This document shows, piece after piece, positions 1-64,000 of a stretch of DNA of 64,000 nt. Position numbers and translations under genes: made by a program. The DNA comes from Chrysemys picta bellii (lineage: Eukaryota). Location of the stretch: positions 350,424,001 to 350,488,000 of the forward strand of contig NC_088791.1 of NCBI RefSeq assembly GCF_011386835.1, in the 5' to 3' direction. Within the stretch, counting starts at the first letter, position 1, and each line of letters opens with the position of its first letter. The notes under the pieces are model-generated. The model did not search any database and was not told the origin of the DNA. It was given only the letters and a program-made list of their open reading frames with translations.

Positions 1-310
1 AGTCAACCTGTGGAACTCCTTGCCAGAGGATGTTGTGAAGGCCAAGACTATAACAGGGTTCAAAAAAAAACCCTACATAAATGTATGGAGGATAGGTCAA
101 TCAATGGCTATTAGCCAGGATGGACAAGGATGGTGTCCCTGACCACTGTTTGCCAGAAGCTGGGAATGGGTGACATGGGGTGGATCACTTGATAATTGCC
201 TGTTCTATTCATTCCCTCTGGGCACCTGGCATTGCCCAATTTCAGAAGAAAGGATACTGGTTTATATGGAACATTGGTCTGACTCAGTATGGCCATTCTT
301 ATGTTCTTAA
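1..310 (+). mobile_element. CR1 LINE 3' end (ORF2 tail + 3' UTR)
   Basis: GTGGAACTCCTTGCCAGAGGATGTTGTGAAGGCC...GGTCTGACTCAGTATGGCCATTCTTATGTTCTTA; the same 3' UTR and TTCTTATGTTCTTA tail recur at 11790-12107 and 39760-40070. Confidence 0.85.
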
Positions 311-908
311 TTGTCCCACTCTTCGAGCTGGGAACAACACCCCATCTATGCTAAATGCTTATCACCAAACAGGTCTGACTGGACACCTCAGTCTCTTTCC
401 TTCTGATGCTTATGACCAGAGCTATACAGTCACCCCCAACCTCAGTCCTTGGGGCCTGAGGTAGCCCTGCAGGCACCCTGCCCTTCCCTCCAAGCTCCTT
501 ATAATGACTTCCTCTCAGACAGGAATACATAAAAGAGGAGCCCCCTTTGTAGGGTCACATTAATTCTGTCTTCTATAAAACACAGGCTCTCCTATCCTCT
601 GGTTCCATCCTCCTCCTTTACTCAGGAGCCCACTGCCCTTCTAGCTGTGGTCAGTGTTGGTTCAGGCTTCCGCACCCCCTGCTCCCCTTTTTACCCTGAG
701 GCCCCACACTCTGCCTCATCTCTTCCCCTGAGGGCCTGCCTTGTGCCCCATCTCTTCCCAGTGGGCACTACCCCCTGCCCCTCCAGTTCCCCTGAGGCTC
801 TGCCCCCCAGCCAGGCCAGAGCTGGGCTCTGGTAAGAGCTGGCCAGGGAGCCCAGGCCACTGTGGGGTGTTGGGATGGTGCAGAATTGTTGTGGCCATAC
901 TGAATGAA

Positions 909-1829
909 TGTTGTGAGAACATGGCTTGACATGACTGAACTGTGAAAGAGGATTCTAGGAGCAGAATCCTTTTCTTAGCATCAGGCAGATGCCAGAGGTG
1001 AAACCGACTGGCTCCATGCTGCGTGCATGCTCAATGCTGATCTTTGGGTCAGCAAATATGTTCACTTGAAAACAAACAACACATGTAGAACATTCTGAGT
1101 GGAGCATGGGCTGACTGGGGCATCTCAACCCTGTTGAAGGACATCACGCAGGGGGCTGAAGTGAATGATTGATAAGGGAGTAAATGTGGAATAATGTTCA
1201 GATGCCACCACTCTGCAGTCTCCTCCTAAAGTATTAAGTAGGTAAAAATTAGTAACCACACGCCCACTGGGAATGCTTTTAAGACATGTGACTCCTTTGA
1301 GGAAAAAGAGTATAAAAATCAAGCAAATTAAATTACCGTTGGGATTCCTTGATTGACGCTTGAAGAAGCAACATTGTTAGACAGAGTAGACAAAACCCTG
1401 CTCTGTAGGCTCGAGTGGGACTGTGAACCAGAAGGTCTCAAGGCAACTGAGGCCTTACTTAACAGACCAGACGAAGAGAGAAGAAGCCATCTATAAAGTT
1501 GGTAACCACCTTTTCTGTTTGCCAAGTAGGAACTGTGTAAGGCTAGCACAGGGCCTGTTTTTGTATGTTTGTGAAAAAGAGACTTGATAAGGGGAACGTA
1601 TAGCTCTTATTGTATAGCTCTTAATGTCTACTATAGGAGTTATGTGCTTAATATAACCCTTTACTGCTTGTGTATTCCTTCTCAATAAACTGCTGCACAT
1701 TGAAAATAATTACTGGGGACCTTTTTCACTGGTATGACAATAATCTGCTCCAACAGGAGCCAGTAAAGATCCATTTCAGGGGTAGTAGCGCCCCCTGTTG
1801 TCAACATGGGGTATCCAGGACTCTCCACA
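909..1829 (+). mobile_element. Probable solo LTR
   Basis: Starts TGTTGTGAG and ends CCACA; TATAAAA near 1311 and AATAAA near 1684; no clean TSD, so boundaries are approximate. Confidence 0.45.
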
Positions 1830-1849
1830 ATGGTGATTGTCTGAGTATC

Positions 1850-2016
1850 TCTACACCTCTGACTGTCAGAAGCTGGAAGCAGATGACAGGGGACGGATCA
1901 CTTGATAATTGCCCTGTTCTGTTCATTCCTTCTGAAGTATCTGCACGGGTCACTGTCAGAACACTGGGGTAGATGGACCATTGGGCTGACCCAATAAGGC
2001 TGCTCTTATGTTCTTA
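1850..2016 (+). mobile_element. CR1 3' UTR fragment at the left edge of module 1
   Basis: Matches the CR1 tails at 11940-12107 and 39900-40070, and is followed by the same unique flank in all three places. Confidence 0.75.
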
Positions 2017-3159
2017 AATTGTTCCACTCATTGAGGAGCTCCTGCAGACAGGCCCTTCCAGGGGCTCCCTCTGCTATAGAGCTGGCGTAGCCACCCTAGC
2101 AGATGTCCAGGGCCTGCTCAGGGTGGGAGTCTAATAAGGGAAGGGGTGGCGAGTGCTGTCACCTGGGGGTGTGGTCCTGTAGCACAAGGGACAGAGGTGC
2201 ATGTTTTGAGCTAGAACTAGGCTGGAAAACAGACACATTTACCCCCATGAAAAAATTTGACCCAAACTAAAATGTCTCTTTATCATCCAGTTTTAGGGGT
2301 GAGTTGCCATAGAAAACGGATCATTTTTCTCTGAAAGCTCAGCTGCCATGGTGCTGCCTACCTGCAGCTGCCTGGATCCCCATGAGACGCAGGCTTTTCA
2401 TCTGCCTCTCCCTCGTAACGTAAATGAAGTTGGCACTGATGGAGTCAATGGCTGCACTCTGGGAATGGAAAGGTCGAAACATCCTGACCAGTCTACGGCT
2501 GGGGTATTGTGCCCATCAGCTACTCTAACCAGCCTTCCCATCTCTGTGCAGCCCTCTCCACCCTGTACAACGCCCCTTCAGCAGATCCTGCAGGCAGTGG
2601 CTACTGTGACAGGCCCTGGTAGCACATCTCTGATGAACCTGTGCTAGCAGGGAGCTGGAGAGGGTCCTAGAGCAGTAGTGAAGGCCCAGAGATTATGGGT
2701 GGGTGGGCCTAGCTACCAGTGGATCACTGAAATCTGTGCTAACTTTGGGGATCCCTGGATCCTGGGTCCCCCTTTTCATTCCTCAGAGAGAAGGGACGGG
2801 ATCCCCCTAACAGAATGATCCGAGGGAAATTTCCCTGTACGGAGCCTTGTGGAATCTCCCTTCCCTGGCCTGCACCCTGGGTGTTTAATGCAGGAAAGGA
2901 GGCTGCGGGGGAGAAAGCTGGTTCTATATTATTATTATTATTATTTTATTTCAGCAAGATTACAGCTGTGCCAGCATCATCGTTAACCCTCGGACTCCCC
3001 CGAGGTAGCCATGTGACTAATCATACGAACAGTGATGACAAGCCCGGATTCCAGGAATAGAGCCTTCAGCAGACTTGGCACTGCAGTCCATGTGGATAGG
3101 ATCACCACACGTCCCCTGTGGATTTGGCCTCCTCCAGTTTTCCATTGGCTGTGACAGGG

Positions 3160-3250
3160 GTTACAGCTGGTGCACATTAAGCCGAGCACCTGAGGTTCCC
3201 TGATGGCCAAGTGGCCCCCAAGGGAATGTGCAGGCATGCTTCATAAAGAC
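3160..3250 (+). promoter_or_regulatory. Conserved block with O/E (EBF)-type site CCCCAAGGGA; candidate OR promoter/enhancer
   Basis: Site at 3216-3225, with counterparts at 13697-13706, 29902-29911 (TCCCAAGGGA), 41564-41573 and 51782-51791 (CCCCAAAGGA). All fit YYYCARRRR. The block differs by only 3-4 nt in 86 between modules 1, 2 and 4. Confidence 0.4.
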
Positions 3251-3383
3251 AGTTGCCTCCCCATCTGAACAGATACTGCCTGCTGCCCGTGCAACCTCTC
3301 TGATGACTCCTTGTCCTTTAGGGTGAAGCCCTTTGGTGTCAGCGGCTCCTCGTCTAGCAGGAATTGGGTACGTTGGAAGGTTT

Positions 3384-3468
3384 AGTTGGGATTGGTCCTG
3401 CTTTGAGCAGGGGGTTAGACTAGATACCTCTGGAGGTCCCTTCCAACCCTGATAGTCTATGATTCTAT
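3384..3468 (+). mobile_element. CR1 3' tail, module-1-specific insertion
   Basis: GGTCCCTTCCAACCCTGATAGTCTATGATTCTAT tail; flanked by GTTT/GTTT; absent at the paralogous sites (~13860, ~30805, ~41730). Confidence 0.85.
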
Positions 3469-5135
3469 GTTTCAGTGTCTTTAAAATGCGAAGTGAAGGG
3501 AAAGGGCTGCGAGCTGTTTACATTTGCAGATGTTCTGTGCTACAGCAACAAACTCAGCTGGGGTGTTCTTGTGACAGTGATGGGCAGGCAGCGCTAGGGC
3601 GCTTGTCAACCCCTCCCCGACATCTGCCCATGGTCCATGGTGGGTTGTTCAAGCTATAAAGAAATGCGACGTTCAAAGAGAGCTTGGAGTATTAAAACCC
3701 CGATGCCTCGAGTCAGTATTTCATAAGGGGTCCCTTTTCTAGAGGTGCCATGTGCTCTGGGCCCGATCCTGCCAGGGGCTGAGGGAGAGGAGACCCCATG
3801 GAATATCAGTGACTAGTTCCCAAATTACCTCAGGTTTATTTGCTGCTGGAAATTTAATAAGCAAATGAATTGATAATGATTTTGTTCTCTGGCTCGACCG
3901 TGAATGCAGGAATTCAGAGCTATGGTACTCTGTAGTAACAAGTCCAATAGCGCATATTTCTGTTTCCTGACTGGCTGAGGGCTCCAGTGTTTCTATAAAT
4001 ACCCCTCAGAGTTACAGGGGTACCGGCATCTCTGCCCCCTCTCTGGTCTCCAAGTGCCAGATCTGAGTCCTCAATAAATTTCCATCTCATGGGGTGGAAT
4101 CCTACAACTCTCCCACTCTCAGACGCCCTGGGCTACAGCGTCTGTGCCTGCCCAGCTGGTCCAACTGGGTTCAGCACCTGTGATTCTTCCCTCTGGGAGT
4201 CTGTGAGTAGTGGTGAGACAAGTGACCAGCCAGCCTTCTAGAACCAAAATACTGTTTAATATGAACAGTAGGAATAAAGTGTAAGATGGGAGAATAAGTT
4301 GGGTTCTCAAACAGCAGGCTTGACTCCAAGCCCTCCCTCTCTTACGGGGACCCTGGCAGGCCGAGGGCCTTGAGTCTTCCCCACCAGTGTCTGTGCGCGT
4401 CAGTCTGAAGAGCTTCTCAGCAACAGCTGCCCCACCTGTGAACAGACTCATAGCACTGGCAAAACAAGCTGTGTAACGTGGCTGGAGCCGGGAATTAGGC
4501 GTTTTCCAGCTAGTAGCTCTGGTGTTGTCTCTCAGCTTCCCTTAAGTCCTTACTGAGCGATGGCTTTTCTTCAGCTGTTGCTTCCCTTCTTGCTTGTTCT
4601 CCACAAGCCTCTGTTAAACTAAGAGAAGCGGTACTGGTTTAACCTAATACAGCCGTAACATAAACATCCCAATAGTCAACCCAATATAGCTCTACAGCAA
4701 ACATCCCCAGAACATTATAGTAGCTCCATGAATACTCATGCATTTGACTTTGAAATCCACTTCCTGCAAACCCTCATCATGCCTGAATAACAGGTGCTGG
4801 GGTTACTATGTACTAGAGAGTGAGAGCTCAGGGAATGAATATTTCATATACTGATCCCAATGCCTGTTACCACCCTGGATACTGGCTACAGAGAGACAGA
4901 ACAGAACCTGCTATTTGCCCAGGGGCAGAGGAGCTACTAGACTTTTGCTTCCTGACAAGTGACTGAATGAGGGCTGAGACGCTACGATCTTTTCAAGTTC
5001 TGAAGAAATCCAGATGACAGACGCTACATTCTAAATCCCACTCTGACCTGAGAACTCATCTCTGAAAGCAGATCAGAGGGCAAAGAATGGATTGATACGT
5101 GTGTATTACAGTACAGATGTGTAAATTTTATGCCA

Positions 5136-5144
5136 AAACTTTTC
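5136..5144 (+). promoter_or_regulatory. AAACTTTTC motif (identical to the class I OR J-element motif)
   Basis: Also at 15177-15185, 32700-32708 and 53665-53673; variant AAACTTTTA at 43549-43557; a second AAACTT(T/C)C follows ~30 nt downstream in all five modules. Confidence 0.3.
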
Positions 5145-5642
5145 ACTGTAATACAAATATTAAAAACCAAACTTCCATGACATTCATGTATATTGACAGC
5201 CAGAAGTAGCGTTGTTGGAATCTCTACAGGAAGGAGAAGTGGTAACTTTACTGCTTAATGGCTTTTGCTTTCGAAAGTATTTCAGTAGTACTCCAAATAC
5301 TGTTGGCAATGGGTTTGAGTTATTAACTCTTTGTTCAGTGAACAGTTGTACGATACTGTCTCCTAGTAACTGACCAGAAGCTGTTTCTAACACTTACAAT
5401 TGGGGTCATGAACACAATTCATGTGCAGTCTTTCCAAAAAGTCGTGAGAGACCAGAACCGCTGGTCAGTGTTTCAGGAAAGAGTAGACCTGAGGTGCAGA
5501 AAAAGGGAGTGAAAATTACCCATCACCTCTTATACATGCATGGCTGAAATAACTTGCACACCCATGTGTGAAGAAAACCCCTCCCTCACCCAGCTGAAGT
5601 AACTGTCTGTGTTAGCTTGTAACTTCCCAGATAACTACAGAG

Positions 5643-6140
5643 TGAAATATAATTATTCTACTTAACTGCCAGGGGGCAAATTTGTCACATACACATGGGA
5701 AACATCAGCTATTGATAATCTTAACTCAGGAAGTTCCTTCGAGAGGAAATGTAGCCAAACTCCAAACCTGGAGACAATGGAACTTTCTGTGCCTGCGTCC
5801 TGTAGATAACTAACTGCTTGGTTTGCAAAATAATGTAAGGGGGGGGGGGGGGGGGCAAGTAGATGAACAATAAGGGGTCATAAGAGGGACGGATACATGT
5901 AGCTTGCTAATTATGTATGGTAATGATAGCAAATTTTGGTCAGTTATGGAGCAATAGATTATCATAGTCAACTGCATATAATGCTTTGCTGTAAGTGTTA
6001 TCTTTGTTCTTGCTGACTTATGAGCTCGAACCCAATTGCAACTGAAATAAACGGATCGCCCCTCCCAGGGTTTCTTGCTTGATTAGCTGTGTCCATCTCT
6101 CCTTATTCCTCAGCTGGAATGGACAGGAATTTCTATGACA
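5643..6140 (+). mobile_element. Solo LTR, module-1-specific
   Basis: TGAAA...TGACA ends; 4-bp TSD AGAG/AGAC; TATA-like CATATAA near 5976 and AATAAA near 6046; the empty site CTACAGACC is seen in module 2 (~15735). Confidence 0.65.
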
Positions 6141-6699
6141 AGACCATTGCATGGGGAGAGGATGCAGGTCATGTGACAATGAAGAGAAGCCTATTGGATG
6201 ATCAAACTCTCTGGATTCAGTCAGATTGTCCAGGCAAAGCACTTCAGCTCCTCTTGGGCGGGATTCTTGGGAGTCAAAGTGTATCACCAGGAGGATTTTG
6301 TAAGGGAAAGTTAATAGAGCCCATTTCTGACTGAATTTACACATGTAAATCTTGAGTAATACCATTGAAGTCAATGATATTGAATTCAGAACCTGGCCTT
6401 AAGAATTTATCCCATGTGCTGGAAAGAGGCAGACACATTTATAAATAGCTTCAGTCCAGGACAGATAAATACAATGACCACTTTCACCGTGTTCTTCCCA
6501 TGTGTTCTCTGAAGAATCTGGACCTGGCCACTGGATACTGGGCTATATGTACTACAGTTCTGATCCAGTCTGGCAGTGCCTATCTTCCTATTGGTGGTGT
6601 AAATCCAAGACTATGTTTTACTCATCTTCCTTGAGCTCCTGGGAGTCTCTAGACTTGCAGTGAGAGCAGAAAGATGTCTCACTAAATGTCATCCAGTCT

Positions 6700-6719
6700 C
6701 CTGTTATTTCTCCTTTCAG
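6700..6719 (+). other. 3' splice acceptor of the OR coding exon
   Basis: Polypyrimidine tract + CAG (TTATTTCTCCTTTCAG); paralogous acceptors end at 16693, 34190, 44410 and 55807; 31-41 nt upstream of the ATG except in module 3. Confidence 0.7.
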
Positions 6720-6749
6720 GAAGAAAAGTTCAAAACTCCAGCGTACATT

Positions 6750-7685
6750 ATGTCAGCTGTCAATGACACCAAATTCAACTCTGCAGTGTTCCTTCTCACC
6801 GGGATACCTGGGTACGAAGAGGTGCATCTCTGGATCTCTATCCCCTTCTGCCTAATGTATGTTATTTTGATAGTAGGAAATTCAGTCATTCTGTTCATTA
6901 TAAAAACAGATCCAAGCCTCCATGAGCCCATGTACATTTTCCTTTCCATGTTGGCCCTCACAGACCTTGGCTTATCGATAGCCACCATACCGACGATACT
7001 GGGCATATTCTTGTTTAATGCTAGGGAGATCAGCTTTGATGCCTGTTTTGCCCAGTTGTTTTTTATCCACTCGCTTCAATGCATTGAATCCTCCGTGCTC
7101 TTGTTGATGGCCTTTGACCGCTATGTAGCGATCTGTTACCCACTGAGATATGCTTCCATCTTAACACTGCAAAGAATAGCCAAGATGGGACTGGTGTGTG
7201 TGCTAAGAGGAGTAACCGTAATAATCCCACTCCCCCTTCTCCTGAAACGGTTCCGATATTGTCGAGCCAATGTCCTGTCCCATTCCTACTGCCTGCACCA
7301 GGACATCATGAAGCTGGCTTGTTCAGACATCACAGTCAACAGCATCTATGGCTTGTCTGGTTCACTCTTAATTATGGGGTTGGACTCGCTGCTCATCTTC
7401 CTCTCTTATGTGATGATCCTCAAAACTGTGCTGAGTGTTGCGTCCCCTGCGGAGTGCCTCAGGGCCCTGAACACCTGTGTCTCCCACCTCTGCGTTGTCC
7501 TGCTCTTCTACACACCAGAGATAAGCTTGACTGTGATACACAGATTCGGAAACAGCTCTTCTCACTTGCTTCAGATTCTCCTGAGCTACATCTACCTTCT
7601 CGTCCCGCCTCTGATGAACCCAGTCGTGTACAGCGTGAAAAGCAAACACCTTCGTGCGAGGATCATCAGGGTGTTCGTCAAGTGA
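6750..7685 (+). CDS. Class I olfactory receptor, OR51-family-like (OR copy 1), 311 aa
   Basis: Motifs GN (TM1), LHEPMYIFLSMLA, MAFDRYVAICYPLRY, SHSYCLHQD, LNTCVSH, HRFG, PPLMNPVVYSVKSK; N-glycosylation sequon NDT at N5; the ATG aligns with the paralog starts. Confidence 0.97.
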   Translation: MSAVNDTKFNSAVFLLTGIPGYEEVHLWISIPFCLMYVILIVGNSVILFIIKTDPSLHEPMYIFLSMLALTDLGLSIATIPTILGIFLFNAREISFDACFAQLFFIHSLQCIESSVLLLMAFDRYVAICYPLRYASILTLQRIAKMGLVCVLRGVTVIIPLPLLLKRFRYCRANVLSHSYCLHQDIMKLACSDITVNSIYGLSGSLLIMGLDSLLIFLSYVMILKTVLSVASPAECLRALNTCVSHLCVVLLFYTPEISLTVIHRFGNSSSHLLQILLSYIYLLVPPLMNPVVYSVKSKHLRARIIRVFVK

Positions 7686-8034
7686 AGGGTCAGTTCATCA
7701 CCCGGCTCCAGCGCTGGTGACATGGGAGACCAAAAACACGAGACACGGACACTTATTCCATCCTGGACCCTTACATCTGAGACGAGATGAGCTACTCATC
7801 TCCTGTCTATAGAGAGAAGTTGAGATGGGGTCTAAGGCTTGAAGCAATGGGATAGGGACTGCCGCCACCTGCTAGTGAGGGAGGACAGCGCTCACTGGGG
7901 GAAGGAGACCAAGGCAGGCAGCAGCATTTACAAAGTGACTGTGTTCATGGATCGCCAGGGGACCGGTGGAATTTTGGGCCATAAAGATCCATATCGGTAG
8001 CTACTCCGACCTCAGAATTCCTGGCTATACAGTC

Positions 8035-8040
8035 AATAAA
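8035..8040 (+). terminator. Poly(A) signal of OR copy 1
   Basis: AATAAA 350 nt after the stop, followed by T/GT-rich sequence; paralogous AATAAA at 36601 and 57079, AATACA at 18001, AGTAAA at 46855. Confidence 0.55.
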
Positions 8041-9787
8041 GAGAAGGGACGTGGATCTTGTTTCCCATTACACCTGGACTGTCACTGAGCCGTTTCTGGT
8101 AAAACATCCACAGGCCATGAAAAAAGCTGCAGTCGCAGTCCTGGCCCTTCCTGAGCGCTCTGGGTGCAGCATGACCCATGGGTGCTGCACCAGGTGTGGA
8201 CAGGGGCTATTCCAGGGACACGGACACCCACCCTTCCCCCACGCCCTCAGCCAGGTGCTTGTGACTGAGCCGTGTCAGAGACATAATTAAGGCAGGAGCC
8301 CCAGGGGAAGCCATGCAGGCAGTACATCCTTGCCCCCACGCTTATGGCTCTGTAGACCACACACCTGCTCAGCCCTCTCCCCACCGAGGCAGAACAGAGC
8401 TGCATGTGTGAGTGAGGGTCTGACCCACAGGTGTCCTGGCAAAAGACTCAGGCCCAGATTCCCTCCTCCTCCCTCTGTTTGTGCTGCCCTAGCAATGCAA
8501 AGGGGTGGAAAAGGGAATCCGCTCCCCATCACAGGCACGGCTAGCTCCTCTCGCAAAAGCAGAACATATACAAGAGCAACGTCTCCACATTGACCCAGCC
8601 CCTGCCCCTCTTCTTCCCCCCAGGCCACTCCCTCTGCCCTATCCCTTCCCCCAAGCCCCACCCACTGCTCCTCCTCTTTATCTGAGGCTCCACCCCTTCT
8701 CCAGGCCCGAAGCCAGCGCCGGAGCATGGTAAGAGCTCCCCAGGGAGCCAGCGCCACTGTGCGGAGCCCAAGACCCTCCTCCTGCCCTGGGCAGGTGGCC
8801 TGAGATCAGCCCCCAGCTTGTGTCCCTCACCCAAGGACGTACCCCCAGGAGTACTGTCGAGAGTTCCTGCTTTCTCCAGTGCACAAGAGATGCCAGCTGG
8901 ACCTGTCAATGCTCAGATAGCTGGAAGTCTGGTCCTGTGGCCTTGGCACTGCTCTGTGACTCAACCGAGTTAGGTTTGATTCCCGTGCCATGTGACCATG
9001 GGCAAGCTATTGGTTGTGTCCGAGCCTCTGCACAGGTGGATAATAGCCCTGCCCTGCCTCACAGCGGTGGCAGGAGGATAAATACATTCAAGGTGCTCAG
9101 ACCCTAAGGTCAGGGCTATGTCAGGGCTCCACAGAGCAAAGCCACTGACATTTCTTACCACAGCCTCCTGTGACAGCTGGCTTCTGGGAAGCCCCGTGAC
9201 TCCAGTATCTTGGTGTCTGTGGCAGATGTGGCAATAAACCTGAACACGTTCCCTTGCTGAAAACCAAGTCTGTGCATTTATTGGTGCTGTGTTAGGTGCT
9301 GAGTACCGCCAGATTAATTTCTGGGTTTTTTTTTGTAGGCTCCTTACAGCTCTTTCCAATGTTTAATTTTGTTCCTGTGCTTGCTCTCTCTGTACCGCTT
9401 GCCGCCCTGCAAGGGGAGCGGGAGCACTCCAGGGCTCAGTGGATTCTCCTGCTTCTTTTAACTCTTTTTTGTTTGTTTGTTGTGACGTGTTGTCTTAACC
9501 ATTTAACAGCCGTGGTTATCGTTTGCAATATTCTATATTTCAAGACTACAGTCTCCGCCCTAGCCTTACAAATTGAATTACATGTTTCTTCCCTACTATA
9601 TTTCTTTAAATTCCTATAGACATCTTTTGCTAGCCACTCGGCACGTCCATACTTTATTGAACTCTCTGTGGAATTGTAGGGAGGGGTGAAGGGGATTCCC
9701 TAACACATAGTTCTCTGCCATGTTAGCTCACGATTCCTACAGAGGACAGCTAGCTTACTTGCCAGATCAGCGGTCGGGGATCGCCAG

Positions 9788-10240
9788 TGTTGTTCCGCTA
9801 TGAATGTGTGTTCTCCCTGTGTGCTGTCACAGCTCTGTGCAGACAGATGGCACAGCGGACCTCGAGCGAACCACCCAATAAATCCACAGACTCGGTTTTC
9901 AGCAAAGGCACTTGGTCACGTTTATTGCCAACGAAGCACGGTGCTAATGCCCTGGCTCCATGGTTACAGGAACACTAAGACATATATGCCGACGACAGTG
10001 GACCGGCTCAGTGAATGGTGGACTTTCCATTCTCCCCTCGGCCAGACAAAGACATGGCATCAGAGATACATCTTTATACACAGATACAAACAAGTTACAT
10101 ATTGCCCCTGACGTACCACCCTCTAACCTTTTAGGGTGCCACCCATTGATGTATCCAAGGGCCGCCCGTTACGTTGTACATGTTGGTTTGATCAAAACAT
10201 CTCTATCCATCATGCTGTTATTCCTGCCCTTCTCCTTTGC
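9788..10240 (-). mobile_element. LTR fragment (same family as 29947-30682)
   Basis: Colinear similarity to the 29947 LTR (GTGTTCTCCCTGTGTGCTG, CCGGCTCAGTG, TTTATACACAG.TACAAACAAGTTACA); minus-strand AATAAA and TATAAA. Confidence 0.7.
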
Positions 10241-10860
10241 TAAGTGGTGTTAATAGCACTGACCTACTGCGTGGGGTGTTGTACTGATAAATATGTTGCA
10301 GATTGCGAGGCTCTCGGATGCTATAATAATTGGAGCCAGAGTTAAGTGCCTTAGGGAGATTTCAGCTCTGTTTGCCTTATAAGGACAATTTGGGGCACTG
10401 GATGGAGAACCTGAACTCTTCCCAACACCCCTTGGGGATGAGGCCTGTCATTAGCACAGCCCCCTTTGACATGGGAGCTCTGTGCCCCTCCTGCAGCTCG
10501 GCAGTAAGAGGGGGAATCAGGACGTGCTTTCAGAGAGCGAAGGATCTGGAGTCCATTGCTTGGCCGAACAGAGCCCTGCTGGGCTGACTCATGGTCTGAT
10601 CCTGACCCCCACCCGCTCCATGAACACTGAGAGTCACTCTAACGCTGGAGATAGATCTCACACCCTGCATCCAAATTAAGAATGTCACCAAGTTTGGGGG
10701 TATCAGGATCAGGGGGAGGGGGTTGTTTGGGTCCAATAGGGAGCTAGCAGCAGGCTTTTGGAGCTGGGCTTGAGTCACACCCCTTTCTTTTAAGAATGTG
10801 CATGGCCTTGCTTAGCCGGTGTGTGCATGTCTCGTGCCTGAACATGAGGAGGAGACCCTC

Positions 10861-11065
10861 TACATTTGAAATACAGATACATAGTTAATATTCATAACGT
10901 CAGATATAAAAATCATACATGCACAAAATAGGATACTCATATTCTGGAAATCATAACTTTTCCATAGACACCTCACAAGATTTTTTTTGTACAAGATCTA
11001 TTATAACTATGTCATAATCATATCATAATGATACTATTATAATGAGTATGGGGGACAATGTCACA
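10861..11065 (-). mobile_element. LTR 5' fragment (family of 61122-62329)
   Basis: Reverse complement aligns to 61150-61305 (TTTGAAATACAGATAC..ATATTCATAAC); ends in TGTCACA. Confidence 0.7.
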
Positions 11066-11409
11066 ACTACCTCTTCACCTGCCCTGGAACCTGCATGGCC
11101 AATATAAAAAGCTCAGGTTCTTTGGGAAGAAACAGGCTTTTCCCCGGGTGGCTCAGGGTCTCAGGAGAGGAGGCGCGGTGCGGCGTGGCATGGCTGGGGG
11201 GATTCCAACCACAGAAGAGTGGGTGGGGCTCAGGGCTCCAGCCACGGGGGGGTGTAGAGACTCTGGGCTTCTCCAGGAGGGGGTGGGAGTCACCACTCTG
11301 GCTGTTAGGGGGGTTCAGGCAGAAAGCATGGGGCCAGAGGGGTAGCCTCCCCAAAAAGGGGCTCCACCCGCCACCCATTTGGAAACCATTTGGAAATGGA
11401 TAGATAATG

Positions 11410-12107
11410 AGACAGAAATATATGTCTCCATATAAATCAATGGTATACCCACACCTTGAATAGTTTGTGCAGTTATGGTCACCCCATCTCAAGAAAGATA
11501 TGTTAGAGTTGGAAAAATACAGAGAAGGGTGACAAAAACTTTTAGGGTTATGGAACAGCTTCCATATGATGAGAGATTAAAAATACTGGGACTTTTCATC
11601 TTGGAAAAGAGATGAGTGAATGGGGATATGATAGAGGCCCCTAAAATCATGAGTGGTGTTGAGAAAGGGAATCAGGAAGTGTTATTTACCCCTTCACATA
11701 ACACAACAACCAGGGGTCACCCGTGAAGTTAATATGCATCAGGTTTAAAACAAATCAAAGGAAGTATTTCTTCACACAATACACAGTCAGCCTGTGGAAC
11801 TCATTGCCAGTGGATGTTGTGAAGGCCAACAGTAAAATTGGGCCAAAAAAGAAATAATTAAGTTCATGGAGGAGAGGCTCATCAGTACCTATAAGCCAAG
11901 ATGGTCAGGGACGCAACCCCATACTCTGGATGTCTGTAAATCTCTGACTGTCAGAAGATGGAAGTAGACAAGGGAGGATGGATCACACGATAATTGCCCC
12001 CTTCTTTTCTTTCCCTCTGAAGTATCTGAAGTGGCCACGGTCAGAAGACAGGGCATTGGGCTAGATGGACCATTGGTCTGACCCAGTATGGCCATTCCTA
12101 TGTTCTT
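11410..12107 (+). mobile_element. CR1 LINE 3' fragment
   Basis: ORF2 C-terminal DNA (CACCTTGAATAG..GTGCAGTTATGGTCACCCC, GGGACTTTTCATCTTGGAAAAG) plus 3' UTR and TTCTTA tail. Confidence 0.9.
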
Positions 12108-12205
12108 AAATTGTTCCTCTGATGGATGGGCTGCTCCAGAGAAGCTCTTTCCAGGGTTTCCCTCTATTATAGGGCTGTTGTAGCCACCCTAGCAGACGTC
12201 TGTGG

Positions 12206-12615
12206 TAGGTTGACCATACATCCCATTTTGGTCGGGACAGTCCCTTTTTAAGCCCTGTCCCAGCCGAACCGATTTTTTTTTTTTTCAAAAGGAGGCATTT
12301 CTCCCATTTGCTCTTGCAGGCTTGATCAGTTGGCAACAGAAAACAGGACAAATGCCCACTTCTATCATAAAAGTGGGGCAGTGGAGAGAGGAGGAACGTT
12401 TGGGGCAGGCAAGTGGAGATACAAGCCCCAAGCCGGGGGTGAGGCAGAGCTGGGAGGGGGCAGGCAGTGTTGTAACCACAGGTGACAGACTCCTGAAACC
12501 TGAGGGGGGCCCTACAGCATTCCAGTAATGGGCGACAGCCTCACACAGGGGCAGGGAGCCTTGGGCGAGAATCTGGGAGCCTCCTGTTTTCTCTTTGGGA
12601 AATATGGTCACCCCA
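12206..12615. mobile_element. Non-autonomous hAT (Blackjack-like) MITE
   Basis: Termini TAGGTTGACCATA / TATGGTCACCCCA resemble TAGGGTGACCA TIRs; also present at ~40121-40480, absent from module 1 (~2110). Confidence 0.65.
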
Positions 12616-15600
12616 ATGGACTGCTGAGTGTGGGAGGTTAATGGGGAGAGTAGTGCTGCCACCTAGGGGTGTGATCCTGTAGCACAAGGGACAGAGGCGC
12701 ATGGTTTGAGCCAGAGCTGTGCTGGAAAACAGAGCCCCCCCCCCCCCCCCCCCCCGCCTTCCACCCCATACACACACACACACTTTTGACCCAGTGATTC
12801 TGCCAAGCTGAAACTGCCTGGATCCCCAAGAGAAATTGGAGGCTTTTCATCTGTCTCTTCCTTATAAAGTAAATGAAGGTTGAAGTGACTGAATCTATGG
12901 TTGGACTCTGGGCATGGAAATGTTGAAACATCTCAAACAATCTACAGCTGGGGTATTGTGCCCATCAGCTACTCTAACCAGCCTTCCCTTCTCTGTGCAG
13001 CCCTCTCCACCCTGTACAACGCTCCTTCAGCAGATCCTGCGGCCAGTGGCTACTGTGACAGACCCTGGTAGCACATCTCTGATGAACCTGTGCTAGCTGG
13101 GAGGTGGAGAGGTTCCAAGAGCCGTTGTGGAGGCCCAGAGATTGTTGGTGGGTGGGCCTAGCTAGCAACGGATCACTGAGATCTGTGCCTAACTTTGGGG
13201 ATCCCTGGATCCTGGGTCCCCATTTTCATTTCTCAGAGAGAAGGGACGGGACTTCCCGTCCTGGAATGATCTGAGGGAAATTTACATGTACGGAGCCTTG
13301 TGGAATCTCCCTTCCCTGCCCTGCACCCTTGCAGGAAAGGAGGCTGCCGGGGAGAAATATGGTCCTATATAATTATTATTACTATTATTATTATTCCTAT
13401 TATCATTATTATGATTTATTTAATTTCAGCAAGATCACAGCTGTGACAGTATCATCGTTATCCCTCATCCATTCCCGAGGTAGCCATGTGACTAATCAGA
13501 ACCATACGAACAGCAGTGACAAGCCCAGATTCCAGGAATACAGTCTGCAGCAGGGCTTGGCACTGCAGTCCAGTTGGGCAGCATCACCACACATCCCCTG
13601 CGAACTGGCCTCCGGCAGTTTGCCATTGGCCGTGACGGGGGGTAAAGCTGGTGCACACTAAGCCAAGCAGCTGAGGTTCCCTGATGGCCAAGTGGCCCCC
13701 AAGGGAATGTGCAGGCATGCTTCATAAAGACACTTGCCTCCCTGTCTGAACAGATACTGCCTGCTGCCCCTGCAACCTCTCTGATGACTGATTGTCCTTT
13801 AGGGTGAAGCCGTCTGATGTCAGCGGCTCCTCGTCTAGCAGGAATTGGTACGTTGGCCGGTTTCACTGTCTTTAAAATGTGAAGTGAAGGGGAAAGGCTG
13901 TGAGCTGTTTCCTTTTGCAGATGTTCTGTGCTGTGACAGCAAACTCAGCTGGGCCATCGGGGTGACTCAGCGACAGGCCTGCAGGGCAGACAGTGCTAGG
14001 TTGCTTGGCAACCCCTCCCCTACATCTGCCCATGGTCCATGGTGGGTTATTCAATCTGTACAGAAATGTGACGTTGAAAGTGAGTGTGGAGTGTTAAAAC
14101 CCCTATTCCCTGAGTCAGGATTTCACAAGGGGTCCTGTTTCTAGAACTGCCGTGTGCTCTGGCCCTGATCCTGCCAGGGGCTGAGGGAGAGGAGACCCCA
14201 CAGAATATCAGTGACTAGTTCCCAAATTACCTCAGATTTATTTGCTCCTGGAAATTTAAACAGCAAATGCATTTTCAATGATTTGTTCTCTGGCTCGATT
14301 GTGAATTCAGAGCTCTGCTGCTCTATGGTAACAGGTCCAATAAGGCATATTTCTGTTTCCTGACTGGCTGAAGGCTCTAGACTCTCTGCCCTGTTTAGAC
14401 CCCTCAGAGTAATAGGGCAACCAGCATCCCTGCCCTTGCTCTGGTCTCTGAGTGCCAGATGACCATGTTGTAGCCTTCCCTGTCATGGGGTGCAATCCAG
14501 CGATCTTCCCACCGTCAGACAGGGCCCTGGGCTACTGCACACTGCTTGATGACCTTGCTTGCCGAGCAGGTCTGAGAGGGTTCAGCTCATGTGGGTCTTC
14601 CCTTCGGGAGCCTGTGACTAGTACAAGTGACCAGCCAGCCTTCTAGCCCCAAAATACTGTTTAATCTGAAGAGTAGGACAGAGACAGTCAGAGAGAGAGA
14701 GACAGAGAGAGAACAATAGACAACTTTCATGTGTGAAATGAAGTTCCAGTTCCATGAATACTCATGCATTTGACTTTGAAATCCACTTCCTGCAAACCCT
14801 CAGCGTGCCTGAATAACAGCTGCTGGGGTCACTGTGTACTGGAGAGTGAGAGGTCAGGGAATGAATATTTTATATACTTATCACAGTGCCTGTTACCACT
14901 CCAGCTACAAGCTACAGACTCACAGAACAGAATCTGAGGAGATCCAGTCAGCTATTAACCCAGGGACAGGGGAGCTACGAGACTTTTGTTTGCTGAAAAG
15001 TAACAGACTGAGGGCTGAGACCCTGTGATCTTTTCAGGTTCTGAGGAAATCCAGATGACAGAGGCTACATTTTAAGTCCCCCTGTAACCTGAGATATCAT
15101 CTCTGAAAGCAGATCAGAGGGAAAAGACTGGATTGATACGTTTGTACTAAAGTACAGATGTGTAAATGTTATGCCAAAACTTTTCATTGTAATACAGATA
15201 TTACAAACCAAACTTTCATGACATGAATATATATAAAAAGCCAGAAGCAGAGTTGTTGGAATCTCTACAGGAAGGAGAAGTGGTAACTGTACTGCTTAAT
15301 GGCTTTTGCTTTAGAAGGTATTTCAGTAGTACTCCAAATAGTGTTTGCAATGGGTTTCAGCTATTAACTCTTTGTTCAGTGAATAGTTGAATGATACTGT
15401 TTCCTGGGAAATGACCTGAAGCTGTCTCTAACACTTGCATTTGGGGTCGTGAACATTTTCCCTCTGCAAATCTTTCCAAAAAGTCATGAGAGACCACCAC
15501 TGGTCCGTGTTTCAGGAGAGAGTTGTGATGAGGTGCAGGAAAGGGGAGTGTAATAGTTATTCTATGTAATTTTTGCCCATCACCTCTTACACGTGCATGA

Positions 15601-15796
15601 CTAAAGTAACTTGCACACTCAAGTGGATATTAATGTAAACCTAGTGTTTGCACTATTCACCCATGTGTGATGCCAACCCCTCCCCCGCCCAGCTGAAGTA
15701 ACTGTCTGTGTTAGCTTGTAATCATGCAAGTATCTACAGACCACTGCATTGGGAGAGGATGGAGGTCCTGTGAGGATGAAGAGAAGGCTGTAGGAT

Positions 15797-15910
15797 GATC
15801 GAACTCTCTGAATTCAGTCAACTTTGGCCAGTCAGATCGAACTCTCTGAATTCAGTCAACTTTGGCCAGTCAGATCGAACTCTCTGTATTCAGTCAACTT
15901 TGGCCAGTCA
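15797..15910. repeat. 38-bp tandem triplication
   Basis: GATCGAACTCTCTGAATTCAGTCAACTTTGGCCAGTCA x3 (starts 15797, 15835, 15873; one mismatch); single copy in the other modules. Confidence 0.95.
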
Positions 15911-16733
15911 AAGCAGTTCAGCTCCTCCTGGAGAAATTCTTGGGGGTCAAAGTGTATCACCAGGAACATTTGGTAAGGGAAAGTTAATAGAGCCCGGTTC
16001 TGATCAAATTTACACATGTAAATCTGGAGTAATACCACTAAAGTCAATGATATTGAATTCAGAACCCGGCCCTAAGAATTTATCCCATGTGCTGGAAAGA
16101 GGCGGACACATTTATAAATAGCTTCAATCCAGGACAGATAAATACAATGACCACTTCCATCACGCACTTGCCATGAGTTTGAACACATGTTATGATACAA
16201 TGGGCCACAATCAGAAGTGGAGGGCCAGAAAGGGTGTCTATGGGAAGGTCACAACTGTAAAATCACACAGTGCACAATAGGCTGTGGTACTCCCTGCCAA
16301 AAGTTATCTATGAGGCGAGACCTGAGAAGGCTACAAACTGTTTATATAGGTAACAGGTAAATCCAATTATAGTTGTAAGGGTTTCTTTAAAAAAGTCTTG
16401 GAAGGGCCCTAAGTGGGTGTCAGGGGGAAACTTTATCTCACAGGGAACAGCTGTCTAGTGCAGGGTTTCTTCCACCTTCCTCTGCAGCATCTGGACCTGG
16501 CCACTGGATACTGAGCTAGATGGACTGCAGGTCTGATCCAGTCTGGCAGTGCCTATCTTCCTATCAATGGTGTAAATCCAAGACTATGTTTTTGATGATC
16601 TTCCTTGAGCTCCTGGGAGTCTCTAGACTTGCACTCAGAGCAGAAAGATGTCTCATTAAATATCAGCTCGTCTCCTGTTCTTTTTCCTTTCAGGAAGAAA
16701 AGTTCAAAACTCCTCTGACCTGCCCAGGACATT

Positions 16734-17666
16734 ATGTCAGCTGTCAATGACACCAGCTTCAACTCTGCAGTGTTCCTACTGACCGGGATACCTGGGCAGG
16801 AAGACGTCCATCTCTGGATCTCTATCCCCTTCTGCCTAATGTATGTTATTTCAATAGTAGGAAATTCAGTCATTCTGTTCATTATAAAAACAGATCCAAG
16901 CCTCCATGAGCCCATGTACATTTTTCTTTCCATGTTGGCAGTCACAGATATTGGCATATCAATAGCCACCATACCGACGATACTGGGCATATTCTTGTTT
17001 AACTCTAGGGAGATCAGCTTTGATGCCTGTTTAGCCCAGTTGTTCTTTATCCACTTGCTTCAATGTATTGAATCCTCCGTGCTCTTGTTGATGGCCTTTG
17101 ACCGCTTTGTCGCAATCTGTAACCCACTGAGATATGCTTCCATCTTAACCCTGCTGAGAATAGCCAAGATGGGACTGGTGTGTGTGCTAAGAGGAGTAGC
17201 CGTAATAATCCCACTCCCCCTTCTCCTGAAACGGTTCCGATATTGTCGAGCCAATGTGCTGTCCTATTCCTACTGCCTGCACCAGGACATCATGCTGGCT
17301 TGTTCAGACATCACAGTCAACAGCATCTACGGCTTGTCTGGTTCACTCTTAATTAATGGGTTGGACTCGCTGCTCATCTTCCTCTCTTATGTGATGATCA
17401 TCAAAACAGTGCTGAGCGTCGCATCTCCCGCAGAGTGCCTCAGGGCCCTGAACACCTGTGTCTCCCACCTCTGTGTTGTCCTGATCTTCTATACACCAGA
17501 GATAAGCTTGACTGTGATACACAGATTCGGGAATAGCTCTTCTCACTTGCTTCCGATTCTCCTGGGCTACATCTACCTGCTGGTCCCGCCCCTGTTGAAC
17601 CCAGTCATGTACAGCGTGAAAAGCAAACACCTTCGTGCGAGGATAATCAGGGTGTTCATCAAATGA
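16734..17666 (+). CDS. Class I olfactory receptor, OR51-family-like (OR copy 2), 310 aa
   Basis: Same OR motifs as copy 1; one-codon in-frame deletion in ECL2 (HQDIM-LAC). Confidence 0.95.
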   Translation: MSAVNDTSFNSAVFLLTGIPGQEDVHLWISIPFCLMYVISIVGNSVILFIIKTDPSLHEPMYIFLSMLAVTDIGISIATIPTILGIFLFNSREISFDACLAQLFFIHLLQCIESSVLLLMAFDRFVAICNPLRYASILTLLRIAKMGLVCVLRGVAVIIPLPLLLKRFRYCRANVLSYSYCLHQDIMLACSDITVNSIYGLSGSLLINGLDSLLIFLSYVMIIKTVLSVASPAECLRALNTCVSHLCVVLIFYTPEISLTVIHRFGNSSSHLLPILLGYIYLLVPPLLNPVMYSVKSKHLRARIIRVFIK

Positions 17667-19000
17667 CGGTTCAGTTCATCACCTGGCTCCAGCGCTGGTG
17701 ACACAGGAGATGAAAAACATGGGACATGGACACTTATTCCATCCTGGACCTTTATATCTGAGAACAGATGAGCTACTCATCTCCACTCTATAGAGAGAGG
17801 TTGAGACGGGGTCTAAGGCCTGGAGCAATGGGAGAGGGGCTGGTGAGAGAGGACAGGGCACTGGGGGAAGGAGACCAAGGCAGGCAGCAGCATTTACAAA
17901 GTGACCGTGTTCGTGGAGAGCCAGGGGACTGGTGGGATATTGGTGTATCAACAGCTGTATTGGTAGCTGCTCCAACCTCAGAATTCCTGGCTATACAGTC
18001 AATACAGAGAATGGAGGTGGATGTTGTTTCCCATTGCACCTGGCCTGTCACACCGTCCTGTCTCTGCTTAAACATGCACAGGCCATGAGGAAAGCTGCAG
18101 AGCTGTTCTGCACTCACAGTCCTGCTTCTTCCTGAGCGCTCTGGGTGCTGTGTGATCCATGGGTGCTGCAGTAACTGTGTTCAGGGGCTGTTCAAGGGGT
18201 ACGGACACCCACCCTTCCCCTACGCCCTCAGCCAGGTGCTTGTGACTGAGCCGTGTCAGAGACATGATTAATGTAGGAGCCCCAGGGGAAGCCATCCAGG
18301 CAGTATGTCCTCACCGCCCCCCACTGATGGCTCTGTCCACTGAACACCTTCTGAGCCCACTCCCCACCGAGGCAGAACAGAGCTGCGTGTGTGAGTGAGG
18401 GTCTGACACACAGGTGTCCTGTCAAGAGACTCAGGCCCAGATTCCCTCCTCCTCCCTCTGTTTGTGCTGCCCTAGCAATGCAAAGGTTTGGAAAAGGGAA
18501 TCCACTCCCCATCACAGGCACGGCTAGCTCCTCCCCCAGCCAGCCCATTCAGTGTAGGGTGACCACCTTTTCCAAAGGCAAAAGTAGAACATATACAAGA
18601 GCCACGTCTCCACATTGACGCAACCCCTGCCATTTTTTTCCCCCCCAGGCCACTCCCTCTTCCCATCCCTTCCGCCCACCCCCTTCTCCCAGTGGCCTAT
18701 CCAGGTTCTAACATCAGGGGGAGCGAACACATAAAAAAAGGCGCCACCTGGCATATCAAATTACTAATTACATACTTTTAAATTCGTTATACGTATTTAT
18801 TTTGTACTTAAAATAAAAACACAAGAATGATATTGTTTTACAAGTACGGGTGTTATTTTGCATTTAAAATATAAAAACAGTTTAACAGTATGCCATTATT
18901 TATATTGTATATAAAATCAAAATATAATAAAAACACGTGTTATTTACTTATTTTACACTTCAAAGATAAGATCAAAACAATATGATAATCTATGAAGCAA

Positions 19001-22000
19001 CTACAACAGCCTCTTTCGTCTAAGGTTCATTCTAGCAAAGTTACTTATTACTTTATTATAATCTACTTCAGTAGCCAATTGTCTTTCAATGGAGAGCAAA
19101 GCTAACCCAGACAATCTATCTTCACCCATTGTAGAGTGCAGATAGGTCTTTATAAGTTTGAGGATGACTATGAGTCGGCAATGTGACGTGACCATGAAAA
19201 AACCTAATGTGGTCTTGGGATGCATCAGGTGAGGTATTTCCAGTAGAGATGAGGAGGTGTAAGTACTGTTATACAAAGCACTGGTGAGACCTCATCTGGA
19301 ATGCTGTGTGCAGTTCTGGTCTCCCATGTTTAAAAAGGATGAAATCAAACTGGAACGGGTACAGAGAAGGACCACTAGGATGATCCGAGTAATGGAAAAT
19401 CTGTCGTATGAAAGGAGACTCGAGAAGCTTGGTTTGTTTACCTTAACCAAAAGAAGGCTGAGGGGGGATATGATTGCTCTCTGTAAATATATCAGAGGGA
19501 TAAATACCAGGGAGGGAGAGGAATTATTTCAGTTCAGTACTAATGTGGACACGAGAACGAATGGATATAAACTGGCCATCGGGAAGTTTAGGCTTGAAAT
19601 TAGACGAAGGTTTCTAACCATCAGAGGAGTGTAGTTTTGGAACAGCCTTCCGAGGGAAACAGTGCAGGTGAAAGACCTCTCTGGCTTTAAGATTAAGCTT
19701 GATAAGTTTATGGAGGGGATGGTTTGAGGGGATAAAGTGATTTTAATCAATAGGTCAATAACGTGCAGTCGCTGGTAATTAGTAACCATGGTCAATGATG
19801 GGATATTAAAAGTTACTACAGAGAACTTTTTCCAGAGGGTCTGGCTAAAGAATCTTGCCTGCATGCTCAGGAATCAGCTGATAGCCATATTTGGGGTCGG
19901 GAAGGAATTTTCCTCCAGGGTAGATTGGCAGAGGCCCTGGAGGTTTTTCGCCTTCCTCCGCAGCATGGGGCAGGGGTCGCTTGCTGGAGGATTCTCAGTG
20001 ATTTGAAGTCTTTAAATCATGATTTGGGGACTTCAACAGCTGAGTCAAGGGAAAGAATTAGTCCAGGAGTGGGTGGGTCAGCTTCTGTGGCCCGCATCAT
20101 GCAGGAGGTCAGACTAGATGATCATAATGTTCCCTTCTGACCTTAGAGTCTATGAGTCTATGAATCTATGAGCCAGCTAAAGGATCGTTCCACAACTGCG
20201 CTACTTATTGGCAAGGTCAGAAAAATGTGGTACAATCTCGAAAGATTAGGATAAATGGAACACATATCACTGGCGATCATGAATTTCAGTACACTGTGGA
20301 TGGTGAGTTTCTTGTCGACCCTTGACTTTACCCTACCGCTAGTGCTCATTATCTCTTTGTACATGTCTTTAAATGAAAGAAACTCTTCCACAATTTCAGT
20401 TTGACTGTTGATCACATCTGAGTACGTCTGCCAAAAATTCTAATTTGTTTACATTATCCACGTTGTCAAAATGCATTGGATCTAAACCACTAAATTTGGC
20501 AGCCACATTTTTAAAATGCTCGAATCTTTTACTCGTGCTAATTATAACAGAATCTAAGGACACTAAGTAGGATTCAACTATGAATTTCTTCCGGGCATCA
20601 AATATTCCTTCTTTATCCTCTGCAATTTCATCATGGAATCTTTTTCTCTGTCGTATTCTGTGCTGCTTATATTCTGTAGTAATATCACATTTTCGAGCCA
20701 ACTCGGTTGCTTCATTCTCAACCTGTTTGAATTCAGATTCAAATTCACTTTGAATGTTTGTCATATCATTTTCAAAAATCTGAATCAAATGAGAAGCTGT
20801 TACCAGATCTAGACTACTTTTCTGTAAATATGTGGATAAATGGAAAGCCTTCTCTAGCACTTTACTCCAGAATATAAGAAGAACTAAGAATTCGTAAGTA
20901 TCGAGTGTTGCCAGAATACCCTTTGCCTCAGTGAGCTGTTTAGGAGTACAGTTTTTTATCTCACCATCCACAATTCTTTGCAGGGCAATTACTAGTGCTG
21001 GTAAATTTTGTAAGACTGCATCCACTGCTGACTTTCTAGATGCCCATCTGGTATCACAAAGTTTCTTTAGAGTTAGTGCGAAAGAGTCAATAAGATTGCA
21101 TTGTTCTTCTTTTAGTACTGAAAGACAAGGTAAACTGCCAGAAAAAAAACTATACAGACTTTCAAGAGTTCCAAAAAACAACCGAGTTTGAATATTGGAT
21201 CGTAATGCATCAATCAGAATTCAATTAAAATTATGTGCACAACAGTGCGTAAAGAGTGCATTTGGAGCAATTTCCCGTATCCTAGTTTGGAGACCTGATA
21301 TTTCACCCGACATGGTGCTTGCTCCATCGTAAGACTGACCGTAACACATAGTTATTGACAACCCCAAGTTTTTGATTGCTGAAAGAAGAATGTTGAAAAA
21401 ATCTTCAGCACTTGCTCCAGATAATTCGCTGAATTGTATAAATCGTTCCATTGCATCACCGTTTACTGTTACATATTGTAAGGATAAAGAAAATTGATCA
21501 GTTCTGCTGATATCAATAGTAGAGTCAACAATTACAGCAAAGTACTTAGCTACTTTGATTTCAGCTACTATCTTTGATAGAAGCTCGGCTGATAAGGATT
21601 GTATCAGATCATTTTGTATGTCAGGACTGAGATATGTTGCATTTCGATCACTCAGTAATAAATGTTGTTCCAGTAATATATCATTTTTAGCCAACAGCTT
21701 AATAAGTTCCAAAAAATTGCCTTCATTTGTACTTGGGGAACCTAAACCTCGATACTCGCGATGACCGCGGCATGCCAATCCCTGAATTCCCAAAAAGAGA
21801 ACTGCATCTATAATACGTCGTAAAATCATCCTACTTTTTTCTATCTCTTTCCTTTCCACCGTTAGAAGACCAGCCAAGACTGTTCTATCGTTGAACAAAC
21901 GGAATTTGGTAAGGAAAAGTTCTTTCTCTGCTCTTTTGTGACTTTCACTTTTTTCATGTTTTTCAATTTTGTGCGTACCTTTAGCAAATTTCTTGCAACC

Positions 22001-22713
22001 AGTTTTTGGATCACTCCAAGCATCCGACCGATTTGCAAAAAGCCAACAAGCAAAACAAATCATAGTGTTTGCTCTTGGTGAGTATACCAGCCAGTGCCGG
22101 TTGATTGTATGAACACTTTTCACTTGTTTTTGTTTGTACCAAGTTGCACGGAAATGACGTCCAGCTTCATTTTTTGGAAAATTGTCAAAATTATCTTTAC
22201 ATCCTGGCTGACAAGGGCCTAACTCAAGCAGAGCCCATACTAGATCAAGTGTTACAGGTGTGTCACAAAACAAGTGTGGATCTGTTTGGGTATTCCCTAT
22301 GTGTGTCAATAATAGCACGGAGTCTTACTGTGTCATTTTTGTCCTCTGCATGATAGTCTGCTGAAGTAATCAGGTCTTCTGAGGACTCCACTTCCCCTAC
22401 CTGTGCAGCCGTTAGCAGCCCGGATGCTGTGACCAGCTCCTAGGTTGAAGGTAGGTACTAGCAAGTCTTCAGAGGGTTTTACCTCTGGTGAAGTCATAAC
22501 AGCCGGGGCACCATCTCCAGCTCTTGGGCTGAAGGTAGGTAGCAAGTGTTCAGAATGTTCCGCCTCTGGTGCAAAAGACGTCGTGGGCGTATCGAATGAA
22601 AAGTAGGCCTTCAACTTCACATATTTTGGCGATTCTTTTACTCGATTTGCATCTTCCTTCATCTTCTTGCTGTCCCACCCAGATAGTTTCTTCTTCTTAA
22701 TGCGCTTATCCAT
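19001..22713 (-). pseudogene. hAT transposase (ZMYM1-like; TTF zinc finger, DUF4371, hAT dimerisation domain)
   Basis: WLVYSPRANTMICFACWLF, FAVIVDSTIDIS, GQSYDGASTMSG, HCCAH, LCDTRW, VERSFS, KLIKTYLHSTMGEDRL; in-frame TGA at 21221-21223, frameshifts near 20420 and 22330-22500, and a CR1 insertion. Confidence 0.92.
19163..20171 (+). mobile_element. 5'-truncated CR1 LINE nested in the transposase
   Basis: ORF 19284-19634 RPHLECCVQFWSP..LERVQRR..RLRGDMI..KFRLEIRRRFLT (CR1 ORF2 C-terminus); (TCTATGA)n tail; splits ERSFSWL|KLIKT. Confidence 0.95.
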
Positions 22714-24759
22714 CCCTTCTCAGAAACAAATAAAATAAATATGAACAATATATGATTGTTTTTAAAATGTGAATTATTTAAAAAAACTGTCCACAGGACA
22801 GCCAGGTCAATTTCACAGCTCTATGAATTTGATGCTCATCGAATCTGGTCAGCAAAGTGTTAAATGATTTGTTGAAAAGGTGCCACTTTATTCAAAAGTA
22901 GAGGAGAAGCGAAAACAATCCGCACACTAAGAAGTAATCAAACAGACTGAACTATTTGAAATTATCCAAAGGGTTCAGCATTTGTTTATATTGCAGGAAA
23001 CAATTCTTATGAGTATGCGTGCTTGGGTGGGTGCCTGGGTGAGTGAGTGTACATGTCAACCGATTTAAAAAAAAAGCACCGACAAAAGGGCGAAGACAAA
23101 ATGTTTAAAAAAATGTGGGCCTCTTGGCTCTTGCAAGGGATTCACATATTACAAGACTGACTAATGCTGTAGTGGTAAGTGTTACAAGTGTACAGAGGAC
23201 GTTTCTACCGCATTTGATTATGTGATGGAAGCTACTGCCCGGTACCAGGGGCTTTCCTGCACGAAAAAAGCAAGTCCCGCTGATGTGTCATTTGTTCCTG
23301 CGAAGTGAGAGCAAGTCGAGATTCCTGCTAAACAGGGGGCTGGATTGGACCTGGTTGCGCTGATGACATCACCAGGCAGGTTGGGTTATAAATGAATGAA
23401 GGAGAAGTCCGGAGCACTAGCTCCTCACTTGCAAGGAGGCTGCGAAGCTTGTCCAGAAGAAAATGACACCACTCAAAAATTATTTGGAGGTACCTGTATC
23501 GGAATGCGCTCTTTCATAGGCGTTCTTTCGTCAGTGCTTTTTTGTCCTGCGTAGAAATGTAAACATTTCCACAGACATCCCCAAATACACACAGCAACAC
23601 ATCCAAATACACACTCAGAAGCACATACACTTTGACACACAGAGCATGGACACTGATGCGCTCCCCCAAACACACACACTGACACACAGTTCATCGGTCA
23701 CCCACACACCCTGCCATGCATAAACACCCCCAGGCACGCAAACAGTTCAGTTCACTACTTTAGAAGGATAACAACTGTTGCCCAAGTTTGATGTAGAGGA
23801 TGACAAATAGATTCTGAAGTTTGCGGCAAGGGGAGTCCAGTGAGGATATGAGAGAGAGGGAGATCCCAGTGGCATCAGGAGAGATCTGGAGTGGGCGTCT
23901 GGTAGGGGAAGAGGGTATGGGAGAGTGGCAGTCCTGTTCTGGTAGGGCACTATGCTGAAAGTGTTGGTTGGGGGGTCTCCAAAGAAGGACTGCTGCAGAG
24001 AGGAGGGGTCCAGGGTTTTAGAGGAGATATTGGGGAAGGGGGAGGGTTCCAGGGTTGACTCTTGGGTGGGTAATCCCTGGGTAATTTCTGCGTGAGGCAA
24101 GGATCAGAAGATTCCAGAGAAGGGGAATGTCCTGGAGTTGGGATATTCTGGGTGGGTGTTGGGGGGTCTTTTGGGAGAGAAGAGATTACAGAGGTGAGGT
24201 TACAGGATTGGGAAGGGGGAGGAGATTTTGGAAGGTTTATGGGGGAGAGGGCTCCAGGGGCAGAGATGCTGGGGGAGGGAGTTTGAGGAAGAAGTGAGTC
24301 CAGTGGGAAGATTGTGGAGAGGGCTTTTCCAAGGAGCGGTGGGGGGGTCTGCATCACTCCTCCCAAGGACAGACCTTTCTGGTGTCTGACTTCACTGGCT
24401 AGCGCTCAAGCCACAAGTGACGGGTCCCTTGGAGACACCTCTCCCCATAGCAACGTAATCGCTTCCGGTTCAGATCCTGACAATAAGCAGCAAGATGAGC
24501 GGGGGAAAGAGACAGACAGACAGAGCCAGGGGAGGGGACGGGTCTTGCTGCAGGGAGCAGGAGGGCTCGGCAGCTAGGGGCCAGGTCTGTTGGGGGACAG
24601 AGGGTGGGGGATGGATGGGATGTGCGCATAGGCATGTGCAGCCCATTTCATTAGGGTGTGCACCCAGGGAGCCACACCCTAGACGAACCCCTGCCCTAGT
24701 CCTGCCCCCATCCACTCCCTTCTACTTCCTGCCCCCTGACTTCCCCCCTCAAAACCCCC

Positions 24760-25240
24760 AAACCCCCCTGCTCCTTGTCCCCTGACTACCCCCTCCTGGG
24801 ACCCCTGCCCCTAACTGCCCCCCAGGACTCCACCCCCTACCTGTCCCCTGACTGCCCCGACCCTTATCCACACCCCCACCCCCAGACAGACCCCTGGGAC
24901 TCCCACGCCTATCCAATTCCTCCTCACCCCCTGACAGGACCCCCAGAACTCCCGACCCATACAACCCCCCGCTCCCTGCCTCCCCCAACCCCTCTCCACA
25001 CCCCTGCCTCCTGACAGCCCCCCCAGAACTCCTGACTCATCCACCACCCCAGACCCCAGCTCCTTGTCCCCTGACCCCCACTCCAGAGACCCCCCCGCTA
25101 ACTGCCCCTCCGGACCCTCCTTGCTCCCTGTCCCCTGACTGCCCTGACCCCTATAAACCCTCGCCCCCTGAGAGACCTCGGGACTCCCATGCCCCATCCA
25201 ATCCCCCCTGCTCCCTGACTGCCCCCTCCAGAGACCCCCA
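24760..25240. repeat. C-rich degenerate tandem array inside the hAT 5' arm
   Basis: Recurrent CCTGACTGCCCC / GACCCCC / GAACTCC motifs; G-run-rich on the minus strand. Confidence 0.7.
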
Positions 25241-26845
25241 GCGGTGGACGGGGAGGCTCAGTGGTGGGGACTCAGGGGCAGTGGCCTCTGGCCCTGAAGC
25301 AGGGGCTGGGGGGTTGGGGGGCGGGAAAGGGAGAGCTCAGAGGCTGGGCGGCGGTGGGCAGAGGCAGGACCGAGGCTCTCGGGGTTAAGGCTCCAGTCGC
25401 TCTGAGGCTCTGGGCTGCCCACGGGGCCTCAGCCTCAGCTCTCCCACCTCAGGCTGCCCGCGCCCCAGCACGCCCCCGAGCCCTGCCTACACAGTTAGCC
25501 AGGGCTGCATCTGGTCGGCGGGCGAGCTGGGAGCCAGGGGGTCCTCACGTCCTTCCTCCATGCCTCCCCTGCCCGCCTGGCCCCTCAGCGTGCCTGGTTG
25601 CTTCCCGCCTCCAGCTGCAGCTGTCCTCCCCGAGCACCCCTCATCAGGCCTCGCCCTGACTCCACCCCCTCCCTGCCCCATTGGACCCCTCCTGAAATCC
25701 CCACCCTGGCCCCGCCTCTTCCCCAGCGCGCCGCGTTCCCCCTCCTCCCCCCTCCCTCCCAGGCTTGGCGCACAAATCAGCTGTTTTGCGGCCCAAGCAC
25801 TGGGAGCCAGGGGGAGAAGCAGAACACGGGCGCACTCAGGGGAGGAGGCGGAGTAGAGGCGGAGGTGAGCTGGGCAGGGCAGGGACCGGGGCACCCACGG
25901 AGTGGACGCCCAAGGCGCCACTTTTGGAGAATGTGCTCAGTGGGGGAGCGGCTGCTCCCCCCCAGCTACGCTCCTGCCTTCTCCTCCTCTTTACCCAAGG
26001 CTCCTCCCCCTCTCCAGGCCCGAAGCCAGAGCTGTGCCATGGTAAGAGTTGTCCAGGGTGCCAGAGGCACTGTCAGGAGCTCCAGACCCTCCACCTGCCC
26101 TGGGCAGGTCGCTGGGGGGTCTGAGATCAGCCCCCAGCTTGTGTCCCTCACCCAAGGATGTACCCCGGGAGTACTGTAGAGAGTTCCTGCTTTCTGCAGT
26201 GCACAAAAGATGCCAGCTGGACCTGTCAATGCTCTGATAGTTGGAAGTCTGGTCCTGTGGCCTTGGCACTGCTCTGTGACTCAACCGAGTTAGGTTTGAT
26301 TCCCGTGCCATGTGTGACCATGGGCAAGGCAGGGGTGCTCGGCGAGACAGTGAGGGGTCGGTAGTGGATTTCTCAGGGGAGTGTTGGAGTATCACGGGGT
26401 CATTGGGGGATTTGGACAGTCACCGGACCAGTGTTTGCAAGCCATAGAGGCTGAAGTGTGTAAATGTCAAACAATGGAGCAATGGCCACGGGGGCATCAT
26501 CTTAGATGATCTGGCTGGGAGAAAGTAGTCTGAGGGCAAAGGTCAGCTTCACCCCTTGGCCTTGTAACACGGACATGGCTGAGCACTATGGTGACTGGGC
26601 CCAGGCTCACACAGGTTTCAGCAAAGGCTGCTTCCACAAGAAAGGGGCAAAGAGATGGGAAGATGCTCTCAGAGACACAAGGTAGTGAAGCTGGATCCCA
26701 AAAGCTCCTTGGTGTCCCAAAAGAATGTAAATTGGGCCAGTTCTGTTCCTGTATCTCCAGAGCAACGCCTGTCTCCCTCAGCTTGTAGTGAGACGTGAGA
26801 TAGATGAATGTAGACGTGTGACAGCTGCCTGTTATTTTAAAAAAA

Positions 26846-27035
26846 TATGAGGAGGAGTGCAGTAGCACCTTAAAGACTAACAGATTTATTTGGGCATAAG
26901 CTTTCGTAGGTAAAAAAACCACTTCTTTTTACCCACAATCCTCATGCCCAAAGAAATCTGTTAGTCTTTAAGGTGCCACCGGACTCCTCGTTGTTTTTGT
27001 GTATACAGACTAACATGGCTACCCCCTGATACTTG
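26846..27035. mobile_element. Penelope-like element terminal remnant forming an inverted repeat
   Basis: ~65-bp arms GAGGAGTGCAGTAGCACCTTAAAGACTAACAGATTT.. / ..AATCTGTTAGTCTTTAAGGTGCCACCGGACTCCTC; partial hammerhead-like core on the minus strand. Confidence 0.6.
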
Positions 27036-27417
27036 TAATTGTAAAACCATTTTCTCTAATGCTTTGTGCAGTTTTCCAATAAACCTACTAGTTTTAAGGA
27101 GGCTGGGAGTGACTGAATAGCTCTGGCCACAAGCACCCGAAGGGAAGAGACTGAGATGTCCCATCAGACCTGCTTGGTGATAAGCTTTTATCATGGATGG
27201 TGTGTTGTCCCCAGCTCAAAGAGTGTGATTATTGTGAGATTTGCCCCAAGATATGAAAGGACCTGGTTTAGAGTGTAAAGAGACCATATATCCCAATTTT
27301 ACTGTGACAATCACGATTCTTCTTCTCCATCATCTATCCTTATTGAGTGCCTATCAGCATTCAGAGGAGCAACTTTTTCAAGTTGCATCCAAGGTAACGA
27401 TCCACTCAAGACATTGA

Positions 27418-27470
27418 TTCATAGAGTCATAGAGTTTAAGGCCAGAATTAGCCATTAGCTCATCTAATCC
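27418..27470 (-). mobile_element. CR1 3' tail
   Basis: TCATAGAGTCATAGAGTTTAAGGCCAGA is the reverse complement of a (TCTATGA)n CR1 end. Confidence 0.7.
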
Positions 27471-27829
27471 AGAGGTCTTCAAACTGGGGATGGGTCCCCC
27501 GGTGATGTGTGGTATATTCCAGGATGGGCGTGAGAAGCTTTAGGGAAAAAAACCCTTCCTGTGCACATTCTACCCATAGCCGTGAATAACTAGCCAAGAT
27601 GATTCCTCCAGACAGATCTGGTCTTCATTTGGTGCTGTGTTTTTGTCTCTAGGTGGCGCTGTGCATTTTATTGGATTTCTGATAAGCATGTCCCGCATGA
27701 CACTAAGTCCTTTTCATCTGAACGTGGATCCATATGCTATAGCGCGGTGTGCACATTTCTTTGTAAGCAGGGACTACATTCGTAGTTTTGCTTTTGCTCT
27801 TATTCCAATTGATCGTTAGCTCATACCCA

Positions 27830-28990
27830 GTTACAAACGCTGTAGAAATACAAAAAATATCAAAAAAACAAGCAAACATAATGTAAATACACTACCTCTC
27901 CAGTTTGGTGCACATGCCATTCAGGAGAAGTGTGCCATCGCAGAAAAAAAATGTAATTGGAGCTGAAACAATAAAGCAATTAAGTATAATCATACATTTC
28001 TCAAATATGTGTGTCAAACAAGCCGTTACTGTAAAAGAGGGCAAGGACGATGTTCATCTAACCTCCACGGGGCTTGCTACTCAAATTTTAAAAGCAATAA
28101 AATTGAAAAAGCCACGTCCCGCGCCAGAAGGCTGGAAAGCCTGGGGGGCGGAAAGACAAAATGGATGGGCTACCCATTCTCTAAATACAGGAAAGGTACA
28201 AATTTCAGTTACACTAGAAGGAGGTGTGTCTCCATACCTTAAATAATACTCCAAACCAAAAAAATTCACTAAAACAAGTCGTAGAAGAACTGGAAAAACA
28301 GAAATTAATCCGGAGGTGCTCAGTGCCTAATGCAACACCAATCTAGCCAGTAAAAAAACAGATGGAACATGAAAATTAACTATTGACTATTGAGGGTTAA
28401 ACAAAATTGCTAAGCAGGGAGCCCCCGTAGTAACTGCTTATCCTCTGCTGCTGGAGGTGGTATCCCCAGAAATAAAGTGGTTTTCTGTACGGAATGTGGC
28501 AAATGGTTTTTAAAGTTTTCTTTAAATCCAGAATCCCAGTATCAAACGGCTTCTGTGTTCCAGGGTACTCAATATTGCTAAAATGTTTTGCCTATGGGGT
28601 ACGGTGATACGCCCACAATATTCCATACTGCTGTAAAAATGTTTAAAAAATTGTTGCAAGCAAAAAAATTGTGAAGTATAGAAACAATATCTTGCTAGTA
28701 AGTAAAACAGAAAAGGAGCATAAAGGGTTTGTGCAGTAGTTACTGGGTTGTTCGTTAAAAAAAACACAATAAACCTAAACAAAAGAAGCAGCTAGTGCAT
28801 GGGGAAGCTTGAAAAGAGGGTTAATGAAAACACTTGCTTTGGCTGCCCCAACAATAACTTCCCTTTCGTGTTGTATCCTAGTGTTAAAAAATTCTGTAGT
28901 GTTAGTATAATCATGCAGAGTACTGGTACTGGGGGGAAAAACCTGTTACGTGCTGTACCAAAGCATTAACAGCTCCAAAAAGCAAACTAA
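27830..28990 (+). pseudogene. Endogenous retrovirus pro-pol fragment (class III-like), copy A, G-to-A hypermutated
   Basis: Reads LIRRCSVPNATPI*PVKK.DGT*KLTIDY*GLNK..NVANGF*S..QGTQYC*NVLPMGY..PTIFH..YRNNILL, i.e. RT motifs IWPVKKPDGTWRLTIDYRGLN / LPxGY / YxDD. Confidence 0.85.
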
Positions 28991-29062
28991 AACTCTTAAT
29001 TCTCTGAGTTTCAGGTAATCTCACAATGCTGAGCAGACAGCTGCCCTGCCCCAGCCACTAGC

Positions 29063-29200
29063 CCTAGAAAGGAAGGATGTCTCAGGGGTTAAAGTACTGG
29101 CCTGAGATACAGAAGAACTTGCTTCAGTTCCAGGCTCTTGAACTGACTTCTTCTGTGACTTTGGGAAACTCATTCAGTCCCTCTGTTCTTCAGCAATATG
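29063..29200 (+). mobile_element. Old tRNA-derived SINE (MIR/LF-SINE-like), 5' part
   Basis: GAAAGGAAGGATG..GGGGTTAAAGTACTGG..TCTGTGACTTTGGGAAACTCATTCAGTCCCTCTG; paralog at 59370-59511. Confidence 0.5.
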
Positions 29201-29206
29201 TGTTTT

Positions 29207-29712
29207 AATACGGCTCAATGTAAAGGTTACCTCTAGGAACAAAGGATGCTGGTCATCCTTACCGGATAGGGGACGCAGTGCTGGGAAGCAGTTACTCTGA
29301 AAATGACTTGGGGATCATAGTGGTTAATCAGCTGAACATGAGCTCCCAATGCAACACTGCGGCCGAAAACGCTACTGCAATCCGGGATGTATAACCAGGA
29401 GAATCTGAAGTTGGAGCAGAGAGGTTATTTTACCTCTTTATTTGGCACTGGTGTGACTGCTGCCAGAATATTGTGTCTAGTTCTGGGGTCTACAGCTCTT
29501 GATGGACATTGATAAATTGGAGAAGGTTCAGAGAAGAGACATGGGGATGATTAAAGGATTAGAAAACCTGCCTTAGAGGGACAGACTCAAGGAGCTCAAT
29601 CTATTTATCTTAACAAAGAGAAGGTTAAGGGTGACTTGGTCACAGTCTGTACGTACTGGCATGAGGAACAAATGTTTAACAAAAGGCTCTTCAATCTAGC
29701 AGAGAAAGTTAT
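29207..29712 (+). mobile_element. CR1 ORF2 fragment ending at the module 2/3 junction
   Basis: GACTTGGGGATCATAG..CAGCTGAACATGAGCTCCCAATG..GTTCAGAGAAGAG; paralog at 59515-59990. Confidence 0.85.
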
Positions 29713-29946
29713 GTGAACAGTGATGACAAGCCCGGATTCCAGGAATAGAGCCTGCAGCAGGGCTGGCACTGCAGTCCAGGTGGGCAGGATCACCACAAAT
29801 CCCCTGTGATTTGGCTTCCTGCAGTTTGCCATTGGCTGTGATGGGGTTAAAGCTGGTGCACACTAAGCCAAGCAGCTGAGGTTCCCTGATGGCCAAGTGG
29901 ATCCCAAGGGAATGTGCAGACATGCTTCATAAGGACAGCTGCCTCC

Positions 29947-30682
29947 TGTTGTGAGAGGCTACCGGTGTGGTGCTTCTGCTTTCTCCTGTTGATATCACTC
30001 GGCTGCGTGCGTGTGTTCCCTCTGTGTGCTGCCCCAGCTCTGCAGATAGCTGACACAGCAAACCCGACGAGAACCCCCAATAACCACAGAGTCTAGTAAG
30101 GTACAAAGGCACCTCGGCCAGGTTTATTGCGACCTCGGACACAATTGCAGTTCCCTGTAGATTACTTAGTCTACCGGGCATACGACTAATAGATGCCTCT
30201 TGGCAAGGACCCGGCTCAGTGGCGGGACTTTCCACTGCCCCCCCGTGGCCGGACAAAGACACCACCCCAGGGATACATTTTTATACACAGGTACAAACAA
30301 GTTACACATCACTCCTGACGTATTGAGGTGCAACCCCTCTACATAGCAAGGTGCCGCCTCTCACCTTGTACATGTTGGTTCGATGAAAACAACTCTATCC
30401 ATCATTTTACCCTTTTGCCCCTGTCATTGGGATGGGTCGGCCTGTTCCATGTTATCTGTGGAATGTTCCGGTACAGTGTATCTTGGTACCATGTTTAACG
30501 TTGCTAGGTGAATATATATTTATGCAACATCAGCCCTTTTCTTGCCAGCTTCTGTGAGCAGGGCCTGCCTCTTGCTCACAGCTTAACTTTGCTTTATGTT
30601 AGCAAAGTCTTGACCATTACTTTAGTTCGGTTCAGGTCTCAGGCCTCATACTGGGCCTTCATTAGGGCCTTCGCTTACTACA
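29947..30682 (-). mobile_element. Solo LTR (736 bp)
   Basis: TG...CA ends; perfect 5-bp TSD CCTCC (29942-29946, 30683-30687); minus-strand TATAAAAA near 30285 and AATAAA near 30128; empty site in the other modules. Confidence 0.9.
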
Positions 30683-32030
30683 CCTCCCTGTCTAAACAGA
30701 TACTGCCTGCTGCCTGTGCAACCTGTCTGATGAGTCCTTGTCCTTTAGGGTGAAGTCCTCTGGTGTCAGCGGCTCCCCTTCTAGCAGGAATTGGGTACGT
30801 TGGCAGGTCTCACTATCTTTAAAATGCAAAGTGATGTGTAAAGGCTGCGAGCTGTTTCCATTTGCAGATGTTCTGTGCTGCGGCAGCAAACTCAGCTGGG
30901 CTGTCGGGGTGACTCAGTGACAGGGGCTGGAGGGCAGCAGTGCTAGGTCGCTCGGCAACCCCTCCACTACATCTGCCCATGAGCCAAGGTGGGTTATTCA
31001 AGTAACACAGAAATGTGACGTTCAAAGTGAGCTCGGAGCATTAAAACTCCAGTGCCCTGAGTTAGGATTTCTCAAGTTGTCCCATTTGTAGAGCTGCAGT
31101 GTGCTCTGGGCCTGATCCTGAAACCCCTGATCCTGGGTCTGATCCTGAAACCCCACGGAATATCAGTGACTAGTTCACAAATTACCTCAGGTTTATTTGC
31201 TGTTGGGAATGTAATCAGCAAATGCATTTACAATTATTTTATTCTCTGGTTTGATTGTGAAGGCAGGAATTCAGACCTGCATTGCTCTCAGGTAACAGGT
31301 CCAATTGGGAATATTTCTGTTTTCTGACTAGAGGAGAGCTCCAGCATTTCTGCCTTGTATATACCCCTCAGAGTTACAGAGCTACATCTCTGCCTCGTCT
31401 CTGGTCTCCAAGTGCCAGATGTCAGGCATAACAGCTTTCCCTCTCATTGAGTGAAATCCTCCCACCCTCAGACTGGGACCTTGTCTACCACACACTGCGG
31501 GTCGAATGTGTTTGCCCTGCAGGTCCAAGTGGGTTCGGCACCTGTGGTTCTTCCCTTTGTGAGCATGTGACTAGTGACAAGTGACCAGCCAGCCTTCTTG
31601 AACCAAAATACTGTTTAATATGAACAGTAGGACTAAAGCCTAACAGTGGAGAATAAGAGGGTTTTAAAACAACAGTCTGTACACGTCTCTGACCCCAAGC
31701 CCTCCCACTCTGATGGGGACCCAGGCAGGCCGAGGGCCTTCAGACTTCCCAGCGGTGTCTCTGCCTGTCAATCTGAAGAGCTTCTCAGTAACAGATTCCA
31801 CACCTCTGGACAGAATCCCAGCACTGGCAAAACAAGCTGTGTAACGTGGCTGGAGCCTGGAAATAGGCTCTTCCCAGCTTGTAGCTCCAGTGTTGTCTCT
31901 CAGCTTCCCTGAAGTGCTGACTGAGAGATGGCTTTTCTCCAGCTGCTGCTTCCCTTTCTGCTTGTTTTCCCACATCCTGCTACTAAACTAACATGAGCCA
32001 TACTGGTTTCACCCAGTACAGCCATAACAT

Positions 32031-32090
32031 GAGGGCAGGGGACTGGACTCGATGACCTCTCGAGGTCCCTTCCAGTCCTAGAATCTATGA
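32031..32090 (+). mobile_element. CR1 3' tail, module-3-specific
   Basis: GGACTGGACTCGATGACCTCTCGAGGTCCCTTCCAGTCCTAGAATCTATGA; absent in the paralogs. Confidence 0.85.
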
Positions 32091-34225
32091 ATAAACATGC
32101 TAACAGTCAACCCAATGTAGCTCTAACGTTAACATCCGAAGAACTGGGTTTATCATACAGATTCATTATGGCAGCTCAGCTCCATGTCTGTCACAATGCT
32201 GTTCCCAGGTGCTACAGATTTTATGAATACAGGACAGAGACAGTCAGAGAGAGACAGAGAGAGAGCAATAGACTACTTTCCTGTGTGAAATGAAGTTCCA
32301 TTTCCATGAATACTCATGCATTTGACTTTGAAATCCACTTCCTGCACACCCTCATTGTGCCTGAATAACAGGTGCTGGAGTTACTATGTACTAGAGAGTG
32401 AGAGTTCAGGGAATGAATATTTTCTATACTGACAGGCTACAGACTGACAACAGAACCTGAAGAGAACCAGTCAGCTATTAACTCAGGAAGAAAGGAGCTA
32501 CTAAACTTTTGTTTGCTGACAAGCGACTGAATGAGGGCTGAGACGCTGCGATCTTTTCAAGTTCTGAAGAAATCCCGATGACAGACGCTACATTTTAAGT
32601 CCCACTCTAACCTGAGAAATCATCTCTGAAAGCAGATCAGAGGGGAAAGCCTGGATTGATACGTGTGTACTAAAGTACAGATGTGTAGATGTTATGCCAA
32701 AACTTTTCATTGTAATACAAATATTTCAAACCAAACTTTCATGGCATGCCTGTATATTGAAAGCCAGAAGCAGAGTTGTTGGAATCGCTACAGGAAGGAT
32801 CAGGGGTAACTTTACTGCTTAATAGCTTTTGCTTTAGAAAGTATTTCAGAAGTTCTCCACATACTGTTTGCAATGGGTTTGTTCTATTAACTCTTTGATC
32901 AGTGAACAGTTGAATGAAACTCTCTCCTGGGAAATGACCAGAAGCTGTTTGTGACACTTACATTTGGGCATGAACATTATCCCTCTGCAATACAGGTGCA
33001 AGTCTTTCCAAAAAGTCATGAGAGAACAGAAACGCTGATTTGTGTTTTAGCAAAGAGGCAAGCTGAGGTACAGAAAAAGGGAGTGTTACAGTGTTTGTAT
33101 GTAATTTTCGCCCATCACCCCTTACACGCACATGGCTGAAATAACTTGCACACTCAAGTGGATATTAGTGCAACCTGGTGTTCCCACTATTCACCCATGT
33201 GTGATGCCAACCCCTCCCCCACCCAACTGAAGTAACTATCTGTGTCATCTTGTAACTTCACAGATATCTATGGACCCTTGCATGGTGAGAGGATTCAGGA
33301 CCTTTGAGAATGAAGAGAAGCTTGTAGGGTGAAGGAACTGTCTGGATTCAGTCAACATTGCTGAGGCAAAGCACTTCAGCTCCTCTTGGAGGGATTCTTG
33401 GGGGTAAAAGTGTATCACCTGGTGCATTTGGTAAGGGAAAGTTAATAGAGCCCTGTTCTGAATGAATTAATCCATGTAAATCTGGAGTGATAACATTGAA
33501 GACAATGATATTGAATTCAGAACCTGGCCCTAAAAATTTATCCCATGTGCTGGAAAGAGGCAGACACATTTATAAATAGCTTCAATCCAGGACAACAGAT
33601 AAATACAATGACCAGTATCACCATGCACTTGCCATATGTTTGCACACACATCATAATACAATGGGCCAGAAAGAGTGTCTATGGGAAGGTCACAACTGTG
33701 AAATCACATAGCGCACAATAGGCTGTGGAACTCCCAGCCACAAGATATCTATGGGGCCAAGAGCTTAGCAGGCTTCAGAGAGGGATGGGATGTTTATATT
33801 GGTAAAAATTAAATCCCATTATAGTTGTGAGGATCTCTTTTAAAAAGTCTTGGAAGGGCCCTAAACCTTCCTGATTTACACCACAAAATATGTTTAAGTT
33901 GTGGGTATCGGGGGGAAACTTTCCCTGGGAGCAGGTTATCTCATAGCTGCCTATTGCAGGACTTCTTCCACTTTCCTTTGAAGAATCTAGGAAATGGCCA
34001 CTAAACACTGAGCTGAATGGACCACATGTCTGATCCAGTCTGGCAGTGCCTATCTTCCTGGTGGTGGTGAAAATCCGAGACTATATAGTTTCTCATTTTC
34101 CTTGAGATCCTGGGAGTCTCTAGACTTGCATTGAGAGCAGAAAGATGTCTCCCTAAATATCATCTAGTCTGCTGTTATTTATCCTTTCAGAAACTAAAGT
34201 TCAAAACTCCTTGGACCTGCCCAGG

Positions 34226-35307
34226 TGTGACGTTATTGACATAAACTGGGACCATATAGATCATTGTTGCAACCAAGGTCCTGTAGTGGCACCCAAATCT
34301 TGTATAAAGGGGGTCAAATGGGGTGTCTAGGACAAGGTTATGGTTTACTGGTTATGATTATGCTGTCTATATGTGTGTATCAGTTTTGTAGTCGAAGTTA
34401 TGAATATTGGCTCTATACTGTCTGTATGGCAAACTTATGCTATGCTTCTGGGTGACATCCCAGACAAGCTGAGATTAGCTCTGCCTAGCCTGCTTGATGA
34501 CCCATTAAGGACCATCAGCTATACAATGGACCCATTGAGAGAAGGCAGATACGCCTTGTACCTCAGCAAAGTATGCAGGGACTGGCCCATGTGACTCCAG
34601 ACTCCATGTTGCTGTAATTTTCCACAGTAAGAACAAAGAGGTGTTCTTACACCTGGAAAAGACTATATAAGGCTGATGCCTGATCTCCATCTGGTCTTCA
34701 ATCCTGCTTCATACCTCTGGAGGAACTTTGCTACAAGCTGAAGCTTTGAACAAAGGACTGAGGACCCATCCCAGCGGGGGATGTATTCCAGAGACTTGAT
34801 TTGAACCTGCAGTTTATTCCATCGCTGCTGCAAGCCTGAACCAAGAACTTTGCCATTACTGTATGTAATTGATTCCATTTAACCAATTCTAACTCTCATC
34901 TCTATCTTTTTCCTTTTATGAATAAACCTTTAGATTTTAGATTCTAAAGGATTGGCAACAGCGTGATTTGTGGGTAAGATCTGATTTGTATATTGACCTG
35001 GGTCTGGGGCTTGGTCCTTTAGGATCAGGAGAACCTTTTTCTTTTACTGGGGTATTGGTTTTCATAACCATTTGTCCCCATAACGAGGGGCACTGGTGGT
35101 AATACTGGGAAACTGGAGTGTCTAAGGAGATTGCTTGTGAGACTTGCAGTTAGCCAGTGGGGTGAGACTGAAGTCCTCTTAGTCTGGCTGGTTTGGTTTG
35201 CCTTAGAGGTGGAAAAAACCCCGGCCTTGGGCTGTAACTGCCCTATTTGAGCAATTTGTCCTGAGTTGGCGCTCTCAGTTGGGTTCCGCCAGAACCGCAT
35301 TGTCACA
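34226..35307 (+). mobile_element. Solo LTR (1082 bp) in the 5' UTR of the OR3 coding exon
   Basis: TGTGAC...GTCACA termini; perfect 5-bp TSD CCAGG (34221-34225, 35308-35312); TATATAA 34664-34670; AATAAA 34921-34926. Confidence 0.92.
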
Positions 35308-35317
35308 CCAGGACATT

Positions 35318-36253
35318 ATGTCACCTGCCAATGACACCAAATTCACACCTGCAGTGTTCCTTCTCACTGGGATACCTGGGCAGGAAGACGTTCATATCTG
35401 GATCTCTATCCCCCTCTGCTTAGTGTATGTTATTTCGATAGTAGGAAATTCAGTCATTCTGTTCATTATAAAAACAGATCCAAGCCTCCATGAGCCCATG
35501 TACATTTTCCTTTCCATGTTGGCCATCACAGACCTTGGCTTATCAATAGCCACAATTCCGACGATATTGGGCATATACTTGTTTAAATCTAGGGAAATCA
35601 GCTTCAATGCCTGTTTTGCCCAGCTGTTCTTCATCCACTCGCTTCAATGCATTGAATCCTCCGTGCTCTTGTTTATGGCCTTTGACCGCTTCATTGCAAT
35701 CTGTGACCCGCTGAGATATGCTTCCATCTTAACCCTGCCGAGAATAGGCAAGATGGGAGTGGTGTGTGTGCTAAGAGGAGTAGCCGTAGTAGTCCCACTC
35801 CCCATTCTCCTGAAACAGTTCAGATATTGTCGATCCAATGTCCTGTCCCATTCCTACTGCCTGCACCAGGAGGTTATGAAGGCAGCTTGTTCAGATATTA
35901 CAGTCAACAGCATCTATGGCTTCTATGTTTCACTCTTAATGATGGGGTTGGACTCATTGCTCATCTTCCTCTCTTATGTGATGATCCTCAAAACAGTGCT
36001 GAGCATTGTGTTCCAGACGAAGTGTCTTAGGGCTCTGAACACCTGCGTTTCCCACCTCTGTGTCATCCTGCTCTTCTACACTCCAGAGATTGGCTTGTCT
36101 GTGATACACAGATTCGGGAATAGCTCTTCTCACTTGCTTCAGATTTTCCTGGGCTACGTCTACCTTCTGGTCCCGCCCCTGATGAACCCAGTCGTGTACA
36201 GCATGAAAAGCAAACACCTTCGTGCGAGGATAATCAGATTGTTCATCAAGTGA
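35318..36253 (+). CDS. Class I olfactory receptor, OR51-family-like (OR copy 3), 311 aa
   Basis: MSPANDTKF start aligns with the paralogs; MAFDRFIAICDPLRY, SHSYCLHQE, LNTCVSH, HRFG, PPLMNPVVYS. Confidence 0.95.
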   Translation: MSPANDTKFTPAVFLLTGIPGQEDVHIWISIPLCLVYVISIVGNSVILFIIKTDPSLHEPMYIFLSMLAITDLGLSIATIPTILGIYLFKSREISFNACFAQLFFIHSLQCIESSVLLFMAFDRFIAICDPLRYASILTLPRIGKMGVVCVLRGVAVVVPLPILLKQFRYCRSNVLSHSYCLHQEVMKAACSDITVNSIYGFYVSLLMMGLDSLLIFLSYVMILKTVLSIVFQTKCLRALNTCVSHLCVILLFYTPEIGLSVIHRFGNSSSHLLQIFLGYVYLLVPPLMNPVVYSMKSKHLRARIIRLFIK

Positions 36254-37420
36254 AGGGTCAGTTCATCACCCAGTTCCAGCGCTGGTGACATGGGAGACCA
36301 AAAACACGAGACACGGACCCTTATTCCATCCTGGACCCTTACATCTGAGACAAGATGAGCTACTCATCTCCTCTCTATAGAGAGAGTTTGAGGCAGGATC
36401 TAAGTTTTTGAGCAATGGGATAGGGACCGCCCGCACCCGCTGGTGAGGGAGGACAGCACCCAGGGAGAAGGAGACCAAGGCAGGCACCAGCATTTACAAA
36501 GTGACTGTGTTCGTGGAGAGCCAGGGGACCGGAGGAATGTTGAGCCATAAAGATCCGTATTGGTGGCTGCTCTGACCTCAGAATTCCTGTCGATATTGAC
36601 AATAAAGAGATGGGAGGTGGATGTTGTTTACCATTACACCTGGCCTGCCCTGTCCCATCTCTGGTTAAACATCCATAGTCCATGAAGAAAGCTGCAGAGA
36701 CTGAGGCCCAGTTTCCCTCCCCGTCCCCTGTGTTGTGCTGCCCCAGCTGATTTCAAAGGGGTGGAAATGGGAATCAGCTCCCCCAGAGAGGTATAGCTAG
36801 CTCCTATCCCATACACTGTAGGGTGACCACCTTTTCAAAAGGCAAAAGCGGGACATATGCAGGGGCCCCATCCCCTGTGTGACCCCGCCCCTGCTCTTCC
36901 TCTTTCCCTGAGACACCTCCCTCTGCCCCATTTCTTACCTGAAGACACAACCCCGTGCTCCATTCCCTTCCCCTTTTGCCCCTCCCTCTGCCCCATCTCT
37001 TCCCCGAAACCCCACCGCCTGCTCCTCCTTTTTACCTGAAGCTCCAACCCCTCTCCAGACCTGAAGCCAGAGCCGGGCCGTGGTAAGAGCTGCCCAGGTT
37101 TCCAAAGCCACTGTAAGGAGCCCCAGACCCTACTCCTATCCTGGGCAGGTGGCTGGTGGGCCCGAGGGACTTGGTCAAAGTGGGCTGTGCTCTTGGAAGT
37201 CATTACCACCCCCCAGGCTGCTCTAAACTCTGCATTGCTCTGTGATTCAGCAGAGTTTGCTTTGATTCCTTTGGGATGTGTGACCATGGCAAGCTATTAG
37301 CTGTCTCTGGGCCTCTGCACGGATAGATAATAGCCCCGTCCTGCCTCACAGCAGTGTCGGGAGTATAAAGACATTCAAGGTGCTCAGATACTCTGAGACC
37401 CTCAGATCAGGACTATGTCA

Positions 37421-37508
37421 GGGTTCCAGACTAGACAAGATGCGATAAATTGACCCTCTCTGTATCGATCGCTGCCCATCGATCCAGCAGGTAACGTAGA
37501 CAAGCCCT
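37421..37508. mobile_element. Short PIF/Harbinger-type MITE remnant
   Basis: Ends in GTAGACAAGCCC, the terminal motif of sauropsid Harbinger MITEs; the left end is degenerate. Confidence 0.4.
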
Positions 37509-37629
37509 AAATCACTGTCATCTGCACGTGGATCCGTAGGCTACAGCATGGTGTGCACATTTACTTGTAAGCAGGGACTACAATCGCAGTTTTACTTTTG
37601 CTCTTATTCCAATTGATCGTTGGCTCCTA

Positions 37630-38790
37630 CCCAGTTACAAACTCTACAAATACAAAAAAACAAGCAAACGTATAATGTAAAAACACTACCTCTTTAGTTT
37701 GGTGCACATGCCATTCAGGAGACGTGTGCCATCACAGAAAAAAAAATGTAAGAGGAGCTGAAACAATAAAGCAACTAAAATAATCATACATTTCTCAAAT
37801 ATTTGTCTCAAACAAGCTGTTACTGTAAAGGAGGGGAAGGACGATGTTTATCTAATCCCCATGGGGCTTGCTACTCAAATTGTAAAAGCAATAAAACAAA
37901 AAAAAACACCTCCTGCACCAGAAGCCTGGAAATCCAGGTGGACTGAAGTACAAAATGGATGGGCTACAAACCCTCTAAATACAGGAAAGCTACAAATTTC
38001 AGTTACACTAGAAGGAGACGTTCCTCCATACATTAAATAATACCCAATACCCCAAAAAACAAAACAAAAAATTCATTGAAACATGTCATTAAAGAACTGG
38101 AAAAATGGAAATTAATGCAGAGGTGCTCAGCGCCTAACACAGCACCAATCTAACCAGTAAAAAAGCCAGATGGAACATGAAAATTAACTAGTGAGGGTTA
38201 AACAAAATTGCTAAGCAGGGAGCCCCCTCAGTAGCTGCTTATCCTGTGCTGCTGGAAGTGGTATCCCCAGAAATAAAGTGGTTTTCTGTACTGAATGTGA
38301 CAAATGGTTTTTAAAGTTTACTTTAAATCCAGAATCCCGGTATCAAACGGCTTCTGTGTTCCAGGGTACTCAATATTGCTAAAATGTTTTGCCTATGGGG
38401 TACTGCAATACATCCAAAATATTCCATGTTGCTGTAAAAATATATTAAAAATTGTCACACACACAAAAAAGTGAAATATATAAATAATAGCTTTGTAGTA
38501 AGTAAAACAGGAAAGAGCATAAAAGGGTTAGTGCAACAGTTACTGGGTTGGTACTTAAAAAAAAAACACAATAAACCTAAACAAAAGAAGCAGCTAGTGC
38601 ACGGGAAAACTTGAAAAAAGGGGTTAATGAAAGCATCTACTTTGCCTGCCCCTAACAATAAGTTCCCTTTTGTGTTGTATCCTAGTGTTAAAAAATTCTG
38701 TAGTGTTAGTATAATCATGCAGAATATTGGTGCTGGGAAAAAAACCTGTTGCGTACTATACCAAAGCAATTACAGCTGCAAAAAGCAAAC
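37630..38790 (+). pseudogene. ERV pro-pol fragment, copy B (paralog of 27830-28990)
   Basis: API*PVKKPDGT*KLT..LNVTNGF*S..QYC*NVLPMGY..YINN; colinear with copy A. Confidence 0.85.
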
Positions 38791-38794
38791 TAAA

Positions 38795-40070
38795 ACTATG
38801 TAAGCAAAGTACATCAGAAGGAGGAAGCCTGCCAAAGAATCAGTGGGGCCACTGGACGATTGAGGTGCTAAAGGAGAATTCAGGGAAGATGAGGTTCTTG
38901 CAGAGAGGCTAAATGTATTCTTTGTGTTGGTCTTCACTGGAAAAGGAGTAAACAGTGAAGTGACAAAATTTGCAGCCGATACAAAACTACTCAATATACT
39001 GAAGTCCAAAGAAGATTACAAAGAGTTACAGTGCAAAGTAATGCAAAACATAATCCCAACTATATATAAAAAATGATGGGCTCTAAATTAGCTGTTTCCA
39101 CTCAAGAAAGAGATCTTGGAGTCATTGTGGATAGTTCTCTGAAAACATCCACTCAATATCCTGGAGGAGTCAAAAACAGTAACAGAATATTTGGGAACCA
39201 CTAGGAAAGGGATAGATAATAAGACAAAAAATATCATATTGTCTCTATATAAATCCATGGTATACCGACGCCTTGAATACTGTGCCCAGTTCTGGTCGCC
39301 CAATCTTCAAAAAAGATATATTTGAATTTGAAAAAGGAAAGAGAAAAGCGACAAAAATGTTTAGGGGTGCGGACAGTGATGAGCTGCTAAAATCGTAACA
39401 ACCGGTTCACTATAAAAAGTTCTGATTTAAGGGATGTGCCCCAGTATGTATTTTTTGTACCAATAGGGTTACCATACGTCCGTATTTTCCGGACGGCGAT
39501 TTAAGAACCAAAAAGCCTGACAGCTTTCATATGAAGAAAAATTAAAAAGACTGGGACTGTTCAGCTTGGAAAAGAGACGCGTAAGGGGGATATGACTGAG
39601 GTCTACAAAATCATGAGTGGTGTGGAGAAAGTAAATAAGGAAGTGTTATTTACTCATTCTCATAACACAAGAACTGGGGTCACCAAATGAAATTAATAGG
39701 CAGCAGGTTTAAAACAAACAGAAGGAAGTACTTCTTCACACAACACACAGTCAACCTGTGGAACTCATTGCCAAGGGATGTTGTGAAGGCCAAAACTATA
39801 ACTGTCCAAAGAAGAATTAGATCAATTCACGGAGGATAGGTCCAACAATAGCTATTAGCCAAGATGGTCAGGGACAGTGCCCCATGCTCTGGGAGTCTCT
39901 AAACCTCTGAGTGCCAGAATATGGGAGCAGATGGATGGAGAATGGATCTCTCGATAATTACCCTGTTTGGTTCATTCCCCCTGAAGCATCCGAACTGGCC
40001 GCTGTCAGAAGACAGGACACTGGGTTAGATGGACTATTGGTCTGACACAATATGACCATTTTTATGTTCT
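38795..40070 (+). mobile_element. CR1 LINE with internal deletions and a nested MITE fragment (~39380-39520)
   Basis: GVNSEVTKFAADTKL (RT), GATCTTGGAGTCATTGTGGATAG, 3' UTR + TTCTTA tail; insert begins CAGTGATGAGCTGC. Confidence 0.88.
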
Positions 40071-43000
40071 TACACTATTCCATTGATGGATAGAGTTGGT
40101 GTAGCCACCCTAGCAGATGTCCATGGTAGTGTGACCATACCTCCCATTCTGGTCGGGAAAGTCCCTTTTTTAAGCCCTGTCCCAGCCAATCCGACATTTT
40201 GTTTTTCAAAAGGAGACATTTGTCCCTTTTAATCTTGCTCTTGCTGACTTGATCAGTTGGCAACAGCAAACGGGACAAATACCCACTTCTGTCATAAAAG
40301 TGGGGAAGTGGGATGCGGTGGAATGTTTGGGGGAGGCGAGTGGAGGTGCCAGCCCCCCGCACACAGGGTGAGGCAGAGCTGGGGTGGGGAAGCAGCGTTC
40401 CAGCCACAGGTGACAGACTCCTGACACTTGAGGGGGCCCCTACAGGGTTCCAGTGACAGGCAATAGCCTCAAACAGGGGAGACCTCATACTGCCACCTAC
40501 GGGTGTGGTCCTGTAGCATGAGGGAGAGAGGCTCATGGTTTGAGCTAGAGCTGGGCTGGAAAGCAGAGACTTTATTTGCCCAAATTAAAATATTGACCCA
40601 AACTGAAATGTTTCCTTTTCATCCATTTTTTCTGAGGTGAGTTTTCATAGAAAATGGATCATTTTTCTCTGAAAGTTCAGCTCCCATGATGCTGCCCAGC
40701 TGCAGCTGCCTGGATCCCCAAGAGAAACTGGAGGCTTTTCATCTGCCTCTTCCTCAAAACAAATGAAGGTGGCACTGACGGTATGGAAAGATCTAAACCT
40801 CCTGCCCAGTCTAGGGCTGGGGTATTGGGTCCATCAGCTACTCTAACCAGCCCTCCCATCTTTTCTCTGCCCCACCCCCCACTCTGTACAATGCCTCTTC
40901 AGCAGGTCCTGTGGGCAGTGTCTACTGTGACAGGCCGTGGTAGCACATCTCTGATGAATCTGTGCTAGCAGGGAGCTGGACAGGGTTCTAAAGCAGTTGT
41001 GGAGGTCCAGCGACTGTGGGTGGGTGGGCCTAGCTACCAGTGGATCACTGAGATCTGTGCCTAACCTTGGGGATTCAGGATCCTGGGTCCCCCTCTTCAT
41101 TCCTCAGGGAGAAGGGAAGGGACTTCCCGCCCTGAACTATCCGAGGGAAATTTCCATGTAGGGAGCCTTGTGGAATCTCCCTTCCCTGGCCTTAACCCTG
41201 GATTTGTAATGCAGGAAAGTGGGCTGCCGGGCAGAAACCTGGTCCTATATTATTAACCATTATTTATTATTATTATTTATTATTCATTTTATTTCAGCAA
41301 GATCACAGCGGTGACAGCATCATCGTTACTACTCGGCCATCCCCAAGGTAGCCATGTGACTAATCGGAACCATACAAACAGTGATGATAAGCCCAGATTC
41401 CAAGAATAGAGCCTGCAGCTTGGCTGGCACTGCAGTCTGGTTCGGCAGCATCACCACATGTCTCCTGTGATTTGCCCACTTGCAGTTTGCCATTGGCCAT
41501 GACAGGGGTTAAAGCTGGTGCACACTAAGCCGAGCAGCTGAGGTTCCCTGATGGCCAAGTGGCCCCCAAGGGAATGTGCAGACATGCTTCATAAACACAG
41601 TTGCCTCCGTATCTGAACAGATACTGCCTGCTGCCCATGCAACTTCTCCTCTGATGCCCCTTGTCCTTTAGGGTGAAGACCTCTGGTGTCAGCGGCTCCC
41701 CGTCTAGCAGGAATTGGGTACGTTGGCAGGTTTCACTATCTTTAAAATGTTCAGTGAAGGGGAAAGGCTGCAAGCTGTTTCCTTTTGCAGATGTTCTGTG
41801 CAGTGGCAGAGGGCTCAGCTGGGCTATCAGGGTGACTCAGTGACAGGGTGGAGGGCAGGCAACGCTAGGTAGCTTGGGAACCCCTCCCCTAGATCTGCTC
41901 ATGCTCCACAGTGGGGTGTTCAAGCTACACAGAAATGTGACTTTTAAAACGAGCTCGGAGTGTTAGAACCTCGATGCCCCGAGTCAGGATTTCTCAAGGG
42001 GTCCCATTTCTAGAGGTGTCATGTGCTCTGGGCCCGATCATGCCAGGGGCTTGGGTAGAGGAGACCCCATGAAATATTAGTGACTAGTTCCCAAATTACC
42101 TCAGGTTTATTTGCTTCTGGAAATTTAATCTGCAAATAATTTTCGAAGGTTTTATTCTCTGGCTTGATTGTGAAGGCAGGAATTCAGAGCTGCGTTGCTC
42201 TGTGGTAACAGGTCCAATAGGGCATATTTCTATTTCCTGACTAGCTGAGGGCTCCAGCACTTCTGCCCTGTTGATATCCTCCGAGTTACAGGGTTGCCAG
42301 CATCTCTGCTCCTTCTCTGGTCTCTGAGTGCCACATGTCAGGCCTCATACCCTGCCCTTTCATGGGATGGAATCCCATGATCCTCCCACCCTCAGACTAG
42401 GCCCTGGGCTATAACACACTGCGGGTCGACTACGCTTGTCCAGCAGGTCCAACTAGGTTCGGCACCTGTGGTTCTTCCCTTTGGGAGTCTGTAACTAGTG
42501 GTGAGACAAGTGACCAGCCAGCCTTCTGGAACCAAAATACAGTTTAATATGAATAGTAGGAATGAATCGTAACATAAGAATAAGAGGGTTTTCAACCAAC
42601 AGTCTCTATACGTCTATGAGCCCAAGCCCTCCCACTCTGATAGGGACCCTGGCAGAAAGAGAGCTTTCAGACTTCTCCAGCACTGTCTGTGCCTATCAGT
42701 CCAAAGAGCTTCTCACCAATAGCTGGACCACCTGTGGACCGATTCCCATCACTGGCAAAAAAGCTGTGTAATGTGGCTGGAGCCCGGAAATAGGTTTTTC
42801 CCAGCTTGTAGCTCCGGTGTCCCTCAGCCTCCTTGAAATGCTCACTGACAGATGGCTTTTCTTACTGCGTGTTTTCCAGCAGCCTTCTATTAGAATAAGA
42901 TGAGTCATACTGGTTTCACCTAATGTAGCCATAACATCAAGATCCCAATAGTTAACCCAATATAGCTCTACAGCAAACATCCCAACAACTGTGTTTAACT

Positions 43001-44450
43001 CACACATTCATTACAGCAGCTCAGCTCCATGTCTGTCCCAATCCCATTCCTGGGTGCTATGGATTTTATGAATAGAGGACACAAACAGTCAGAGAGAGAG
43101 AGCAATAGACTACTTTCATGTGTGAAACCAAGTTCCATTTCCATGAATATTCATGCATTTGACCTTGAAATCCACTTCCTGCAAACCCTCATCATACCTG
43201 AATGACAGGTGCTGGGGTTACTATATACTAAAGAGTGAGAGCTCAGGGAATGGATATTTTCTATACTGATGTCTGTTACCACTCCGGCTACAGGCTACAG
43301 ACTGACAGAACAGAACCAGTCAGCTATTAACCGAGGGACAGAGGAGCTACTAGACTTTTGTTTGCTGACAAGTGACTGAATGAGGGCTGAGACACTGAGA
43401 TGTTTTCATGTTGTGATGAAATCCAAAAGAGATACGTTACATTCTAAGTCCCACTCGAACCTAAGAAATCATCTCTGAAAGCAGATCAGAGGGGAAAGAA
43501 TGGGTTGACATGTGTGTACCAAAGGACAGATGTGTAAATGTTATGCCAAAACTTTTAATTGTAATACAGATATTACTAACCAAACTTTCATGACATGATT
43601 TTATGTTGAAAGCCAGCAGCAGAGTTGTTGGAATCTCAACAGGAAGGAGCAGGGGTAACTTTACTGCTTAATGGCTTTTGCTTTCGAAAGTATATCAGAT
43701 GCCACGTACTTCACATAATGTTTGCAAAGGGTTTATACTATGAAATCATTTTCAGTGAATAGTTGTATGATACTATCTCTTAGTAACAGACCAGAGGCTG
43801 TTTCTAACACTTACATTTCGGGTTGTGCATTCAATCACTCTTGAAGATTTGTGCAAGTATTTCCAAAAATTCCTGACAAAACAGAACTGCTAGTCTGTGT
43901 TTCAGCAAAGAGTAGACCTCAGATATAGGAAAGGAGTGTGGAGTAGTGATTGTGTTAACTTACACCCATCACCTCTGACAGGAGCATTGCTCAAGTAATT
44001 TGCACACTCAACTAGATATTAATGCAAACGTAGTGTTTGCACTATTTACCCATCTGTGATGCCGTCCCCTCCCCCGCCCAGCTGAAGTAACTCTCTGAGT
44101 TAGCTGGGAACTTGCCAAATATCTACAAACACCTGCATGGGGAGAGGATGCAGGTCCTGTGAGGATGAAGAGAAGCCTGTAGGATGATCAGACTCGCTGG
44201 ATTCAGGCTACTTTGGCCAGGGAAACACTTCAGCTTCCCTTGGAGGGATTCTTGGGGAGTCAGAGTGTATCACCGGGAGCATCAGAGAAGGGAAAGTAAA
44301 TAGAACCTGGTTCTGACGTTCTTAAATCCAAGACTTTGGTTTTGCTTGCACTGAGAGCAGAATGATGTCTTGCTAAATATCATGTAGTCTCCTGTTCTTT
44401 TTCCTTTCAGGAAGGAAAGTTCAAAACTCCTCGGACATGCCCAGTACATT

Positions 44451-45386
44451 ATGTCAGCTGTCAATGACACCAACTTCAAATCTGCAGTGTTCCTTCTCAC
44501 CGGGATACCTGGGCACGAAGACTTGCATCTCTGGATCTCTGTCCCCTTCTGCTTCATATATGTCATTTCCATAGTAGGAAATTCACTCATTCTGTTCATT
44601 ATAAAAACAGATCCAAGCCTCCATGAGCCCATGTACATTTTCCTTTCCATGTTGGCCATCACAGACCTTGGCTTATCGATATCTACCATACCGACGACAT
44701 TGGGGATATTATTATTTAACTCTAGGGAGATCAGCCTTGATGCCTGTTTTGCTCAGCTGTTCTTCATCCACTCGCTTTCATACATTGAATCCTCCATGCT
44801 CTTGTTGATGGCCTTTGACCGCTTCATCGCAATCTCTAACCCACTGAGATATGCTTCCATCTTAACCCCAACAAGAATATCCAGAATGGGACTTTTCTTT
44901 GTGCTAAGATCGGTGGCCCTAATATTCCCACTCCCCTTTCTCTTGAAACGGTTCCGATACTGTCGAGCCAATGTCCTCTCCCATTCCTACTGCCTGCACC
45001 AGGAAGTCATGAAGATGGCTTGTTCCGATATCACAGTCAACAGCATCTATGGCTTGTCTATTAAACTCTTAATGGTGGGTTTGGACTCGTTGCTCATCTT
45101 TCTCTCTTATGTGATGATCCTCAAAACTGTGCTGAGTGTCGCATCCCACGCCGAGAGACTCAGGGCCCTGAACACCTGCGTCTCTCACCTCTGCGCCGTC
45201 CTGCTGTTCTACATCCCAGAGATTGGCTTGTCTGTGATACACAGATTTGGGAACAGCTCTTCTCACTTCCTTCAGATTCTGCTGGGATATGTCTACCTGC
45301 TGGTACCGCCCCTGATGAACCCAGTAGTGTACAGCTTGAAAAGCAAACACCTTCGTTCAAGGATAATCAGGCTGTTCATCAAGTGA
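44451..45386 (+). CDS. Class I olfactory receptor, OR51-family-like (OR copy 4), 311 aa
   Basis: LHEPMYIFLSMLA, MAFDRFIAISNPLRY, SHSYCLHQE, LNTCVSH, HRFG, PPLMNPVVYS; intact. Confidence 0.97.
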   Translation: MSAVNDTNFKSAVFLLTGIPGHEDLHLWISVPFCFIYVISIVGNSLILFIIKTDPSLHEPMYIFLSMLAITDLGLSISTIPTTLGILLFNSREISLDACFAQLFFIHSLSYIESSMLLLMAFDRFIAISNPLRYASILTPTRISRMGLFFVLRSVALIFPLPFLLKRFRYCRANVLSHSYCLHQEVMKMACSDITVNSIYGLSIKLLMVGLDSLLIFLSYVMILKTVLSVASHAERLRALNTCVSHLCAVLLFYIPEIGLSVIHRFGNSSSHFLQILLGYVYLLVPPLMNPVVYSLKSKHLRSRIIRLFIK

Positions 45387-45390
45387 AGGT

Positions 45391-46511
45391 TGTGACACTC
45401 TGTGCCTCAGGGGAACCCTCTGAACCTCCATGTTCATCCTTATAATATGATTGTGTGTATCCAATGCAAATTTTTTCATGTAAGGTGTCTTTGGAAGGCT
45501 CATGATGCACTGAGCATTGTTGTTATAGTGATGTTACAATAACTGTTGTTATAGTAATGTTATAGTAATGTTATAGGTTGTAATTTCATGTATATAGTTA
45601 TGAGGATGAAAATGTGTCCTCATGGCTTAAGGCAAGCCCAGACAAAAACTCTCCAAGAGCAGAGGGGCAGTTCACACCTCATCAGGGCATGTATGGGACA
45701 AACCCAGCCCAGCCTCACAGGAACAAAGGACACTGGCTTAGGCAACAACAAAGGCTCTGTTGGACTCTCAAGTGAGTCACCCCCCTTCCTTTGGTCAGTT
45801 TGGGACTGCGATGAGGTAATGCTCACCTGACTCTGAAGGCGGGGGGCAAAGCCAAGAGTGGAGAAAGAACATGATAAAAGGGAGAGATGTTTTCCATACT
45901 CTTCCTCTCTTTTCCACCAACATCTACAGACACCATCACCACTAAGCAACTGAAGTGCTGATCAAAGGGAAGAGCCTGGCTGAAGAGTAACCAGCCGGCC
46001 TGCGGTGAGAAGCATCTAATTTTGTAAGGGCTTTGAAAGTGTTAAGATCAGCTTAGAATGTGTTTTGCTTTTATTTCATTTGACCAAATCTGACTTATTA
46101 TGCTCTGATTTATAATCACTTAAAATCTATCTTTGTAGTTAATAAATCTGTTTGTTTGTTCTACCTGAAGCAGTGCGTTTGGTTTGAAGCATGTCAGAGA
46201 CTCCCCTTGGGATAACAAGCCTGGTACATATCAATTTCTTTGTTAAATTGATTAACTCATATAAGTTTGCAGCGTCCAGCGGGCATAACTGGACACTGCA
46301 AGACAGAGGCTCCTAGGGTTGTGTCTGGAATCGGAGATTTTGGCTAGTGTCATTCGGTTGCGCAATCCAAGGAGCATGCTAGAGGCTGTGCGTGAACAGC
46401 CCAGGAGTGGGGGTTCTCACAGCAGAGCAGGATAAGGCTGGCTCCCAGAGTCGAGGATTGGAGTGGCCTAGAAAATCACTGGTCCAGATAACACCAGAGG
46501 GGAACATCACA
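45391..46511 (+). mobile_element. Solo LTR (1121 bp) 4 nt after the OR4 stop
   Basis: TGTGAC...ATCACA termini; 5-bp TSD AAGGT/AAGGG (45386-45390, 46512-46516); AATAAA 46141-46146; the native 3' UTR resumes at 46517. Confidence 0.9.
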
Positions 46512-48169
46512 AAGGGTCAGTTCATCACCTGGCTCCAGCACTGGTGACACGGGCCATGAAAAACATGGGCCACCTATTCCATCCTGCACACTTACATCCA
46601 AGATGACATGAGCTACTGATCTCCACTTTGTACACAGAGGTTGCGAAGGGGTCTAAGGCCTGTAGCCATGCGAGAGGAGTGCCCCCCCCCATACTGGTGA
46701 GGAAGGAGAGTGAACTGGGAAAAGGAGACTAAGGCTGGCAGCAGTATATAGAAAGTGACTGTGTTTGTGCAGAGCCAGGGCACCGGTAGGATGTTGGCCC
46801 ATAAAGAGCCATATTGGTGGCCACTCTAACCTCAGAATTCCTGCCTATACAGTCAGTAAAGAGAAGGGAGGTGGATGTTGTTTCCCATGACACCTGGCCT
46901 GTCACTGTCCCGTCTCTGGCTAAACATCCTTGGGCCATAAAAAAAGCTGTGGCGCTGTTCTGCAGTCACAGTTCTGGCCCTTCCTGGGCACCCTGGGTGC
47001 TGTGTGATCCATGGGGGCTGCACCAGCTGAAGACAGGGGCTATTCAAGGGGCACGGACACCCACCCTTCCCCTACGCCCTGCGCCAGGTGCTTGTGACTG
47101 AGTCGTGTCAGAGATACGATTATCGCCAGAGCTCCAGGAGAAGCCATTCGCGCAGCCCCTCCACCCCCTTTGATGGCCCCCTGCCTACCAGAACAGGGCT
47201 CCTCCCAAACCTCTATTCCCAAACCAGAACCCCTGAATCCCCAGCCAGTCCACTCTTGCCCTTGACACCCCCTGCTGTTGATCTGTCCCATTCGCCTCCA
47301 AACCAAACTGAATCAGGCTGCTCCACACCTGGCTGCAGCTTGGCGCATGCGTCTCCCCACTGGGCCTGGAGCACAGGTGATCTAGAGCATCTCAGGGGGG
47401 CAGGGGGCTCAAGTCTCCTGCAGGGGCCCTGGTGGGGGAATAGGGCAAAAAGTCTCCAGTTGCGCTGCAGGGCCCAGGCTGAGGGGGGTTACCTGTAGCA
47501 AGGAACACCCACTGGTCGGGGTGCCCATTCACTGAGCGCCAGTGTTGCCTCCTGCCCAGCATGCTCCAGGATCCCAATGGCCCCGGGCCTCCGTAGTCGA
47601 ATAGTGGCGGGGCTGGGGCAGGCAAACAGGGTAGGGGAGCTGTATGCACAGCACCCTCCCACCAGCACTGCCCCAGGCCAGGCAGGGGACCAAGAGCCGA
47701 GGGAGGAGGCAGGGGTTGCACACAGTCGAAACTGGGGAGCAACCAGAAACCCCTGACCTGGGCCTGCCAAGCCTCCCCCTGCCCTGCACTCGCTCTGCCA
47801 AGTGGTAGGAGCTTCTGGGGGGAGGAGGTAGGAGCTGCACTGCCTGAGGGCTCCTCTCCGCCCTCGTCACTGGCAGGAGCCCTCAGCTGGCCGGCTGGCC
47901 GAGAGGAGCAAGTGGGTGTGGGAGACGCCCAGGGCCAGCTGGCCGAGAGGAGCGGGGGGGAGGGGCTGGGAGTGGAGAGGAACCAGCAGCAAGTGGACGG
48001 CCGGGCCGGGCCAGCAGGCCAGGACCCATTTTGAGTGTGGGCCCAGAGACATGGCACCATTGGCACCATTATTAATCCAGTACCGAGACAAACCCTGCGC
48101 ACGGTGCCCTCTTTGGTGGGCTGCCTTGGGCAGCCAACCATACCGCCAGCCGCAAAGGCCTGCCGTAAA

Positions 48170-48735
48170 GATGAGATCCTAGAATGTGTCAGGCGAGAGA
48201 GGGAAGTGTTAATATCCTTATACAACGCACTGATGAGACCTCCTCTGGCAAACTGTGTAAAAGTCTAGTCACTCCTATTCCAGAAAGATTAATTTAAACT
48301 GGAGGAGGTGCAGGGAAGGTCTCCTTGGATGGTCAGGGCAATGGAGGACCCTGCTTACATGGAGACTTAATGAGCTTGCTGGTTTAGCCGAACACAACTC
48401 ATGCTGAGCAGAGATTGCCCTATAAATACATTGGGAGGGGGGGAGTAAACACCAGGGAGGGAGACGAACTTCTGAAGCTAACAGAGAGTGCTGGCAAAAG
48501 AAGAAATGGGTGGAAACAGGCCAGGCCTAAACTCAGTCTGGAAAGGAGAAGGAGGTTTCTGACCATCTGAGGAGGAAGGTTCTGGAACAGCTGCCCAAAA
48601 GGAGCACTGTGGGGAAAACAACCCAGCTGGGTTTAAGATGTAGCTTGACAGGGTTATGCACCGGATGATATGTCGGGGTCACCTGCCATAGCTGGGGACT
48701 GGAGTCATTGACCTAGGAGGTACCTTCCAGGCCTT
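48170..48735 (+). mobile_element. Degenerate CR1 3' fragment (paralog at 58545-59125)
   Basis: GAGACCTCCTCTGGCAAACTGTGT..AAACTGGAGGAGGTGCAG..GGAGGTTTCTGACCATC. Confidence 0.75.
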
Positions 48736-48965
48736 TGTCCCTATGGGTCACATTCACCCATTTTGCGTTGTTAGAAGGCTTTCCCTCAACCCTCCCACTT
48801 CCCTGGTTCTTGTCACGCAGACAGCAAGCAGCAAAGGACCAGAAGTACAAAGCGCAGACAGTGCAACGTTTATTGGGGTTAGTTTCCAAGCAAGCATATT
48901 TCGAAGCCCTTCACACCAGTGGGGCTTATCTCTGTACGCCAATAGAGTCTGTTCCCCAGTGTTCC

Positions 48966-49245
48966 CTTCCCAGCTCCGACCCCACAGAGCGTTCTCCCTG
49001 AGCCCCCCTCCCCGGCTCCGATCCCACAGAGCGTTCTCCCTGAGCCCCCCTCCCCGGCTCCGATCCCATAGAGCGTGCACCCCGCACCCCCCTTCCCAGC
49101 TCTGACCCCACAGAGCGTTCTCCCCGCACCTCCCTCCCCAGCTCCGACCCTGCAGAGCGTTCGCCCCACGCCCCCCTCCCCGGCTCTGATCCCGCACAGC
49201 GTTCGCCCCACCTCCCCCTTCCTGGCTCCGACACAGCACAGCCTT
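48966..49245. repeat. 42-bp tandem repeat, ~7 copies, inside the LTR
   Basis: C(A/G)GCTC core at 48971, 49013, 49055, 49097, 49139, 49181 and 49223. Confidence 0.92.
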
Positions 49246-50617
49246 GACTGTGTCCCTGTTCCCCATTCCCCATTCCCTGTTCCTTAAGGAATACCATGCA
49301 ATATTTCCTGATAAATTTTATATTCTCTACTGGGTTAGGACCCCGCCCCCTTCTAATCAGTATACCACATACCACCACTGCCAAAGTCCCATGGGGGGAT
49401 CAGCGGTACAATTTTCGATGGGTATATCGTTAAGGCCCTTATCTGCCTTATTACCACAACTTGGGGGCGTAGCAGTCCACGTGTGTTCCCTCCTTCTGCC
49501 ACTTCACATCGTGGGATCTGGGCAGGGTTAACAATAGTGACAATTGTGATGAGCAACAATGCTTGTTCCATTTCAGGCCACAAAATCCTTGGGTTCCCCT
49601 TTGTAGGTCCACCTATAAGATGCATGTAACAATTTATACGTCCTCCTTAACCCCCATTTTGTGCCCTTTTATTTGCACTTGATTTTCCAGCTTTGGTAGA
49701 CAGCTTCCCAGGCAGGTCAGACCATGCTTGACTTGTTTTCCCACCTCCCTTTCCTGGAAGGCCATAATCTGAGTCTTTTTGCTTACAAATAGCTTGTTTG
49801 CTGACCAGGTATATTTATTATTTGCAGCTCCTCCGTGCTGCCATTTATGGGCAGTTCTCTCCTTCTCCTATCAGCTAGGTCATTTGCATCCACACAGATG
49901 CTTTCTGGCTTGCTTTTGGATCCAAAGCTATTAGCAGCTCAGAGACTCTGTCTTAAAAGCGACACAATTCACTTCCACCAGAGTTCTGATTACTGTTCAC
50001 TTTTAACTCCTGCTTCTAAAGCACACGGCCACCTGAAAAAGCGAGCACAACCTATCATGGCTCATTTTGGAGCCCTAATAGAATTTTAATCAAGTAGCAT
50101 GTTTTGTTTGCATTTCTTTTATCCCTTCTACAACATACAATGCACATGTTCCGGGAAAATGCACCCCCCCCACACAGTTCAACTCTACAACATTATATTA
50201 GCCACATCAACTTTCACAAAAGTTGTAACTGCCTCCCTCGTGCGCACTGAGTTCTCATCCACCCCCACGAAAGCGACAGTCTGATCACCCAGAGCCACCC
50301 CAAGGCTCAGTGTTCCAGACATTGCTCCCCTTTTCCTTCTCTTTTTCCTGTGCACACACGCAGAAAGATCCAGAATGTCTCCCATATCCCCTGGCCCCGG
50401 CCGCCTCCCACCAGCCACAACTTTGGTCTTTATTTAAAAACATATTAAACTTTATAAGGCATTGAGGTACCTTAAAGGTTATATGCTAAATACCAAAACC
50501 AAACAACACTAGTTACCTGAGTCTGGCAAACAGTGTCTGTCAGTTTTGCAACTTTGAATGAAAGATTCAAATGGATTTAGTGCCATTGTTTTTTCTTTAT
50601 TAAAAAAAAATATCTTA

Positions 50618-51035
50618 AGCCCGGCATGGGCAAACTAAGGCCCGGGGCTGCATCTGGCTCTTCAGACATGTTAATTCAGCCCTTGAGCACCCGCTGGTGA
50701 GCAGGGTCCAGGCCTTGCCCCGCTCCAGCGCTCCAGTCAGGGAGCGGGGTTGGGGGCTTGCCCCGCTCCATGCATCTCGTGGCTCAGCGTGGCTCCTGGA
50801 AGCAGCGGCATGTCCCCCCTCCGGCTCCTACACGTAGGGGCAGCCAAGGGGCTCCGCATGCTGCTCCTGCCCCAAGCACCATCCCCATAGCTCCCATTGG
50901 CCGGGAACCGCGGCCAATGGGAGCTGCAGGGGCAGCACCTGCAGATGGGGCAGCGTGCAGGGCTGCTTGGCCGTGCCTCCGTGTAGAAGCCAGAGGGGGG
51001 GACATGCCGCTGCTTCTGGGAGCTGCTTGAGATAT
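50618..51035. mobile_element. hAT-type MITE with a nested palindrome
   Basis: Starts GGCATGGGCAAACTAAGGCCCGG; central CCCATTGGCCG..CGGCCAATGGG hairpin flanked by ~45-bp inverted arms. Confidence 0.65.
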
Positions 51036-53977
51036 GAGCCAGCAAGCAACAAAAGACCAGAAGTCCGAAGTGCAGACAATGCGATGCTTATTGGGGTTAG
51101 TTTCCAAGCAAGCATAATTCGAACCCCTCACACCAACCTGGCTTATCTCCGTACGCTGAAAAAGTCTGCTCCCCAGTGTTCCCTTCCCAGCTCTGACACC
51201 ACAGAGTGTTTACTTCATGTCCCCCTTCCCAGCTCTGATGCCGCAGAGCCTTGCCTGTGTCCCCATTCCCCATTCCCTATTCCCTATTCCCGTTCCCCCC
51301 CCTTAGCAAACATGATTCCAATTTCCCTTCCCCCCACTTCCTGTCTGACCACAGTTTATATAGTAAGATTCTCAACTATACCTTAACCAATCATTTTACT
51401 GAAATTTAACTAAGCAATCATAACGTACTGTAACATAATTCTCTAACCATGTATATCTCACTACCCTAATTAACTTACACCTAGCAAAATTAATTATATA
51501 GCAAAGAGAAACAATCAGAGAACCAGACAGATTAACAATAGAAAAGTGGGGGCCATAAAGATAAAACAATACAGAAATGAGGGTTTCACAACCACAGACA
51601 CTTCAATCAGCCTCTGTGCAGATAGCTAATGTGATAGCAGGGCTGGTGCTACCGTTCAGTTGGGAAGCATCAGTACACATCCCCTGTGATTTGGCCTCCT
51701 GCATTTTGCCACTGGCCGTGACGGGGTTAAAGTTAGTGCACATTAAGCCTGGAAGTTGTGGTTCCCTGATGGCCAAGTGGCCCCCAAAGGAATGTGCAGG
51801 CATGCTTCATAAACACAGTTCCCTCCCTGTCTGAACACATACTGTCTGCTGCCCATGCAACCTCTCCGAAGACTCCTCGTCCTTTTGGATGAAGACCTCT
51901 GGTGTCAGCGGCTCCCCTTCTAGCAGGAATTGGGTACGTTGGCAGGTTTCACTATCTTTAAAATGCGAAGTGATGTGTAAAGGCTACAAGCTGTTTTCAT
52001 TTGCAGATGTTCTGTGCAGTGGCAGACGACTCAGCTGGGCTGTCGGGGCGACTTAGTGACAGGGCCGGAGGGCAGGAAGCGCTAGGTAGCTTGGAAACCC
52101 CTCCCCTACAGCTGCCCATGCTAAATGGTGCATTATTCAAGCTATACAAAAATATGACTTTCAAAGTGAGCTTGGAATGTTAAATTGCCTTGGGCTTATT
52201 TACTACTGGAAATTTTATCAGCAAATACATTTTCAGAGATTTTATTGTCTGGCTCCATTGTGACCACAGGAATTCAGAGCTGCCTTGGTCTGTGGTAACA
52301 GGTCCGATAGGGCATATTTTAATTACTGGACTAGCTGAGGGATCTAGAATCTCCTCAGAGCTACAGGGCTACTGGCATCTCTGCCCCGTCTCTGGTCTAC
52401 AAGTGCCAGATGTCAGGCCTTGTGCCCTGCCCTCTCTCATGGGGTGGAATCCCACGACCCTCCCACCCTCAGACTGGGCCCTGGGCTACAGCACACTGTG
52501 GGTCGATTGTGCTTGCCCAGGAGTTCCCAGTGGGTTTGGCACCTGTAGTTCTTCCCTTTGGGAGTCTGCGACTAGTGGAGAGACGAGTGGCCAGCCAGCC
52601 TTCTTTAAACAAAATACTGTTTAATTTGAACAATAGAAATAAGGTGTAACATGGGAGAATAAGAGGGTTTTCAAAGAATAGTCTGTGCACGTCTCTGTCC
52701 CCCCCAAACCCTCCCACTCTGACGGGGACCCAGGTAGTCCGAGGGCCTTCAGACTTCCCTAATGCTGTCTCTGTGTGTGTCAGTCCGAAGAGCTTCCCAG
52801 CAACAGCTTTTCCACCTCTGGAAAGTCTCCTAGCGTTGGAAAAACAAGCTGTGTAATGTGGATGGAGCCTGGAAATCCATTCCTCCTAGTTTTTAGGTCT
52901 GGTGTGGTCTCCCAACCTCCCTGAAGTGCTAACTGAGAGAGGGCTTTTCATGAACTGTTGCTTCCCTTCCTGCTTGTTTTCCAGCATCCTGCTACTAAAC
53001 TAAGATGAGTCATACTGGTTTCACCCAGTACAGCCGTAACATAAACATCCCACTAGTTAACCCAATATAGCTATAAAGGTAACATGTAAGAACTGGGTTT
53101 AACACACACATTCATTATGGCAGCTCAGCTCCATGTCTGTCCCAATGCCGTTCCCGGTGTTATGGATTTTATGAATTCAGGACAGAGAGAGAGAGAGAGA
53201 GCAATAGACTACTTTCCTGTGGGAAATGAAGTTCCATTTCCGTTTATACTCATGCATTTGTCTTTGAAATCCACATCCTGCAAACTCTCATCATGGCTGA
53301 ATAACTGGTGCAGGGGTTACTCTGTATTAGAGTGTGAGAGCTCAGGGAATTAATATTTCCTATACTGACCCCAATGCCTGTTACCACTCCGGATACAGGC
53401 TACAGACTGACAGAACAGAACCTGAGGAGAACCACTCAGCTACTAACCCAGGGACAGAGGAGCTACTAGACTTCTGTTTGCTGGCAAGCGACCGAATGAG
53501 GGGTGAGACATTGAGATCTTTTCAGGTTGTGATGAAATCCTGAAGAGAGACACTACATTTTAAGTCCCACTGTAACCTGAGAAATCATCTTTGAGAGAAG
53601 ATCAGAGGGGAAAGAACGGGTTGACATGTGTGAACCAAAGTACAGATGTGTAAATGTTAGGTCAAAACTTTTCATTGTAATACAAATATGACAAACCAAA
53701 CTTTCATGATGTTGTATGTTGAAAGCCAGTAGCAGAGTTGTTGGAATCTCTAAAGGAACGAGCAGTGGTAACTTTACTGCTTCATGGCTTTTGCTATTGA
53801 AAGTATATCAGAAGCACTCTACATAATCGTTTTCAGTGAATAGTTGTATGATACTGTCTCTTAGTAACAGACAAGAAGTTGTTTTTTAATACTTACATTC
53901 CGGGTCGTGCGTTCAATGACTCTTGAAGACTTGTGCAAGTCTTTGCAAAAATTCCTCAGAGAACAGAACCGCTGGTG

Positions 53978-54646
53978 CAGGGCCATCCTTAAGATGTATG
54001 GGGCCCTATGCAGTATTATTAAACTGGTGCCCCTATGCCCAACGGCAGCCCGGGCTCGCATGTGTATTTTAGATAAGGGGGAGTCTTTTGAAGGATTTAT
54101 TGGAAAAAAAAAAACTATATGTCTGAAGATTCAAGCATTTAAGGCTAAAGATGAATACTCAGATTGTGCATCTAAAAATCTATGCAAGGATTATTTTGAG
54201 ATCTTATTTTATAATCTTCAACAAAGCACTAATGAAATATTTTTAAAGCAAATTTTAAACTAAGGTCCTGTAGACTAATATGTTCTGAGTAAATATGACA
54301 GTAATGCCGAACAGTTCTTGTCAGTAAATTCAGAATCTGAGAGTATATACCTGGGGTTGGCAGATGCCTGTTAAATGGTTTCATTACCGCTTGAATGGCT
54401 CTTTAACAGTTTCAGTGTTGTGCTAATAGGTCTGGCAGGCTGGAGGCTTTTTCAATTTTAAGTACTAGATCCCCTCCAGAGGAAGATTTACCAGGCTGCA
54501 GTAGCCAGCTGTGGTGGGAGCCTTCAGGAAGGGTCAGAAGAGGGATAGGAAGCGGCAGGGGGTGGACACTAAGACCCCGGGGGTGCCCCAAACTTTCGGG
54601 TGCCCTATGCAGCCGCACATGCGGCTTATGCATAAAGACTGCCCTG
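53978..54646. mobile_element. Non-autonomous hAT element (669 bp), module-5-specific
   Basis: TIRs CAGGGCCATCCTTA / CAGGGCAGTCTTTA; 8-bp TSD CGCTGGTG/CTCTGATG (6/8 match); empty site in the other modules. Confidence 0.8.
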
Positions 54647-55209
54647 CTCTGATGTGTGTTTCAGCAAAGAGTAGAGCTGAGGTATAGGAAAGGGAAGTGT
54701 AATAGTGATTGTATGTAACTTATGTCCATCACCTCTTACAGGAGCCTTGCTCAAGTAAATTGCACACTCAACTGGATATGAGTGAAAACCTAGTGTTTGC
54801 ACTATTCACCCATTTGTGATGCCGTCCCCTCCCCCGCCCAGCTGAAGTAACTCTGTGTTAGCTGGTAACTTGCCAAATATCTACAAACACCAGGACAGGG
54901 AGAGGATGTAGGTCCTGTGAAGATGAAGAGAAACCTGTAGGATGATCAGACTCGCTGGATTCAGTCTACTCTGACCAGGGAAACAGTTCAGCTTCTTTTG
55001 GAGGTATTCTTGGGGGTCAGAGTGTATCACCAGGAGCATCTGGAAAGGGAAACTAAATAAAGCCCAGTTCTGATTGAATTTACACATGTAGATCTGGAGT
55101 GATGCAGTTAAAGTGAATATTATTGAATTAAGAAAATGGCAATAAGAATTTATCTCATGTACTGCAACGAGGCAGTGGCATAATTTGAACTTTCAGGAGT
55201 GGAGAAAAT

Positions 55210-55256
<47 letters not shown>
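55210..55256. repeat. (GATA)n microsatellite, ~11-12 units
   Basis: Directly visible; absent from the paralogous sites. Confidence 0.97.
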
Positions 55257-55847
55257 TCAATCCAGGACACATAGATACAAAACCGTTTTCACCATGAACT
55301 GGCCATGTGTTTAGACTCATTTCATGATACAATGGGCCACACTCAGAAGTGAAAGGTCCCAGAAAGGGTGTCTGTGGGAAGGTCACAATTGTAAAATCAC
55401 ACAATGCTTAAGTAGGCTGCGGAACTCCAAGCCACAAGATACCAAAAGTGCCAAGAACTTAGCAGGATTCAAAGTGGGATGGGATGTTTATATGGGTATC
55501 CAATTACACTAGTGAGGATGGTTTTTAAAAGTCTGGGAAGGCCTCTAAACCTTCCTGATTTACACCACAAAATATGTCTAACTAGTGGGTGTCATGGAGA
55601 GATTTTCCGGGGGAGTAGGTTATCTCATAGCTGCCTCTTTCAGGGCTTCTTCCAGCTTCCTCTGCAGCATCTGAAACTGGTTACTGGATACTGGGCTAGA
55701 TGGACTACAGGTCTGATCCAGTCTGGAAATGCCTAGCTCCTGGGAGTCTCTAGACTTGCACTGAAAGCAGAAAGTTGTCATGTTAAATATCATTTTTTCC
55801 CTTTCAGGAAGGAAAGTTCAGAACTCCTCAGACCTGCCCAGTCCATT

Positions 55848-56783
55848 ATGTCAGCTGTCAATAACACCAAATTAACATCTGCAGTGTTCCTTCTCACTGG
55901 GATACCTGGGCAGGAAGACATACATCTCTGGATCTCTATCCCCTTCTGCTTGACATATGTCATTTCCATAGTAGGAAATTCACTCATTCTGTTCATTATA
56001 AAAACAGATCAAAGCCTCCATGAGCCAATGTACATTTTCCTTTCCATGTTGGCCGTCACAGACCTTGGCTTATCGATATCTACCATACCAACGACATTGG
56101 GGATATTATTATTTAACTCTAGGGCAGTCAGCCTTGATGCCTGTTTTGCCCAGCTGTTCTTCATCCACTCGCTTTCATACACTGAATCCTCCGTGCTCCT
56201 GTTGATGGCCTTTGACCGCTTTGTCGCGATCTCTAACCCACTGAGATATGCTTCCATCTTAACCCCACTGAGAATAGCCAAGATGGGACTTTTCTTTGTG
56301 CTAAGATCGGTGGCCCTTAACTTTCCACTTCCCTTTCTCCTGAAACGGTTCCGATACTGTCGAGCCAATGTCCTCTCCCATTCCTACTGCCTGCACCAGG
56401 AGGTCATGAAGATGGCTTGTTCAGACATCACAGTCAACAGCATCTATGGCTTGTCTATTAAACTCTTAACGGTAGGCTTAGACTCGTTGCTCATCTTTCT
56501 CTCTTATGTGATGATCCTCAAAACTGTGCTGAGTGTCGCATCCCACGCAGAGTGCCTCAGGGCCCTGAACACCTGCGTCTCCCACCTATGCGCTGTACTG
56601 CTCTTCTACACATCAGAGATTGGCTTGTCTGTGATACACAGATTTGGGAATAGCTCTTCTCACTTCCTTCAGATTCTCCTGGGATATGTCTACCTGCTGG
56701 TCCCACCCCTGATGAACCCAATCGTGTACAGCGTGAAGAGCAAACACCTTCGTGCAAGGATAATCAGGATGTTCATCAAATGA
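55848..56783 (+). CDS. Class I olfactory receptor, OR51-family-like (OR copy 5), 311 aa
   Basis: Same motifs; closest to copy 4; TM6 FYTS instead of FYxP. Confidence 0.95.
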   Translation: MSAVNNTKLTSAVFLLTGIPGQEDIHLWISIPFCLTYVISIVGNSLILFIIKTDQSLHEPMYIFLSMLAVTDLGLSISTIPTTLGILLFNSRAVSLDACFAQLFFIHSLSYTESSVLLLMAFDRFVAISNPLRYASILTPLRIAKMGLFFVLRSVALNFPLPFLLKRFRYCRANVLSHSYCLHQEVMKMACSDITVNSIYGLSIKLLTVGLDSLLIFLSYVMILKTVLSVASHAECLRALNTCVSHLCAVLLFYTSEIGLSVIHRFGNSSSHFLQILLGYVYLLVPPLMNPIVYSVKSKHLRARIIRMFIK

Positions 56784-58247
56784 AGGGTCAATTCATCACG
56801 TGATTCCAGTGCTGGTGACACGGGACATGAAAAACATGGGCCACCTATTCCATCCTGGACACTTACATCCGAGATGAAATGAGCTATTGCTCTCCACTCT
56901 GTAGAGAGAGGTTGAAAAGGGGTGAGGAAGGACAGTGAACTGGGGACAGGGTCCAAGGCAAGCAGCAGCATTTACACAGTGATTTTATTCATGGAGAGCC
57001 AGGGGACTGGTGGGATGTTGGTCCATAAAGAACCATATCAGTGGCTGCTCCGACCTCAGAATTCCTCTCAATACAGTCAATAAAGAGAAGGAACATGGAT
57101 GTTGTTTCCCATTACACCTGGCCTGTCACTGTCCTGTCTCTGGTTAAACATCCACAGGCCATGAAAAAAGTTGCAGGGCTGTTGTGCAGTTGCAGTCCTG
57201 GCCCTTCCTGAGCGCTCTGGGTGCTGCGTGATCCATCGGGGCTGCAGCAGCTGTGGACAGGGGCTATTCAACGGGAATGGACACCCACCCTTCCCCTACG
57301 CCCTCTGCCAGATGCTTGTGACTGAGTCGTGTCAGAGACATGATTAACGCAGGAGCCCCAAGTGAAGCCATTCTCACAGCCCCCCGACTCCCATTGATGA
57401 CCCCCTGTCTACCAGAACAGGGCTCCTCCCAAACCTCTATTCCCAAACCAGAACCCCTGAATCCACAGCCAGAACACCCTCCCCTCCACTTCCTTGACAC
57501 CCCCTGCTGTTGATCTGCCCCATGCTCCTCCAAACCAAACTGAATCAGGCTGCTCCACACCTGGCTGCAGCTTGGCACGTGCGGCTCCCCACTGGGCCTG
57601 GAGCACAAGAGGTCCAGAGCAGTTCAGTAGGGCAGGGGCCTCAAGTCTCCCGCAGGGGCCCTGGTGGGGGGATGGGGCAAAGGGACCCCACTTGCACCGC
57701 AGGGCCCGGGTTGAGGGGGGTCAATTGTAGCTAGGAGCACCCACTGGTCGGGGTGCCCAACATCTGGCTGCTGGTGCTGCCTCCTGCCCAGCATGCTCCA
57801 GGATCCCAATGGCCCCGGGCCTCCGTAGTCGAATAGTGGCAGGGCTGGGGCAGGCGAACAGGGTAGGGGAGCTGTATGCACAGCACCCTCCCACCAGCAC
57901 TGCCCCAGGCCAGGCAGGGGACGAAGAGCCCAGGGAGGAGGCAGGGGTTGCACGCAGGCGCAACCAAGGAGCCCAGCTGTCTGTGGCATGCAGCAGCCAG
58001 AAACCCCTGACCTGGGCTGCCGAGCCTCCTCCCGCCCTGCACTCGCTCTGCCAAGTGGTAGGAGCTTCTGGGGGGAGGAGGTAGGGGCGGAGTGGAGCCG
58101 CAGCGCCTGAGGGCTCCTCTCCACCCTCATCACTGGCAGGAGCCCTCAGCTGGCCGGCTCGCCGGTAGGAGCAAGTTGGCATGGGGGGAAGGATGCAGAG
58201 AGAAGCCCTGGGCCAGTTGGTCCAGAGGAGTGAGGGGTAGGGGCTGG

Positions 58248-58360
58248 GAGTGGAGAGGTACCAGCAGCGTGGTTGCTTGGCTGTAGAGTGGAGAGGTACC
58301 AGCAGCGTGGTTGCTTGGCTGGGAGTGGAGAGGTACCAGCAGCGTGGTTGCTTGGCTGTA
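58248..58360. repeat. 37-38-bp tandem triplication
   Basis: GAGTGGAGAGGTACCAGCAGCGTGGTTGCTTGGCTG x3 (58248, 58286, 58323); single copy in module 4 (~47970). Confidence 0.93.
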
Positions 58361-59369
58361 GCACACAAGTGGAGGGCCGGGCTGGGCCATCAGGCTGAGG
58401 CCACGTTTGAGTGTGGACCCAGAGCCATGGCACCACTGGCACCATTATTAACCCAGTACTGAGACAAACCCAGGGCATGGCGCCCTCTTTGGCGGGCCAC
58501 CCTGGGCAGCTGCCCATACCGCCCACCCCAAAGGCTGGCCCTGAAGCTGAGAGCTTAGAATGTGTCAGGTGACCTAGGGAAGTGTTAATATCCTTATACA
58601 ATGCACTGGTGAGACCTCCTCTGGCAAACTGTGTAAAAGTCTGGTCGTTCCTATTGCAGAAAGATTAATTTAAACTGGAAGAGGTGCAGGGAAGGTCTCC
58701 TTGGATGGGCAGAGCAATGGAGGACCTGGCTTAAATGGAGATGTAATGAGCATGTCTGGTTTAGCCTAACACAACGCAGGCTGAGTGGGAATTGGATTGC
58801 TCTATAAATATTGGGGGGGGGGGGGGAACACCAGGGAGAGAGACAAACTCCTGAAGCTAAAGGACAGTTTTGGCAAAAGAAGAAACGGGGAGAAACTGCC
58901 CAGGTCTAAACTCAGTCTGGGAAGGAGAAGGAGGTTTCTGACCATCCGAGGAGGAAGGTTCTGGAACAGCCTCCCAACAGGAGCAATGGGGGCGGGGGGG
59001 GACAATCCAGCTGGGTTGAAGATGGTGCTTGACAGGTTTATGCACCGGATGATATGCCAGGGTAACCTGCCATAGCTGGGGACTGGCCTCATTGACACAG
59101 GAGGTCCCTTCAAATTCAAGGTCCCTATGGGTCACATTCACCTGTTTTGCATCCACCAGGAGCTCATGTGGAGTTGCTTGTCCACTATGACCCTGCTCTG
59201 TGCCCTGGCAAATGGATTTGTCCCTCAATAGATTCAGAAGAAACCTATAACTCACTGTTATCATCTGGAAAATAATTGTTCTTGTGCTCCTGTTTAGTGA
59301 TGTCACAGGCATTTAATTCCCTGAGTTTCTCGTAATTTCAACATGCTGAGTCACCATCTGCCCCCTCCC

Positions 59370-60365
59370 CAGCCACTAGCCCCAGAGAGGAAGGATGATT
59401 TAGGGGTTAAAGTGCTGGCAGGTGACTCCTAGGAACTGACTTCATTTCCAGACTCTTCCACAGTCTTCTTCTGTGACCGTGTGCAACTCATTTAGTCCTT
59501 CTTTGCCTCAGCAATATGTGTTTTAATACAGCTCAATATAAAGGTGTACATCTAGGAACAAGGGATGCTGGGCATCCTTACCAGATGGGGGACCCAATGC
59601 TGGGAAGCAGTGACTCTGAAAAAGACTTGGGGGCTCATAGTGGATTATCAGCTGAACATGAGCTCCCAGTGCAACACTACAGCTAAAAAGCTACTGCAAT
59701 CTGGGATCTACAACCAAGGGAATCTCAAGTTGGACCAGAGAGATAATTTTACCTCTGTATTTGTCACTGGTGTGTCGACTGCTGGGATTCTGCGTCCAGT
59801 TCTGGTGTCTAAAATTCAAGAAGGAAGTTGATAATTTGGAGAGGGTTCAGAGAAGAGCCATGAAAATGATTAGAAAATGTGCCTTGTAGTGATAGACTCA
59901 AGGAGCTCAATCTAATTAGTTTAACAAAGAGAAGGTGAAGGGGTGACTTGATAACAGGCTGTAAGTACCTGCATGAGGATGAGAGAAAGTTATAAGAGGA
60001 TCCGATGGATGGAAGCTGAAGCTAGACAAATTCAGACTGGAACTAAGGTGTACTTTTTTTTTTTTTTTGCAATGAGGGTAATTAACCTTTGGAACAATTT
60101 ACCAAGGGCCGGGGTAGATTCTCTATCACTGACAATTATTAAGTCAAGGCAGGATGTAGTTCCAACAGCTCTGCTTTAGGAGTTATTTTCAGGCAGGTCT
60201 CTGGACTGTGCTATGCAGGGGTCAGACTAGAGGATCACAATGGTGCCTTCTGGCCTTCAGATCTATGAATGTTTGACTCTGCACAGTGGTGTTAGTAGCA
60301 CTACCCTACCACACGGGGTGTTGTACTGATAAATATGTTACAGATTGTCAGGCGCTCGGGCACTA
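59370..60365 (+). mobile_element. tRNA-derived SINE split by a CR1 (59515-60268)
   Basis: SINE head 59370-59511 and tail 60280-60365 (AGCACTACCCTACC..GATAAAT..GCGCTCGG) flank CR1 ORF2/3' sequence ending TCTATGA. Confidence 0.6.
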
Positions 60366-61121
60366 CAATAATTGGGGCCAGAGCTTAGTGCCTTGGAGAG
60401 ATTTCAGCTCTGTGTACCTCATCAGAGTGATTTGGGGCACTGGGTGGAGAACCTGAACTCTTCCCAACACCCCTTGGTGATGAGACTTGTCATCAGCACA
60501 GCCCCCTTTGACGAGGGAGTTCTGTGCTGAACAGAGCCCTGCTGGGCTGCCCTTTGGTCTGATCCTCACCCTCCACCTGCTCCATGAGCAATGAGAGTTT
60601 CTGTAAGTGCTGGAGGTAGACCTCACACCCTGGATCCAAATTTCCATCATCAACAAGTTTGGGGGTAGCTAAATCTGGGGGAGGGGGTTGTTCGGTCCAA
60701 TAGAGAGCTAGCAGCAGGCACTTGGAGATGGGCTTGGGTCACGCCCCTTTCTATTAAGAATGTGAATGGACTTGCTTAGCCGGCATTTGCATGTCTCATT
60801 CCTGAACATGAGGAGGAGACCCTCTGAACTGTGCCTCAGGTACTCACTGACTCTGCAAGCCAGTTCCTTTTATGTCCGGTGGTCTGTGGCCTAATCCTGT
60901 TCCTTACAACTGGGCAATCTGTAGCCCAGGGCACAGGTAAACAGCGTCTCTGCCACTCCTGGACTGTGTGACTAGAAACGTCCATTAACTAACCCTCAGT
61001 GCCTTTGTTTGTGGGTGCTCTGCTTGAGAGACGGACAGCAGCGCCAGCTCCTGGGATTTTACTGGGAGTCTCGCACTATTTCCTCTCTTTCTGAAAGCCC
61101 CAACTGCTGTGATCAAGAGAC

Positions 61122-62329
61122 TGTGCGGGAATCTCAACATAGTGGTATGCTTATGATATAATTATGATACCTCTGGTACAAGATATGTCTTATGAGGTGT
61201 CATTTGAAAAGTTATGGTTTTCGAAATATGATTATCCTATTTGTGCGCATGTATCATTTTTGTACCTGAAGTTATGAATATTGACTACGTATCTGTATTT
61301 CAAATTAGCTTAATCTGTGTAACACCCACAACTAGCCTTTCAGGTACAAAAATGAAGACGCTAGACAGTGCTAATGGCTCACCAACAAAGATAATTGACC
61401 ATGGAAGAGCTTAGCCGTCCAGTGAACATTTCAGTGAGTAATGGCTGCTGTGATTTAGCAGGGCATTCATGGGCATGTGATCAGACTACATGACACTGAA
61501 CTCCATTTTGGTACCTGTATTTCTCCACAAACTGGGCCGGGACCTTAGCTGAGCCTTAAAGGGTTCTTGCCATATGGAAAAACTTTATAAGGTGGTGAGT
61601 GACATCATCTCTTGACCTCACTCCCCACGCAACAGAACTCCTGGAAACATCTGAGGAACAAAGACTGGATGGAGGGAAGTGCTGGTCCCAGGATATAGGG
61701 ATTTCTGGCCTGCATATGTAAACTTGGTGGACTGCTTGTATCATCAGTCAGGGTGAGAAATTGCTACTTCAAATCCTATCTAACTAGTATATTAGGCTTA
61801 ATTTGAAATTTTGTTTATTTGCTAGTTAACCTGCTTTGATCTGTTTGCTGTCACCTATAATCATGCAACATCTATCTTTCTGTAGTTAATAAACTTGTTT
61901 TATATTGTATCATAACCAGTGTGTTGGAGTGAAGTGTCTGGGAAAATCTCAGCTCTGTAAACAAAGGCTGTTGCATATCTTTTCCACTTCTAGGGGAATG
62001 GTACTTATATTAATGAGTTTGCATTAATGCCTGTGCAATGGAAGATGGTATAATTCTAGGTTTATACTCCAGCAAGTGTGCAAGGCTGGGGAGCTGGGAA
62101 ATTGGCTGTTGTCTCTTGTTTGTCCTTGAGTGGCTTAGGTAAAGCACTCAGGTAGCTCAGTTGGGTGTGCAGCACCACCTGCTGTCTTGTTGGGTGATAA
62201 CAGGGCCTGGAGAGGCTGGCTGTGTTACTGGCAGAGCAGTCTGAGAGAGGCCAGATGAGCTGAATGATTAGGGATCGCAGCGGTTCGACTGGCTCCCAGA
62301 CTGCAACCTGGGAGTGACAATCCATCACA
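61122..62329 (+). mobile_element. Solo LTR (1208 bp)
   Basis: TGTG...ATCACA termini; perfect 5-bp TSD GAGAC (61117-61121, 62330-62334); TATAAG near 61588 and AATAAA near 61890. Confidence 0.88.
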
Positions 62330-62334
62330 GAGAC

Positions 62335-63175
62335 AGTAAAAGTCACCAGGACCAGATTGTATTCACCCAAGAGTTCTGAAGGAACTCATGTTGAAGAACT
62401 ACTAACTGTGGTATGTAACCTATCACTTAAATCGGCCTCTGTCCCAGCATACTGGCAAATAGCGAATGTGATGCTGATTTTAAAAAATGGCTTCAAAACA
62501 TTCATGAACATGATTTGTTGGGGAAAGTCAACATGGCTTTTGAAAAGGGAAAATCATGACTCACTAATCTATTATAATTCTTTGAGTGGGTCAACATAAA
62601 TGTGGTCAAGGGTAATCCAGAGGATATAATGTACTTCGACTTTCAGAAAGCCTCTGACAAAGTCCCTCACCAAAGGCTGCTAAGAAAAGTAAGCAGTCAT
62701 GGGATAAGAGGAAAGATTCTCTCCTGGATCAGTAACTGCTTAAAAGATAGGAAACAAAGGGTAGGAATAAATGGTCAGTTTTCAGAATGGAAATAGTCGT
62801 GTCCCAGAGGGATCTATACTAGGACCAGTTCTGTTCCACATATCCATAAATGATCTGGAAAAAGGGGTAAGCAGTGAGATGACAACATTTGCAGACGAGA
62901 CAAAATTAATCAGTATACTTAAATCCAAAGCAGGCCTTAAAGAGTTACAAAGGCATCTCACAAAACTCAGTTACTGGGTGAATGGCAGATGAAATTCAGT
63001 GTTGATAAATGCAAAGTAGTGCACATTGGAAAACTTAATCCCCATTTTACATACAAAAGGATGTTTCCAAATTAGCTGTTACCACTCAGGAAAGAGATCT
63101 TGGAGTCATTGTGGATGGTCTCTGAAAATTGTGCAGCGGCACTCAAAAAAAGCTAACAGAATATTGAGTACCATA
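62335..63175 (+). mobile_element. CR1 reverse-transcriptase fragment
   Basis: LLTVVCNLSLKSASVP..W, DIMYFDFQKASDKVPHQRLL, VPEGSILGPVLF..INDL, FADETKL. Confidence 0.92.
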
Positions 63176-63317
63176 GTCGGTGGATGTAATAGGCCAGGGG
63201 GTAAGATTCCAGTGGTGCAGCTGTGGATGCCGGCTGCCAGTTGTGGGGTTTACACAGGGAAGTTTTTGCTTATTATTATGTGCCATGTAGGTTTCAGTGT
63301 GGCTGAGGAGGCAGTAT

Positions 63318-63400
63318 GTGTTACTCAGCTTCCCGGATTCATCAGTAATTCCCTGGGACTCCACAGAGATTACTGATGAACCCAGGAAGCTGTGTAACAC
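63318..63400. other. 83-nt near-perfect inverted repeat (pre-miRNA-sized hairpin or foldback element)
   Basis: GTGTTACTCAGCTTCCCGGATTCATCAGTAATTCCCTG / GGACTCCA / CAGAGATTACTGATGAACCCAGGAAGCTGTGTAACAC. Confidence 0.55.
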
Positions 63401-63407
63401 TTCCCAC

Positions 63408-64000
63408 TGTGACAAGTTGTCACCCCCAGGGTGCAGTCTGGGAGGCATTGGGAACAGCTGTGCCCTTCAACCCTCCCGCTGGGCTGGCCAATCTTACACT
63501 GCTTTGTTGGTGACACAGCCAGCCTCTGCAAGCCTTGTTATCACCCAACACAACAGCAGCTAATGCCATACACCCAACTGAGCCTCCTGAGTGCTTTGCC
63601 TAAGCCACTCAAAGACAGGCAGGAGACAACAGCCAATTTCCCAGCTATCCAGCCTTGCACCGTTGCTCGCGTATAGGAATTATACCACCTTGCACTGCAC
63701 AGGTATCGGTACAGCATAACCTCATTAATATAGGTCACTTTAACCTTGATGTGGGAAAGATATGCAACAGCCTCAACACAAACTAAGCCTAACATTCTAG
63801 ATAGGTTGGATATAAATTAGCAATTTCTCACCCTGATTGATGATACATGCTGTCCACCAAGTTTTCATATGCAGGCTAGAAATCCCTTAAGCCTGGGACC
63901 AGCACTTCCCCCGGTTCAGTCTTTGTTCCTCGGGTGTTTCCAGGAGTTCTCTTCTGTGAGGAGTGAGGCCAAGAAATGATGTCACACCCTATGTTATATA
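63408..64000 (-). mobile_element. LTR related to 61122-62329, inverted, runs off the window
   Basis: Starts TGTGAC; reverse complement aligns with ~61540-62329 (e.g. GCCTAAGCCACTCAA vs TTGAGTGGCTTAGG). Confidence 0.85.

Follow-up and report, generated by a model that had tools for sequence, protein, structure and literature searches.

Does a broken retroviral fragment lying among turtle olfactory-receptor (OR) genes record an attack on the virus by a cytidine deaminase before it reached the germline? A preliminary description of this locus had proposed such editing, with a 5′-TC preference, from stop codons at conserved Trp positions of the reverse transcriptase (RT).

A broken pol fragment in a tandem OR cluster

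Self-comparison and open reading frames (ORFs) showed that the window (the whole stretch of DNA analysed, 64 kb) consists of tandemly repeated units of ~10 kb and contains five intact OR genes. ORs similar to the gene in the unit of the pol fragment (copy A) were found at 6750, 16734, 44451, and 55848. Two of the five OR proteins clustered at 90% with Chrysemys OR51G2-like proteins, and one of these two also with proteins of Malaclemys and Emys, which points to an emydid-like turtle as the host. The features of the unit are as follows.

27500..27824, no strand: high-copy host repeat adjoining the 5′ edge of copy A (27500 is the edge of the analysis, not the true start of the repeat)
27825..28994, plus strand: copy A, a broken retroviral pol fragment (frameshift-aware alignment to P0002 residues ~45–515)
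28344..28346, plus strand: Trp-column stop TAG (TAA in copy B)
28370..28372, plus strand: Trp-column stop TGA (common to copy B)
28511..28513, plus strand: Trp-column stop TAA (common to copy B and to likely orthologues in two other organisms)
28579..28581, plus strand: Trp-column stop TAA (common to copy B)
28677..28688, plus strand: RT catalytic-motif column, YVDD in P0002, YRNN in copy A, and YINN in copy B
28770..28778, plus strand: two Trp-column stops, at 28770 and 28776 (common to copy B)
28996..29667, no strand: interspersed repeat (81% to 59313–59979) where copy A breaks off at its 3′ side
35318..36253, plus strand: OR51G2-like gene in the tandem unit holding copy A

The 5′ edge of copy A was placed from loose contig ends at 27822–27824, and both of its ends abut other repeats. 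In sequencing-run contigs the 5′ host repeat reached a depth of ~100-fold single copy at 27557–27613 and 27785–27841. No flanking LTR pair was seen around copy A in the self-comparison of the window. A short pol piece of the same family (9279–9377, minus strand; P0002 residues 186–216, a weak match) is found at the equivalent place in the first OR unit, in inverted orientation, and adjoins an LTR-like repeat. Two LTR-like repeats, at 9806–10213 and 30011–30405, are 70% alike, and their minus-strand orientation was judged by eye. Both have a low TC observed/expected ratio (~0.7) on the plus strand; their own sense strand could have been edited, or they could simply have such a composition. Elsewhere in the window, 20396–22719 (minus strand) holds near-continuous ORFs that by eye resemble a hAT-type transposase and are broken by single stops. 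Long inverted arms (~740 nt in three blocks, 79–85% complementary) surround a central 1.1 kb at 61586–63998 and may belong to a DNA transposon or form a pair of inverted repeats.

Copy A comprises the end of the protease (PR), the RT, and part of the tether. When one of its frames was read with X at stops (P0001), a Pfam search returned no domain match, and P0002 was the sole relative among 980 candidates. P0002, a Pol of 1207 residues with an open frame, comes from a Logan contig; its domains are those of RT, tether, RNase H, and integrase (PF00078, PF17917/PF17919, PF00075, and PF00665). It has the Retroviridae-type Pol layout (PR, RT, tether, second RNase H, and integrase), of which the window holds the PR–RT–tether part only. 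No env was found in the pol fragment or in P0002, and an IMG/VR scan with P0002 gave no match.

The alignment to P0002 comprised 411 codons, 248 of them identical, with eight frameshifts and a deletion of ~80 P0002 residues near 28755. Ten stops were present, nine within residues 45–515 and one upstream of the fragment proper, and the frame is dead. The codons listed in the preliminary description (TAG at 28344, TGA at 28370, TAA at 28511 and 28579, AAT at 28493, and TAT AGA AAC AAT at 28677–28688) were all read at those positions; the frameshifts distribute them among three frames. Its four stops all fall at Trp columns of P0002, and the alignment added two more, at 28770 and 28776. Stops thus occupy six of the 12 Trp columns vs two of the 23 Gln columns (p = 0.011). 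An intact Trp codon followed by T had also been described, and TGG at 28478 is such a codon, but copy A has four further intact Trp codons, including one with A as the next base (28133). This TGG-A is intact in copies A and B and counts against editing.

A 47-row tree of P0002 and its hits, built without named viral references, set P0002 apart from gypsy elements and with retroviruses (a 100/100 split), which leaves gypsy membership unsupported. Its neighbours were proteins of Pelobates and Caretta, and it lay outside the clade with gag-p30 (gamma-like) proteins. The best PDB matches of P0002 were titled RT/RNase H p80 and Pr125Pol, which we take to be those of MLV and foamy virus. By eye only, its RT looks similar to the row of snakehead retrovirus (SnRV) in a published alignment (PMC7947760). 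Clade Huo/class III comprises ERVs related to SnRV (PMC6001957), and P0002 is like these in grouping with retroviruses outside the gamma-like clade. This suggests, as a lead only, that the family may belong to clade Huo/class III, the placement being by eye and the tree holding no named SnRV or class III sequence. Membership in Lokiretrovirus was not supported: among the sequences listed in the PMC7947760 supplement, the P0002 motifs WPVKK, APVV, and CWNVL occurred 0 times, and the Loki motif WPMI (at least 27 matches there) is absent from P0002.

Strand and context of the G-to-A excess

The reference is a relative of copy A at ~62% amino acid identity and not its parent, and substitutions were scored at those sites where the P0002 residue fixes the base. 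Codons were dropped if a gap or frameshift lay two columns away or less, or if their residues fell outside 45–515, which left 329 of 411 codons for copy A and 333 of 402 for copy B, a second copy in the window described below. At these fixed sites of copy A, G>A changes numbered 51/160 vs 15/122 for C>T (p = 1e-4), with A>G at 21/168 and T>C at 5/118. Copy B gave 47/149, 14/124, 16/172, and 5/115, respectively. The G>A changes in copy A depended on the next base (GA 28/53, GG 12/41, GC 10/33, and GT 1/33), and GA differed from GC and GT combined (11/66, p = 4e-5). The background in copy A is high, as seen in the A>G rate and in the GC sites changed, and this counts against editing.

A stricter set was limited to the 216 columns in which close family proteins match P0002, with CpG sites excluded. 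The excess persisted there: 26/99 G sites had become A, compared with 7/72 C sites that had become T (p = 0.010). Within this set, 16/35 GA sites of copy A had changed, compared with 0/12 at the mirror context TC (p = 0.004) and 5/37 at GC/GT (p = 0.004); copy B gave 16/34 at GA. Both GA and GG had been named as contexts, of which only GA held. GG was not significantly enriched over GC/GT at the fixed sites (p = 0.15) or in the CpG-free set (p = 0.73), where 5/27 GG sites had changed, four of these five being GGA, and GG was rejected as a target motif.

The composition of copy A agrees with the counts. The sense strand is A-rich (37% A), as described earlier. Its GA observed/expected ratio (0.52) was lower than all 300 control values, which averaged 1.03, reached down to 0.70, and were the GA and TC ratios of 150 stretches of 1170 bp elsewhere in the window; the ratio for GG was 1.34. 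Within the window the GA deficit was confined to copies A and B. Of the synonymous third-position purines of copy A, G accounted for 8/50 where A followed and for 26/47 where C or T followed (p = 5e-5); copy B gave 9/48 and 23/47. None of six control ORFs from the same window (three ORs, two hAT-like by eye, and one CR1-like RT piece) showed this effect.

Unedited members of the family exist. Besides the open-frame P0002, closer family proteins, among them three of the sea turtle Natator, are 75–86% identical to it. Six close open-frame relatives compared with P0002 gave, in sum, 27 G>A-type differences to 25 of the reverse type, whereas copy A gave 40:18 and copy B 39:13. Single relatives varied (P0157 6:2, P0164 3:0, and P0148 3:10), and a more distant Chrysemys protein, P0163, leaned toward G>A at 8:1; such leanings toward G>A count against editing. 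Given the strand bias, the GA bias, the balanced relatives, and the control ORFs without the effect, the footprint is strand-specific and GA-specific, corresponding to 5′-TC on the minus strand, with GG not enriched.

The footprint is uneven along the fragment. GA sites had changed in 6/19 cases within residues 45–215 vs 22/34 further 3′ (p = 0.025), and the 5′ part was weakly hit (P0149 vs copy A, 7:8), which counts against editing. A gradient of single-stranded exposure or a template switch could account for this. Frameshifts lay within 10 nt of an A-run of at least five in 4/8 cases in copy A (p = 0.056) and 6/9 in copy B (p = 0.008), a proximity consistent with later slippage.

Copy B and the age of the insertion

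The second copy, which the preliminary description did not include, lies at the matching position in the OR unit that follows.

37628..38797, plus strand: copy B, a paralogous duplicate of the putatively edited fragment (11.2% nucleotide difference, K2P 0.123)

Copy B agrees with copy A in all six Trp-column stops, in the deletion, and in the 5′ host-repeat junction, the repeat part 27703–27824 being common to the copy B flank (37507–37627). The flanking paralogous blocks differ by K2P 0.123–0.217 with balanced transitions, and of the 53 G>A sites that could be scored in A as well as in B, 41 are common to the two. The copies share their ancestry: the common junction and deletion, the unit position, and the flank-like divergence led us to reject independent integration. 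Together with the common stops, these traits indicate that both likely descend from one edited insertion that was duplicated with the OR51 cluster, and the two copies record one event, not a replicate.

At G/A differences between the copies, copy B has A for G of copy A 29 times and the reverse 12 times (p = 0.012). C/T differences between the copies and the flanks are balanced, and many of the G/A differences are in GC context. Private G>A changes at fixed sites number six in A and six in B and so do not account for the 29-vs-12 excess, which counts against the editing account.

Sequencing-run contigs from four of the 24 runs listed were compared with the window; the totals of change types over these contigs, in which flanks, paralogues, and repeats are mixed, did not enter the substitution counts. 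Those of run X1 equalled it, with 0 differences over 255, 196, and 214 bases. Among the matches listed, three other organisms (B, D, and F) had pieces at 1.6–2.9% difference (e.g., 5/304, 4/256, and 23/803), some of which cross the host-repeat junction; these pieces are likely orthologues. Depth arithmetic indicated that the stop at 28511 is kept in the pieces of organisms B and D. The same column held an intact Trp codon in one other single-copy contig per run in 4/4 runs, so that, with the open-frame relatives, the same stops are not found in all family members. A third single-copy paralogue lies outside the window, with the host repeat (to 27759) joined to a pol piece (from 27945), in runs X11, X13, and X5.

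Since copies A and B differ by 11.2% and the orthologue-like pieces by 1.6–2.9%, the OR-unit duplication is several times older than the species splits of organisms B, D, and F. Turtle substitution rates are of the order of 1e-9 per site per year, which would put the duplication at roughly 60 million years, a rough figure.

Proposed deaminase, published editing systems, and rival explanations

Read from the sequence, the G>A excess of copy A was very probably produced by a cytidine deaminase acting on minus-strand cDNA before germline integration, as the preliminary description had proposed; the motif supported is 5′-TC only. In our proposed course of events, a host deaminase with 5′-TC preference, likely an APOBEC1 (A1) paralogue, would have deaminated the minus-strand cDNA during reverse transcription. 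The C-to-U changes would have arisen on single-stranded cDNA and been copied as A in the plus strand, a step that we also hold with good confidence. TGG followed by A would have become TGA or TAA, possibly with adjacent Cs hit in turn. The provirus would likely have been dead on arrival and later trimmed by deletions and neighbouring repeats. Duplication of the OR51 tandem unit would then have copied the edited insertion, at a time when the sampled species had not yet diverged, and the A-runs left by editing would later have slipped, likely giving many of the frameshifts.

APOBEC1 is our best guess for the enzyme and is modestly favoured, because mammalian APOBEC1 enzymes prefer 5′TpC (PMC6854741), the A1 of a lizard acts as a mutator of DNA (PMC3880073), and A1 is present in several copies in turtles (PMC5889660), up to six A1 or A1-like ones by a recent count (bioRxiv 2025.12.03.692250). 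No motif preference of a turtle deaminase was found in print, and PMC5399452 gave none either.

Several published systems resemble copy A. The edited ERVs of birds and marsupials share with it the clustered plus-strand G>A, a host without APOBEC3, and the destroyed frame, and A1 was proposed for them; their finch motif is GG, whereas that of copy A is GA (PMC4866542). In the same survey, edited LTR elements were reported in three of 15 non-mammals, all birds, with the painted turtle and a lizard in the genome list (Knisbacher & Levanon, PMC4866542). Published screens need consecutive G>A clusters against near-identical parent DNA, whereas copy A is old and without such a parent here. Alligator and anole ERVs (bioRxiv 10.64898/2025.12.03.692250) are alike in being retroelements of non-avian reptiles with G>A changes attributed to A1, and anole L1 carries G>A editing likewise attributed to A1 (Lindic 2013, PMC3880073). 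The latter study found no editing in lizard LTR elements, and in the accessible parts of these two reports (bioRxiv 10.64898/2025.12.03.692250, PMC3880073) neither turtle editing nor a reptile motif was found. Opossum ERVs (bioRxiv 10.1101/2025.05.21.655229) have strand-biased G>A in a host without APOBEC3, but these are gammaretroviruses edited in GY context, whereas copy A is a basal retrovirus edited, on our reading, at GA. Our search, with subscription papers mostly outside it, found no published report of turtle ERV editing; preprint supplements may bear on turtles.

Retroelement editing in non-placental amniotes (birds, opossum, anole, and alligator) is therefore already published, reptiles included, so the surprise is smaller than the preliminary description assumed, and copy A likely extends the phenomenon to turtles. 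That retroelement editing is older than APOBEC3 is the accepted view, and copy A does not alter it. We lean slightly towards regarding copy A as the first turtle record of a 5′-TC deaminase, with a motif unlike songbird GG and opossum GY, that attacked a basal SnRV-like virus tens of millions of years ago. If true, this would add the turtles, so far missing, to what is recorded of APOBEC action on retroviruses across amniotes, and the turtle APOBEC1 paralogues, an expanded set of up to six, would gain an antiviral job and, in 5′-TC, a concrete target motif for assay. Copy A also shows that synonymous-site context and protein relatives can reveal old, duplicated edited copies; screens of parent and child DNA would probably miss them.

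The rival that survives best, although we consider it unlikely, is a variant within this explanation whose probability overlaps with it: another turtle deaminase (APOBEC5 [A5], AID, or NAD/SNAD) acting at the same time and on the same strand. AID prefers WRC, which would give GY; the opossum ERVs considered together with A5 likewise have a GY signature, contrary to copy A, where GT changed at 1/33 sites. Reptiles nevertheless have A5, and the A5 of marsupials is a mutator of DNA (bioRxiv 2025.05.21.655229); SNADs are expanded in turtles (PMC5889660), and GG rather than GA in songbird ERVs shows that sauropsid motifs vary (PMC4866542). Against these points, TC fits mammalian A1 (PMC6854741).

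Two further readings dispense with a deaminase, and each seems improbable. The first is that RT error at low dCTP, or dUTP incorporation, made the G-to-A burst. The low-dCTP route has a GpA preference. HIV-1 RT at low dCTP indeed gives G-to-A hypermutation, and dUTP incorporation the same change (PMC3511177), but clustered G>A is found in LTR elements of vertebrates and not in those of APOBEC-lacking invertebrates (PMC4866542), and the sharp gap between GA and GT suggests an enzyme. The second, held at a similarly low probability, is that a naturally A-rich, lentivirus-like lineage, ordinary decay, and a distant reference together fake the excess. A-rich retroviruses do exist (PMC3511177), the identity to the reference is low, and the 5′ third of copy A shows little excess. 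Composition, however, cannot put stops at half of the Trp columns or alter both catalytic Asp columns of a replicating virus; the close relatives are balanced, and the shortage of G is found specifically where A follows.

An origin in assembly error or in mutation after integration, be it CpG decay or a strand asymmetry of the region, is very improbable and already largely refuted: CpG decay contributes, given that 9/15 fixed G sites after C have changed, but the excess stays without CpG sites, transitions are balanced in the flanking paralogous blocks, the GA deficit is limited to copies A and B, the run X1 contigs match the window exactly, and a stop is common to other organisms.
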